From Perkinsela sp. CCAP 1560/9 (lineage: Eukaryota > Protista > Euglenozoa: Kinetoplastea): a DNA stretch of 64,000 nt. A model generated the notes under the pieces. The model was not told where the DNA came from. It saw only the letters and a program-made list of their open reading frames with translations, and did no database searches. The DNA lies in NCBI GenBank assembly GCA_965644495.1, contig CBFFSA010000005.1:682001-746000 (forward strand), in the 5' to 3' direction. Position numbers and translations under genes: made by a program. This document shows, piece by piece, positions 1 to 64,000 of the stretch; the stretch's first letter is position 1; every line of letters starts with the position of its first letter.

Positions 1-1757
1 CTACCCCCTACCATGCTGAAATGATTCTTCACTATATTAAGGCTGCTGTTTACCGTAGTTGAAAATAGCGGAAAATCTTGCTTCTTGTCCCCTACAATTT
101 TTCGAATTGTTCTGTACGCGGATTTTGGAGTTGATTTAAGCTCTTTTTCCAGGGCGTCGCACTCATTTATAATAGAGGAGTCTAGTTTTTCAGAGAATTC
201 TTTTGATGCAGTAGCAAACATAGTTTTATTGCCCACGATCTTCAGCAGAGACTTCATGACAAATCCGGATAGATCTGTTTCAGCATCAATGCGAATTTCT
301 TTTGCGTTACTAGTTTTATTGGGAAGACTAGATGCGGACACTCTAACAGCAGAAGAGAGTCTTGTCCAAGATATTTCGCTGGCCTTATCTATTTCCATTT
401 TTGGCGCGTTTTCGGACTTCTCATCCTCCGACCGAATTCTTTTTGGCACAGATTTTAATGATTCCTTTACTTTCGAAACAAACTTATTTCGGATTTCATC
501 ATTTTTCAATGCCTCCCAAAAAGGCTTTTGTTGAGACAGTTTTTGATTTTTCCATCGAAAATTGAAGTTCGATGTCAAAGCACAATGTCTGGTAGGTATG
601 GGTGCGATGTGGCATTTTGTGGATCGTATAGAAGAGAAAAACCTTTTGTTATCAACGATGTGGTCAAGTTGCTTGGTCATTCCCTCTGGATGCCGACGAG
701 TTTTAGGAAACCTATACGTCCATTTTCTTCTTGCACAACAGCCTTCATGCACAGATTGAGCTCCAAGCGAGCATAGTAGCTTTCGTAACTGTTTTGCACG
801 CTTTGTATAACATTTCCTCCCCCCTGGGTTTAGTAGCGGCGAATTTAGATCTCCACTAATGATTCTTACCATACCATCATCTTCATAACATGCATCGAAT
901 AAGTCTTCGTCAAAACTTTGTTGCGTCGATTTGTTAGCTTTCGCTGTAGGTGAATAGACGTTGTAAATGCAGGCTTTCGTTTCACCTAGAATGAAGTGTC
1001 CACTCATAATGCGATCGCTAATCTTCTGAACAGATAGAGGTTTAGTGCTCAAAAATGCCATGCCATTGTACCCGTTGATTGCACTCATCAGGTAGAGGTG
1101 AAGTGAGATGCCGTTTAAAAAGAGCTGCCTATGTAAAATAGAATCCTTATCATCAAATTTTAACCTTGTTTCCTGAAGCGCCATGATGTCAACATGTTGA
1201 CTCCTCATGAGACCTGCCACTTGATATAGTCTAATCGACTTCCGAAGCGTGAAAGTATCAGTCGCTTTGACTTTCAAGGTGTCCACTTTTAGGGTACTTA
1301 TCGTAAAACCCCCTCTCTTAGCATTCTTCTCGGATCCCTGACCCCGGTAGCCACTTCGAGGACAGTTGGTGCGTTTCCTATTTCGTTTGGATTTCCATTT
1401 TCCCAAGAAACCTACCCTACCACCCAGAATTTGAACTCGTTCATCTTTCGGAGGAAACAGGAAAAGGCGATCATCCACTAAATCATACTTCACTAGACGT
1501 CTACCGTCCGGAAGCATAGATTTAACAGTCCCCTCCCACAACCTCGTACGTAAATCATATGACATACTCCAGGCAACAGCAGAGCGTTTTCCAGGAGACA
1601 AAAGACATGACATTCGAAACAGGTCCCGCGGCCGGAGTTTGGCTACTCCCCATTTCCGCTTTTTAGGTAGAAACAGGTTTCCCCGACAACACGTGGCCAA
1701 TCGGAGTTTTTCTTTGACCGCCAAGAAACCCCAAAAGGTCCGGACGCCTCCGCCAAA
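1..1757 (-). mobile_element. 5' part of an APE-type non-LTR retrotransposon (LINE) ORF: N-terminal beta-rich domain, AP endonuclease and linker; open frame runs off the window edge
   Basis: Manual translation gives an uninterrupted minus-strand frame from ~1757 (first ATG 1613) to base 1. It is absent from the ORF track because it has no stop. Motifs: VDIMALQETR, IYNVYSPT, IISGDLNSP, WTYRFP, KQLDHI. The downstream part is clearly homologous to ORF 6513-8486. Confidence 0.85.
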
Positions 1758-1773
1758 TTATTATTAATTGCCA

Positions 1774-1899
1774 TTAATAAAAATTGTTATCTTAATAAAA
1801 ATTGTTATCTTAATAAAAATTGTTATCTTAATAAAAATTGTTATCTTAATAAAAATTGTTATCTTAATAAAAATTGTTATCTTAATAAAAATTGTTATC
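1774..1899. repeat. 18-bp minisatellite (TTAATAAAAATTGTTATC)x7 directly 5' of the LINE
   Basis: Seen directly; gives IKIVIL x7 in a spurious ORF. Confidence 0.95.
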
Positions 1900-2349
1900 G
1901 ACATATATCTATCGACATATCTATCGACATATAGCTATCGACATATACGTGGAACTCCTCAGGCCTAACTCCTCAGGCTGTTGGGATCACTCGCACTTCT
2001 TCTGCCGAAGCTGAGGATGGCAGGGCTTGTTACCGGTATCAAGCGTGCTTCCGCCCTGGAGAGGTCTTCCTGAGAAATCGGTGAGCCGATTTGCTTTTTC
2101 CATGGACGGAAATTTAGGCCTATGGTAACGTGAAGTCCAAAAAAAAAAAAACCTGAAGTCAGGTGTGTTCCTGGGTGAGGAACTTCCTCCACTTGAGAGC
2201 TTCCTTGGGAAGCCTCATCATGGTGCTGCGCCTTTTTGGCGTAAAATTCTACACCTCACCATTTCTCAATCCTATTCTATCCTATCCTATCCTAAAACAC
2301 TTGTTATTAAAACCAGTTAAGAAAACAACCTTTTCTTACGTTGTAACAG

Positions 2350-2890
2350 AAGAAGAAGAAGAAGAAGAAGAAGAAGAAGAAGAAGAAGAAGAAGAAGAAG
2401 AAGAAGAAGAAGAAGAAGAAGAAGAAGAAGAAGAAGAAGAAGAAGAAGAAGAAGAAGAATAAGAAGAAGAAGAAGAACACGGAGGGCTCTGCAGCGCCAA
2501 CCGTTGGGGTAGAGTCTCATTTCACCGACCTTCATCGTCTTGCTATCCCCTTCCCAGGCGGCACTCGACGCCTTGCGGCCCGAGCACGGCTACCAAACCG
2601 TAGCTACCAGGACGGGCGTCCACCCCGTTGCATCGTGTAGGCTGTGTCTCAAGCCTTCTTTGCGTAAGCAGCTCGCAATTTAGGGGCTGCGCTGGAGCCT
2701 GGTTCAGCTCTGCGGTTCCGGGTCGGTCCTCCAGGGGAGCGGGGTTGGGTGTGGGCCTTGAAGGCACTCCTGATCGCTTTCCCTTTGTAGTGAGGCCGCC
2801 AGGTTGCGAGTTTTGTCGACAGCGGGAATCGAACCAACAACCTGCAGGTTGTAAGGCCCACCGTCTACCAACTACGCCCGCACCGCCCCT
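2350..2890 (-). mobile_element. SINE family B: tRNA-derived head, structured body, (TTC)n tail
   Basis: Minus-strand head GGCGTAGTTGGTAG...CCTTACAA...GGTTCGATTCC (A and B boxes). Long (GAA)n on the plus strand at 2349-2476. Other copies at 12421, 16045 and 24100. The whole insertion 2350-3225 is flanked by TSD GTTGTAACAG. Confidence 0.8.
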
Positions 2891-3477
2891 ACGCCAGCAC
2901 CGCCCCCTACGCCAGCACCGCCCCCTACGCCCGCACCGCCCCCTACGCCCGCACCGCCCCTTTATTCTCCTCCCATGGGCAAGTTAGTTCAATAATGAGC
3001 TCTTTCCCGCCCCTTAGCTTTACCCACCCGTCCGGACGCAGCATACCGCCATTGTCGGCTAGCCACGTTGGAGGGAGTCGCATGCCAGGTAGGTCGAAAT
3101 GAGAGAGAGCTGTATGGGGGGACTCGCTTACATGGTAAGCTAGGGCCCGTAAGATGAAGTCGTGTCTGAAAGTGTAACGCCCTTGATCTAGAGCAACTCG
3201 GCATCCCGCGAGAATGTGCCTTGGGGTTGTAACAGCTTTGGATCCTTAGAAGTTTCATCCTTACCCCCCACAGATTCTTCCATTACCTGTTGAAGTTCTT
3301 TTTTGGTCCCTTTATGCTGCTTCTTTTTCACTTTAGGAGTATTACTGGAACCTAAGTACTCATTCTCTTCCGAAGGGAGTTCCACGGAACTTACACCTAC
3401 CTTGAGAGGCGGTGTACCATCCTCAACCGCACATCGCTTAGCCACAGACAACGTTTTAGTCTCACCAGACAAAATCC

Positions 3478-3860
3478 AAAAATCCAAATCCAAATCATTC
3501 CGGATTGCTCCGGATGGTCACTGGCAAGCCAGACCCTTCACAGACAGATTTGGAAGTTCCGTGGCCGACGTCCTCTACCAGTTTCCGCTTGCCCAAGGCG
3601 GAACCAACGTGCTGTTGCCAACACGCTGCGTCGACGAACTGTACGTCAACACGGCTTATCCAAGAGGTGTAAGCCGGGTAAGGGAGCTGGTTCCCTGAGG
3701 GGAGGGTCCGGGACGGTCCTCCGAGTACTGGGCCTAGTCGGTTATCAGCCCAGCCTCTTAGAGTGAGTCCGCCGGGAATATTGCGATGAGCGGGTTTGAA
3801 CTCGCCGTCTGAGCACCATGTGCTTCAAACTTTGAGTTCTTGCCACTACGCCACCTCCAC
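3478..3860 (-). mobile_element. SINE family A: tRNA(Ser/Leu-type)-derived head, multi-hairpin body, (TTTGGA)n tail
   Basis: Head TGGCGTAGTGG...GAGTTCAAACC with long variable-arm hairpin AGCAC-ATG-GTGCT. TSD CCAGACAAAATC. The uninterrupted homologous site is present at ~14835-14860. Confidence 0.85.
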
Positions 3861-5329
3861 CCCAGACAAAATCGATGTTTGCACTTTTTGTGAGCTCAGA
3901 GTTCGAGCTGGGACTACACCTGGCGTCTTTTTTCTCCTCTTTGGTTCTGAGGTATGAAGAGCCTTGCGTGTTCCTGAAACGGCCAGCGCATCAGCCTTCT
4001 CATTATGTGTTCCCATTATGGGACCTCACTTTGCACATGAATACTTCAACGTTCTCAGCTTGCATTGACCGAATTTTCCTGCCTAATAAGGGCAGAAGAT
4101 CCCCATTTGGTACTTTATTATACCCAATAAAACGGAGCCGAAATCTCATTAAATGAAAGAAATTCCGTACGTAGAAGGAATCAGTGTGTAACATTAGTTT
4201 CTTTGCTCCTTCATGTTTAGTGCTTGTTGTAGGGATTCCGTATCTGCTCTATCTGGTGTGTCAGCATTTAATCGTATGGAATAGTGTTGATCATTCTGGT
4301 TAGTCTGCTTTATGACGATTCCTGCGCCGCCTCTGCCTTCATTGGTGCCTCTAACGGTGCAAACCGAACCATCAATATACATATGTACTGCCTCTTCCCC
4401 TATCGGAAAGGGTTCGGGTCCTTCTTCAACGAACTGTAGTCCGTAAGGTTCGCCTCTGATTGCATTCCTGTGTTTGGCCTTCCATTGTGATGATTGTAAT
4501 CTAATATAATCTGGTAGTAGCTCAAGGTTTTGCCTGAGTTCTTCGCATAACTTTTGCCAGTGTGTTTGATCCGATGAGTAAACAAGAGCTTCCTCAAGGG
4601 TTATTCCTAAATCTACTTTTCGTGCCAGCACTCTTTAAAAGAATTCCTTGAGGCTTTTTAACGACAGCACGATGAAGGACACGATCAATTACAAGTACAA
4701 AAAGATATGGCGCAAGAAAATCACCCTGAAGAATTCCAGTCGTAATCGGAAAAGGCTGCGTGTTCCCGTACGGTGTGCGCACTATCCCCTGAAGATCAGT
4801 GTAAAGAGACATAATTGTGCGAGTCAGCGCAGGACCGACGTGAAAGGCATCAACCGCGGAACGAATAGCATGATAAGAAACGGAGAGGAACGCCTTGGCA
4901 AAGTCAATGAATGCTACTAATATGCCTCGTTTGTCTCTTGTTGCGCGTGCAGTTACAACACAACACAACAACAAAGACACTGATATTGAAATATCAGTTA
5001 AAGGATTTGTAGTTCATACTAGTAACGAAACATATAAAAATACAATATCACCTAGAATTTGCGCGGTGAAGTACCTTCCACAGCCCTGTCATCCATGTAT
5101 CCTAGTTACTTTCTTTGGAAATGCCTCTTTAGGGCGAATGTGTCTTCCAGCAACTCGCCTTCATATTCATTTGGCCTTCTGACCTGTTGGCTCTATACCT
5201 CTGTTTTTGCCTAGGGCACAGAGCGAGACGCGTTGTTAATTCAAAACCTTGTTTACGCAACCAGTGTATATAAAAGGGTATGTATATTTTGAAAAGAAAG
5301 AAAATAATAATGAGCCCATTCAAACACCT

Positions 5330-8300
5330 CCCTATGCATGAAAATTCAGTCCTCATTTGTTCAATCAGAACTCCTCGTAGATTTTTGTGTTGTACATTCC
5401 TCCTCACAATGTAATCGTTTAATTTGTGGAGTGCGCGCCGTAACTGTAGGTACGAAAACCTTGGTTTTACGTTGTACACGTTGTTTTTCATTATTCTGGA
5501 GCCTTTTTGGGCGAACCTTCTCATTGGATCTTGTTTGCTTGGCCTTTGATCGAGCACGTTTGTGCGTTTCTGATTTAGAATTTCTACTATTTGATGCCTT
5601 CGCGGATCCATTTTGGATTGGATTTGGATTTTGTAAGGGGCTGGAGTTTATGTCTTTGGCCGTAACCTGTGGGAGCGCGAAAGCTGGCAAAGTGCGTTTT
5701 TGCAAAGTTTTAATTTTCTTATCATTACTCAATGGAATAGGGTCTCTCCTTTTCGTGTGTGATTTATCATCAAAGCCACGGTAACAGAAGGAGCAATTTT
5801 CCTCAACTTGTTGCGAGGCGCGTTTTGCAAGCTAATCCAATGTGGCATTGTGCGGATTACCTTCATGACCCCTGACTTTAATGTAGTAAAGAGTATGATT
5901 CTCCTCTATCTGAAAGCAAATCCGGGTTATTTTTGATAAAAGCTCCGAATTTTCGAATGACTGAAATCCGATTAAAGAAAACCTCTTCCGAATTACGTGA
6001 AAGAAGTCCCAGACATACGCCGAATCCGTGTGAATAACAGCGTCCTTGGAATATGTCCTTGCAAGGCTCAACGCCTCATAGACAGCGTATAGTTCTGCGG
6101 CTGTTATGGTGAGCGATACGTGTGTCGGTGGTTTCAATCCTATAAGTGTCTTCCCGACTCGTTCCCCCAACAACACGATACCGCACCCTGAAGAAGTGCT
6201 CGTTCTCGTCGTTTTTAGTGCTCCATCGGTGTATAGATGCAAGGAATCGGATAGAAAATGGAAAGGTACTGACCCGTCTTCAACAAATTGTAGCATTGCA
6301 TAGTTTTCCTCATCTTGCAAGCTGCGTACATTCTTTCCCCACCCAGGAGATTCAATAGGCTTATAGGTAAGGCGGGGCTCAAGGCGTGATTTCAAACGAT
6401 GCAAATTCGAACGCCATCGTGATCGATCATTGGAAATTTGAATTACATCTGGTAGGGACAAGCCAAGGTCATCGGAACATGCTTCGGAAAGAGAGGCGTG
6501 TGTCGTTTTATCTCACTCGCGCCAAAGAATAGCAACACTGAATGGAGAATCGTGCCGAAGAATGTGACCAATAAGCTGCGCCCGTTGAGCCTTTGCTGTG
6601 GTGCTGAGCTTCAAATCATTCTGATATAGAGCTTCTAATCGAATAGACCGTTTTCCATCCCATGTACGCCCAACATTGCATACCATTCTTCGCATCTTAT
6701 TCATCTCAATGTCGAGTTCCCGAAGTTTGGAAGTCGATATATCCCACGTCCCTGCATTGTAGTTCACCACCGGCATGACTAGCGTGCGGAATACTGTCAT
6801 TCGACTAGACATTGGAAGAGGCGATTTCCATATTGACCGGAGTTTGTGCATCACCGCCCATCCTAATCTCAAGCGTTCGTTGGGTGCAACATTGCGATCA
6901 TCACTCTCCTGTGTGCTGTTTACTTTGGTGAGGTGCTCGGGTATATGAAAAGCGTTCAATGCACCTACAATGGCCGAGAATGGTACTGATGGAAAAGCCT
7001 GCTTGAAATCCACGAATGCCACCGCAACTCCCTGACCGCTCAAAGCCTTGGCGGAGATTTCTACGAAAGTAGCTTGTGCACCAGCAGTCGATCGGTGTGG
7101 GCGAAAACCGAATTGATTCGGCCGAAGCATGTTTTCTACCGCTGGTTGAATACCATCCAGGAATACCATCCTGTTCATTATCTTGACCACGTGATTTACT
7201 ATGCATACCGGCCTCCAGTTGGACAGATTGCCCAGATTTCCCTTTTTTGGAAGAGTCACTTGCAATATCATTTTCCATTTGTCTGATGCAATTCCTGTGC
7301 TTCTGACGTCATTTACTATATGAAGCAAAGTCCCCATCAATCTCTCATTTGCGCTCAATGACCTTAACGCTTCGATTGGAATACCATCGGAACCTGCCGC
7401 TTTTCCCGACTTCACTTTCAGCAGTGCGGAACGCAGCTCTGATAGTGTAAACTCTCCATCTTGTATTTCAATGAGGCTCTTTGTCAAAAGAGGAAAGTTT
7501 ACCAGACCACCTGTGTTCATCTCTTGCCCGATCGCCTGAAAGTGATTTTGGACAGTGCGGAGGCTATCCCGAACAGAGAAAATTTCACCGAACAAAGAAA
7601 ATTCCTTTCGATTGTCACCTACAATGTTTCGTATGGTGCGGTAAGCGCTCTTCGGATGTTTGTATAAATCTTCCGCAAGCACGTTGCATTCTTCTTTTAT
7701 ACATTTTCCAATCTTTTCCGCATGTGCCCTGGAAAAAGCATCAAATCTGTGCGGATTTCGAGCAACTTTCACAATAGCTTTCAAGTCGAGCTCCCCGGGA
7801 CCCGGCGCTTCATCCTTATTTGTATTGTGATTAGAAACTCGGGAAGGAAGCTCTCCGGAAGCATTCTTTACGGCACTAGCGAATTTGTCCCACAACAAAG
7901 GACCGACTGCATCATCTCTTGTTCGTTTGTTGCCACCCTCCATTGCAAATTCTACGTTCTTGACAAATTTATCCTTTATTACCTCATTCCGAAGAGATCC
8001 CCAAAAAGGCACTTGTTTGCCAGCTTTGCTTTGCGCCTTCCACCGTATTTTCAACTGTTCTGTCACCACGCAGTGGCGCGTCGGTAATGGGGCTAGAAGC
8101 ACCCGCTGAGAGCGAATCGCTGAACTAAAGCGTGTGTTTGTAATGATCTGATCCAGCTGCTTCGTGAGTCCCAGAGGATGTTTCACATTAGGCGGGAACC
8201 GATACGTCCACTTCCTCCCCGCACTACAACATTCGTGTGCGGATTTTGCTCCTATAGATAGCAGAAACTTCCTAAATTGTTTCGCCCTTTTAGAAAAACA

Positions 8301-8650
8301 CTTCCCCCCCTGCGGCGTTTGCAGAGGCGAGTTCATATCTCCACGTGTGCAGTTAACGCGTGCAGTTAAGTCATTCAATAGTAATTGAGCACCTGCGGTG
8401 GACCTGTCCGGGCGAAACCCAAATTGACTATCACGCAGCAACCCCTCTATTGATGGCCGTATACGACGCAAAATCATGCAGTTCATTAATTTTACTATAC
8501 TGTTAACTGGACAAATAGGGCGCCAATTAGAAATTTGAGATAGATCACCTTTTTTGGGAATCGGAACTTGTACTACAAGTTTTCAGCACTCTGGCGACTC
8601 CCCTGTTTGATGGATTTTGTTCATAATTTGCAATAGATAGGATCGTAATT
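5330..8650 (-). mobile_element. Rearranged LINE: APE C-terminal part, RT (internally deleted), RNase H and basic tail
   Basis: ORF 6513-8486 has KQLDQI, KAAGSDGIP, LPKKGNL..NWRPV, QFGFRPHRST and VDFKQAF but lacks the QGD/YADD block. ORF 5832-6461 is RNase H (LYTDG, AELYA, HTDS, KVRGHEGN). A second RT fragment at 8345-8650 is fused upstream. Confidence 0.85.
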
Positions 8651-8834
8651 CAGGTTGTATTTTTTTTTTGCGATGAATCAGGGGGGAGAAGTATGAAACG
8701 CGGCATTTCCTCTATATTACCCAATACATGAACATGATTTTACAAGCAATCAAATTAGCAATTTCACATGTTGTAGCCCAAAACTAGCAATTCAAGCTGT
8801 CCTAAAATATTCTTATAATATTCTGATAATAATT

Positions 8835-9790
8835 AGGCTCTTCGTTAAACGCGGTGGTTGTTTTCAACTTAGACGTCACTCATGCTGCGCGCTTCGCGTT
8901 GAAAACTACCGCCGCGTTCAACGAAGAGCCTACAAAAGAAAATTTAGCCTGGAAAACGGAAAGATTATGGCCAAAAATAGCCGAATTTCGGGTAAAAATG
9001 GAGTGATTTTCGCGTATTTTTGCTGTCAGAGCACTAAATCCGACATTTGCGCGTGGGAAATCACTCGTAGGCGTGAATGAAAGCCTACCGAACGTATTGG
9101 GTAGAGAATGCGACTCCAACCATACCATTCTTTCGACACAAAAATGCCTCTTTAGGTTCGAAAAATACTTTTTCACCTTTTTTAGTCAAAAATGGGTCAT
9201 TTTGAGGGGCGCACCACGGTTTGAAGAAGTGATACCTTGAGAAACCAACTGCGGAGAAAGCTAGTGTAGGTCCCAAACTATCAAAATACAATAGGGGAAA
9301 CGATTTTGGAAAAATATTTTTTTTGTCATTTTTTTCGCCAAGTTGAATTTTTTTTCAAATTTTTTTTTCCGAAAAAATCCGAACTTGGCGGACCCGTCCT
9401 GCGGATACGCGGGGGGGTCACCCCCGGGTAGGGGGGTGGAAAATCCGCGCCAAGACCCCGGCTACCCTTTCTGCGGTTCTTTTCGAAAACTAATTTTTTC
9501 GAAAAAAATTGCTCAACCATGACCCCCCTCGCCTGGACCCCCCCCCTGGACCCCCCGGCGCCCGCACATTGATAATGCATATTAAGCGGCACATTGATAA
9601 TGCATATAGCACATCCCCTGGAACCCCCCCATTTTTTTTAATTTTTTTTTTCAGTTTTGGACCACCGGAGCCCCCTTTTATATTTTTTTCTTCTATTATA
9701 TTACTGTGTTCCCCTTTATATTTTCACTGTTTTTGTTTACGTTTTTTTCAATAATCGAGTGTAGAGCGGTAGTTTTACAACCCCCGCAAT
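8835..9790 (+). mobile_element. Hairpin-ended non-coding element family C, full length
   Basis: ~96-bp 5' palindrome AGGCTCTTCGTTAAACGCGGTGGTTG...CTACCGCCGCGTTCAACGAAGAGCCT and 3' mini-hairpin GCGGTAGTTTTACAACC(A/C)CCGCAAT. More than 10 copies in the window; no TSD seen. Confidence 0.85.
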
Positions 9791-10106
9791 GATTCTGATA
9801 ATACTAATAATAAAAAAGGAAGCAATCCACGCAATATTCCAAATTCGGTGCGCGCACTCACGAGTCCTTTTATAAATAAAATATCTTTTTTTTTTTTGAC
9901 GAAGGTAACTATATTTAGATATATTCGCCATCATTTGTGCAAAGGGGCGATTATTCGAAAATTTTGATTTTGCTAATTATTTTTTTCTAATTATGTAAAG
10001 GGAAGGGTGGTGATCCAAAATTTTCGAGTTGCAAAGTAAAGCAAAAGCTTTATTAACTTTTGCAAAAAGTTTTAACTTATGGAAATTGTTTCTAATGTTC
10101 AATAAA

Positions 10107-11000
10107 ATTGCGGTGGTTGTAAAACTACCGCTCTACACTCGATTATTGAAAAAAAAGTGAACAAAAACAGTGAAAAAATAAAGAGGAACACAGTAATATA
10201 ATAGAAGAAAAAAATATAAAAGGGGGCTCCGGTGGTCCAAAACTGAAAAAAAATTTTGAAAAAAATGGGGGGTCCATGGGGGGGGTCCAGGGGGGGGGTC
10301 CAGGGGGGGGGGGCATGGTCGAGCAAATTTTTTCGAAAAAATTAGTTTTCGAAAAACAACCGCAGAAAGGGTAGCCGGGGTCTTGGCGCGCATTTTCCAC
10401 CCCCCTACCCGGGGTTGACCCCCCCACGTATCCGCAGGACGGGTCCGCCAAGTTCGGATTTTTTAGGGAAAAAATTTTTGAAAAAAAATTCAACTTGGCG
10501 AAAAAAATGACAAAAAAAATATTTTCCAAAATCGTTTCCCCTATTGTATTTTGATAGTTTGGGACCTACACTAGCTTTCTCCGCAGTTGTTTTCGCAAGG
10601 TATCACTTCTTCGAACTGTGGTGCGCCCCTCAAAATGACCCATTTTTGACTAGAAAAGGTGAAAAAGTATTTTTCGGACCTAAAGGGGCATTTTTGTGTC
10701 GAAAGAATGGTATGGTTGGAGTCGCATTCTCTACCCAATACGTTCGGTAGGCTTTCATTCATGCCTGCGAGTGATTTCCCACGCGCAAATGTCGGATTTA
10801 GTGCTCTGAGAGCAAAAATACGCGAAAATCACCCCATTTATACCCGAAATTCGGCTATTTTTGGCTATAATCTTTCCGTTTTCCAGGCTAAATTTTCTTT
10901 TTTAGGCTCTTCGTTAAACGCGGCGGTAGTTTTCAACGCGAAGCGCGCAGCATGAGTGACTTCTAAGTTGTAAACAACCACCGCGTTTAACGAAGAGCCT
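10107..11000 (-). mobile_element. Family C element, full length, inverted relative to the 8835 copy
   Basis: Same termini and body on the opposite strand. Confidence 0.85.
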
Positions 11001-11089
11001 AAAAAAAGAAATAAAATCATATATTTCGTCTGAACGATTACCTGACTTTCCTAGTATAATTACTAACACAAGTTTACATTTTTGTCATT

Positions 11090-11378
11090 CCTGGCCTCAC
11101 TCTAAGAGGCTAGGCTGATAACCGACTAGGCCCAGTACTCGGAGGACCGTCCCGGACCCTCCCCTCAGGGAACCAGCTCCCTTACCCGGCTTACACCTCT
11201 TGGGTGAGCCGTGTTGACGTACAGTTCGTCGACGCAACGTGTTGGCAACAGCACGTTGGTGCCGCCTTGGACAAGCGGAAACTGGTAGAGGACGTCGGCC
11301 TCGGAACTTCCAAATCTGTCTGTGAAGGGTCTGGCTTGCCAGTGACCATCCGGAGCAATCCGGAATGATTTGGATTTT
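11090..11378 (+). mobile_element. SINE A, lacking tRNA head
   Basis: Near-identical body and TCCGGAGCAATCCGGA-ATGATTTGGA tail. Confidence 0.85.
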
Positions 11379-11399
11379 TTGTTCCCATGTACTGTCTTC

Positions 11400-12320
11400 C
11401 TTTTTCCGTGCAGCGGAAAAAACTAGTTCTTGGAATTCTTTTTCTTTTTTTGGTCCCCGAAACATGGCCAGATTACGCCACAGCTTCCCTTTTTGTTCTC
11501 GCATTTTCATTTGATCTTCAAATTTACAATCACAGCACAATGTGTAGTTGATATCGGTGATTTAAGAACCCTATGTCTACTTATGCTTGAAGAAAAACGC
11601 TCAATCACTAATACACGATCAAGTGGCCTGCATATGTTTTTGCCTTTTCCCTTCTTGGGCAATGCGCACGTTTTGCAAAAAAAAAATTGTGCATTTTTTT
11701 TTTCCGGCTGGGGCAGAGGGAGTGTGCTGATCTACATCCAATGGAGCAGAGAAGGCCTCTCATTCTCGATACCGCCGGTAAATCCATGCGATAATTTGAT
11801 ACCATTGCTAATGGTGCATTAGAGTCGCCCATAGGAATTGTTGGTCGCCGACGACCTTTTGCACTAACCTTCTTCCACGCATGTTCAAGGTCCCCCAAGG
11901 ACTCCGCATGAGCGGTCTTCGAGGAATCTCTCATTGGCGTAGACGTTAATTAAGGTACCAGTCCATTGCTCTAGGGAGCATTGTGCTCTCATCACTCTGG
12001 GGCAAGAGGCATAGGGGGGGAAAGGTAATGTCTCTGACGGTCGCTCCTCATATCTCACCCTCGTAGGCAAACCCTATGTAAAATAGACTTGCAAACAAAG
12101 AAACACATTCTCACTAGTGAAGTGCCTCCATACCACATGGAGCCGAGATCCGACTCTAACTAACTTTATCAGTGCTCGCGCCGCCTTCTGGCGAAGTTTA
12201 GCAGGTCCTCTCCGCTGCGGTGGGCGAAAAAGAACCCCTCGAACACGCTTGGTTCGTGTAAGAGTTTCAAGGAGCTCTGTCCCCTTACACGCGCCGGCAG
12301 CATTCGCAATATTTTTATAA
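11400..12320 (-). pseudogene. Degenerate LINE N-terminal and APE region
   Basis: Fragments LINVYA, PMGDSNAP, LDRVLV and VRYEERPSETLPFPP. 12105-12320 is nearly identical to 26200-26420. Confidence 0.65.
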
Positions 12321-12420
12321 TCATATTATAAAAATCGTGTTCTTATAAAAATGGTGTTCTTATCAAAATGGTGTTCTTATCAAAATGTTCTTATAAAAAT
12401 GGTGTTCTCGGTGATTACAA

Positions 12421-12796
12421 CAGCGATCAGGAGCGCCTTCAAGGCCCATACCCAACTCCGCTCCCCTGGAGGACCGACCCGGAACCGCCGAACTGAACCA
12501 GGCTCCACTAAGCGCAGCCGCTAAATTGCAAGCTGCTTACGCAAATGAGGTTGAAACACAGCCTACACGATACAACGCGTTGGACGTCCGTCCCGGTAGC
12601 TACGGTTGAGTAGCCGTGCTCGAAGCCGCCTGGGAAGGGGGTAGCAAGACGATGAAAGTCGGCGACCTGAGACTCTACCCTAACGGTTGGCGCTGCCGAG
12701 CCCTCCGTGTCTTCTTCTTCTTCTTCTTCTTTTTCCTCTTCTTCTTCTGCTTCTGCTTCTTCTTCTTCTTCTTCTTCTTCTTCTTCTTCTTCTTCT

Positions 12797-12842
<46 letters not shown>

Positions 12843-12872
12843 TCTCTTCTTCTTCTTCTTCTTCATCTTCTC
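12421..12872 (+). mobile_element. SINE B, 5'-truncated, with (TTC)n tail
   Basis: Body matches the 2480-2780 copy; 15-bp TSD TCTCGGTGATTACAA. Confidence 0.85.
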
Positions 12873-12889
12873 ATCTCGGTGATTACAAG

Positions 12890-14400
12890 GGGTGCTCCTT
12901 TTACAAATGCAGAAAATGCTTCAGGGTGTTCACACTCTGATGTTACTGAAATTCTACAACTTGGACAAGATCGCCCCACATGGCGGAAGAAACTTGAAAA
13001 ACTACAGGTGGAGCTGGAACCACGGCCTTCTTACACAAAGTCTTGTTCTCCTGCTTGGGAAAAATGTATTAAAAATATATTGGAGAACAAGGACTATCAA
13101 ACTCTACAGTACGTGGAAGAAAGTAGCACCCCTTTTCCCATAAGCGACTCGGAAACACACTTATATACGGATGCCGGGTAACCAGCTCCCTTACCCGGCT
13201 TACACCTCTTGGGTGGGCCGTGTTGACGTACAATTCGTCGACGCAGCGTGTTGGCAACAGCACGTTGGTGCGGTCTTGGACAAGCGGAAACTGGTAGAGG
13301 ACGTCGGCCTCTGAACTTCCAAATCTGTCTGTGAAGGGTCTGGCTTGCCAGTGACCATCCGGCACAATCCGGAATGATTTGGATTTTTTTTGGATTTGGA
13401 TATACGGATGGGTCGCTCATTCCTGGTACAAAGAAACAACTCCAAGGATGCGGCATAGTAATAATACGAAACAACGAACGTACATTATTCTACGGGACAA
13501 GACCTCCGGAAAAATTCTGTGATTCCATACAATCTATAGAGGCATATGCTGTTGTCGAGGCAATTTCTCTGGCTAGCAACTACGAGGGAGATGTAATACT
13601 TCACACGGATTCAGAGTACATATGGGATTTCTTCCACGAAACTGTGCATCGGTACCGGCTCATTGGGTTCCACTCATTCAAAGGGGGCGAAGCAATGCGA
13701 TCCCTTCAAAACGCTTACTACAGTACAAAACATACTAAAAAATTCTACTGTATCAAGGTCAAATCACACAATGAAAATATGTACAACGATACCGCAGATT
13801 ATTTAGCCAAAAAGGCGTGCAAGCTGGAAGGAAATGAACTAGCTATAAAATACTACGGGGATATATTGCACGGCAATGCAAAGAGGAAATCAGAGCAAAA
13901 TAATACCTCAAGATTTCTTAAAACTCAGAGGACTAGAAAAGGCACAAACCAAAGAGCAGTACCTGTATCTACGGGGCCCCCTTTGTCGGAAAACTCAAAA
14001 GATTCACGTTCAACGAAACAACCCAAACAGAGCATTCGAATAAATGAAAAGAGGACGAAATCTCCCATACGCAAAGCTTCTTTACATAAGAAGACAAAGG
14101 GTATCAACTTAATTTCCAGCCCCCCACAGATAACCAATTCGAACGTAAGCATTGAGGTGAAACGAAATAAACCGAAAATGAAGCGTCTAAAAGGTACAAG
14201 TTTGGACTTATCATCATCCCAGACAAAGAGTGAACTAGAAAATGAAAAGGAGTCACAAAAGCGAGTGAAAAGGACATCAAAGAAAAAACCTTGTTTTACA
14301 GCTAAAGGGAAAGACAAGAGTATAATTGATGTAAAAAAGCATGGAAATAAGCGGGAGAATTAGCCTTACATTAACTTTCCGATTTGAGAGATGCTATTGG
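12890..14400 (+). mobile_element. LINE 3' part (RNase H and Lys/Arg/Ser-rich tail) interrupted by SINE A at ~13173-13399
   Basis: Removing the SINE (TSD ATATACGGATG) restores THLYTDGSLIPG. Also EAYA, HTDSEY and KVKSHNEN..NDTADYLAK. Confidence 0.85.
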
Positions 14401-14679
14401 AGCCTATGCTTCTGTTATATTTAAGTTAATTACCATCAGATTTGGTGAATTAAAGAATTACGTTCGCTGACGTGATTGCGACGGTGAGTTGTCTTATAGT
14501 GTTCAAAAGCTAAGTACTAATGGTTCATAGAGATCGATTGATTAGGAGGCTTGAAATTGAAAGTCTGTTTGTTTTTGAAAAATTTTCTGTAAGTGTGTTC
14601 TGTGTTGATGTTTTGAAAGTGGAAATATTTAGGGGAAATTTTTGAATCCTTTAACTGGGCTAACATCTCAGTGTTGGTT

Positions 14680-15151
14680 GGTTGTTGTTCCCATAATGGG
14701 AACACATAATGAGAAGGCTGATGCGCTGGCCATTTCAGGAACACGCAAGACTCTTCATACCTCAGAACCAAAGAGGAGAAAAAAGACGCCAGGTGTAGTG
14801 CCAGCTCGAACTCTGAGCTCACAAAAAGTGCAAACATCGATTTTGTCTGTGAGACTAAAACGTTGTCTGTGGCTAAGCGATGTGCGGTTGAGGATGGTAC
14901 ACCGCCTCTCAAGGTAGGTAGCGTGTACGTTCCGTGGAACTCTCTTCGGAAGAGAATGAGTACTTAGGTTCCAGTAATACTCATAAAGTCAAAAAGAAGC
15001 AGCATAAAGGGACCAAAAAAGAACTTGAACAGGTAATGGAAGAATCTGGGGGGGATGAAACTACTAAGGATCCAAAGTTGTTACAACGTAAGAAAAGGTT
15101 GTTTTCTAAACTGGTTTTAATAACCAGTGTTTTAGGATAGGATTTAGGATA
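14680..15151 (+). mobile_element. 5'-truncated LINE 3' end with (TAGGA)n tail; uninterrupted equivalent of 2270-4020
   Basis: Matches 3236-3470, 3862-4020 and 2270-2348 without the two SINE insertions. Confidence 0.8.
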
Positions 15152-16036
15152 GTGCAGCTGCAGTGGCACGTGAAAGAGTAAGGGACTACAGTGTAGCTGC
15201 AGTGGCACGTGAGAGAGTAAGTGTACTGCCATGTGAGGCAGTGAACGCAGTATAGATGCAGTGGCGCGTGAGAGAGTAAGAGCAGTGCCACGTGAGGCAG
15301 TGGTTGCACACTGATGCAGTGCAGCTGCAGTGGGACTTAGTAAGTGTATTGCCATGTGAGGCAGTGAACGCAGTGTAGGTGCAGTGGCACGTGCAAGAGT
15401 AAGTGCACTGCCACTTGAGTTGGAGCGTGAATGCTGTTGGGCTGCGCATGAAACACCCACAGTGTACACCCGCAGTGTAGATGTCTACACCCGCAGTGTA
15501 GGTGCAGTGGCACGTGCAAGAGTAAGTGCACTGCCACTTGAGTTGGAGCGTGAATGCTGTTGGGCTGCACATGAAACACCCACATGAGAGACCGAAAGTT
15601 CTCGGTTCGCCACGAGTGGCTACACCGGTGTTCCATTTAGAGAGCGTTGTGGAATCGCCATGTTGTGGAAGGGTGGCCATGTTGTGGAATCGCCATGTTG
15701 CTGGCCATGTTGCGGAAGGGTGGTCAGCTGGTTTATAGAAACCCAGATTGAAAGGGGCGAGGGAGATGCCAAGCAACAGCGTGGAAGATTCCCACTGAAA
15801 AGAAATGGTATCTCCCTGCACGAAGTTTGTCTCCGAGCTAGCCCGCGCAAAGGCTTTACTCGTGCGGAGTAAAGTAACTCGGGGGGGATACCTCTGAGAC
15901 CCAAACCTGATGGAAAGTACGTTTAAACTGTGCTAAAGGTTGCAATAAAAGGGGCAGCGTATCATTCTGTTCCTGAAAAGCCAGTTATCTTAGCAGGGAA
16001 CACAGCAGTATCTCCCTCGCCCATTTCGATCTGGTT
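15152..16036 (-). mobile_element. Hairpin-ended element family D, partial (terminal palindrome and CACGTG-rich satellite)
   Basis: Arm AAACCCAGATTGAAAGGGGCGAGGGAGAT...; satellite units as in 41600-42960. Confidence 0.75.
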
Positions 16037-16044
16037 TATTAGAA

Positions 16045-16191
16045 GAGGGTTAGCTACGGTTGGGTAGCCGTGCTCGGGCCGCAAGGCGTCGAGTGCCGTC
16101 TTGGAGGGGGGTAGCAACATGACGAAGGTCGGCGACCTGAGACTCTACCCTAACGGTTGGCGCTTCAGAGCCCTCCGTATCTTCTTCTTCT
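16045..16191 (+). mobile_element. SINE B 3' fragment
   Basis: Matches 12597-12720; short (TTC)n tail. Confidence 0.75.
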
Positions 16192-16649
16192 TGTGACGAA
16201 TCATCGTCCTTGATTTGTAGATCTGTGATCTGACTCACTTGAGATGTTTGCCAGGAAATTCATTACACGGTTGATACTGATCCATGGGAAAAAACCCAGA
16301 GACACCTTCACTCTTGCATCCTAATGAATTTATTCCGGGCCCATCTCAAGAGCAACCAGGAAGAAGATAGGAAACCCAGAATATTGAAAACGCTGGCGTT
16401 AGCCGCGCTGAGCCCAACTCATTGTCCCAAGGAAAGTCTGCCGCGCTCCGAAAGTAACCAACCAACCAACGAACCATCACTGGGATAATAAATTAATATG
16501 TCCCAGTTGAAAGCTTCACAATTTTCTCCTACCCATAAATCACTTTGGCGGTGTCCACAAAACTAACATATTCACCAGAAGCTTTTCAAAAACATCTTGC
16601 AACAACTTCCATGTATCCTAATCATTCGAGGTGGACGGCGTTCCAGTAC

Positions 16650-17665
16650 TTAGTCAAAGAATTGTGATATGAAATCGACTTTTCATTTTCAGCACAAACG
16701 GTTTACCTAATAAAACATTTTCACGCGAAACAACAGCATACCACCTTATCACACTATCCCTCACCTGTTCAGAAAATGCGATCAAGGGGGGTATGAGGGG
16801 GGTACCATTTCTTTGGTGTTCGTAATACGTTCTTAGTTCGCGATCTATCGTCTTTCCCCTGACGCTTTTCTGTCTTTTTGACGCAGTTCTCTCTTTTACT
16901 GGGTGTTTTTTGACGTGACCCCTTTGTTTCCAGACTTTCATAGCTTGGCTCATCATTCTCCTGGTATAACTGATTACTCCTCTTTCTTTGCGGAGCTCTA
17001 AATTTAACCCGATCACTAATAACAATACGTGCTACGTGAGGCAACTGTTGATTTGACTCAATGTATTTTAGCCTTTTTGTGTTGTTGGACTGTACGCGTT
17101 CTTGTGATCTTGTGCGTTTCGTTTCCGTTTCTATCTCTGTATGTTTGCCTTTGCTAACTGTCCTACTTTTTGGCAATATTTTTACGTGCTCACCATGGGT
17201 GCATATTTGGCTAGAGGTTACCGATTTAAGTTTGCGCTGCATTTTGCTGCCATTAGAATCACCATTGGTATGGTTTTTGCGCTTGTCTTCTGCATGAGGA
17301 ATCTCGCCGTAGAATCTCAAGGCCTTTTATCCCTTGCTTATTTTACTTGCTTGTTTAGCCACCCAGTCTGCCATATAATTATGTGGATTTTCGTTATGCG
17401 CTTTAACTTTTACGCAGTAGAAGCGCTTTGTCCCTCTTAGCGAAATATATGTTTCTTGCAATTTCTGAAGTATAGCGCCTCCCTCAAACGATTTAAATCC
17501 TATGAATCTGAACCTATGGATAGCTCCATGAAAGAAATCCCAAACATACTCAGAGTCCGTGTGCAAAATGACATCTCCATCGTAGGACAATGCGATGAGA
17601 AGAGCCTCGTGCGCGGCAAAGGATTCTATTTCTTGAATAGATTGAGAGAATTCATGAGGAGGTTT
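16650..17665 (-). pseudogene. LINE RNase H and basic tail relic
   Basis: DVILHTDSEYVWDFFH and KVKAHNENPHNYMADWVAK; homologous to 13374-14363. Confidence 0.8.
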
Positions 17666-18082
17666 TAACCCAAGAGATATAGAGGGCTCGCGGCGGCGTA
17701 GGCAGACGAACCACGGGCTCCGAAAGTGCCCGGCCCAGGGATGTTCATGGCGCAGTCCGTCGCATGCCAGATCCTGGCAAGCCTTCTATAACCATGTCGC
17801 CTGCACGGTAACAGCATCCCTAATGAATGGTGGTACAGAGAAGGGCGTTTTCTATGCACCTGCATGCGGGCGCCACTACGACAACCACAAACGATCATCG
17901 CACACACACAGCTCCAAAGGAACGAAAACCGTCGCGGTCCTTTCTCCCGAACTTCTTACTCCAACCAACGAAGTGAGCACCGCACCAATACCAGAGAACA
18001 CCAACTTTGAGCTCCCACCTCTTCCTTCTGTCTGCTCTCTTCAGCTGAGTACGTGCAAAGTCGTGCCTTACGGGTGGCCGCC

Positions 18083-18330
18083 CGCACATTTATAATGCAT
18101 ACTAAGCGGCACATTTATAATGCATATAGCACATTCAGATGCATATTAGCACATTCACATGCATATGGCACATTCAGGTGCATATAGCACATACAAATGC
18201 ATATTTACTGCACATTGATAATGCATACTAAGCGGCACATTCACATGCATAACAGCACATTCACATGCATAACAGCACATTCAAATGCATATAGCACATT
18301 CGCATGCATATAGCATATTCACATGCATAT
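18083..18330. repeat. Degenerate ~20-bp satellite (GCACATT..ATGCAT..)
   Basis: Same unit at 9564-9612 and, inverted, at 31809-31945. Confidence 0.8.
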
Positions 18331-18689
18331 TTCTCAATTTTAGTGTAGATATTATTGGCTCATTGGCCCGGCCGACCCATCCGTGCGTCCGGCCTCTCAT
18401 TTCCCCCAAAACAACTACCGCCTTCCCCCTATTTATCAGGGGTCGCTCGCGCGACGCAGATCCTCTGCCGGCACTATGGGCTTACGCCCAGAGCACCTAC
18501 AGGGCCCAGAGCACCTACAGGCACCTACAGAGCACCTACAGGCAGCACTGCTCGTACACGGAAGTGACTTTCTCCGATCCCTCACAAAGCTAAAATCGCC
18601 TCCTAGCTGGGAACACCCAGAGCTGGGTACTTCAGAGCACCCTCTGAAGTACAGGCGCACTTTGCAGGGGCGCGTTTATGCGCCCTATC

Positions 18690-21600
18690 AGAGGGCGAAA
18701 ATGATGTTCGTCCGATCGCTGCCGGTGAAACCCTTCGGCGATTAGCGAGCAAAGCCGTATGCAACGCAATCCGACCCAAAGCGAGCGAGCTCTTTGAAGG
18801 CAAGCAGTACGGAGTGGCAGCGCCATCCGGGGCCGAAAGAGTCATTCACATGTGTCGCCTGGCCATGTCGTCAGGAAACTCGCCCATAGCTCCCGACCAC
18901 GGATTTGAGCTCCCGACCACGTTCTTCGGAAAATCTCGGATTGGGGTAAAGGAACGACGTGTGCAGTACGGTGGTGTTTTCGAAACTCTCAGAATCGAAT
19001 CTACGAATCGATTGGTGAAGTTGTTTCCAGAAAACTGCGAAAGAAAGCGTTGAACATCAAAATTTCGTACCATCCAGCCCCTGACGAAGCCGGGCCCTCT
19101 GGAAATCTTTATCTTCCCCAGTCGACGAAAATCAAGGTTTTCGGCATCCGAGCAACTCATCTAAGCCGTGTTCCAGATTGTGAAGTTTCAACGACGATAT
19201 GCGCGTCAGAAGATGCGGACGACACAGATCACGGGTGTGACCTAGAGCCTTTGCCTTCTTTCTCCCAGATCGATCCGACGTTTTCTGTGCATGTGGTAGC
19301 TATTTTCCGTTCGATTATAAGAGACTATCCGAGACTTAAACTATCCTCAGAAAAAGATAAATTATGGCAAAAATTCCTCAACGCCCCACGAGACTCACTA
19401 GTAAGCGTGCGGAAAGCTATCCAAAGACGGGACAGCATCCCGCATAGCCATAAGAGCGCCAATGCCAAGGAAAATTTATTTTTATCCAAAGAGGAGGTAA
19501 AGGAGCTCGAAGTTGACCGCCGCTCAATACGCAACTCAATACGCAACTCAATACTCTCCATGCAGCTCGTGCAGGAAATTTAAGTAAAGCAACCAGAGTC
19601 CTGGACAACGTTTCTGTAGACTCCCAACTCAGTGTGGACGAAAAAGTGCGAAAATTGAAAGACCTTCATCCCACAGGTGATCCACCACCTGCGTCATCAG
19701 TAGAATACCCACGGGCTGGCGTAATCGAGATGGGCGAGGTTCGCTCAGCGGTAAACAAACTCGCGCATGGAGAACCCCAGGCCCAACGGGATTGAGCGAA
19801 AACATCCTCCGCTTACTGGCTGATGACGTGGAATGTTGTTCAGGTTTGTGCCACATGATTAGAGATGTCATCAACGGAGAAATAAGCACATCAGTTCGCA
19901 ACCGTCTGACACGTTGTAGAATCATCGCCTTAGAAAAGCCGAATAACGGGGTAAGACCGATAGCGATGGGTGACACAATGCTCAAAATATCTTATCTTAT
20001 CTTATATGACTGATAAATCGGTTGAAACACTGAATATATTCATACTCTCATAAAACACTCAAATTGAAAGAGAAGACGCATTTGACCTTACTTATCAGTT
20101 ATCGCTCTACTATTCTACACCATCTTTTGCGTCCTCAGAGCATTCCTGCTCAGGTGACGGGCATATTTTCCTTCGATCTACTTTGCGAGACGAACTTCGT
20201 CGCTAGTTTCTATTTTCTTCCGTCTGCTACTCCGCGATACTTCCTCGGTCCGCTCGGGTTTCGTAGGTCTGGCGTTGTTAGCTTTCGCTTGTTCGTTTGA
20301 AAGCTCAAAATAAGTGGCTCAATCCTGCTGCAACGTCATGAAGACTCGTTGAAAAGGTTCTTCCACCCTATGCAACGTGGTGTCTTAGAAAAAAATGCAT
20401 GTGAAGGAATCGTTCACGAGCTTCTTGATGACTACAGCAACGGGCACACTATTCTTTCGGTAGATTACACCAACGCATATAACACTGCACAGCTCTCAGC
20501 AATTGCTCAATCCCTGCAGGCGCACAAAGTTTTCAAGCCGTTTATGCGCATGTTTTATTGCGAATACGGAAATCCCTCGGACCATGGGTGACGTTACATT
20601 GTCCTCAAAAAATCGCATCTCACTGGAAGCCGCGTTCTTACATCTCAGAGAGCTATCCACTGACCTTGGCCTGCACATAAATTATTCAAAATCAGAATGG
20701 TTCAACGCTGAGAGCAGTAAGAATCGGAACAGCCATCCTGATGCTCTTCGCTCCCTAGGCGTCACGCATTCTGACAAGACAATCAAAATCCTTGGAGCCC
20801 ACATCGGGGATCACCAAGAGGTCAGCTCACTTCTGGTCAAAAAACTAAAGAAGCCCCAATGCCTGTTCCGTAGGCTTCGTCGAATGGGGCCCAGCAACAT
20901 TTCACTGGCTGTACTGCAACGCTGTGCGCTCCCACGTCATGATTATCACCTGAGTGTACACCGTCCAGAAGACTCGCTTCTTATGGCCCAAAAATTTGAT
21001 GAACAAGTTAATGATATTGTGTCGCACTGGTTCTTTGCTGATCCTATCTCTGATCAATCCTATTTGCTGATCAAGCTATCGTCACTCCCACAACACCTAG
21101 GAGGACTTGGTTTGACACCGTCAACATTAAGACATCGTTTCTTTTTCGACACCGCGCGCAAATCGATTGATGAGCGAACACTATCCAATAAAGCTCCGGT
21201 AGTTTTGCGCAAATCGAAAGGAGGCATTCCCGATGATAATGGAAGCTCAAGCCGCACAGCCAAGCATCAGACAGCCAGAATTCAAGCACCAAAAGCTATG
21301 AAGACAGAACAAAAACTATTAGCCACCGAGTTACGTAAGGATAGCAGAATAGACTCCATACTAAAACGCAGAACGACTGCCTTTCGACATCTTCCTTCAA
21401 CTAGCGGATACGTTAATCCTTACCTTTTCAGATACGCTATCATGTTTAGATTAGGCATCAAACCGCCTTCGTTGCCGGATCAAGTGAGTTGCCCTGGATG
21501 CGCTGCTCAGATAAAATCAGAGGAAATCCTTCACCACATTGTGGGTTGTACAAAGTGTTCTGGAATGAACGCTACACGAAAACACTCATCTCTAGTGCGC

Positions 21601-22150
21601 TTTCTAGCCGAACTTTGCTCAAAAGCAGGCCTCCAGTCCGTCATAGAACCTCGCACTTATTCATCCTTCTATCAAGTGCAAGGCACACGTCTCCGCTGAT
21701 GCGATTGATAACCATCCGTGCCGCGCACGAAGAATAAGGTCAGGCCCCGACCTCGGAATTATGTGGCCCCATACGGGTGAAGTACTTTACGACCTCACAG
21801 TTGTCCGCACCGGTAGCCCGAGCTATCGAAAAATGACAGAAGCTCAGCTCCTGCAAAATGCTATTGAGAGAAAGCAGAAGAAATACGTTGAGAAGAGGGG
21901 ATTGATGAAGACTTTTTTCGCTGCATCTCCATGACAGAAGGCGGTTTCTTACACAGCCATACGAAAAATCTCCTTTCCTGTCTAGCAAAGAAAGCCGAAC
22001 TTTAAGTCCCTGAAGTACTAGAAGCTTTTCAACTTGAGATTGAAAAGCTTAATGCATATACAATAGTTGCGCAACTGCGCGACTATCTACCCTGAGCATC
22101 GTGGCTGGGTTCACTGCAATCGTAAAGAATCCGTAAAGATTACGAATTGG
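18690..22150 (+). mobile_element. Degenerate CRE/SLACS-clade (RLE-type) non-LTR retrotransposon(s)
   Basis: RT motifs PGPTG, RIIALEKPNNGVRPIAMGD, QRGV..NACEGIVH, SVDYTNAYN, GLHINYSKSE, LGAHIG and LPQHLGGLGL. CPGC..H..GC knuckle, then RKHSSL and EPR. An extra RT fragment (KQYGVAAPSGAERVIH) lies at ~18700-18850. The QG/YxDD block is deleted. Confidence 0.75.
19990..20302 (-). mobile_element. 5'-truncated LINE 3' end with (TAAGA)n tail, inserted in the CRE-like RT
   Basis: Near-identical to 34082-34396. 10-bp TSD GCTCAAAATA at 19980-19989 and 20303-20312; removal restores MLKISGSILLQ. Confidence 0.85.
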
Positions 22151-22779
22151 TTACGAATTTTCATTAACTGAAAGAAGAAATGATATTTTATTTTATTATA
22201 TTAAAGTTTAAACGTACGCGTCTGGCATACTCCAAATTCCATTGTCAAGGTACTATTGGATCATAAAGTTCTTCAGAAAACACTAACATTAAATAATTGG
22301 TGCACAAAACAATCAAGAAGGTCAAAAAAGAATTGTACAATGGAAATTTTGAACAAACGTTAGGGATGCAGGACGTCAATACCTAGTCTCAAAAGAGGCA
22401 ATCATCTGTCCTCTGTACAGGTCAGCACAATCTCAAGCACAGCTACTGAAGCGCCATGGGGGATTAGGTCTGAGATCCGAAGCTCTCCACGCTTCCGCGG
22501 CTTACGTTGCATCCGTCGCCTTTGCCTCTGACAAAGATTCCTGGGATCCCGAAGACGCTGAAGGTTTCTCGGAGGCCGTCCTCGACATCAATCAGACGGC
22601 CGGCACTGCTCTCCTCGATCCCAGAGGTCGTGTTCTCACAACTCCCAACGCCCCATGCGAGAAGGCCCTGAGCGCGCCGTACTCCTACCGGAAGAGAAGG
22701 CACCCTCCGCCAGGGAATGATCCTCCCCCCCCGGACGAGCCTCCGGGACATGTTCTTCGTACGACTTCCAGCGCGGCCA

Positions 22780-23700
22780 ACACACCCACGGATGCCTACC
22801 TACTCTCGACTCCCCTCTACGGTTCTGAAGAATGCCAGGAAATGTTACCCCCACAGTGGCCCAAAGGGAAGACCCCGAGCCAGCGGGTAATCAGTTATGC
22901 TATTGCAGCCCATGCCTTTTCCCAGGAATATGAGACAACTGACGCACGAACCAGTGCAAGGTGGATCTCCCAGTGTGGCACGGGAGCGAGCAGCTGGGCC
23001 TTTGTGACTCCTTTGAAAGACCTTGGGCACGCCTTTACCCCCACACAATTCCGAACTTTGGCCCGTTGGTGGTTAGGCGTGGACATCCACCATGAAGATA
23101 GCACGTTCCCCATGCCGAAATGCTCGCTCCCCCTTGACAGCAGAGGGGATCATGCACTGTCTTGCAAACATGGCCATGGTATTGTGACCAGGCGCAACGC
23201 TGTTACGGACCAGTTCGCGGACGTGTGCAGTCGAGACCGCCTCGCCCCTCAACGAGAAAAGAGTCTCGGGAACAGGGGCCCAGGTTGGGCCCTCACCAGA
23301 CCTGGCAACATATACTTGCCCAGCCTTTTTCTTGGAAATCCCATTGTGCTTGACTTCGCGGTCACCCATGCTCAGCAATTAAAATATACGGACAAAGTCC
23401 GAAACGCTAGCTGGGTTGCCGCGGGGTCATTTGCCGAACATTATTCCTCAATGGGCAAGTGCAAGCAGCGCCGAGAAGCCATAGAAGCAGGATGCGACTT
23501 TACGGCCATGATGGTCGAAAGTTATGGCGCCTAGAGCCCCAGCGCTTCAGCCGTGCTCCGCAAAGTCGGTGAGAGGTGTTCGCACGCCTCGGGGGGTCTA
23601 CTTTCGGAAGGTGAGGCAACGAGCCGAATCTCCGCTGAACTAAACACACCTTATGCGCTTTCAAGCGCGCATGATGGTTGCTCGTTCACCTTCCGAAGAC
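22780..23700 (+). mobile_element. CRE-like C-terminal zinc knuckle and restriction-like endonuclease relic
   Basis: C..LD..GDHALSC, TRRNAV, RPGNIY, IVLDFAVTH and MMVESYGA match the RHN/PD..D/ExxG layout of RLE domains. Confidence 0.7.
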
Positions 23701-24099
23701 CCCATAGCAACGCTGGAGGAGTAGCCTCCAGACCCATAGCAACGCTGGAGGAGTAGCCTCCAGAGCGGCCCGAGGCCGATCGAGCCGACAGTGCCTATCC
23801 TCACGCCTCGCTTTCACGAGCAAGGTACCCCAATGTGAGATAGGTACGGGTTCGGAACATTCATCCGAGTCCGGCGATCAAAACCCAACTTCGTGACCGT
23901 GCCGCTGTCGGCACATGCCCGCGCCTGCGCCCTCCCGTATAACAAGGGAAGGGTTCCCAAGCCAGGCCATGGAGAGGTCTAGAGATCCGGTCCGAAGCGC
24001 GCACTGTTGGAAGAAGGAGTGGAGCACGCGCGGATGGATTTTTGGGGGGGAGTGAGGGAAAGAGGAGGGCAAAGTTTGGAAGGCGCGGATGGTTGATTG

Positions 24100-24418
24100 G
24101 GGGTAGTTGGTAGACGGTTAACAACCTGCAGGTTGTTGGTCCGATTCCCGCTATCGACAAAACTCGCAACCTGGCGGCCTCACTACAAAGGGAAAGCGAT
24201 CAGGAGTGCCTTCAAGGCCCAAACCCAACTCCGCTCCCCTGGAGGACCGACCCGGAACCTCCGAACTGAACCAGGCTCCAGCGCAGCCCCTAAATTGCGA
24301 GCTGCTTACGCAAAGAAGGCTTGAGACACTACACGATGCGGGGTTGGACGCCCGTCCTGGTAACTACGGTTGGGTAGCCGTGCTCGGGCTGCAAGGCGTC
24401 GAGTGCCGTCTGGGAAGG
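24100..24418 (+). mobile_element. SINE B, 3'-truncated
   Basis: tRNA-like head and body match 2550-2875. Confidence 0.8.
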
Positions 24419-24899
24419 TGAGAAGGATTGGGCCTGGATTGCTTCCTTCTGATTTTTATTATTATTGTTATCAGAATCATAAATAACTTAAGGCAGGTTG
24501 AATTGCTAGTTTTGGGCTACAACAAGTGAAATTGCTAATTTGATTGCTTGTTTATAAATCATATACCGCCCCCCCAATGGACCTACTTGGTTCGTCTACT
24601 GGGTCAAAATATAGATGCAATGCCGCATTTTATACTTCTCCCCCCGTATTAATTGCAAAAAAAAAAAAGTCCTGTTTCGTGACCGTGCCGCTGTCGGCAC
24701 AAGCCCGCGCCTGCGCCCTCCCATATAACAAGGGAAGGGTTCACAAGTCAGGCCGAGGAGTGGTCGAAAGACCCGGTCCGGAACGCGCAGATGGATTGGG
24801 CATGAATTGCTTCTTTTTATTATTATTGCTATAAACTCCTACTCTTCCCCCCCTATTTATTGCAAAAAAAAAAAAAAACTTCTTGGGTGAGACGTGTTG

Positions 24900-25186
24900 A
24901 CCAAGGCGGCACCAACGTGCTGTTGCCAACACGCTGCGTCGACGAGCTGTACATCAACACGGCTTACCCAAGAGGTGTGAGCCGGGTAAGGGGAGCTGGT
25001 TGCCTGAGGGGAGGGTCCGGGACGGTCCTCCGAGTACTGGGCCTAGTCGGGTATCAGCCCAGCCTCTTAGAGTGAGGCCGCCAGGAATATTGAGATGAGC
25101 GGTTTTGAACTCGCCGCCTGAGCACCATGTGCTTCAAACTTTGAAATCTTGCCACTCCGCCACCTCGGCCTACTCCGCCACCTCCA
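24900..25186 (-). mobile_element. SINE A, head and 5' body
   Basis: Matches 3593-3860. Confidence 0.8.
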
Positions 25187-25219
25187 TTTGTGGCATTGGT
25201 GCTAGCTGAGGTTTTATCC

Positions 25220-26420
25220 CTACCCATCTCCCGGAGAAGTCAGACATACCAGGGCGAGAGAATCGCCATTGCCTTTAACGTAAACGACGTTATGTCCATC
25301 ATGATGTCTCTGAATAGAGCATCTTTTATTTCCACCGTTTTGGAGGGTTTCATCACAAACAATGTGTGAATTGATGATAATATTCTCAATCAGTTGAAAA
25401 GATGTGAGTGTTAGCGTGGAGCACTGATTCACACGTTCCAGCTCATCATCGCATGAGCTCTGTTACTCTCAGCTTGTGTGATTCGAAGTCGAAAAAGCCC
25501 GAGCTTCAGCATGCCGCGGATGGCGGTAAAAATGCTTTTGAAGCCCCTTAAACGTGAACATTTGCTCGGTGGCGCACAAAGTGCACTTGAACTTGTTCTG
25601 TTCGCAGTGGAGGGCGAATTCGATCCAGTCGACTTTTGTTTGAACATAACGTGTATGCTCACTTGATACCAAATGGTATTCATCTGCTGGGATAATACCC
25701 GTTGTTCCTTGAATCTGTGCGAAATACGTACATACTTCGCACAGAGGAACATTCGTATCAGTTGGGAGCACCTGTGAAGGGTGTCCCATACTGAGTATGT
25801 GTCGCATCATAGGTTTGACACTTTGCTTACGTATGGCGTGGAGTGCACCACATACGATCCAATGGAGAAACTTACGTGAAACCCCCGTTTAGGATGTAGA
25901 TACGCCATTTCCCGGTGTTTCAGAGAATTCGCGCGAGTCGTATCCACCATGACTGGCGGTAAATCTTGCAAGATAGCAAAGTAATTGCAAGGAATACATA
26001 AATGCATTCCTTCGCAATGCTGTGCTACATGCTTGGTCATAGCCTCTTTTTCAAGAGGTGTTTCGGAACACCCAAGCAGTTTGCACTGGTATGTGTTTTC
26101 CGTTTCAAGGACATTTTCTGTCCAAAATGCGTGCCACTTCTTGTGCTCAGAGCACTTTGCAGGATTGTGCTTCTTGTGCGGCATGCGCCCCGCACCTAAG
26201 AACATATTCTCACTAGTGAAGTACCTCCATACCACATGGAGCCGAGATCCGACTCTAACTGACTTTATCAGTGCTCGCGTCACCCTCTGGCGAAGTTTAG
26301 CAGGTCCTCTCCGCTGTGGTGGGCGAAAAAGAACCCCCCGAGCACGCTTGGTTCGTGTAAGAGTTTCAAACATCTCTGTCTCCTTACACGCGCCGGAAGC
26401 ATTCGCAATATTTTTATAAT
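25220..26420 (-). pseudogene. LINE N-terminus with several C2H2-like zinc fingers leading into the APE start
   Basis: YQCKLLGC..MTKHVAQH and FKCTLC..GLQKHFYRH, then MMSWNV (APE motif I); frameshifted. Confidence 0.55.
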
Positions 26421-26448
26421 CATATTATAAAAATGGTGTTCTTATAGA

Positions 26449-26820
26449 AACCCAGATTGAAAGGGGCGAGGGAGATACGAAGCAACAGGCGTGGCGGATT
26501 CCCACTGAAAAGAAATGGTATATCCCTGGACGAAGTTTGTCTCCGAGCTAGCACGCGCAAAGGCTTTACTCGTGCGGAGTAAAGTAACTCCGGGGGGATA
26601 CCATTTCTTTTCAGTGGGAATCTGCAACGCCTGTTGCTTCGTATCTCCCTCGCCCCTTTCAATCTGGGCTATCTCCCAGCTGGCCACCCTTCCACAACAT
26701 GGCCAGCTCGCCACCCTTGTGTGCAGCTTGCCCCTGCATCTACATTGCATTACTGCAGTCACGTGGCAGTGCACTTACTCTCGCACGTGCCACTGCATCT
26801 ACACTGCGTTCACTGCCTCA
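26449..26820 (+). mobile_element. Family D element, 5' part
   Basis: ~70-bp inverted arms plus start of the satellite; interrupted by SINE A. Confidence 0.8.
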
Positions 26821-27204
26821 GTGGAGGTGGCGGAGTGGCAAGAATTCAAAGTTTGAAGCACATGGTGCTCAGGCGGCGAGTTCAAACCCGCTCATCGCAA
26901 TATTCCTGGCGGCCTCACTCTAAGAGGCTGGGCTGATAACCGACTAGGCCCAGTACTCGGAGGACCGTCCCGGACCCTCCCCTCAGGGAACCAGCTCCTT
27001 ACCCGGCTCACACCTCTTGGGTAAACCGTGTTGACGTACAATTCGTCGACGCAGCGTGTTGGCAACAGCACGTTGGTGCCGCCTTGGACAAGCGGAAACT
27101 GGTAGAGGACGTCGGTCTCGGAACTTCCAAATCTGTCTGTGAAGGGTCTGGCTTGCCAGTGACCATCCGGAGCAATCCGGAATGATTTGGATTTTTTTTG
27201 GATT
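26821..27204 (+). mobile_element. SINE A, full length
   Basis: A box TGGCGGAGTGG, B box GAGTTCAAACC, tail GATTTGGA; TSD TTCACTGCCTCA. Confidence 0.9.
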
Positions 27205-27218
27205 TTCACTGCCTCACG

Positions 27219-27657
27219 TCCAAATCCAATCCAAATCATTCCGGATTGCTCCGGATGGTCACTGGAAAGCCAGACAAATCCAAATCCAAATCATTCCGGA
27301 TTGCTCCGGATGGTCACTGGCAAGCCAGACCCTTCACAGACAGATTTGGAAGTTCCGAAGCCGACGTCCTCTACCAGTTTCCGCTTGTCCAAGGCGGAAC
27401 CAACGTGCTGTTGCCAACACGCTGCGTCGACGAACTGTACGTCAACACGGCTTACCCAAGAGGTGTAAGCCGGGTAAGGGAGCTGGTTCCCTGAGGGGAG
27501 GGTCCGGGACGGTCCTCCGAGTACTGGGCCTAATCGGTTATCAGTCCAGCCTCTTAGAGTGAGGCCGCCAGGAATATTGCGATGAGTGGGTTTGAACTCG
27601 CCGTCTGAGCACCATGTGCTTCAAACTTTGTGTTCTTGCCACTCCGCCACCTCCGCC
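27219..27657 (-). mobile_element. SINE A, full length with duplicated 3' tail, tail-to-tail with the previous copy
   Basis: Reverse complement of 26821-27204; the 3' ~55 nt occur twice. Confidence 0.9.
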
Positions 27658-27813
27658 TTTGGCAAACTACCACAAAACTGGAACAGCATCTCCCGGTTTG
27701 TAGAGCATTCTGATGTGACAAAAGGATCTTTAACGGTTGATACCGTTCCAGTTTTGTGGTAGTTTGCCAAAGGTCCCTTTAGTATCTCCCTCGACCACTT
27801 TAGCCTGGGTTTA

Positions 27814-28666
27814 ATTGCGGTGGTTGTATAACTACCGCTCTAACCTCGATTATTGCAAGAAAAAGTGAACAAAACAGTGAAAATATAAAGAGAAGCACAG
27901 TAATATACACACGGGGGGGGGTCCAGGTGAGCACGAGCAAATGTTTTTTAAAAAAAATATTTTTCGAAACAAAACCGCAGAAGCGGTAGCCGGGGTCTTG
28001 GCGCGCATTTTCCACCCCCCTGCCCGGGGGTGTTTTCCACCCGTGCCCGGGGGGTTTTCCACCACCCATCGTGTGCGCAGGACGGGTCCGCCAAGTTCGG
28101 ATTTTTTCGGAAAAAAAAATCGAAAAAAATTTCAACTTGGCGAAAACAATGGCAAAAAAAATATTTTTCCAAAATCGTTTCCTCTATTGTATTTTGATTA
28201 GTTTGGGGCCTACACTAGCTTTCTCGGCCGTTGTTTTCACAAGGTATCCTTTCTTCAAGCCGTGGTGCTCCCTCAAAATGACCCATTTTGACTAAAAAAG
28301 GTGAAAAAGTATTTTTCGGACCTAGAGGGGCATTTTTGTGTCGAAAGAATGGTATGGTTGGAGTCGCATTCTCTACCAAATACGTTCTGTAGGCTTTGAT
28401 TCGTGGCTACGAGTGATTTCCCGCACGAAAATGTCGGATTTAGTGCTCTGAGAGCAAAATTACCCAAAAATGACCCCATTTTTACCTGAAAATCGGCTAT
28501 TTTGGGTATAATCTTTCCGTTTTCTTCAGCTTTCCAGGCCAAATTTTCTTTTTTAGGCTCTTCGTTAAACGCGGAGGTCGTTTTCAACTCGACACGCGCA
28601 GCACAAGTTACTTGTGCATGAGTGACTTCTAAGTTGAAAACAACCACCGCATTTAACGAAGAGCCT
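27814..28666 (-). mobile_element. Family C element
   Basis: Both diagnostic termini present. Confidence 0.85.
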
Positions 28667-29234
28667 AAAAAAGAATAAAATTGTAAACTTCGTCACCGGT
28701 AGTGTCATTTTCTCGACCGACACCGCTTAAAAATACACTAATTTTTACGAGCACTGTATATGGCATATCCTGTCACTGAACTTACGTAGGCATTGATTTT
28801 ACAATTCTAAATCAATTGAAATACAAACGAGCACGACTTTTTTGACCCCTTTTTTTCTCTCTCTCGTACTCTAAAACACGTTTTCACACCACAACCCTCA
28901 AATCTATTTTTTTCCTTCAAAAACCCTTCCCTACCCCTCCCAATGTCTCTCCCACCCCCATCCCAAAACCCCCCAACCCCCCCAATCCCCTCTCCCAAAA
29001 CGAAAACCAAAACCCCACCCCCTCCCACGCTCTCCAACGACCCACCACCTTCTCCCCCCCCCTCCCCCTCCCCTCCCCCCTCCCCCCCTCCCTCCTCGCC
29101 CTCTACCGCGCCCTCCTCGCGGCCTCCACCCCCTCCCCCCCCTCCCCCCCGCCCGGCCCTGGGCCGACTTCGCGGACCGTTCCGCGCTCACCCCCCCCGC
29201 CTCCCCCCCGACGGGAATTGTTTCGGAAATTGTT

Positions 29235-30432
29235 TTTTGAAAAAAAATTCAACTTGGCGAAAAAAATGACAAAAAAAATATTTTTCCAAAATCGTTTCCC
29301 CTATTGTATTTTGATAGTTTGTGGGACCTACACGAGCTTTCTCCGCAGTTGTTTTCTCAAGGTATCCCTTCTTCGAACCGTGGTGCGCCCTCAAAATGAC
29401 CCATTTTTGACTAAAAAAGGTGAAAAAGTATTTTTCGAACCTAAAGAGGCATTTTTGTGTCGAAAGAATGGTATGGTTGGAGTCGCATTTTCTACCCAAT
29501 ACGTTCGGCAGGCTTTCATTCATGCCTACGAATGATTTCCCACGCGCAATTACAACCACCGCAATAACCGGATTGCGGTGGTTGTAAAACTACCGCTCTA
29601 CACTCGATTATTGAAAAAAAAGTGAACAAAAACAGTGAAAATATAAAGGGGAACACAGTAATATAATAGAAGAAAAAAATATAAAAGGGGGCTCCGGCGG
29701 TCCAAAACTGAAAAAAAAAATTGAAAAAAATGGGGGGTCCAGGGGGGGGCATGGTCGAGCAAATTTTTTCGAAAAAATTAGTTTTCGAAAAAGAACCGCA
29801 GAAAGGGTAACCGGGGTCTTGGCGCGCATTTTCCACCCCCCTACCCGGGGTGACCCCCCCGCGTATCCGCAGGACGGATCCGCCAAGTTCGGATTTTTTC
29901 GGAAAAAAATTTTTGAAAAAAATTTCAACTTGGCGAAAAAAATGACAAAAAAAATATTTTTCCAAAATCGTTTCCCCTATTGTATTTTGATAGTTTGGGA
30001 CCTACACTAGCTTTCTACGCAGTTGCTTTCGCAAGGTATCACTTCTAACCGTGGTGCGCCCCTCAAAATGACCCATTTTTGACTAAAAAAGGTGAAAAAG
30101 TATTTTTCGGACCTAAAGGGGCATTTTTGTGTCGAAAGAATGGTGTGGTTGGAGTCGCATTCTCTACCCAATACGTTCGGTAGGCTTTCATTCATGCCTA
30201 CGAGTGATTTCCCATGCGCAAATATCAGATTTAGCGCTCTGAGAGCAAAAATACGCGAAAATCACCCCATTTTACCCGAAATTCGGCTATTTTTGGCTAT
30301 AATCTTTCCGTTTTCCAGGCTAAATTTTCTTTTTTAGGCTCTTCGTTAAACGCGGCGGTAGTTTTCAACGCGAAGCGCGCAGCATGAGTGACTTCTAAGT
30401 TGAAAGCAACCACCGCGTTTAACGATGAGCCT
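29235..30432 (-). mobile_element. Family C: internal fragment (29235-29549) plus full copy (29572-30432)
   Basis: Sequence identity with 10107-11000. Confidence 0.85.
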
Positions 30433-30468
30433 AAAAAAGAAATAATATTTTTTTGTCTTTCTTGCACC

Positions 30469-31349
30469 ATGTGTCAAACATCTAGAAAACGTATTAATTC
30501 AGAAGATCGTAAACTTATTGAGGTTCTCCACAATCAAGAAAACTTTTCGCAAGCACAAATTGCCTCAAAACTGAAAGTAAATCAGTCGTCTCTTAGTCGA
30601 GAACTGGCACGTGGAGATCGGGATGGTGTGTACAACGCGAAGCGGGCTGAACGAACACTCAACCAAGCAATGAGTAAACGGAAGTCCCGTGCAAGCAAAA
30701 TTGAAGGAGACATCAAAGAGAGTGCCATATCTCTGTTACGTCGGCGCTTTAGCCCTCAACAGATATCTGTTACTTTGCGTAAAGAAGGTGTGAACATTTC
30801 CCGGAAGGCAATTTATGTTTTATTAGTCGGAATAAGAGTCAAAACTTGGAGAGTTGCCTCCGTCGGGGGCAACGTTTTGGGAATTCGTGGGCAACGCCGT
30901 CGTCGTGGAACTAATCGTACCAGCATCCCTAATAGTACAGATATTGATATGCGGCCCAGCATTGTTAACGATCGGGAACGATACGGTGATTGGGAGTGTG
31001 ATCTAATAGAAGGTACACGCCACAGTGGATACTTTCTTACCCTGGTTGAGCGCAAAAGTCGTTTTGGGATCCTGAAAAAGATATCATGCAAGAAATCGAC
31101 TCTTGTATCAGAGACTATCACCAGCGCCCTTCAAGGCTTTTTGTTACGGACACTCACATATGATAATGGAACGGAATTCGCGAGGCACGAGAGTGTAAAT
31201 CGTTCCATTAATTGCTCGTCGTACTTTTGTAAACCGTACGCGAGCTGGGAAAAGGGTGTTGTCGAAAATTTCAACGGCGTCGTCAGAGATTTCTACCCAA
31301 AGTCTCATCCTTTAAGTAATATATCCCAAGCAGACCTTGATTCCGTATC
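30469..31349 (+). mobile_element. IS30-family DDE transposase, copy 1, C-terminus cut by a SINE A tail fragment
   Basis: N-terminal HTH (IASKLKVNQSSLSRELAR), FSPQQIS, RERYGDWECDLIEG, LTLVERKSRF, TLTYDNGTEF and YFCKPYASWEKGVVENFNG. ATG at 30469; the ORF-track N-terminus comes from element C. Confidence 0.9.
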
Positions 31350-31390
31350 CATCATCATCATCATCATCATTCATTCCGGATTGCTCCGGA

Positions 31391-31720
31391 TCGCTCGCGC
31401 GACCCCCGCTAAATAGGGGGGAAGGTGGTAGTTGTGGGGTATGGAGGCCTCTCGCAACTCCGGGGCCTCACCGGGAACAAAGGTGAAATTATTAGCCGGA
31501 CGGGTAAAAAGGTCTTGGCTCTATTACGGTTTGGTATGGTGGAATTGTTGGGCTTCGCAAATTACTTCCCACTAACGTCAGACGTTTTTATCTTTCAGAC
31601 GGGGAAACAAGGTCTTGGCTTATTACGGGTTGGGTATGGTGGGATTGTTGGGCTTCGCAAATAGCTTCCCACTAACGTCAGACGTGGTTATCTTGCAGAA
31701 GGGTAAACAAGGTCTTGGCT
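31391..31720. repeat. Repeat family E (GGGCTTCGCAAATTACTTCCCACTAACGTC motif in ~100-bp tandem units)
   Basis: Related copies at 18360-18455, 32590-32825 and 62620-62720. Confidence 0.65.
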
Positions 31721-32580
31721 TCCGCCTTTTTTTCTAGAATTTTTTTTCAAGGGCCTTTCTCCAATTTTTTTGAAGGGCTCAATTTTTTTTCGAAGGGCTT
31801 GCTCAAAATATGCATTATCAGTGGGCGAGTTTTATGCATTATCAGTGGGCGAGTTTTTATGCATTATCAGTGGGACTATATGCATTATGAGTGTGCTAAT
31901 ATGCATTATCAGTGTGCGAGTTTTATGCACTATCAGTGTGCGAGTGGCGAGGGGTCCGACAAGGTCAAAATTTCCCAAATTTTTGGGGTGACCTAAATTA
32001 TTTTTTTTTAGACCTAAGGAAAAGTAAAAATCTTATTTTTCCAAAATCGACTCCTAAAACGTGTTTTAGGAGTTTGGGACCTCAGCTACGATTCTGAGAT
32101 GTTTCTTTCGACAGATTCGACTCCTGCCCCTACTGGGGAGGCATCCAAAACGGCCCAAATTCGGTGCAAAATTTAGCAATTTTTGCCGAAAAATCGAACT
32201 TTTACCCCCAAAAAATAGATTATTCATGATCTTTTTGCGATTTTTATTTTTTAGGCTCTTCGTTAAACGCGGCGGTAGTTTTCAACGCGAAGCGCGCAGC
32301 ATAAGTGACTTCTAAGTTGAAAACAACCACCGCGTTTAACGAAGAGCTTAAAATTAAGCAATATAAAGGTGATTGCGGTGGTTGCAAAACTACCGCTCTA
32401 CCCTCGATTGCGGTGGTTGTAAAACTACCGCTCTACACTCGATTATTGAAAAAAAAGTGAACAAAAACTGTGAAAATATAAAGGGGAACACAGTAATATA
32501 ATAGAAGAAAAAAATATAAAAGGGGGCTCCGGTGGTCTAAAACTGAAAAAATTTAAAAAAATGGGGGGTCCATGGGGGGG
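31720..32580 (-). mobile_element. Family C variant (same terminal palindrome at 32253-32349, different body) plus adjacent 3'-end fragment with duplicated mini-hairpin
   Basis: Body 32108-32250 matches 38893-39040. The terminus motif is repeated at 32372-32445. Confidence 0.7.
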
Positions 32581-33027
32581 GGTGTTTCTTCCCCGCTAAA
32601 TAGGGGGGGAAGGTGGTAGTTGTTTTGGGGTAAATGAGGGGCCGAACGCACGGAGGGGCCGGCCGGGCCAATGAACCTAGATCTTGTTTACCCATTTGCG
32701 AAGCCCAACAATTCTACCATACCCCACCCTTAATAAAGCCAAGTTCCTTAATAAACAAGACCTTGTTTATCCGTGTGCAAGACAAAAACGTCTGACGTTA
32801 GTGGGAAGTAATTTGCGAAGCCCAACCGTCCTCAAGGTAAAATAGAAATGGAAAGCCCATTCCAGGAATCGGAAATATGCAGTTGAAGGAAAGTTGGTAA
32901 AACTCAAAATTGGAAGAATTTATTATGTAGCCCCTTCCGCTTTCAAGAGAGTCACATCTTATGCAGAAGAGAAGAACCCGCCCAGCTTGGAGTTGAGTAG
33001 ATGTCCAAACATGTTTAAAAATTGTAT

Positions 33028-34081
33028 GGAAGAGTGAAGTACGCACGTAAAGAGTGAAATACGCACATGGAAGAGTGAAATACGCACATAAAAAGCGCTA
33101 GAGAAAGGGACTGATGGGTCCTTCGGAGATTCAAGAGGACTCCTGGGAACTGTCGACCAAAAATTGTGGGCGAGTTTTCCGAAGAATTTCTACGAACTCA
33201 GATGGCGATTGTTCTTGGAGCACTTCTTTTGGTCGAGCATTTATATCCCGCGAAACGGAGTCAAGATCCTTCTGCGAGATGTCACTAAACAAACGTCGTT
33301 TCGGGTAGAAATCTCGTACTGCGCCGTTGAAATTTTCAACACCCCCCGTCTCCCAACTTGCATACGGTTTACAAAAATACGAAGAGCAATTAAGCGACTG
33401 ATTTACTTTCTCGTGTTTTGAAAACTCGGTTCCGTTATCATATGTTTTGGAGTGAACCAAGAAACCTTGAAGAGCACTGGTTATGCTTTCAGCGACCAGT
33501 ACCGATTTCTTGCACGTGAGCTTCTTTAGTATCCGAACCGACTCTTTCGCTCAACCAAGGTGAGGAAGAATCCGCTGTGTCTTGTGCCTTCTATAAGGTC
33601 ACATTCCCAATCGCCGTATCGCTCCCGATTGTTAACAATATTCGGTCGCTCCTCAATGTCGGTGCGATTCGGAATACCGGTACGGTTGGTTCCCCGACGG
33701 CGACGTTGACCACGTCTTCCTCCACGGCGCAGACAACTCTCCAAGTTCCCATGTTGACCATCATCCCGCTTGATAAACCCGTATATTGACGTTCGGGATA
33801 CTTAAATATCATATTCTTTGCGCAAGACTACTGTAATTTGCTGGGGGCTAAAGCGCCTGCGTAGGAGAGACACGACTTTGTCTCTAATCTCTCCTTGAAT
33901 CATGCATGGGCGCGGCTGGCGTTTCAGCATGGACTGCTTCGCTGCTCGTTCAGCGCGCCTGGCACTGTACGTATCATTTCGAAGTCCGCGTGCGAGTTCC
34001 CGGCTCAGAGAGGATTGATTCATATTCAATTTCGCGGCAATTTGGACTTGGGTGAAATTCTGTTGATTGTAAAGCACCTCA
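33028..34081 (-). mobile_element. IS30-family transposase, copy 2 (stop and frameshifts), 5' end cut by a LINE tail
   Basis: ORF pieces 33802-34077, 33526-33744 and 33131-33460 have the same motifs as copy 1 plus INARPKEVL. Triple 21-bp repeat at 33028-33087. Confidence 0.88.
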
Positions 34082-35975
34082 ATCTTATCTTATCTTCTTA
34101 TATGACCGATAAATCGGTTAAAACACTGAATATATTCATACTCTCATAAAAACACTCAAATTAAAAGAGAAGACGCATTTGACCTTACTTATCAGTTATC
34201 GCTCTACTATTCTACACCATCTTTTGCGTCCTCAGAGCATTCCTGCTCAGGTGACGGGCATATTTTCCTTCGATCTACTTTGCGAGACGAACTTCGTCGC
34301 TAGTTTCTATTTTCTTCCGTCTGCTACTCCGCGATACTTCCTCAGTGCGCTCGGGTTTCGTAGGTCTGGCGTTGTTAGCTTTCGCTTGTTTGTTTAAAAG
34401 TGCGGGCGCGGCCGATACGGAAGGCACCTTCCTCGTGAATGGTTGCTTTCGCTTTTTCGCTGCTTGGTCTATATGTCTCCGAGATCCTTGTTTTGCCAAT
34501 TGATCCGCTGTCTCATTCCAGTGGTTGCCAGTGCGGGCCCTAACTTTATATAAATAAATGGTAGATCCAGTTGCCTCGCGCGAGCGAATGGTGTAATCCA
34601 GGGTCTGAAGCAAATCTCCGTTCGGAACGTCGGTATAGCAAATGATCCGCCGTTTATGTCGAACCACATGGAAAAAATGCCATACGTAGGCGGAGTCGGT
34701 GTGAAAGACAAAAGTGTTCGCTTCAGCAGGCAAATAAGAAAAGGCAGCAATTATTGTCTGAATTTCAGCCCTATCCGGAGTTTGGGGTTTGCAGCGCACC
34801 AACTGACGCCCAATGGCGACTTTTGGCCCAACAGTAACAATTCCAGCTCCACCTGTTCTCTGCGAAGAAACGTGCTCGTGGTAAATCGAACCGTCCGTGT
34901 ACACATGAGCCTCGTTGGAAATACTTGGAAAAGGAGTTGAATTTTCTTCAACGAGTTGAAAGTCGTAACACGAAATACACCTTATTGCACGATTGAGCAT
35001 AGTTTTCCAGCGCGGGGATGTTACTTCAACAAGTGAGGGGGTGGGTTCTAGTTGATTCTTTAAACCTTCAACGAGGTTCTGCCAGTAAACTCGATCGTGC
35101 GAAAATACAAGGGCCTCTTCAAGCGTGATTCCCAAGTCACAAATACATTCTTCGGCCGGTGAAAGCTTACGCGACTTTTCTCTTCCATTCCAGAGGAGAA
35201 GCTCCTTGTAAGAGGTGCTGTGGCGAAGTAAATGACCAACTAATTTTGCCCGACTTCTTTTGTGGATCGTAGAAAACTTCGGGGTGTCCACATACAACGC
35301 GCAATTGGGATAGCACTTGCCGAATTCATCCAACCGACCGGTATTGCATGCCGTTCTCCGCATGACGTTTACCTGTACGTAAATGCACCGTAGCGTCTTT
35401 AGAGGAACCGAGAGAGCCCCCGAGCCAAAGTTTAGAACCGGGTACACGAGAGCATCAAACAATCTAAGCTTTGTAGAAGGTTTAAGTGGGGCCACCCAAA
35501 TGCCCCGAAGCTTTGTAAAAGCTGCCCATGCCAACCTCAGCCTATCTTTAATGGTTCCCTGTCCTCCTTGGACGTTGCTAAAATGTCTATACTTGGGTAC
35601 CTTTGGAAGTGCGCCACAATAATTTGAGCTAAGACTAAGATCTGCGCCTGAAGGTTTCCCAAACGTCATCCACGCGGTCTTAGATTCTCCTACGGCAAGG
35701 CGCAAGTTTGCAGGTGCTGCTTCCCGTGCTGTTGATTACACCATACCCAACAAACCCTCCGCAGATGAGGACACAAGAGCCACATCGTCTGCGTAGTCAA
35801 CGTCTGACATCCGGAATTCCTTAATACCACGACTCCTAGTCCCCTCGCTTCTCATGAGAATAACACTTGCATTGCGATCTAAAGCCTGATAGAGAATGCG
35901 GTCTAAAACAAGGACAAAAAGATAAGGCGCAAGGACGTCGCCCTGTAGAATTCCCGTTCGAATAGGAAAGGGCTT
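34082..35975 (-). mobile_element. LINE 3' half: RT core, thumb, RNase H, 3' UTR and (TAAGA)n tail
   Basis: TGILQGDVLAPYLF and DVDYADDVAL. RNase H motifs VYTDGS, RAEI, HTDSAY and WNETADQLAKQG. Confidence 0.9.
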
Positions 35976-35976
35976 A

Positions 35977-36088
35977 TATGACAGACAAGGGTGCGGCTTA
36001 TATGACAGATAAGGGTGCATTATGACAGATAAGGGTGCGAGTTTCTATGACAGATAAGGGTGCCGCGTTTATGACAGATAAGGGTGCG
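35977..36088. repeat. Tandem ATGACAGATAAGGGTGC units (5-6 copies)
   Basis: Seen directly. Confidence 0.85.
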
Positions 36089-36205
36089 AGTGGGCTTCCC
36101 TACGCTCGATTTCGAAAAGCAAAAAATTCGAAAACAATTTCGCGACGTATGCCCCCATGGACCGCCCATTTTTTTGAATTCTTTTTTTCAGTTTTGGACT
36201 TTTCT

Positions 36206-36935
36206 AGGCTCTTCGTTAAACGAGGTGGTTGTTTTCAACATAGAAGTCACTCATGCTGCGCGCTTCCCGTTGAAAACTACCGCCGCGTTTAACGAAGAGC
36301 CTAAAAAAGAAAATTCGGCCTGGACAGCTAAAGTAAAACAAAGATTATAGCCAAAAATATCCAATTTTCGGGTAAAAATGGGGTGATTTTCGCGTATTTT
36401 TGCTCTCAGAGCGCTAAATCTGATATTTGCGTGTGAGAAATCACTCGTAGGCGTGAATGAAAGCCTACTGAACGTATTGGGTAGAGAATGCGACTCCAAC
36501 CACACCATTCTTTTGACATAAAAAGACCCCTTTAGGTCCAAAAATTACTTTTCCGCACTTTTTGGTCAAAAATAGGCCATTTTGGGAGGCGTGCCACGGC
36601 TAGAAGATGGGGTATCTGGCGAAAACAACGGTGTAAATGACTAGTATAGGTCCCAAAAATACAATAGCGAAAAAAATGTTGAAAAAACTATGTTTTTTAC
36701 CATTTTTTCCGCCAAGTTGAATTTTTTTTTTAAATTTTTTTTCCGAAAAAATCCGAACTTGGCGGACCCGTCCTGCGGATACGCGAGCGGGTCACCCCGG
36801 GGTAGGGGGGTGGAAAATGCGCGCCAAGACCCCGGCTACCCTTTCTGCGGTTTGTTTTCGAAAACTAATTTTTTCGAAAAAATTTGCTCGACCATGACCC
36901 CCTCCCCCTGGACCCCCCCATGGACCTCCCATTTT
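36206..36935 (+). mobile_element. Family C element, diverged and 3'-truncated
   Basis: 5' palindrome and body. Confidence 0.8.
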
Positions 36936-37554
36936 ATTTTGCATAATTTCAAAAATTGCTATGATCACCCTGGTGGGGACGTGGGGGGGCAGGGGGTACC
37001 CATCGGAATTGTTGAAAAACTAGTAATCTTGTCACTCAATTCGATTCATACGTCTTTGTAAATAATTTTTTCGAAAACTCACCTGAAACGATATCGGGCA
37101 CGAAATCGGGCCAATCCAATCCATCCAATCCAAAAAGGCCGATATAAATCGGCTAGAAACACTACTGTTTTGTATTTCGTGAGGACATCTTTCTCTTGGG
37201 TGAATCCTCCATCTGAATACCCACCGTTTCATGTAGTACAGTTTTCCAACACCATGCCCCCCCAGTAATAAGTCCTCATTCTCTTTGGATGATTTCACTC
37301 CGGAATCTCTAGGAAGTAATACACCTTTTTTGTGGATAGGCTCCCCCCCAGTATTTGATATCTTGCGTTTGTTAGCAATATTCTTCCCGTTACTCTTGGG
37401 ATTATAAATTTCTCGCATTTGTGAAGGGTTTACGAGCTCCGTGGTATGGCCATTCAATGTCTTCACAAATCGGGCCACAAATCGGGCACGAAATCGGGCC
37501 ACAAATCGGGCGCGACGAATTAACCTACGGTAGCGAGGGAGTAGTATCTTTTTT

Positions 37555-38417
37555 AGGCTCTTCGTTAAACGCGGTGGTTGTTGTCAACTTAGAAGTCACT
37601 CATGCTGCGCGCTTCGCGTTGAAAACTACCGCCGCGTTTAACGAAGAGCCTAAAAAAGAAAATTTAGCCTGGAAAACGGAAAGATTATAGCCAAAAATAT
37701 CCAATTTTCGGGTAAAAATGGGGTGATTTTTGGGTATTTTTGCTCTCAGAGCACTAAATCCGACATTTGCGCATGGGAAATCACTCGTAGGCATGAATGA
37801 AAGCCTACCGAACGTATTGGGTAGAGAATGCGACTCCAACCACACCATTCCTTCGACACAAAAATGCCCTTTTAGGTCCGAAAATTACTTTTTCACCTTT
37901 TTTAGTCAAAAATGGGTCATTTTGAGGGGCGCACCACGGTTAGAAGTGATACCTTGCGAAAGCAACTGCGGAGAAAGCTAGTGTAGGTCCCAAATTATCA
38001 AAATACAATAGGGGAAACGATTTTGGAAAAATATTTTTTTTGCCATTTTTTTCGCCAAGTTGAAATTTTTTTCAAATTTTTTTTTCCGAAAAAATCCGAA
38101 CTTGGCGGATCCGTCCTGCGGATACGCGGGGGGGGTCACCCCCGGGTAGGGGAGTGGAAAATGCGCGCCAAGACCCCGGCTACCCTTTCTGCGGTTTGTT
38201 TTCGAAAACTAATTTTTTCGAAAAAATTTGCTCGACCATGACCCCCCTGGACCCCCCATTTTTTTCAATTTTTTTTTTCAGTTTTGGACCGCCGGAGCCC
38301 CCTTTTATATTTTTTTCTTCTATTATATTACTGTGTTCCCCTTTATATTTTCACTGTTTTTGTTCACTTTTTTTTAAATAATCGAGGGTAGAGCGGTAGT
38401 TTTACAACCACCGCAAT
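37555..38417 (+). mobile_element. Family C element, full length
   Basis: Both termini; ends CCACCGCAAT. Confidence 0.88.
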
Positions 38418-38721
38418 TAGTTTTCCGTACTTCGAACGAAGCGCTCAATAGGTTTTACTGTGTAATCCAATTTGTTTGACCAAAATCTCTTTTCAAAGAA
38501 GCGCTTGATAATTCCTGAGAATTTTTTCTATTGTTCAAGGTCTCTCTGAAAATCGAAACTGTCGGTGCTCTCTCGATGTTTTTCACCGAGAAACATTCTT
38601 TGTCTTCTTCAACCGAGAAGGCATATCATGCACTAGATTTCTTTTGAATCAAATGCAATCTGCAACGTACAATGTGTGACTCGGTAAGGTCATTCATTCC
38701 ATTAAACACCTTGAGAAACCC

Positions 38722-39134
38722 AATTGTGATAATAATGTGAAATGTGATAATAATCCGCAATTGTGATAATAACGTGCCAATTGTGATAATAATCCGCAAT
38801 TGTGATAATAATCCGAAATGTGATAATAATCCGAAATGTGATAATAATCCGAAATTTGATATTAATCCGTCCCCCGGTTTACGACGTTTTTGTCGACAGA
38901 TTCGACTCCTGCCACTACTGGTAAGGCATCCAAAAGAGCCCAAATTCGGTGTAAAATTTCGCATTTTTTGCGAAAAAATCGAGCCTTTTCACCCAAAAAA
39001 ATAGATTATTCATGATCTTTTGGCGATTTTTCCTTTTTAGTCTCTTCGTTAAACACGGTGGTAGTTTTCAACGCGAAGAGCGCAGCATGAGTGACTTCTA
39101 AGTTGAAAAAACCACCGCGTTTAACGAAGAGCCT
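38722..39134 (-). mobile_element. Family C variant with TGTGATAATAATCCG minisatellite
   Basis: ~18-20-bp tandem units at 38722-38868; palindrome at 39039-39134. Confidence 0.75.
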
Positions 39135-39531
39135 AAAAAGGAATTGTGTATACACTAGCAATCAGCTATAAGCCCCCCCCCTCGAAAATTAAAAAACTGG
39201 TCTGTTTTTTATCATCTTTTTTTTGAACGTGTAGAGAATTTTACATACAGTAACTCAAAAATGTGTTCAAATGTTTCGACATTTTTTAATGTTTTTATTT
39301 TTTGCCAAAGAGAATCAGAGGATAATGCTGCAGTATATGGTAGTAGTGTAGGCTGGGGTAGTGCTTATATCCCCACGTACTTTGAGTCCATCAACGATCT
39401 TACTACGAAAAACTATGAAAGATATAATGTCAGTCCAACATATGAACACTTTTTTGACTTTTTTTCGGACACGCTTTTTTATAGGAAAACGTTCTACTGC
39501 TTCACCCTTAATGGACCAAAATGGTTTAGAC

Positions 39532-40535
39532 TTAATACTTAGTAAGTCCCCCCTTCGCCCTGATGACTGCCCTCAAACGACGGGGCATGCTTTGAACAAG
39601 AGGGAGGCATGCACTTGGAGGAACTTTCTCCCATGCTTTTTGGGCCCGTTTCCATAACTCGATCATTCCTGCGGGTGGGTCGGGGTAATCTGCCGTTGCC
39701 TTTTTCAGTTCAACCCATAGGTTTTCTATGGGGTTTAAGTCGGGAGACTGAGGGGGCCAGTCAAGCACACACAGCTCCTGCGAATTTAAAAAATCGCGAG
39801 CCTTCTTACTCGTGTGCTTCGGATCGTTATCCTGTTGGAAGACGATCCGATCCTTCGTGACACTCAGCTTTTGTAGGGAAGGGGGCAAATTTTGTTGCAG
39901 TATTTTAACGTACTGCTCGGCGTTCATATTCCCATGAACCAGCTCAATGGTTCCCACACCGTGCTCCATCATGCAACCCCATATCATGATGGAGCCGCCA
40001 CCATACTTGAGCGTACCTTGTGTGTTTCGCTCAGACAGCTCCTCCCCAAAGTCTACCCAAACCCACCGGCTACCATTCGACTCGAAACGGCAGATCTTCG
40101 TTTCATTCGTGAAAAGTACACGGCCCCAGTCGGCGTGCGTCCAATGCTCGTACTTTCTTGCAAAAGCAAGACGTAGAGCCTTGTGACGTTTCGTAAGGTA
40201 GGGCTTCTTGACCCTCTTCTTTCCCTTCATACCACGCTTACGAAGGGAAACCCGAATGGTTTCCGGGCAAACATCCGCAATACCTTCGTCTCTCAACCTT
40301 TTGCTGGCGGCAACTGCGTCTTTTGTGGCGCCGCTAGTGATGAGACGGCGGACGCGCCTACGGCAAGTATCACTCAGCTTACGTGGGCGACCGGTTGGTT
40401 GTCTAGATATTTATTTTTAATACGGCTGACATTTCCTACGCTTAAGTTTAAATCGGCGGCCACTCTACGAAGTGAAGATCCGTTTTCAAGTTTTTCAATA
40501 GCAATCTTTCGTAAATAACTCGGTGTACTGTGCAT
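39532..40535 (-). mobile_element. Tc1/mariner (DD34E-type) transposase, defective
   Basis: HTH, GRPRKLS, KKPYL, VLFTNETK (first catalytic D changed to N), GGGSIMIWG, FQQDNDPKHTS and WPPQSPDLNPIENLW. ATG at 40535; frameshift near 40395. Confidence 0.9.
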
Positions 40536-40829
40536 AAGTAATGTAGAAAATAGAGCAACTTGGTTTAATTCTCCTATTGTAGATCTTTGTTCTACTATGC
40601 ACAGTACACCGAGTTATTTACGAAAGATTGCTATTGAAAAACTTGAAAACGGATCTTCACTTCGTAGAGTGGCCGCCGATTTAAACTTAAGCGTAGGAAA
40701 AAGCGTATATTAAGTTCTTACAAAAAAAGAAGACCGGCAAAGATAGGCTAGGGAAGCAAAGATAGGCTAGAAAGCGCACCGGAAATACCTTTACATCGTA
40801 CCTTACTAGCGAAAGAGTAACAAAAAGGC

Positions 40830-41101
40830 GCAGAGAATTCGAAAACGTGAATACAATTTTGATCGACGAGGCTTCTTGTGTATCAACCAAGATACTATGG
40901 GAAATTCACCAGAGGCTGTGCTGCATTTCAAGCAGGAGCACACTTTTCGGTGGATTTTCAATTGTAATGGTGGGGGATTTTTATCAGCTCCCGCCTGTCC
41001 GAACGTCGGGTCCCTCGCTTATTTGTGGCACAATTTCGTCAGCGCATTCAAAGACTCTCGGAATCAATGATTTTTTAATCTCACAGCACATAGAGCTATA
41101 G
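40830..41101 (+). pseudogene. Pif1-family (Helitron-type) helicase fragment
   Basis: ILIDEASCVS...FGGFSIVMVGDFYQLPPV corresponds to SF1B motifs II and III. Confidence 0.75.
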
Positions 41102-41358
41102 GAACTTCGGAAGAGGACATTTCTCATCAGAAAATGCTGAAAAATCTCTGAGACCCAAACCTGATGGAAAGTACCTTTAAAATGTGCTAAAGGTTGCAAT
41201 AAAAGGGGCAGCGTATCATTCTGTTCCTGAAAAGCCAGTTATCTTAGCAGGGAACACAGCAGAGGTCCGTAAAACTACAAAAACTATTTTATAGTACTAT
41301 TATAGTACTATAAACTTTGAAACACTACAACCCCCCCTCGCTTATACACTTACGGTTA

Positions 41359-43472
41359 TACCCAGATTGAAAGGGGCGAGGGAGATACGAAGCAACAGGC
41401 GTGGCAGATTCCCACTGAAAAGAAATGGTATATCCCTGCACGAAGTTTGTCTCCGAGCTAGCACGCGCAAAGGCTTTACTCGTGCGGGGAGATACCATTT
41501 CTTTTCAGTGGGAATCTGCCACGCCTGTTGCTTCGTATCTCCCTCGCCTCTTTCAATCTGGTTTATCTCCCAGCTGGCCACCCTTCCACAACATGGCCAG
41601 CTCGCCACCCTTGTGTGCAGCTGGCCACTGCAGCTACATTGCATTACTGCAGTCACTTCCTCACGTGGCAGTGCTCTTACTCTCGCACGTTCCACTGCAG
41701 CTACACTGCAGTCACTGACTCTCTCACGCGCCACTGCATCTACACTGCGTTCACTGCCTCACGTGGCAGTACTCTGTCACTTACCACTGTACTTAGAGTG
41801 GTAGTGCACTTACTCTTACACGTGCCACTGCAGCTGCAGTGCATCACTGCAGTCACTTCTTCACGTGGCAGTGCTCTTACTCTCTCACGCGCCACTGCAG
41901 CTACACTACGTTCACTTCCTCACGTGGCAGTACCCTGTCACGTACCACTGTACTTACAGTGGTAGTGCACTTACTCTCTCACGCGCCACTGCAGCTCCAG
42001 TGCATCACTGCAGTCACTTCTTCACGTGGCAGTGCTCTTACTCTCTCACGTGCCATTGCAGCTACACTGCAGTCACTGACTCTCTCACGCGCCACTGCAT
42101 CTACACTGCATTCACTGCCTCACGTGGCAGTACTCTGTCACTTACCACTGTACTTAGAGTGGTAGTGCACTTACTCTTGCACGTGCCACTGCAGCTGCAG
42201 TGCATCACTGCAGTCACTTCTTCACGTGGCAGTGCTCTTACTCTCTCACGCACCACTGCAGCTGCATTGCATCAATACAGTCACTGCCTCACGTCGCAGT
42301 ACTATTAGATTCTCTCCGTCGGGACTCTCACCGACTCACGTCGCAGTACTATTAGAGATTAGAGTACACTTACTCTCTCACGTGCCACTGCAACTACATT
42401 GCATTACTGCAGTCACTGCCTCACGTGGCAGTACACTTACTCTCGCACGTGCCACTGCAGCTACACTGCAGTCACTGACTCTCTCACGTGCCACTGCATC
42501 TACACTGCAGTCACTTCTTCACGTGGTAGTGCTCTTACTCTCTCACGCGCCACTGCAGCTACACTGCGTTCTCTGCCTCACGTGGCAGCACACTTACTCT
42601 CTCACGCGCCACTGCAGCTACACTGCAGTCACTTCACGTGGCAGTGCTCTTACTCTCTCACGCGCCACTGCAGCTACACTGCGTTCTGTGCCTCACGTGG
42701 CAGTACACTTACTCTCTCACGCGCCACTGCAGCTGCACTGCATCAATACAGTCACTTCTTCACGTGGCAGGACACGTACTCTCTCAAGTGCCACTGCAGC
42801 TACATTGCATTACTGCAGTCACTTCCTCACGTGGCAGTGCACTTACTCTCGCACGTGCCATTGCAGCTACACTGCAGTCACTGACTCTCTCACGCGCCAC
42901 TGCATCTACACTTTGTTCACTGCCTCACGTGGCAGTACACTTACTCTCTCACGGGCATTGTAGCTGCACACTACCACTCGGACCTGCTCATTATTTTTCT
43001 CTCTATATATATACAAAATGCAAATCGTGTTTTTGGTGGCCAGCTGGCCAGTTTTTCGAAAAAAAAAATCTGAAAAAAAAGTTCCGAATGTGTTTTTTTT
43101 GCGATCTTGAGCAAATAATACTTTTTTCGAATTTTTTTAGTAAAATGTCGATGTCGGGAATCGAACCGCGGATGTCCAGCGTCAAAATGGAACCCCTTTA
43201 CCAACTGGACTACTCAAAGGACGCTCCTTAGTCAACCAGTTTGTCGTATCGCAGACCTTTGCACACGCACTTTGTTTTTGCCAAAAGTGTTCTAAAATTT
43301 GGGAAATAAGGTTGTTTTAGATGATTTTTAGAGTATTGAAGAGTTCATCTAATGACCTACTGCTACGTTTCGGAATTTTGAAAAAACTCGATCTTGTGCT
43401 TCTTTGACGATCTTTTTCAGTTTTTGGAATTACCCTTAGTAAGCGAGTTAGATACTCCGTATCTCCCTCAAT
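41359..43472 (+). mobile_element. Family D element, full length (~2.1 kb)
   Basis: 5' palindrome 41361-41560, satellite 41600-42965, unique segment with tRNA-like sequence, and 3' mini-hairpin AGATAC-TCC-GTATCTCCCTCAAT. Confidence 0.85.
43147..43219 (-). pseudogene. tRNA-like sequence inside family D (second copy at 56587-56659)
   Basis: TAGTCCAGTTGGTAAAG (A box) and GGTTCGATTCC (B box), followed by TTTT. Acceptor and anticodon stems are imperfect. Confidence 0.6.
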
Positions 43473-43651
43473 TCCCAATAAATTAATCTTTGTTTCAGCA
43501 CCAGTCTTTTTTTGTTCTCCTTTTTACCCACTGAATGTTGAAGAACCAGAAATTCTTCCACATCTTGAATTCCCCTTTTAGCTTCGTCTTCTGACGAATG
43601 GCGCTGTTGAGCACAGAACCACTCACTGTTTAGAAAGTTAATGATCATATT

Positions 43652-44180
43652 ATGAAAGGGATGATGATACTTGGATCTATGGAGGCGTGTGTTTTTGATG
43701 TGTATTCACCGACGGCGAGCACAAAATCGACGAAACAAGATGATTTTGATGAAACACTTTTCAATGTGTGGTTTAAAGATGAGAGCCAAGTGAAATTTAT
43801 TTGTGGAGATTTGAACGCACCTCTACTAACTAATAGAGATAGAAAATGTTTTACAAAGAGCGCGAAAAGGTTGCGAAAACTTTCGCTTTTACTCGGAGCA
43901 CAATCGGCTCACGGGGGTTGCTGCGCGCGCCGGGAATGGACGTACCGTTTTCCGAGAACCCCGAAACACCCTGAAGGCATGACCAAACAACTAGATCACA
44001 TATTTGTGAATATGCGCTTCTTTTCTTCGTTACATGATCAGAAAATTAGAATCGCACCAACCCCCACATGACATTGCACACTATCAGCTTCATTTGCCTT
44101 CCGCTGGAAAAAACCGCATGGACTTGCACAACAACCTTTCTGGGATGCACTGCGTGAGTACCCAAGTGCGCGAGAGATTG
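43652..44180 (+). pseudogene. LINE AP endonuclease fragment
   Basis: DVYSPT, ICGDLNAP, WTYRFP and KQLDHIFV. Confidence 0.8.
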
Positions 44181-44712
44181 TGCTCCCACACAACATATCG
44201 ATCTCTTGCCGTACTGATCATGAATGTATAAAAACAATTCGATAAAAACATGTTATTGTGATAATGTTTGGTTCTTAAGAATATAAACCAATACGCAAAG
44301 GAATACAACCATGAAGTTTCACACAAAAACGGTTGCAAAAAAACATGCTCCATTGAAATGGGTAAGGCTCTTCAAAGCTTACACGACAATTCCATGTATG
44401 TTAAGCGCTTTTAAAAATACACCTTGTTTCCGCATTCTTCTACAAAAAATATGACATGATTATAGTTAAGCCCAATGATACATGATTGCAGAGGCGTCGC
44501 AAACTTGACGCAAATAAAAGACATCTTTTAAAAGCATTGTACGTTAGATCCTGTAAGAAAAGTTTTCCGAAACATGAGTTCCATATAAATTAGAGACACT
44601 TTGGATCAAACTTAACTCCCTGACTTCCCTTCAATTGTGCCTTTTCTGTCCTCATCATTACCCCTCTTTGTTGCTTCCGATCCGTTTTTTGCGCATACCG
44701 ACTTTTTTCTTT

Positions 44713-46005
44713 CTATTCCAAATGCGACACGAAATCCATCGGAAGCTCGTCAATCTGTGTGTGATAGTGTGCCTCCAACTCCTTCAACTCCTGCGCATCC
44801 TTTGTGGTGACAAAATTAATTGCGACCCCTTTGCGGCCGTACCGACCACTACGTCCAATACGATGCAGGTAGTTTTCCCGATTCATTGGGAGGTCGAAGT
44901 TAATGACAATACTCACGTGTTGCACGTCAATTCCTCGAGCCAAGAGATCTGTGGTAATCAGCACGCGTGTGTGACCTGTTTTGAACGTGGACAGGATCTT
45001 CTCCCGCTCCGCTTTACTCATGTCACTGTGCATAAAGCTCACCGTGTGGTGCAGCGCGTTTAACTGCTCGCTCAGCCAATCCACCTTACGTCGGGTGTTA
45101 CAAAAGATTACACTTTGCGCAATATTCATGGAGTCGTAGAGGTCACAAAGGGTCTCGAGCTTGAACTGCTCCTCCACAGCGACGTAGTACTGCTTAATCC
45201 CATCCAACGTGAGCATTTCTTTTTTCACCAGAATCCGCAGCGGGTTTCGCATCAGCTGTTTTGTCAACGCCAACACATCCTCCGGCAGTGTCGCGCTAAA
45301 CAACGCCACCTGCACATCCCGCGGGAGGTACAAACAAATCTCCGTAATCTGCGGATAAAACCCCTGCCCGAGCATCTCATCCGCCTCATCCAGCACAAAC
45401 ACCCTCAACTCACTCGTCGGCAGGCACTTCCGTTTCAGCACATCCTGAATCCTCCCCGGGGTCCCCACCGCCAGCAGCACCCCCCCCTCCTTGATCTTCT
45501 GCACGTCCGTCTGCACCTTCGTCCCGCCCACGAAGCAGTGGGAGAACGGGCACGGGACCCCTGCGATCCCCTCGAGCGCCGGGGGCCCGGGCCCGGGCCC
45601 CCCCTCCGTGAGATAGGTCCCCATCTTCGCGGCGACCTCCTGGGTCTGGAGCGCGAGCTCGCGGGTGGGGCTGAGGATGAGGGCCTGGCAGACGCGGCGG
45701 CTGAAGTCGAGGCGCTGGAGGGTGCCGATGACGAAGGCGCCGGTCTTGCCGGTGCCGCTCTGGGCCTGGGCGATGATGTCCCCGCCGCGGATGAAGGGGG
45801 CGATGGCACGCTGCTGGATCGCGGAGGGCTTCTCGAAGCCGTAGCCGTAGATGCCGCGCAGGAGGTTGTGGCTGAGGGACATCTCGTCGAAGGAGGGGAG
45901 GACGGTGACCCCGGTGGGGAGGGACTCGTCGTCGAAGCTGTCGTGGTCCGTGGGGGAGGGGGTGGGGGGAGGGGGGGTGGGGTCCGGGGGGAGGGGGTTG
46001 TCCAT
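44713..46005 (-). CDS. eIF4A: Translation initiation factor eIF4A (DEAD-box helicase), 430 aa
   Basis: [47 protein letters not shown] and [13 protein letters not shown]. Kinetoplastid-like ([21 protein letters not shown]). Probable ATG at 46005. Confidence 0.95.
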
Positions 46006-46319
46006 GGACGGAAGAGAGAGAGAGAAAAAGTAGAAAGTAGGTCGAGGAGGAGAGAGAGAGAGAAATGTGAGGGCGTGTAGGGTAGGGGGTGTGTTTTTTG
46101 TTGGTGATGGTGGGGTAGGGAACAGGAGTATTTTTGTAATCCCGGGGAGTTTGGGAATAATCAATGGGTCCCCCCTTTATGTAAGATATGCCGTCGAAGC
46201 GACGGTGTTCAACATGTAAGAAAGCAACATGTCCAAATCATAGACACGGAAAAAATATCCTTGGCGTTACATTCTCGATGCACAAAGGAGATCTTTTCAG
46301 AATAGTGCCAGTACCACCT

Positions 46320-47204
46320 TCAGTTAAGAGATTTTTCGTACGCATTTTGTGTCATGCGGGGTACAGAGCGTTCAATCCAAAACTTGGGAACTGGTTTTGG
46401 GTAAACAACGGCCGTGAAATTGTTGTCCAGTAAAGTTAGCGAAATGCCCTTTACCCCCTTTTTTATGCTGCAGAGGTTCACGACTCCTCCGAAGCGACAG
46501 TTTCCTAAGTTTAGAATTTTCAGATTCGAAGGAAGATTGTGAAACTCAATGGTTCCATTGAAAGCATTCTTGGATAGCTTGAGCTGCTCTAAAGAGTCGG
46601 GCAAGCACGTCAAATCAACGCCCCCCGAAAGCAAGTTTCTGGTAAGGTCCAAATCTTCAAGACGTGGCAGCTGGGTCAAGTCAGCGGCACCTTCAAAGGA
46701 ATTGTACGAAAGATTTAAAACACGCAGTGTTATGGGGAGCAATGTGAGATCCATGGGCCCGCTCAAATCATTCCCATCGAGTTGGAGTTTTTCCGTTTGT
46801 GTCGGTAGCGTCGTGACGTCAAAACGTCCGGTGTGCTTGTGAGCGCTCAAACGCAAATCCAGAAGAGCGTTGCATAAATTCGAAGAGAGCAACTCACCTC
46901 TGAGATAATGTGTAGTGTGTCGCACAACGATAACTCGCTGTAGAAATCTCGGCATGTAGGGCCACGTGAGATTTCCTTTCATGTGAAATCGAAAGCCAGC
47001 GAAATGGATCGCTCGCTCCTGGGCGTCGCAAACTATTCCTATCCAGGAACATGCCGGGACGGAAGAATTCCTCCAGTCTGAGGGTAAGTTGGTGATGTGT
47101 TGAACAAACCGTCGCATGACCTCATCGTCCGGGATGGTCAGCGCACTTACTTTGTCTCCGTATTTGACACGCTTGAAAGGGGGTTCCACGGAGCTGTCAG
47201 GCAT
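46320..47204 (-). CDS. Leucine-rich repeat protein
   Basis: N-cap CSWIGIVC; repeats DLTxLPxxLxxLxLxxNxxxG. Confidence 0.85.
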   Translation of the reverse strand: MPDSSVEPPFKRVKYGDKVSALTIPDDEVMRRFVQHITNLPSDWRNSSVPACSWIGIVCDAQERAIHFAGFRFHMKGNLTWPYMPRFLQRVIVVRHTTHYLRGELLSSNLCNALLDLRLSAHKHTGRFDVTTLPTQTEKLQLDGNDLSGPMDLTLLPITLRVLNLSYNSFEGAADLTQLPRLEDLDLTRNLLSGGVDLTCLPDSLEQLKLSKNAFNGTIEFHNLPSNLKILNLGNCRFGGVVNLCSIKKGVKGISLTLLDNNFTAVVYPKPVPKFWIERSVPRMTQNAYEKSLN

Positions 47205-47356
47205 TATGAACAGATGAAAAAGTTTAACGATGCGTAGAATTTACTAGACTGAGTTTGAAAAAACATTTTGAGCTAGAGTGATTCGCACGATGGCATACAT
47301 CCTTGTATCGCGTATGACGTAGAAATTTACTCTTCATTTCGAAACTGATCAAACCG

Positions 47357-48716
47357 TTACCCTAACTGATAGTTTAACTTTGAAAGATGCAGTGTTTTAA
47401 CCGCTTCCTGTGAGAGTGGGTTTTGGTACAACACCACCATAGTCCGGCCCACCCCCTCCTGCACTACGACCTCTGAGAACAAATTCACATCCAACCGAAG
47501 CGTAAGAAGGGAGGCTGGAAAATTCCCCAACACAACCTCTCCTTTCAAGCTGTTCTCCCGAAACATTGATGTTCATGTTTTTTTTTTGATGTTCATGCGC
47601 TCGTTGGCGCAGAGATACAGCCCTTGATGCGACAGCCGATATCATCGGCACAATCCGTATTGACGGATGTCGCACCAAGGGGGTTTAGCTCGGACTCTGT
47701 CGGTAGAGGGGGTCCAGGCAACTCGCCCTCTCTTTACGCAGCCGGAGGGGCGCACTGCAACCGACTCGGTCCCAGTCGGTAGAGGTGGTCCAGGCAACTC
47801 ACCACCTCTTTACGCAGCCGGAGCGGCGCACTGCAACCGACCGCTGCCTCACGATAAGACGAGGCAGAGCCACGCCCAGTGGTCCTCAAGGGAGGCCACC
47901 ATGGCGCATGGCTCCCCGGGAAGGAAAGGGCGCGAAGGGAAGAAACCCGGGGAGGGAAGAAAACCCACTCAAGGAGTGAGCCGGGGAGGGGTGATGGGGT
48001 GGAAGCGCGTCCCCTACTTCGCCGAGAAAGAGGGACAGTTTCGGCCTTAGTGCCGGCCGGCAACGGGCATATAAAACAGTAAGATTATGCCCGTTGCCGG
48101 GGAAAGAAAAGATGAACTAAAGGGAAAATGTACCAACAAGGTACAGAAACTGTATCTTTATCGACAACATGGTCAACCCCACCGGGAGCTGCGTAAGATC
48201 CAGCACACTTCCAAAAAACCGATTCTGATCCGCTCGCATACTTAACAACCCTGCCGGGAGCTGTGTGAGATCCGGCTGCCCGGTCATCTCATTTCTACTC
48301 AAATCCAGCGTCCGCAGGGCCACCGGGAGGTTCGTAAAATCCTGCCCCCCCTGTAGGCCCTGGTCGTCCACGTAGAGCGACCGCACGGTGGCGGGGGCCT
48401 GCGCGAGTCGCATCCCGCCCTGGAGGCGTCGGGGGGGGGAGGCGCTGTGGAAGTAGCTCCCCCAGTTGATCCCCTCGACCCGAGCCGCCCCGTCGCACCG
48501 CACCCCCGCCCAGGTACACGGGGAGACGGGGCGGGTCGCGCCCCACCGGTGGTTCCGGCGCGCGGTGACCCAGGAGGGGTGGGGGAAGGCGAGGGCGGCG
48601 ACGAGGGACGCCATGGTGCTCTCGACGGGGAGAAGCGCCCGGGAGACTTTACCGGTGCGCGTGGAGGGGGGAGGGGGAGGAGAGGGGGGGAGGTCGGCGG
48701 TGCGGGAAAAGAGCAT
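47357..48716 (-). pseudogene. LRR gene interrupted by a ~600-bp non-coding insertion
   Basis: 5' part (CTWAGVRC, LRRs) ends ...LTMLSI at ~48160. The frame resumes at ~47561 as RENSLKGEVVLGNFPASLLTLRLDVN, completing the LRR. Confidence 0.8.
47562..48159 (-). mobile_element. Spliced-leader-headed structured retroposon-like insertion
   Basis: Starts AAAGATACAGTTTCTGTACCTTGTTG|GTAC; has many hairpins and a duplicated ~67-nt module; ends CATGAACATC(A)10CATGAACATCAATG. Confidence 0.7.
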
Positions 48717-49244
48717 GGGGGGTTGGGGAAAAAGGGGGAGGGAGGATAGGGGTAGGGTGAGGAGAGGAGAGGAGAAAAAATGGCCTTCAAAGGGTTGGAA
48801 GGAGGGGAGGGAAACGTTTTGTGGTGTTTTGTTTTTGAGAAAAAAAAGTCGAAAGGAAGGATTCAAAATAAATTTGGTAAAATGCGAGTAAGCGGGCGAA
48901 TGAAGACAAGTCAGGTAGTAGGGGGTAAGGGTGTAAAGCGGAGTGTAAAGCAAGCAGAACAAATTGATCGGGTTTTAACGAAACAGCTAAAAACCAGGTG
49001 AAGCGCAACTTTAAGAGATCTACACACCCGCGGCTTACACTTCTATACTATGATGCTACGTAAGATAATCTCTAGAAAGAAAATCAGGGCTCTAATCTGC
49101 AGTTACCCAGTGTGATCCTGTGTGTGCTGTGCCACCCAGTGCAACCTGTGCTACCCAATATTACCCATATAAACTTTTAAAATACACATTCTGATACGAA
49201 GTACAGAAAACTGTATTATTATGACAGCTATCATTGCATAAACG

Positions 49245-51503
49245 TTATTTTTTGTCTGAGCATTTGGTCAAGACAGGCGCCAAGCGCTCAATTAATTGGC
49301 TTTTTGTACCAGTGGTTACGCATCCCCTTTCCTTTAGTAGCGAACGTAACTGTAAAACTGTGAGAGTAGATAACTGAATCGCGGATATGTCTTCCGGGGT
49401 CAAGTTTTCGATGGATTTATTTTCCCTGTAGCCCTCTTTTCGACTTGCGCGTTCGTGCTGGGCTGTTTCGGATCGGCGTTCTTTACTTTTTTCCTGATCT
49501 TCTTCAGAGCTTTCCTCGTCTAAAATCATATCGCTGCCATCCGAATCCCCAGAACTCTCAACGAGGTATTCGCTACTTTCGTCGTATGTACCCTCCGAGT
49601 CATTGTCTTCAGTCCCAAACTCACTCTCTTCCGAGCCTTCTGTTTCGTTTTCACTAGAGGATTCGGAACCCTCCGCTATCGAGGCCGTCTCCTCATCCGG
49701 GACAATAAACGGTTCTTGATGCGTAGAGGAGCGTAGAATATTTTCCTCAAACTGCCCAGGCTCTAATTCCAGAACAGAACCTGCACGGCTGGAGCCATGA
49801 CTCGTTGCCACAGACAACCGAGAGTGGACATTGGGTTCCTTTATTGATAACTTGCTTTGTTCTCTTTCTGCATCTTCTACCAAATCCGTTAAATGGGTTT
49901 TTCGAGAAACGCTCTCTTGGTTTCCTTTTGACTTTTCGGATTTTGAAGTCACTTTTTTGGATGCTCTTCGTCTCGAGTGCTCCATCCTATCGTCGATTTC
50001 AAGATCACTGGGATTAGTAGAGGACTCTGAGTCGTACAACAGTGGATCTTGGGAGTACGCTGCGGGCGGGTGACTCTCGTGAAGGTTTGCACCACACTCG
50101 TCGATTTCATAACGGGACAGGGAGGATTGTGGCGTTCCCCAGTGAACACTTTCCTCATCGGTACATTTTTCGGCACCGTCTACAAATTCACTGTTCTCGT
50201 CTCCCTTGCTTTTTGCAGACAAAGAATTCATTCGCGCATTTGTCCAGTCATCGCCCATTGGAGTATCAAACAGTTCTTGCTCGGAAGAAGGAAGCGTACT
50301 GTTTCGGAGACTCGCATGGGCATTTTTTCTTTGGTTTTGGCTCTGGAAGGAAGCAATTGAGATTCGTTGAGTTTCTTTTGTTGTTTTGTCAGAGGCATTG
50401 TCCAAATCCCAATCTTGGATTCTTCGAGAAAGTCGAGATAGGGAATCCGGACGCGAAGAAGCTGCGGCGGTGTAAAAACTGTTTCGAGAGTGAGATCGCA
50501 CCGAGGATGACTCAGTTTTTTCATTTTCCATATTGGCTATTCTCTCCGTTGTGCACTCAGCCTTTAGAAGAGAACTTCGGGACACTGCAACGTCACCAAG
50601 AGATGATGTTGGAGTAAACCGTTTGGAGAGTACCGTGGCACTCAGTCGTGTGGATTCTTGGCGTACAGATTCTCTCGAAGCGCATTCTTCTGCGCTTTTT
50701 TCCTCAATGGTCTCAGTCGATTGTTTACTCACAGCATGCAGCGATGGGGCAAAGGCTGGCAAAGGTGAACATACTTTTGGTACAGAGTCTCCTAAGGTAA
50801 CACTCACTCGAGGAGCATCATTGATAAAGGCATTTCCCGTAGTCACAGTGGGGCGTATTTTTTCATTAGGTGGTATGGGGGAAGGAGATTTCGAAAGATT
50901 ACCCCCAGAGACTCGGGAAGTTTCAGCATAAGGTGAGCTCATTTTTGGATAGGCAACGTATCCGGAGTTGGATGGAATATTCTCTGCCCATCCTAATACG
51001 TTGGTCTGCGTTTGGTTTTCTCTGTTGGGTGTATCTGTTGCCTTTTTTGTTTTTGAAGGAACCGTTTTAGAGGGTGCTTTCGTGTCAGAAAGAAATGTTT
51101 TCACTTTCCGTAAGACGACCGAACCTGCGCTCTTCTTTGTATTTTCCTCCAGGACAGTGTTCTCACTTTCATGGCAATGATTCTCTTGGTGGACATGACT
51201 CGTACCCAAAGAGTTCCGTACATCGCTTGTTACGGATCTATCCAAAGAAAGAGCCTCATATAAGCTATCTGACAACATGGCGAGTTCTTTTATCACACTC
51301 AGCGGCTCGCGTAGTCCACGGACAGCATCGGAGAGTATTCCGTCGGTTACATTCATCACGGTGCCATCGACTTCAAGAACGATACGATGAAAAGGGGAAG
51401 GAGTGGGCAACACATTGGCACGTCGGGTGGCAGGATCCCGTGCCCATTGGGGGGTTGCCTCTTTTGCCTCGACGTTGGCCGGTTTTGTCAAAAATCGAGG
51501 CAT
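49245..51503 (-). CDS. Large Ser/Glu-rich, probably disordered protein with C-terminal SAP domain
   Basis: LSTLTVLQLRSLLKERGCVTTGTKSQLIERL fits the SAP consensus. Probable start MPRFL at 51503; the ORF is open to 51707. Confidence 0.8.
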   Translation of the reverse strand: MPRFLTKPANVEAKEATPQWARDPATRRANVLPTPSPFHRIVLEVDGTVMNVTDGILSDAVRGLREPLSVIKELAMLSDSLYEALSLDRSVTSDVRNSLGTSHVHQENHCHESENTVLEENTKKSAGSVVLRKVKTFLSDTKAPSKTVPSKTKKATDTPNRENQTQTNVLGWAENIPSNSGYVAYPKMSSPYAETSRVSGGNLSKSPSPIPPNEKIRPTVTTGNAFINDAPRVSVTLGDSVPKVCSPLPAFAPSLHAVSKQSTETIEEKSAEECASRESVRQESTRLSATVLSKRFTPTSSLGDVAVSRSSLLKAECTTERIANMENEKTESSSVRSHSRNSFYTAAASSRPDSLSRLSRRIQDWDLDNASDKTTKETQRISIASFQSQNQRKNAHASLRNSTLPSSEQELFDTPMGDDWTNARMNSLSAKSKGDENSEFVDGAEKCTDEESVHWGTPQSSLSRYEIDECGANLHESHPPAAYSQDPLLYDSESSTNPSDLEIDDRMEHSRRRASKKVTSKSEKSKGNQESVSRKTHLTDLVEDAEREQSKLSIKEPNVHSRLSVATSHGSSRAGSVLELEPGQFEENILRSSTHQEPFIVPDEETASIAEGSESSSENETEGSEESEFGTEDNDSEGTYDESSEYLVESSGDSDGSDMILDEESSEEDQEKSKERRSETAQHERASRKEGYRENKSIENLTPEDISAIQLSTLTVLQLRSLLKERGCVTTGTKSQLIERLAPVLTKCSDKK

Positions 51504-51779
51504 AGAGATGTCGTAACAAAATAAGGAAGTCACAAAGAGTGGAATAACCAGTGAGGAAAACAAGAGAAACATAAAGTAGAATATGCGAAATGAGTGATGA
51601 AGCGATAACAGTGGAGTGGACGAAACCATTCGTGTGACATGTTTAGTAGTAGAACACATCCACATGAATTCAAGATACAAAAACAAGACCGTATGTTCAA
51701 TAATCAAATAAAATGGAGTAGATATCCTGTGCCACTAATGAACTCGTAGGATCCAAGATAAAGTACCCTCGGATTCTAT

Positions 51780-52706
51780 TCACCAATTTACACTTGTGAG
51801 CATAATGTAGAGGAGAGGAAAACCCAGTCCTACAGCACCTAAACCGATTGCCCACATTGGGGTGGTTGCTCGTTGTCCCTTCGTAGAGCTTCTGGACATC
51901 GCTCGAACGTTTTCTGCTGGAGACGCAATCAAATAATCTTTGTCGAGACGCAAACAACGCAATTCAGGAGGAGCCTGAAGAAAGTTAACCTCTGCATCAA
52001 ATTGATTCGAATAAAACGATGCACTTCGAAGCGAAGCCGGAAGAAGCGCGAGGTCCAGTTTTCCATAAAACTTATTGCGTGAGACGTTTAGCGTTTCTAG
52101 CTGTCTGGGTAGATTTCGAAAGGACGGGTACCCATTGAAATAATTGGACGAAATATCAAGGTGTGTCAATCCGACAGGGAGAGACGTGAGATCAACAGCC
52201 AAACGAAATCTATTTCCCGAAATGGACAAAAACTCCAACGGCTGTGGGAGACGGGTAAAATCAAACGATCCATGAAACTGATTTGCGTCGAGCTGCAAAT
52301 GACGAAGCCCCTTGGGAAGCCACCATGCTGCAACTTCACCCGATAGAGCATTGTGGGATACGTCCAAAATGCCCAGAGAGTCTGGAAGAGCTCTCCAATT
52401 AGGATTTCCTTCTAATCTCTTGGAGGATGCTGGGTAAAGAGAAGACCATCGAAGCGCGTGTATTATGCCATCCGACGTACATTCAACGCCTTTCCACTTT
52501 GAAATATTTTCGTCGCTATTCCAAGAAGGATGGCGAAATGAAACATCTTCAAGAAACTGAAAGAGTCGCTCTGAAGGAGAAAGAATAAGAGAGCTGTGAA
52601 CTTTCCCAGGTCGTCGGCAACTTTCACTACACTTCAAACCAATCACGACGGCCATGTTCGATTTAGAGAATTTATTGAACACTCGACTTTTTTTAACCTT
52701 TAACAT
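51780..52706 (-). CDS. LRR protein with C-terminal hydrophobic anchor
   Basis: WKGVEC cap, ~6 LRRs, C-terminal WAIGLGAVGLGFPLLYIML. Confidence 0.85.
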   Translation of the reverse strand: MLKVKKSRVFNKFSKSNMAVVIGLKCSESCRRPGKVHSSLILSPSERLFQFLEDVSFRHPSWNSDENISKWKGVECTSDGIIHALRWSSLYPASSKRLEGNPNWRALPDSLGILDVSHNALSGEVAAWWLPKGLRHLQLDANQFHGSFDFTRLPQPLEFLSISGNRFRLAVDLTSLPVGLTHLDISSNYFNGYPSFRNLPRQLETLNVSRNKFYGKLDLALLPASLRSASFYSNQFDAEVNFLQAPPELRCLRLDKDYLIASPAENVRAMSRSSTKGQRATTPMWAIGLGAVGLGFPLLYIMLTSVNW

Positions 52707-53708
52707 ACTTTTACGCTTTCGAAAATCACTTTCACAGTTAGAACCTGTATCTAAAGATTTACCGCGTGTAGTAATAAATCCTAAAACGTATCAAAATACA
52801 TCTAAAAACGCATAAAAGAAACTTTTGTTTTTAAAAAGTACGTGATATTACGGTTGTGTTTTTTTACCGTTGCACAAAAAAAGCCGTGGGACGAGGGGGG
52901 GTATGTTAAGTGTCGCAGGCCAGAATAACATACCCCCCCGGTATATTATCCAAGGTATAGGTATGTTAAATGGGTATGTGGTTTAGTGTAATATAGTGTA
53001 ATTTGAATAATCTGAATAATATAGAGTTATTGAATAATATACGGTTCAACTTATCCTTCTGCTCCAACTTATCCTTCTGCTTTTAACTTGTCTTTACCTA
53101 CTTCAAAGCAGTAATAACTCTCGAAAATTCTGAGGAATCTCCCAGTTGAGACATTTTCGAGGTCGATTATTCAGCTTTTGTGCCGTCTTGCTCACTTCAA
53201 CTTGCGTCAAAGTTTCGAAGGTGTCAGACTTTGAATGGTATTGACGAACCAAACCGTTCATATTTTCGACGGCCCCCTTTTCCCACGAATGATAAGGCAG
53301 AAAGAAGTAAGACTTACAGTTTAATTTTCTAAAGGGGGGGCTCGTCTATTGTTGCGATATCTTTTTTTGCCAACAATAGCCGATTGCCAACAATAGATGA
53401 TACAATACCCCCCTTAACCAACAATAGATGGAACGGCAATAAAATCATCTATTGTTGGCCATCAAGGTAACTTACGCTACATTTATCACTTACACTACCG
53501 CCGCCCCCCCTCACATACACGAGGATACATATACGTATCTTCGAAAAATAAGAAATTTTCGAAAATTTCGAAAAACGTGGAAATTCTGACCTTAGCAGAC
53601 TCCAGGATTTTATCCGTCATACATGGCAATGGATCAAAAAAATCAAAATTAATTACAGTGAAGTATTCAAATACGAGTGGATTATAATGCGGTTATTTTT
53701 AATTAATT

Positions 53709-55341
53709 AGTCTCTTCGTTAAACGCGGTGGTTGTTTTCAACTTAGAAGTCACTCATGCTGCATGAAAACTACCGCCGCGTTTAACGAAGAGCCTAAAAA
53801 AGAAAATTTAGCCTGGAAAACGGAAAGATTATAGCCGAAAATAGCCGATTTTTGGGTAAAAATGTGGCCATTTTTGGGTATTTTTGCTCTCAAAGCACTA
53901 AATCCGACATTTGCGCGTGGGAAATCACTCGCAGGCATGAATGGAAGCCTACCGAACGTATTGGGTAGAGAATGCGACTCCAACCATACCATTCCTTCGA
54001 CACAAAAATGCCCTTTAGGTCCGAAAAACACTTTTTCACCTTTTTTAGTCAAAAATGGGTCATTTTTAGGGGCGCACCACGGTTCGAAGAAGGGATACCT
54101 TGTGAAAACAACTGCGGAGAAAGCTAGTGTAGGTCCCAAACTATCAAAATACAATAGGGGAAACCATTTTGGAAAAATATTTTTTTTGCCATTTTTTTCG
54201 CCAAGTTCAAATTTTTTTCAAAATGTTTTTTCCTAAAAAATTCGGACTTAGCGGACCCGTCCTGCGGATACGCAGGAGGGTCACCCCCGGGTAGGGGGTG
54301 GAAAATGCGCGCCAAGACCCCGGCTACCCTTTCTGCGGTTTTTTTTCGAAAACTTATTTTTTCGAAAAAATTTGCTCGACCATGACCCCCCCCCCCCTGG
54401 ACCCCCCCCCTGGACCCCCCATTTTTTTCAATTTTTTTTTCAGTTTTGGACCACCGGAGCCCCCTTTTATATTTTTTTCTTCTATTATATTACTGTGTTC
54501 CCCTTTATATTTTTACTGTTTTTGTTCACTTTTTTTTCAATAATCGAGTGTAGAGCGGTAGTTTTACAACCACCGCAATTACGGTTACTTTTAATTAAGA
54601 TTATTTTTAGCCCCGAAAAAAAAGACTTTTCTTTCATGTCTATCACCGTCGGGCTCACTTTCATACGCAACACAAACCTTTATAAAATGATCACAGACGA
54701 ATCCAATAGCTTAGGTTCTTAAAAGTTACTCAAAAAGTGTGTTCAAAAATTATTAATTTACGAGTGGATTATATTACGGTTAATTTAATTAAGATTGCGG
54801 TGGTTGTAAAACTACCGCTCTACACTCGATTATTGAAAAAAAAGTGAACAAAAACAGTGAAAATATAAAGGGGAACACAGTAATATAATAGAAGAAAAAA
54901 ATACAAAAGGGGGCTCCGGTGGATCAAAACTGAAAAAAACGCGCAAATGTCGGATTTAGTGCTCTGAGAGCAAAAATATCCAAAAATCACCCCATTTTTA
55001 CACGAAATTCGGCTATTTTTGGCTATAATCTTTCCGTTTTCCAGGCTAAATTTTCTTTTTTAGGCTCTTCGTTAAACGCGGCGGTAGTTTTCAACGCGAA
55101 GCTCGCAGCATGAGTGACTTCTAAGTTGAAAACAACCACCGCGTTTAACGAAGAGCCTAAAAAATCAATTTTAGCCAAAAATAACCTTAAAAGCGTAATT
55201 AAATAATATTTTCTTTTTGGTCCACCGGAGCCCCCTTTTATGTTTTTTTCTTCTATTATATTACTGTGTTCCCCTTTATATTTTCACTGTTTTTGTTCAC
55301 TTTTTTTTCAATAATCGAGTGTAGTTTTACAACCACCGCAA
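53709..55341. mobile_element. Family C cluster: full copy 53709-54579 (+), internally deleted copy 54794-55158 (-), 3' fragment 55215-55341 (+)
   Basis: Diagnostic termini. Confidence 0.85.
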
Positions 55342-55349
55342 CCGTAATT

Positions 55350-56911
55350 AAACCCAGATTGAAAGGAGCGAGGGAGATACGAAGCAACAGGCGTGGCAGA
55401 TTCCCACTGAAAAGAAATGATATCTCCCCGCACGAGAAAAGACTTTGAGCTTGCTAGCTCGGAGACAAACTTCGTGCAGGGATATACCATTTCTTTTCAG
55501 TGGGAATCTTCCACGCCTGTTGCTTCGTATCTCCCTCGCCCCTTTCAATCTGGGTTATCTCCCAGCTGGCCACCCTTCCACAACATGGCGATCTGTAACA
55601 ATACTCTCTAAATGGAACACCAGTGCAGCCACTGGTGGCGCACGATCTCTCATGTGGGTGTTTCATGTGCAGTCACCTGCACCCACGTTCCACTCTAGCT
55701 ACACACTGCATCAATACAGTCACCGCCTCACGTGGCAGTACACTTACTCTCGCACTTGCCACTGTAGCTACATTGCATTTCTGCAGTCACTTCCTCACGT
55801 GGCAGTGCACTTACTCTCGCACTGCAGTCACTGAATCTCTCACGCGCCACTGCATCTGCACTGCGTTCACTGCCTCACGTGGCAGTACACTTACTCTCTC
55901 ACGTGCCACTGCATCTACACTGAGTTCACTGCCTCACGTGGCAATACACTTACTCTCTCACGTGCCACTGCAGCTACACTGCATCACTGCCTCACGTGGC
56001 AGTACGCTTACTCTTTCACGCACCACTGTACTTACAGTGGTAGTGCACTTACTCTTGCACGTGCCACCGTGCACACGTATGCACGTGGCACTTACTCTTT
56101 CACGTACCACTGTACCACTCTTTCACGTGGCACTTACTCTTTCACGTACCACTGTACCACTCTTTCACGTGGCACTTACTCTTTCACGTACCACTGTACT
56201 TACAGTGGCAGTGCACTTACTCTCGTACGTGCCACCGCAGCTGCACTGCATCACTGTGCAACCACTGCCTCACGTGGCAGTGCACTTACTCTCTCACGTG
56301 CCACTGTAGTTGAACTGCATCACTGTGCAACCACTGCCTCACGTGGCAGCACACTTACTCTTTCACGGGCACTGTAGATGCACACTACCACTCGGACCTT
56401 CTCATTATTTTGCTCTCTATACATATACGAAATGCAAACCGTGTTTTTGGTGGCCAGCTGGCCACTTTTTCGAGAAAAAAAAATCCGAAAGAAAAATTGT
56501 TCCGAATTTGTTTTTTTTGGCGATCCTTGAGCAAATAATTTTTTTTTTCGATTTCTTTTAGTAAATTCGAATTTTTTTAGTAAAATGTCGATGTCGGGAA
56601 TCGAACCGCGGACGTTCAGCGTCAAAAAGGAACCCCTTTACCAACTGGACTACTCAATGGACGCTCCGTAGTCAACCCGTTTGTCGTATCGCAGACCTTT
56701 GCACACGCACTTTTGTTTACGAAAAATGTTCTAAAATTTGGGAAATAAGGTTGTTTTAGATGAGTTTTAGAGTATTTAAGAGTTCATCTAATGACCTACT
56801 GCTACGTTTTGGAATTTTGAAAAAACTCGATCTTGTGCTTCTTTGACGATCTTTTTCAGTTTTTGGAATTAACCTTAGTAAGCGAGTTAGATACTCCGTA
56901 TCTCCCTCAAT
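55350..56911 (+). mobile_element. Family D element, full length (~1.56 kb)
   Basis: Same layout as 41359-43472 with a shorter satellite and an inverted hairpin loop. Confidence 0.85.
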
Positions 56912-58424
56912 ATAACACTGTAAATGTCAACAATAACCGATTGCCAACAATAGATGATTTTATTAGTTTGCCAACAATAGATGATTGCCAACAATAGACG
57001 TACCCCCCCTTTATTTACCTTTTCATGATTCCAAAATTCGTTTCCATTGTCGTATGTAATAGTGTGAACTTTGAATTTTTTCAATCCTTTCAAAATTTCC
57101 CTTTCAACTTCTTTTGACTGCTTCGTTTTAAGGGCACGAAGAACAGCAAACCTACTCTTGCGCTCACACAAAGTCAAAATATATCCACTCTTTTGACTTC
57201 CTTCCACAAGATCAGCCTCCCAGTCACCATACCGGCGCCTTTTGTTGACGATTTCAGGGCGCATACTGATAGGCACGCGGTTTGGAATCGTGCTCCGGCC
57301 ATGCGCTCGACGCTTGTAGGGGCGCTTTCCTCTAATGCGTAGAGCCTTGTGTACGCTACCGCTTGCATCCTTATCCCGTCGGACGAAACGATAAATTGTG
57401 GAAGTAGACGGGGAGCCCTGTGAACCAACGATTGATGTATGAGCAACTTGCTCTGGGCTATGAATTTTTTTGAACCGAGCTTTAACTTTTGATTCGACGG
57501 CTCCACGAATAATCTGAGGCCTCGTCCCTTTCTTACTCAGGCGATTTCGTGCGACACGATTCGCACGGCCAGCCAAGTAATACTTGCCCCTTTTCTTGTT
57601 TCGTACCAACTCTCGGCAAACAGTGCTGTGAGATTTTTTTATAGAACGGGCAATTTCTCTGCGTGTCGATCCGCTCTCATGCATCGTCTGAATGTCTTGC
57701 CGCTCCTGAAGAGTTAATCTTCGATATTTAGGCATATAAAGTGCGAGTTTCGATTAGAAAGAAAAGCTACTAATTATGATAAAATACATGTATGTAAAAT
57801 ACATGTATGTACCTCTTGGTGCACTGAGTATGACAATCCTATAAATTGTGGTGCACTGAGTATGACAATTTGGTGCACTGACATTGACAATCCACCATAC
57901 CGTTCCCCGGGTTACATTTGAGAGTCTGATTACTACATTTTCACCCTTAAAAATTTCAAAAAAAAATTACGCCCTTTTAAGCGAAAAAGTCTTCCCCCCT
58001 CTGAGAAATTCAGCTTTTTTGATGTGTTTTTGCTCATTTTTGTTGCAAACGAGAGATCACGCTTCCCTCACGAAGATGATTGTTGCCCTTTTTTCATAGG
58101 GAGACCCCTCGTGCCCCCTGATCGCAGAACTGCGCATTCCTGGAAAACAGAAGTGGAACGTCAAGTTTTTACTATATTCTTTGTTCCAAGGTTTTGGTCG
58201 ACTAAAAATGGCGGGAACGTACAGATCTCAAAAATCTGAACGAAAATATGGTATCATAACCCTATCATGCCCCCTCGTGCAAAAGATAAGGGGGGGTGCC
58301 TTATTGGTGGCCAGGGGTTTATATCCGCCCCCCTTTATTCAATAATCGAAAAAAAAGGAGTAGATGATATCCTGTGCCACTAATGAACTCGTAGGATCCA
58401 AGATAAAGTACCCTCGGATTCTAT

Positions 58425-59369
58425 TCACCAATTTACATTTGTGAGCATAATGTAGAGGAGAGGAAAACCCAGTCCTACAGCACCTAAACCGATTGCCCAC
58501 ATTGGGGTGGTTGCTCGTTGTCCCTTCGTAGAGCTTCTGGACATCGCTCGAACGTTTTCTGCTGGAGACGCAATCAAATAATCTTTGTCGAGACGCAAAC
58601 AACGCAATTCAGGAGGAGCCTGAAGAAAGTTAACCTCTGCATCAAATTGATTCGAATAAAACGATGCACTTCGAAGCGAAGCCGGAAGAAACGCGAGGTT
58701 CAGTTTTCCATAAAACTTATTGCGTGAGACGTTTAGCGTTTCTAGCTGTCTGGGTAGATTTCGAAAGGACGGGTACCCATTGAAATAATTGGACGAAATA
58801 TCAAGGTGTGTCAATCCGACAGGGAGAGACGTGAGATCAACAGCCAAACCAAACCTATTTCCCGAAATGGACAAAAACTCTAACGGCTGTGGGAGACGGG
58901 TAAAATCAAACGGTCCATGAAACTGATTTGCGTCGAGCTGCAAGTGACGAAGCCCCTTGGGAAGCCACCATGCTGCAACTTCACCCGATAGAGCATTGTG
59001 GGATACGTCCAAAATGCCCAGAGAGTCTGGAAGAGCTCTCCAATTAGGTTTTCCTCCTAGCCTCTTGGGGGACTTATGTGGTCTAAGAGATGCTGGGTAA
59101 AGAGAAGACCATCGAAGCGCATGAACTATGCCACCCGACGTACATTCAACGCCTTTCCACTTTGACACATTTTCGTCGCTATTCCAAGAAGGATGGCGAA
59201 ATGAAACATCTTCAAGAAACTGAAAGAGTCGCTCTGAAGGAGAAAGAATAAGAGAGCTGTGAACTTTCCCAGGTCGACGGCAACTTTCACTACACTTCAA
59301 ACCAATCACGACGGTCATGTTCGATTTAGAGAATTTATTGAACACTCGACGTTTTTTAACCTTTAACAT
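58425..59369 (-). CDS. LRR protein with C-terminal anchor; recent paralogue of 51780-52706
   Basis: Nearly identical DNA over 58338-59385 versus 51696-52723. Confidence 0.85.
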   Translation of the reverse strand: MLKVKKRRVFNKFSKSNMTVVIGLKCSESCRRPGKVHSSLILSPSERLFQFLEDVSFRHPSWNSDENVSKWKGVECTSGGIVHALRWSSLYPASLRPHKSPKRLGGKPNWRALPDSLGILDVSHNALSGEVAAWWLPKGLRHLQLDANQFHGPFDFTRLPQPLEFLSISGNRFGLAVDLTSLPVGLTHLDISSNYFNGYPSFRNLPRQLETLNVSRNKFYGKLNLAFLPASLRSASFYSNQFDAEVNFLQAPPELRCLRLDKDYLIASPAENVRAMSRSSTKGQRATTPMWAIGLGAVGLGFPLLYIMLTNVNW

Positions 59370-59550
59370 ACTTTTAAGCTTCGAAACATATAAAACTGGA
59401 AGTTCACGCCAATATTTTTTTTTGTATGAAATACGTGACACCAAGTAACGTAATGAAACCAATTTAAACTCGCTCAAATCTCCTTTTCCATGATCTCACC
59501 ATGTATAATGATTGTACAGGGGGCTATTATTAACCCCCTTCCTTTTCTTT

Positions 59551-61125
59551 TCACACCTCCTTCCCCCCCTTTCCCCCTCTCCCCTGGTTTCCCCCACTAC
59601 GGGTGTGGGAGATCCAGTCCATCCCGGTGCCTACGACCACCGGGACCAGCGCGGCCCACTGCGCGGGTCGCAGCACGTGGCCGTTCACCCATATGGATAA
59701 CACCACACTCAGCACCTTGCGGCTCACCGCGGCCCCGGTGAGGGTGAGAGAGCCGAAGTGGTGCTGGACGTAAAACACGACCAGTTGGCCGAGTGCCCCG
59801 CAGAGGGCGTAGATCCCAACGTCCCGCCGTAGCGAGGCGCTTTGCTGGAGTAGAGGGAGTGCTGAGGAGAGTTGAGGGGGAAACAACGAATTCGTGTTAC
59901 TATTGGGGGCAAACAAAGAATTCGTGTTGTTATTTGGACCCAACAACAAACTCGTGTTGTTATTGGGGGCAAACAACAAACTCGTGTTACTATTGGGGGC
60001 AAACAACGAATTCATGTTGTTATTGGGGGCAAACAACAAACTCGTGTTGTTATTGGGGGCAAACAACAAACTCGTAGGGTTGTTATTTATCCCCCCTAAC
60101 CCCCACGGGGTTCCGAAACGCCCATCGTAGTAGGGAGCGATTTCGGAGGCGACCAGCACGAGGGTGTGGAACAGGAGACCGCAGAGGTTGGTCCACGCCA
60201 TGAGTTGCAGCGGACGGTAGTGGTAGCGTCGGACTTGGTCGTCCTGGGTGGCGTTCGTGTAGGCATCGGAGAGGAGGTTGAGAAAGATTAGGGCCAGGCC
60301 GTAGAGCAGGGAGGGATCCAGGGAGGCGAAGAATTGCTGGCAAAGAAAAAAGAGACAGCGTGAGGGGTTAGGTTTTGTGTGGGTTTCGTGCGGAGGTGAG
60401 GGGGTAGAGGCCTCAGGGAGATCCGCGGTTGTGTTAGCAACAGGACGCGCTGTCTTGTTTAAAAATGTGCTATGATTCTGTGATGAAACGTTTTGTTGAG
60501 AACGGGAGCTGTGAAACGCGGTCAATGAGCTATTTCTTTCGAGATCTGTGACATGGGGTGGCTTGTTTTCTGTATTCTGTTTCACATGGGAACGCTCACC
60601 GTAACTGAATCCTAAAACCCCCAGTGTGATTAAAAACACGGATAAGACTTTTCGTCGAGGGTAGCGTTGCCCATGCAGGGTATACCCCATAAGCATGACA
60701 GGCACCATCTTACATGTCTTGGCTACTAAAATCGTGGGAAAACTCAAATATTTTGTTGCGGCAAGCCCAAGAGGGGCCCCTAAGGTATACGTGATTCCTA
60801 TTCCCATGTGTCGCGCTATGGCATGAGGAGAGATATCCCCGAGAAAAGAGGTATTCGACTTACGTGGAGAAGTTCCAGACCTGGGGTTATTTTTCCGCTT
60901 TACCCATAGCAAAAGCAAAGAAGTCAATGCGCAACATGCGCACTGAATTGCGTTGAGCAGGAAAAATGACCTAAAGTAAAGGGGGGAGGCTCCGAGAGAA
61001 GGGTTGTCAAGAATGACAGGCGAGGTAGAGATTCTCTCTTGCAACACACTCCAGTATAGAAACGCAAAGTTAAGTCCTAGGAGGCTAAGAACAACTCGCA
61101 GCAAGGCTGCGTAGGAAAATTTCAT
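59551..61125 (-). CDS. Nucleotide-sugar transporter, SLC35B1/HUT1 (UAA) family
   Basis: YLSFPTILVAKTCKMVPVMLMG..RYP, DAYTNATQD, GALGQLVVF and SRKVLSVVLSIW..GH; multiple TM helices. Confidence 0.85.
   Translation of the reverse strand: MKFSYAALLRVVLSLLGLNFAFLYWSVLQERISTSPVILDNPSLGASPLYFRSFFLLNAIQCACCALTSLLLLWVKRKNNPRSGTSPRKSNTSFLGDISPHAIARHMGIGITYTLGAPLGLAATKYLSFPTILVAKTCKMVPVMLMGYTLHGQRYPRRKVLSVFLITLGVLGFSYGERSHVKQNTENKPPHVTDLERNSSLTAFHSSRSQQNVSSQNHSTFLNKTARPVANTTADLPEASTPSPPHETHTKPNPSRCLFFLCQQFFASLDPSLLYGLALIFLNLLSDAYTNATQDDQVRRYHYRPLQLMAWTNLCGLLFHTLVLVASEIAPYYDGRFGTPWGLGGINNNPTSLLFAPNNNTSLLFAPNNNMNSLFAPNSNTSLLFAPNNNTSLLLGPNNNTNSLFAPNSNTNSLFPPQLSSALPLLQQSASLRRDVGIYALCGALGQLVVFYVQHHFGSLTLTGAAVSRKVLSVVLSIWVNGHVLRPAQWAALVPVVVGTGMDWISHTRSGGNQGRGGKGGKEV
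59880..60075. repeat. In-frame 30-bp tandem repeat (~6.5 units, NNNTSLLFAP)
   Basis: Seen directly within the transporter CDS. Confidence 0.9.
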
Positions 61126-61464
61126 GCGTGCGTATTTTTTCTTGAGTTTAAAAAACTTCGCAAGTTTTTGAAATTTATTATGTTACTTTTTTGTTGTAAA
61201 GTATCCAAACCTAGTAAGCTAGAAAAGTAGAAAATACAAGAAAACGGAAAATTCACCATGAAATAAGAAAAAGATAGGGATTGGAAAAGAAGCATATACA
61301 TGTACACATTACACTCTACAGTAACTGTCTTCATTTGACCTACGATCACTATCTCAAAGCCATACAAAGCGAAAGAAAGCTCATTACCGATATGCCTATG
61401 TACATGTAATTAATAAATTTGCGCCATAATTAAAATCTGTATCCTTGATGGATCCTCAGATCAC

Positions 61465-62166
61465 CTAACTGGTATACTTAGATAAAAGTTCTATGCGAGT
61501 GCTTCGTATCTCTATGCTTAATTTTTTGGGAATCACACTCCAGGGTAGACATGCAGCGAGTGCGTTGTTGTAACTCAAGGACAAGTGCCGCAGTGATTTG
61601 GGGAGATGCTCAAGATCTACGTTGCCTTCAAACACGTTTCGGGAAAGATCCAAATGTTTTAACCCCGGAGGGAGATGTGTTAGGTCGGGTGTCCCAGAAA
61701 AGCGATTTCCTGCAATGTTCATATGTTCAAGTGAATTCGGCAAATTTGTGAAGTCGGCAACTCCATAAAAAGGTAAATCGCTTGAGTACCATTTGCTGAG
61801 ACAGAGGATCTGTAACGTGGTTGGAAGACGCAAAAAATCAAACGGTCCGTGCGCATCCAAATGACTCCAATCTATGTTGATGACATTTCCTTCGCTGTTA
61901 CACTTGATTCCTTTCCATTTACATACTGGGATTTCTGACTTCCAGGAGACTTCCATGTCCTGAATTTCCGAGATGAGTTGACCAAGCAAAATTTCTTGTG
62001 AAAAAGTGGCATGGTGAACACGACCAGAGCGCACTTTCTTTCCACTCGTATCACTACTTCGTAATATGCGGGTAATGCAAATCGTAGACATACAGTGCAA
62101 GTATGACAAATTCGAAACTAAAGAAAACAGTCCTAGAAAACAAAAACCAAATTCAGTGCAGGTCAT
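61465..62166 (-). CDS. Leucine-rich repeat protein (true start probably at an internal Met near 62090)
   Basis: CKWKGIKC cap; DFTNLP, DLTHLP and DLEHLP repeats. Confidence 0.8.
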   Translation of the reverse strand: MTCTEFGFCFLGLFSLVSNLSYLHCMSTICITRILRSSDTSGKKVRSGRVHHATFSQEILLGQLISEIQDMEVSWKSEIPVCKWKGIKCNSEGNVINIDWSHLDAHGPFDFLRLPTTLQILCLSKWYSSDLPFYGVADFTNLPNSLEHMNIAGNRFSGTPDLTHLPPGLKHLDLSRNVFEGNVDLEHLPKSLRHLSLSYNNALAACLPWSVIPKKLSIEIRSTRIELLSKYTS

Positions 62167-62958
62167 GGCGACAGTGAATGTTCGACCTCATTCCGTCAGC
62201 ATTTGACTTATCTTGAAAAGAATTGTTCATGAACAATAAGCTCAAAGAACAACCTATATTGATCATAATAGAGCAGCTAAAGTTTGAACCAAGTCTACCC
62301 ACATTTCAAAATTTCCCCTAAAATTAACTAAACCACTGTTCGGGTTAATATTCCTGGTAGGAATATTAAGAGGGTATAGGAATATTACGAGGTATAGGAG
62401 TGCAACCAGGTATAAAACAAATTAGCAGAAAAGGACCAAAATAGATTGACGTAGCTCTCTAGGGAATAGTTTCATTATTATAGAGCGGGGGGGTAGGAAT
62501 ATAAAAAAATAGCGAAAAAGGAGCATTTTTTTTCGCGCTGTGAAGAGGCGCGATCTTTAAGTTTTGTTCTCTTTTTGGTCTGTTTAGGGCTTGTTACACT
62601 AACGTCGTTAGTGGGAAGCAATTTGCGAAGCCGGAGGGGGGGGGTATGGCGAGGGCCCGCGTGAGCGGGCCTGAGCCATACGCGGCGTCGTTAGTGGGAA
62701 GCAATTGGCGAAGCCGGAGGTGGTGGTATGGCGAGGCCCCGCGTGAAGGGATTAAAGGATGGGATTAAAAAAAGTTTGCACACGTTTGTTTAGACCTTTT
62801 TAACACCTTTTTAGAATGAGTTTGTCCTTGTTTTTTAAGTTATATCCAACCCACATTGAATACAAAAATGGCCTAAATATTCTCCTTTAGATTTACCGTC
62901 ACGTGCACACGCCCATTCTCTACCGAGGCACACATACCCCAAATACCTCTCTATTATT

Positions 62959-64000
62959 TTACTGCATAAAACTACGCCAATTGCAGGGACGCAAAAAGTG
63001 CATCCCTAAACTGTGACTCACACCCAATATCCCGGGAAGGGTGGGGTGAAAGCGGACCTCTTTGCCATACTGCAACCCTCCGTGCTCGAACAGCACTTGT
63101 TCAGGGACCCTACGATGCACTTCTTGCAACCACCCCGGAGGTGTGACCTCAGAATTTTCTTTTCCATCCCCCTTTTCACCTTTTTGCTTAACCTTTTCCT
63201 CTTTTTCCTTCGTATGGGGATGAAGGGCTAACGCTTGCAACTCCTCCTGGGGATCACGCTCGACGGAGAAATCATATACGGCAACTTCCCGATCAGAACA
63301 AACTGCGGCGACTGATTCATTTTGAGGCGACCAGGAAATCGAATTAATCGGATCTTTATGATAGTTTGCGATTTCTAATAACAGCGCACTGTTTTTATGA
63401 GAGGTTGTTTTAGAGTTCTTGCTTCCCTGTTTTTGTTTTTCTAATGCCGAGACGGTGCGTAAATCCCACACCCGGACACGTCCGTTGTCGTCTCCGGTAC
63501 ACAGCAAATGGGAATTTACCGAAAGCGGACCCCAACTGACGACATTAATGTCGACTTGGGGGTTCTCACTGCCCTGCCAGGAAAGCTGAGGAGTTAATTT
63601 CTGCCTCACATCCAACACGGAGAGACGGCCGCTGTGACTGGCGAGTACAAACACACCGGGCTGTGTGGGACTAGCCGCAATGTCCTCTACTGGAGCGTTG
63701 AAATGCCCAGTCAAAATTCCATTTGAGGAAACAGAATTTAAAGAGCTCTCCGTGGTCGATCCACTCGCAACCGAGATATCGGGATGATAGCCAATTTTAC
63801 CTCCATGACTTCCCCAAAGCAACGCTGCTGTATTTTTTGATGCATTCTGACCGTTTCCTGATTTTCCCCATTCCAGAGCCCAGCCTTCATCCTTTTTCCC
63901 CACCGAGAAGGAAAAAAGAGGAGAAGACGAAGATGAGGGCGAAAACGTATTTGACACGTTGGAATTTGAAAAATCCGATACAGCTCCTTTTCCCTGTGTG
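62959..64000 (-). CDS. WD40 ribosome assembly factor GRWD1/Rrb1-like, probably 5'-truncated by the window edge
   Basis: EGWALEW, VEDIAASP, DINVVSW, TGDDNG..VWDLR, YHKDPINSISW, YDFSVERD and PEQVLFEHGG..KEVRFHP. Confidence 0.8.
   Translation of the reverse strand, partial: TQGKGAVSDFSNSNVSNTFSPSSSSSPLFSFSVGKKDEGWALEWGKSGNGQNASKNTAALLWGSHGGKIGYHPDISVASGSTTESSLNSVSSNGILTGHFNAPVEDIAASPTQPGVFVLASHSGRLSVLDVRQKLTPQLSWQGSENPQVDINVVSWGPLSVNSHLLCTGDDNGRVRVWDLRTVSALEKQKQGSKNSKTTSHKNSALLLEIANYHKDPINSISWSPQNESVAAVCSDREVAVYDFSVERDPQEELQALALHPHTKEKEEKVKQKGEKGDGKENSEVTPPGWLQEVHRRVPEQVLFEHGGLQYGKEVRFHPTLPGILGVSHSLGMHFLRPCNWRSFMQ

What the first reader, a model, noticed from the sequence alone, without database searches (positions are those of the whole stretch)
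47562..48161. Spliced-leader-RNA-headed, structured non-coding mobile element inserted into an LRR gene
Seen: removing 47562-48159 rejoins the LRR frame (LTMLSI|RENSLKG), so this is an insertion. On the gene strand it begins with (AT)AAAGATACAGTTTCTGTACCTTGTTG|GTAC, has no credible ORF, and ends in an A-run flanked by a repeated CATGAACATCAA. Known: ACAGTTTCTGTAC..TTG|GTA is the conserved 3' part and splice donor of the 39-nt kinetoplastid SL, and CRE/SLACS/CZAR retroposons insert at about nt 11 of the SL exon. Here the SL match covers roughly nt 12-39 plus the donor and keeps a hairpin across the junction (TGTACC/GGTACA), which suggests origin from the SL gene rather than a trans-spliced mRNA. 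Inference: an SL-derived SINE or non-autonomous CRE partner that has escaped the SL array, possibly carrying a portable 5' splice site into host pre-mRNAs.
Basis: partly seen in the sequence, partly recalled or inferred. Interest (0 to 1): 0.85.

Follow-up and report, generated by a model that had tools for sequence, protein, structure and literature searches.

The report
Spliced-leader-headed SINE targeting LRR genes
The insert is a young copy of a non-coding mobile element whose first 28 bases are part of the cell's own spliced leader; a family of R2/CRE-like LINEs with the same head and tail very probably copies it, and it lands at one fixed codon boundary of leucine-rich-repeat genes.

Summary
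The insert is window 47564-48161 (minus strand, 598 nt). A contig from another sample of the same species joins 47563 directly to 48162, restoring ...LTMLS|FRENSLKG with no target duplication.

The organism's own SL gene gives a 38-nt exon. The insert starts with exon nt 11-38 plus GTA, then loses all similarity to the SL intron.

It is one of roughly 70-100 assembled copies (86-100% identical) of a ~578-nt element. This RNA is non-coding and strongly structured (z = -8.6, 28 covarying pairs).

The genome also holds ~4.7-5 kb LINEs encoding a reverse transcriptase and an R2/CRE-type restriction-like endonuclease. They carry the same 28-nt head and the same 3' module (ATCTCT, a covarying hairpin, YATGA, a short A-rich tail). 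The "non-autonomous partner" reading is therefore supported.

Not supported or untested:
- Origin from the SL gene rests on 3 nt only.
- No copy sits in an SL gene, so "escape from the SL array" has no support.
- Donor use is untested, because no RNA runs exist.

New here: the LINEs and SINEs insert in sense orientation between codons 5 and 6 of the LxxLxLxxNxLxG repeat (16 of 42 tails against 0.7% of control positions).

First-stage notes of this scan flagged the same family on other DNA of this genome.

The parts
47564..48161 (-). Whole insertion (598 nt): SL-headed SINE copy, 100% identical to the query and 99% to its closest relatives
   Evidence: Empty-allele contig joins 47563|48162. Genome-wide copies found.
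48134..48161 (-). 5' head, ATAAAGATACAGTTTCTGTACCTTGTTG: identical to nt 11-38 of the organism's 38-nt SL exon
   Evidence: Compared with the SL gene in L078. The same head is on LINEs L073 and L075-L077; on L074 it is cut short at the 5' side.
48128..48133 (-). GTACAT after the head. GTA matches the SL splice donor. TGTACC (in the head) and GGTACA (last G of the head plus GTACA) can form a 6-bp hairpin across the junction
   Evidence: No further similarity to the SL intron.
48057..48100 (-). Long 5' hairpin (CCGGCAACGGGCAT...ATGCCCGTTGCCGG) with a compensatory C-G to A-U change between subfamilies
   Evidence: alignment pair 66:102, CG in 6 copies and AU in 5.
47689..47841 (-). Two tandem 77-nt units, 90% identical; one unit is missing in a copy found in run X5 (organism B)
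   Evidence: self-BLAST: 321-397 against 397-473. (76-nt skip in the X5 contig).
47586..47682 (-). 3' module: long-range stem enclosing two hairpins, then ATCTCTG, the GCGC hairpin, and CATGAACATCAA. It corresponds to the LINE 3' UTR end
   Evidence: four hairpin pairs with changes on both sides across 16 LINE/SINE tails.
47564..47585 (-). Rest of the A-run (47578-47585; its first two As, 47586-47587, close the tail in the part above) plus a second copy of the tail (CATGAACATCAA, then TG). All of it is part of the insertion and none is target sequence
   Evidence: Other copies end in CATCAA followed by 0-8 A.
48162..48962 (-). Upstream part of the interrupted LRR gene. As it stands the frame reads into the insert and stops at 48117
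   Evidence: Paralogue of the neighbouring LRR gene, E = 9e-13. Weak LRRNT_2 match.
47357..47563 (-). Downstream part of the interrupted LRR gene (FRENSLKGEVVLGNFP...)

Best explanation
Window 47564-48161 (minus strand) is a recent, polymorphic copy of a ~578-nt non-coding, highly structured SINE-like retroposon.

It is very probably mobilised in trans by a diverse family of ~4.7-5 kb single-ORF LINEs. These LINEs encode a reverse transcriptase and a C-terminal restriction-like endonuclease (CCHC, RHN, RPD...E), as in the R2/CRE group.

LINEs and SINEs share only two modules:
- a 28-nt 5' head identical to nt 11-38 of this organism's spliced-leader exon;
- a 3' end made of ATCTCT, a hairpin whose stem covaries, YATGA and a short A-rich tail.

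Inferred mechanism:
1. The LINE protein binds the 3' module.
2. It nicks LRR-coding DNA between codons 5 and 6 of the LxxLxLxxNxLxG repeat, in sense orientation.
3. It reverse-transcribes the RNA from that nick.
4. It joins the cDNA without duplicating or deleting target bases.

[quoted passage not shown] That position is homologous to the site where CRE, SLACS and CZAR split the SL exon.

Shown: the insertion, the copies, the shared modules, the endonuclease type, the target register and the absence of a target duplication. Inferred: mobilisation in trans, the RNA 5' end, and what the head does (a 5' recognition module, or a leftover of an SL target).
For: - Empty allele: 47563|48162 joined in an X1 contig, with 8 flank differences from the window.
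- Copy number: 49 scored matches at 76-100% identity (full-length copies 86-100%) out of 343 first-look candidates; 92 exact head-body junctions and 67 exact tails in the assembly.
- SL gene and head identity.
- LINEs with the same head, one ORF of 1,158-1,637 aa and an RVT_1 domain.
- Best solved-structure match is R2 (E = 1.5e-30), with a weak second stretch (conditional E 1e-4, not significant by itself) over the R2 endonuclease region. The motifs C-x2-C-x8-H-x4-C, RHN, RPD and x13-E are close to the published SLACS/CRE pattern in PMC12857005; the C-to-RHN spacing is 11 against 9-10 there.
- 3' module shared by 16 LINE/SINE tails, with 4 hairpin pairs changed on both sides.
- RNA fold z = -8.55; 28 of 118 consensus pairs show compensatory changes across SINE subfamilies.
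- Target: 16 of 42 distinct tails are followed at once by an open LxxNxLxG frame, against 142 of 20,000 control positions. Sense to antisense is 14:0. LINE L077 and the LINE+SINE stack in L073 sit at the same register.
Against: - No RNA data, so the template RNA, its 5' end and its expression are unobserved.
- Trans-mobilisation is inferred from shared ends, not shown.
- The X1 library type is not on record. The empty form is read as a DNA allele because it carries flank SNPs and its skipped segment has AT..TG ends.
- About 60% of copies are not in recognisable LRR frames. They lie in microsatellites, beside other elements or in unknown sequence, so the specificity is a strong preference, not absolute.
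- Why the head starts at nt 11 is unexplained. Poly(A)-type retro-elements and SL RNA retrocopies in the same genome reach SL nt 3.
- Four copies carry (A)ACG before the head, which hints at RNAs that extend further upstream.
Confidence: 0.8

Rival explanations
1. The element descends from an SL RNA gene. Its head plus donor would be the downstream half of an SL gene split at the CRE site. That half later gained a body and a LINE-type tail.
For: - The head starts at the homologue of the CRE/SLACS/CZAR 11/12 site, with the same 8-nt distance to ACAGTTTCTGTAC (site as given in PMC5814959).
- GTA follows the exon as in the gene, and the exon/intron hairpin is kept and even tightened (GGTATG to GGTACA).
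Against: - Only 3 intron bases match.
- Local alignment of the SL intron to the body of 10 copies gives z from -1.1 to 0, with one copy at 2.9.
- LINE heads end exactly at the exon end, without GTA.
- No LINE or SINE lies in or beside an SL gene in the assembly.
Confidence: 0.2
2. The head is acquired from the cell's SL pool. Either the precursor RNA is trans-spliced, or master copies sit in SL genes and duplicate SL nt 11-38 as a target duplication. The LRR copies would then be offspring of such masters.
For: - Heads are 28/28 identical to the present SL in LINE families whose bodies no longer align at the DNA level. This includes the lineage-specific parts ATAAAGAT and CTTGTTG.
- The LINE start codon lies about 39 nt after the head, as in an ordinary trans-spliced mRNA.
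- All known CRE elements make target duplications downstream of the first nick (PMC3636483).
Against: - Genomic copies have no AG acceptor before the body, and no double heads were found.
- Heads lack nt 1-10, although other retro-elements in the same genome keep nt 3-10.
- No master copy in an SL gene was seen.
Confidence: 0.3
3. It is an ordinary retrocopy of a trans-spliced RNA made by generic LINE machinery.
For: The genome does make such copies. SL(nt 3-38)-headed units follow poly(A) runs, and whole SL RNA has been retrocopied.
Against: - Roughly 70-100 copies, not a single one.
- The 5' end is fixed at nt 11, not nt 3.
- There is no poly(A) tail.
- It carries a LINE-type structured 3' module.
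- It lands at a fixed register in LRR genes.
Confidence: 0.03
4. It is an intron-like or introner-type element that is removed from LRR mRNAs, so the host genes stay functional.
For: - Insertions are all in sense orientation and sit between codons.
- Both flanks remain open reading frames in the young copies.
- A GT lies 28 nt inside the element.
Against: - The segment absent from the empty form begins AT and ends TG, with no AG at or near the 3' end.
- The empty form carries 8 flank differences, so it is another allele, not a spliced product.
- The frame hits a stop 45 nt into the insert.
- The oldest copies (92-93% identical) are mostly not in recognisable LRR frames.
Confidence: 0.04

Closest known systems
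CRE clade LINEs of trypanosomatids (CRE1, CRE2, SLACS, CZAR)
   Same: - Kinetoplastid host.
- Single-ORF LINE with a reverse transcriptase and a C-terminal restriction-like endonuclease whose motif pattern is close to the published one (one spacing off by a residue).
- Tied to the SL exon at the homologous nucleotide (canonical 11/12, here 10/11).
   Different: - CRE elements sit inside SL genes, end in poly(A) and make target duplications (PMC12278014, PMC3636483).
- Here SL nt 11-38 is carried on the element's own 5' end to non-SL loci.
- The target is LRR genes.
- The tail is a structured module with a short A-run.
- This copy made no duplication.
- A non-autonomous partner exists; the trypanosomatid mobilome survey PMC12278014 lists none for CRE.
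- Clade membership by phylogeny was not tested.
R2 elements and their non-autonomous derivatives (SIDEs); stringent LINE/SINE pairs that share a 3' stem-loop
   Same: - Restriction-like-endonuclease LINE with strict target preference.
- Blunt or near-blunt insertion.
- A short partner that keeps only the 5' and 3' RNA modules.
- A 3' hairpin conserved in structure rather than in sequence.
   Different: - The target is a protein-coding repeat, not rDNA.
- The 5' module is a piece of the host spliced leader, not a ribozyme (no Rfam ribozyme match).
- Comparison with SIDEs and stem-loop SINEs rests on my own knowledge, not on a test here.
ingi/RIME in RHS genes and TcTREZO in MASP genes (site-specific insertion into a multigene family in trypanosomes)
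   Same: Retroelements that repeatedly hit the same relative position of a large surface or repeat gene family and leave interrupted pseudogenes.
   Different: - Those use an AP-type endonuclease (ingi) or are composite repeats (TcTREZO; PMC5814959).
- They carry the Pr77 head or none, not an SL piece.
Relict spliced leaders in dinoflagellate retrogenes
   Same: Genomic copies that begin with SL sequence, which is evidence for reverse transcription of SL-bearing RNA. This genome also has such retrocopies, starting at SL nt 3.
   Different: - The element here has one truncated head starting at nt 11.
- It has no stacked relict leaders and no poly(A).
- It has a dedicated LINE partner.

Membership tests
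Non-autonomous LINE partner (SINE-like retroposon) | Short, non-coding, many dispersed copies | tested here: met
   About 578 nt. 49 scored matches, 92 exact head junctions. Internal ORFs have no Pfam match.
Non-autonomous LINE partner (SINE-like retroposon) | 3' end shared with an autonomous LINE of the same genome | tested here: met
   ATCTCT, hairpin, YATGA and A-rich tail in 16 LINE/SINE tails; 4 stem pairs changed on both sides.
Non-autonomous LINE partner (SINE-like retroposon) | Insertion polymorphism or an empty site | tested here: met
   An X1 contig lacks exactly 47564-48161.
Classical SINE | Head derived from tRNA, 7SL or 5S with an internal pol III promoter | tested here: not met
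   No Rfam family reaches threshold on the element. The head is SL exon nt 11-38 instead.
CRE clade (SLACS/CZAR/CRE1/CRE2), asked of the partner LINE | Reverse transcriptase followed by a C-terminal restriction-like endonuclease (CCHC, RHD/N, E, R/KPD, D/E) | tested here: met
   RVT_1 at E = 6e-33. The motifs are visible in the R2 alignment and are close to the pattern quoted in PMC12857005; the C-to-RHN spacing is 11 against 9-10.
CRE clade (SLACS/CZAR/CRE1/CRE2), asked of the partner LINE | Inserted in SL RNA genes between exon nt 11 and 12 | tested here: not met
   Of 8 SL-like loci, 2 are intact genes, 5 are SL RNA retrocopies and 1 is a chance match; none holds an element. Copies lie in LRR genes. 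The SL array may be under-assembled.
CRE clade (SLACS/CZAR/CRE1/CRE2), asked of the partner LINE | Poly(A) tail and target-site duplication | tested here: not met
   Tails are 7-20 nt of A-rich sequence after YATGA. The window copy has 0-1 bp of duplication.
CRE clade (SLACS/CZAR/CRE1/CRE2), asked of the partner LINE | Groups with CRE references in a reverse-transcriptase phylogeny | not tested
   No named CRE sequence was returned. The nearest database relatives are unnamed. The best solved structure is R2.
Kinetoplastid spliced-leader exon, asked of the head | Identity to the organism's own SL gene upstream of a GT donor | tested here: met
   28/28 identity to nt 11-38 of the SL gene in L078. 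The SL intron contig diverges from the window after GTA.
Spliceosomal intron or introner | GT..AG (or AT..AC) ends at the limits of the removed segment | tested here: not met
   The removed segment begins ATAAAG and ends CAATG.

The most novel reading that the evidence does not exclude
An SL-gene-specific (CRE-like) LINE lineage has switched its target to a protein-coding repeat family while keeping the downstream half of its old target (SL nt 11-38) as a functional 5' RNA module. Each insertion would then plant an SL exon end plus a GT donor in sense orientation inside an LRR gene. That could let truncated LRR transcripts act as leader donors in trans-splicing, or let the LINE rebuild a capped SL-mRNA when it lands in an SL gene.
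Probability: 0.12. Interest if true: 0.9.

Novelty: new variant of a known kind. Interest (0 to 1): 0.66.

Why it matters
Site-specific LINEs with a restriction-like endonuclease are known from rDNA, SL genes, telomeres and microsatellites. In kinetoplastids, only the ingi clade is known to have short non-autonomous partners.

Here a LINE/SINE family of that type:
- carries a defined piece of the host spliced leader as its own 5' end;
- targets one codon boundary of a protein repeat, in one orientation;
- is active recently enough to be polymorphic.

It offers a tractable case for three questions: how such endonucleases acquire new targets, what the 5' RNA module of R2-like elements does, and how retroelements shape a large LRR gene family. 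If the carried splice donor is used, it would also be a mobile source of trans-splicing donors.

I found no description of such an element in the searched literature.

Tried and rejected
- SL mimicry of the LRR target. Read in frame, the SL gene around nt 10/11 gives LLTLT|IKIQFLY, which looks like an LRR unit. But inserted LRR units are no more similar to the SL than 119 uninserted units (upstream 3.2 against 3.3 of 10; downstream 7.75 against 7.66 of 28; p = 0.67 and 0.36). Rejected as the basis of targeting.
- Homology of the SINE body to the SL intron: none.
- Rfam scan of the element at E up to 10: only chance hits, and no ribozyme, tRNA, 7SL or snRNA.
- Stacked "double heads", as expected if copies were re-spliced at the AGs inside the head: none in the 84 loci or the window.
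- BLAST of the SINE against five full LINEs: only the head matches.
- RNA evidence: the one possible RNA run holds nothing from this locus. The runs laid were all assembled contigs.
- Literature search for the SL sequence: no paper. The original CRE1, CZAR and CRE2 papers are not held, and the SLACS look-up failed on a malformed term, so the length of their target duplications could not be checked.
- Homology search with the LINE: no named CRE, SLACS or CZAR relatives.
- Loci C12:26096 and C86:12055, tested as possible tail-plus-intron junctions: one is a chance match, the other an SL RNA retrocopy.
- A tRNA-like stretch in the SL repeat: ARAGORN finds no tRNA.
- The two halves of the interrupted LRR gene were searched separately by reference. 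I did not build the joined protein.

Full report
**1. The observation**

On the minus strand an LRR reading frame (...DLTQLPVGLTMLS) runs into ATAAAGATACAGTTTCTGTACCTTGTTG|GTACATTTTCCC.... About 600 nt later, after ...GCGCATGAACATCAA, ten As and CATGAACATCAATG, the frame resumes as FRENSLKGEVVLGNFP....

The interrupted gene is a paralogue of the neighbouring LRR gene at 46323-47204 (E = 9e-13, the same ~24-residue LP..L..L.L..N.F.G repeat). That neighbour has LRR_4, LRR_8 and LRRNT_2 matches. I searched the two halves of the interrupted gene separately and did not build the joined protein.

**2. It is an insertion, and a young one**

Contigs of four public runs were laid on 46300-49000. In run X1 (same species label, different sample) one 4,441-letter contig covers 46300-47563 and continues directly at 48162. 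It skips 598 nt with one ambiguous base and carries 8 single-base differences in the flank.

- The insert is therefore 47564-48161.
- The empty site reads ...ATGTTGTCG|TTTCGGGAG (MLS|FRE).
- There is no target duplication or deletion.
- The second CATGAACATCAA and the TG after the A-run belong to the insertion.
- The skipped segment begins AT and ends TG, and the empty form is a different haplotype. It is an allele, not a spliced RNA. The library type of X1 is not on record.

**3. The organism's spliced leader**

ACAGTTTCTGTAC occurs 508 times in this 21-Mb genome. Two tandem 297-bp units at C1:661 kb have the anatomy of real SL RNA genes: AACTTTAACGATAAAGATACAGTTTCTGTACCTTGTTG|GTATGAGAAGCTTCGAAC....

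The exon is 38 nt. The insert's head equals nt 11-38, followed by GTA. The gene then continues TGAGAAG while the element continues CATTTTC. A contig of the real SL gene laid on the window diverges at exactly this point (loose end at 48131).

Position 10/11 lies 8 nt before ACAGTTTCTGTAC. That is the same distance as the canonical 11/12 site where CZAR and SLACS split the mini-exon (PMC5814959).

**4. A multi-copy structured retroposon**

- A genome search gives 49 scored matches out of 343 first-look candidates; the full-length copies are 86-100% identical.
- Exact patterns count 92 head-body junctions and 67 tails of this subfamily type.
- Copies share ends: (AT)AAAGATACAG... and ...GCGCATGAACATCAA plus 0-8 As.
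- The RNA folds at -258 kcal/mol against -201.5 +/- 6.6 for shuffles (z = -8.55).
- Across 11 copies from several subfamilies, 28 of 118 consensus pairs keep pairing through changes on both sides.
- The element holds two tandem 77-nt units. A copy in run X5 (another organism label) has only one.
- Nothing in Rfam matches, and the internal ORFs match no Pfam family.

**5. The autonomous partner**

The genome is rich in reverse transcriptases: 150 scored hits out of 1,072 candidates. Five LINEs were read in full (L073-L077).

- They span about 4.7-5.1 kb; L075 is cut short at about 3.5 kb.
- Four begin with the same 28-nt head; the fifth (L074) has it cut short at the 5' side.
- Each has one ORF of 1,158-1,637 aa that starts about 39 nt after the head.
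- Pfam finds RVT_1.
- The best solved relatives are R2 proteins (E = 1.5e-30). A weak second stretch (conditional E 1e-4, not significant by itself) aligns to the R2 endonuclease region and shows CPIC-x8-H-x4-C, RHN, RPD and x13-E. This is close to the SLACS/CRE restriction-like endonuclease pattern quoted in PMC12857005; the C-to-RHN spacing is 11 against 9-10 there.
- No AP-endonuclease domain is detected.

The LINE bodies no longer align with each other at the DNA level, and only the head aligns with the SINE. All LINE 3' UTRs and all SINE subfamilies nevertheless end in the same way: ATCTCT[GA], a hairpin, [CT]ATGA and a short A-rich tail. In an alignment of 16 tails the hairpin stem appears as CGC/GCG, CAC/GTG, CAG/CTG, TAG/CTA and GTGAT/ATCAC, so four pairs have changes on both sides.

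Shared ends with a structure-conserved 3' hairpin are what is expected of a non-autonomous partner of a stringent LINE. Whether the LINE belongs to the CRE clade proper was not tested. The protein search returned only unnamed relatives.

**6. The target**

These include three SINE subfamilies and LINE L077. Only 142 of 20,000 random window positions pass the same test.
- For SINE-A copies the Leu-6 codon begins 7-10 nt after YATGA, that is, right after the tail.
- LRR units downstream of tails are 14 in sense and 0 in antisense orientation.
- The empty allele, and reconstruction of other sites, place the break between codon 5 and codon 6 of LxxLx|LxxNxLxG.
- A LINE+SINE stack (L073) and LINE L077 occupy the same register.
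- The remaining copies lie in microsatellites, next to other elements, or in unrecognised sequence.

I tested whether the LRR site mimics the SL around nt 10/11. It does not: inserted units are no more SL-like than 119 uninserted ones.

**7. The head**

Two classes of SL-headed retro-sequences coexist in this genome.

- Poly(A)-linked units and retrocopies of the whole SL RNA start at SL nt 3-4 (CTTTAACG...).
- The endonuclease LINEs and their SINEs start at nt 11. Of 62 distinct SL heads of either class, 43 read ATAAAGAT over nt 11-18. Among the heads with no nt 1-10, the rest begin within 2-3 nt, sometimes with an extra C.

A reverse transcriptase can therefore reach nt 3 of an SL-bearing RNA in this cell, so the nt-11 boundary is specific to this family. 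Short reiterated partial heads at some 5' junctions (L003, L015, L075, L076) fit repeated copying to a true RNA end near nt 11.

Heads are 28/28 identical to today's SL even in LINE families that have otherwise diverged beyond DNA alignment. That argues for re-acquisition from the SL, or for strong selection.

I could not decide among three sources:
- a processed or internally initiated RNA;
- master copies in unassembled SL genes, where SL 11-38 would be a target duplication (CRE elements do make downstream duplications; PMC3636483);
- trans-splicing.

Only 2 true SL genes are assembled and none is interrupted. No double heads exist. The rest of the body shows no intron similarity.

**8. Consequence for the gene**

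In this haplotype the LRR frame reads 15 codons into the insert and stops. The other haplotype is intact. The oldest copies are mostly not in recognisable LRR frames, which fits disruptive insertions rather than tolerated introns. Use of the internal GT donor could not be tested, because no RNA run covers this locus.

**9. Comparison and novelty**

The element works like an R2-type LINE/SINE pair and is linked to the CRE story by its endonuclease type and by the exact SL nucleotide at which its head starts. It fails three defining features of CRE elements: residence in an SL gene, a poly(A) tail and a target duplication.

The trypanosomatid mobilome survey lists no non-autonomous CRE partner and no LRR-targeted element (PMC12278014). 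Searches for the SL sequence and for SL-headed retroposons found nothing.

First-stage notes of this scan had flagged the same family on other pieces of this genome. They were leads only, and I re-derived each point here.

**Verdict:** It needs correcting in three places: the repeat is not a target duplication, SL-gene origin is weak, and the target is LRR genes rather than the SL array. I rate it a new variant of a known kind.

Noticed in passing
L079-L082, L084 (G000 C2:801 kb, C20:11 kb, C25:24 kb, C49:34 kb, C86:12 kb): Dispersed "SL genes" are retrocopies of the whole unspliced SL RNA. They start at SL nt 3-4 (CTTTAACG), run through the intron to ...GGGGCTTA, and end in an A-run, with no SL promoter region upstream.
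   Followed up: partly
L041-L054 (G000 C1:1.44-1.61 Mb): Arrays of units that begin with SL nt 3-38 directly after the poly(A) of the previous unit. Some have stacked partial leaders (AACTTTAACGATAAGATACAT|CTTTAACGATAAAG...). Their ORFs begin MGGHPPQIH..., MPTSVEEQN... or a Cys-rich MNDPRSGGKLWCCHCG.... This is a second, poly(A)-type class of SL-headed retro-elements.
   Followed up: partly
window 49185-49215 (-): Degenerate SL relic ATAATACAGTTTTCTGTACTTCG in the spacer upstream of the interrupted LRR gene.
   Followed up: no
window 48035-48045 and 47613-47620 (-); alignment A2: Every SINE subfamily keeps GAAACTGT in the body, the exact complement of the SL core ACAGTTTC. Every subfamily but one outlier (L055) also keeps GTATCT in the 3' module, which pairs with head AGATAC. 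These pairs are invariant, so there is no covariation test. They could fold the head back on the body, or pair with the cell's SL RNA.
   Followed up: partly
L078 (G000 C1:659-664 kb): Only two tandem 297-bp SL gene units are assembled. Yet contig depth over the SL part of the window is several-fold above the SINE body in runs X1 and X4, so the SL array is probably collapsed or missing from the assembly.
   Followed up: no
Run X5 (organism B), contig laid on window 47584-48157: A run under a different organism label holds a 95-99% identical SINE copy with other flanks and only one of the two 77-nt units.
   Followed up: no
L008 (5' flank of the SINE), L031: Mini-relics next to full copies. ATAAAGATACAGT+ACATCAATA looks like a head joined to a tail with the body missing. 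L031 has three tandem partial heads. These may be abortive or collapsed insertions.
   Followed up: no
G000, whole genome: Reverse-transcriptase genes are very dense for a 21-Mb genome: 1,072 first-look candidates and 150 scored hits over the Pfam cut-off, many with open frames of 1,000-2,800 aa.
   Followed up: no
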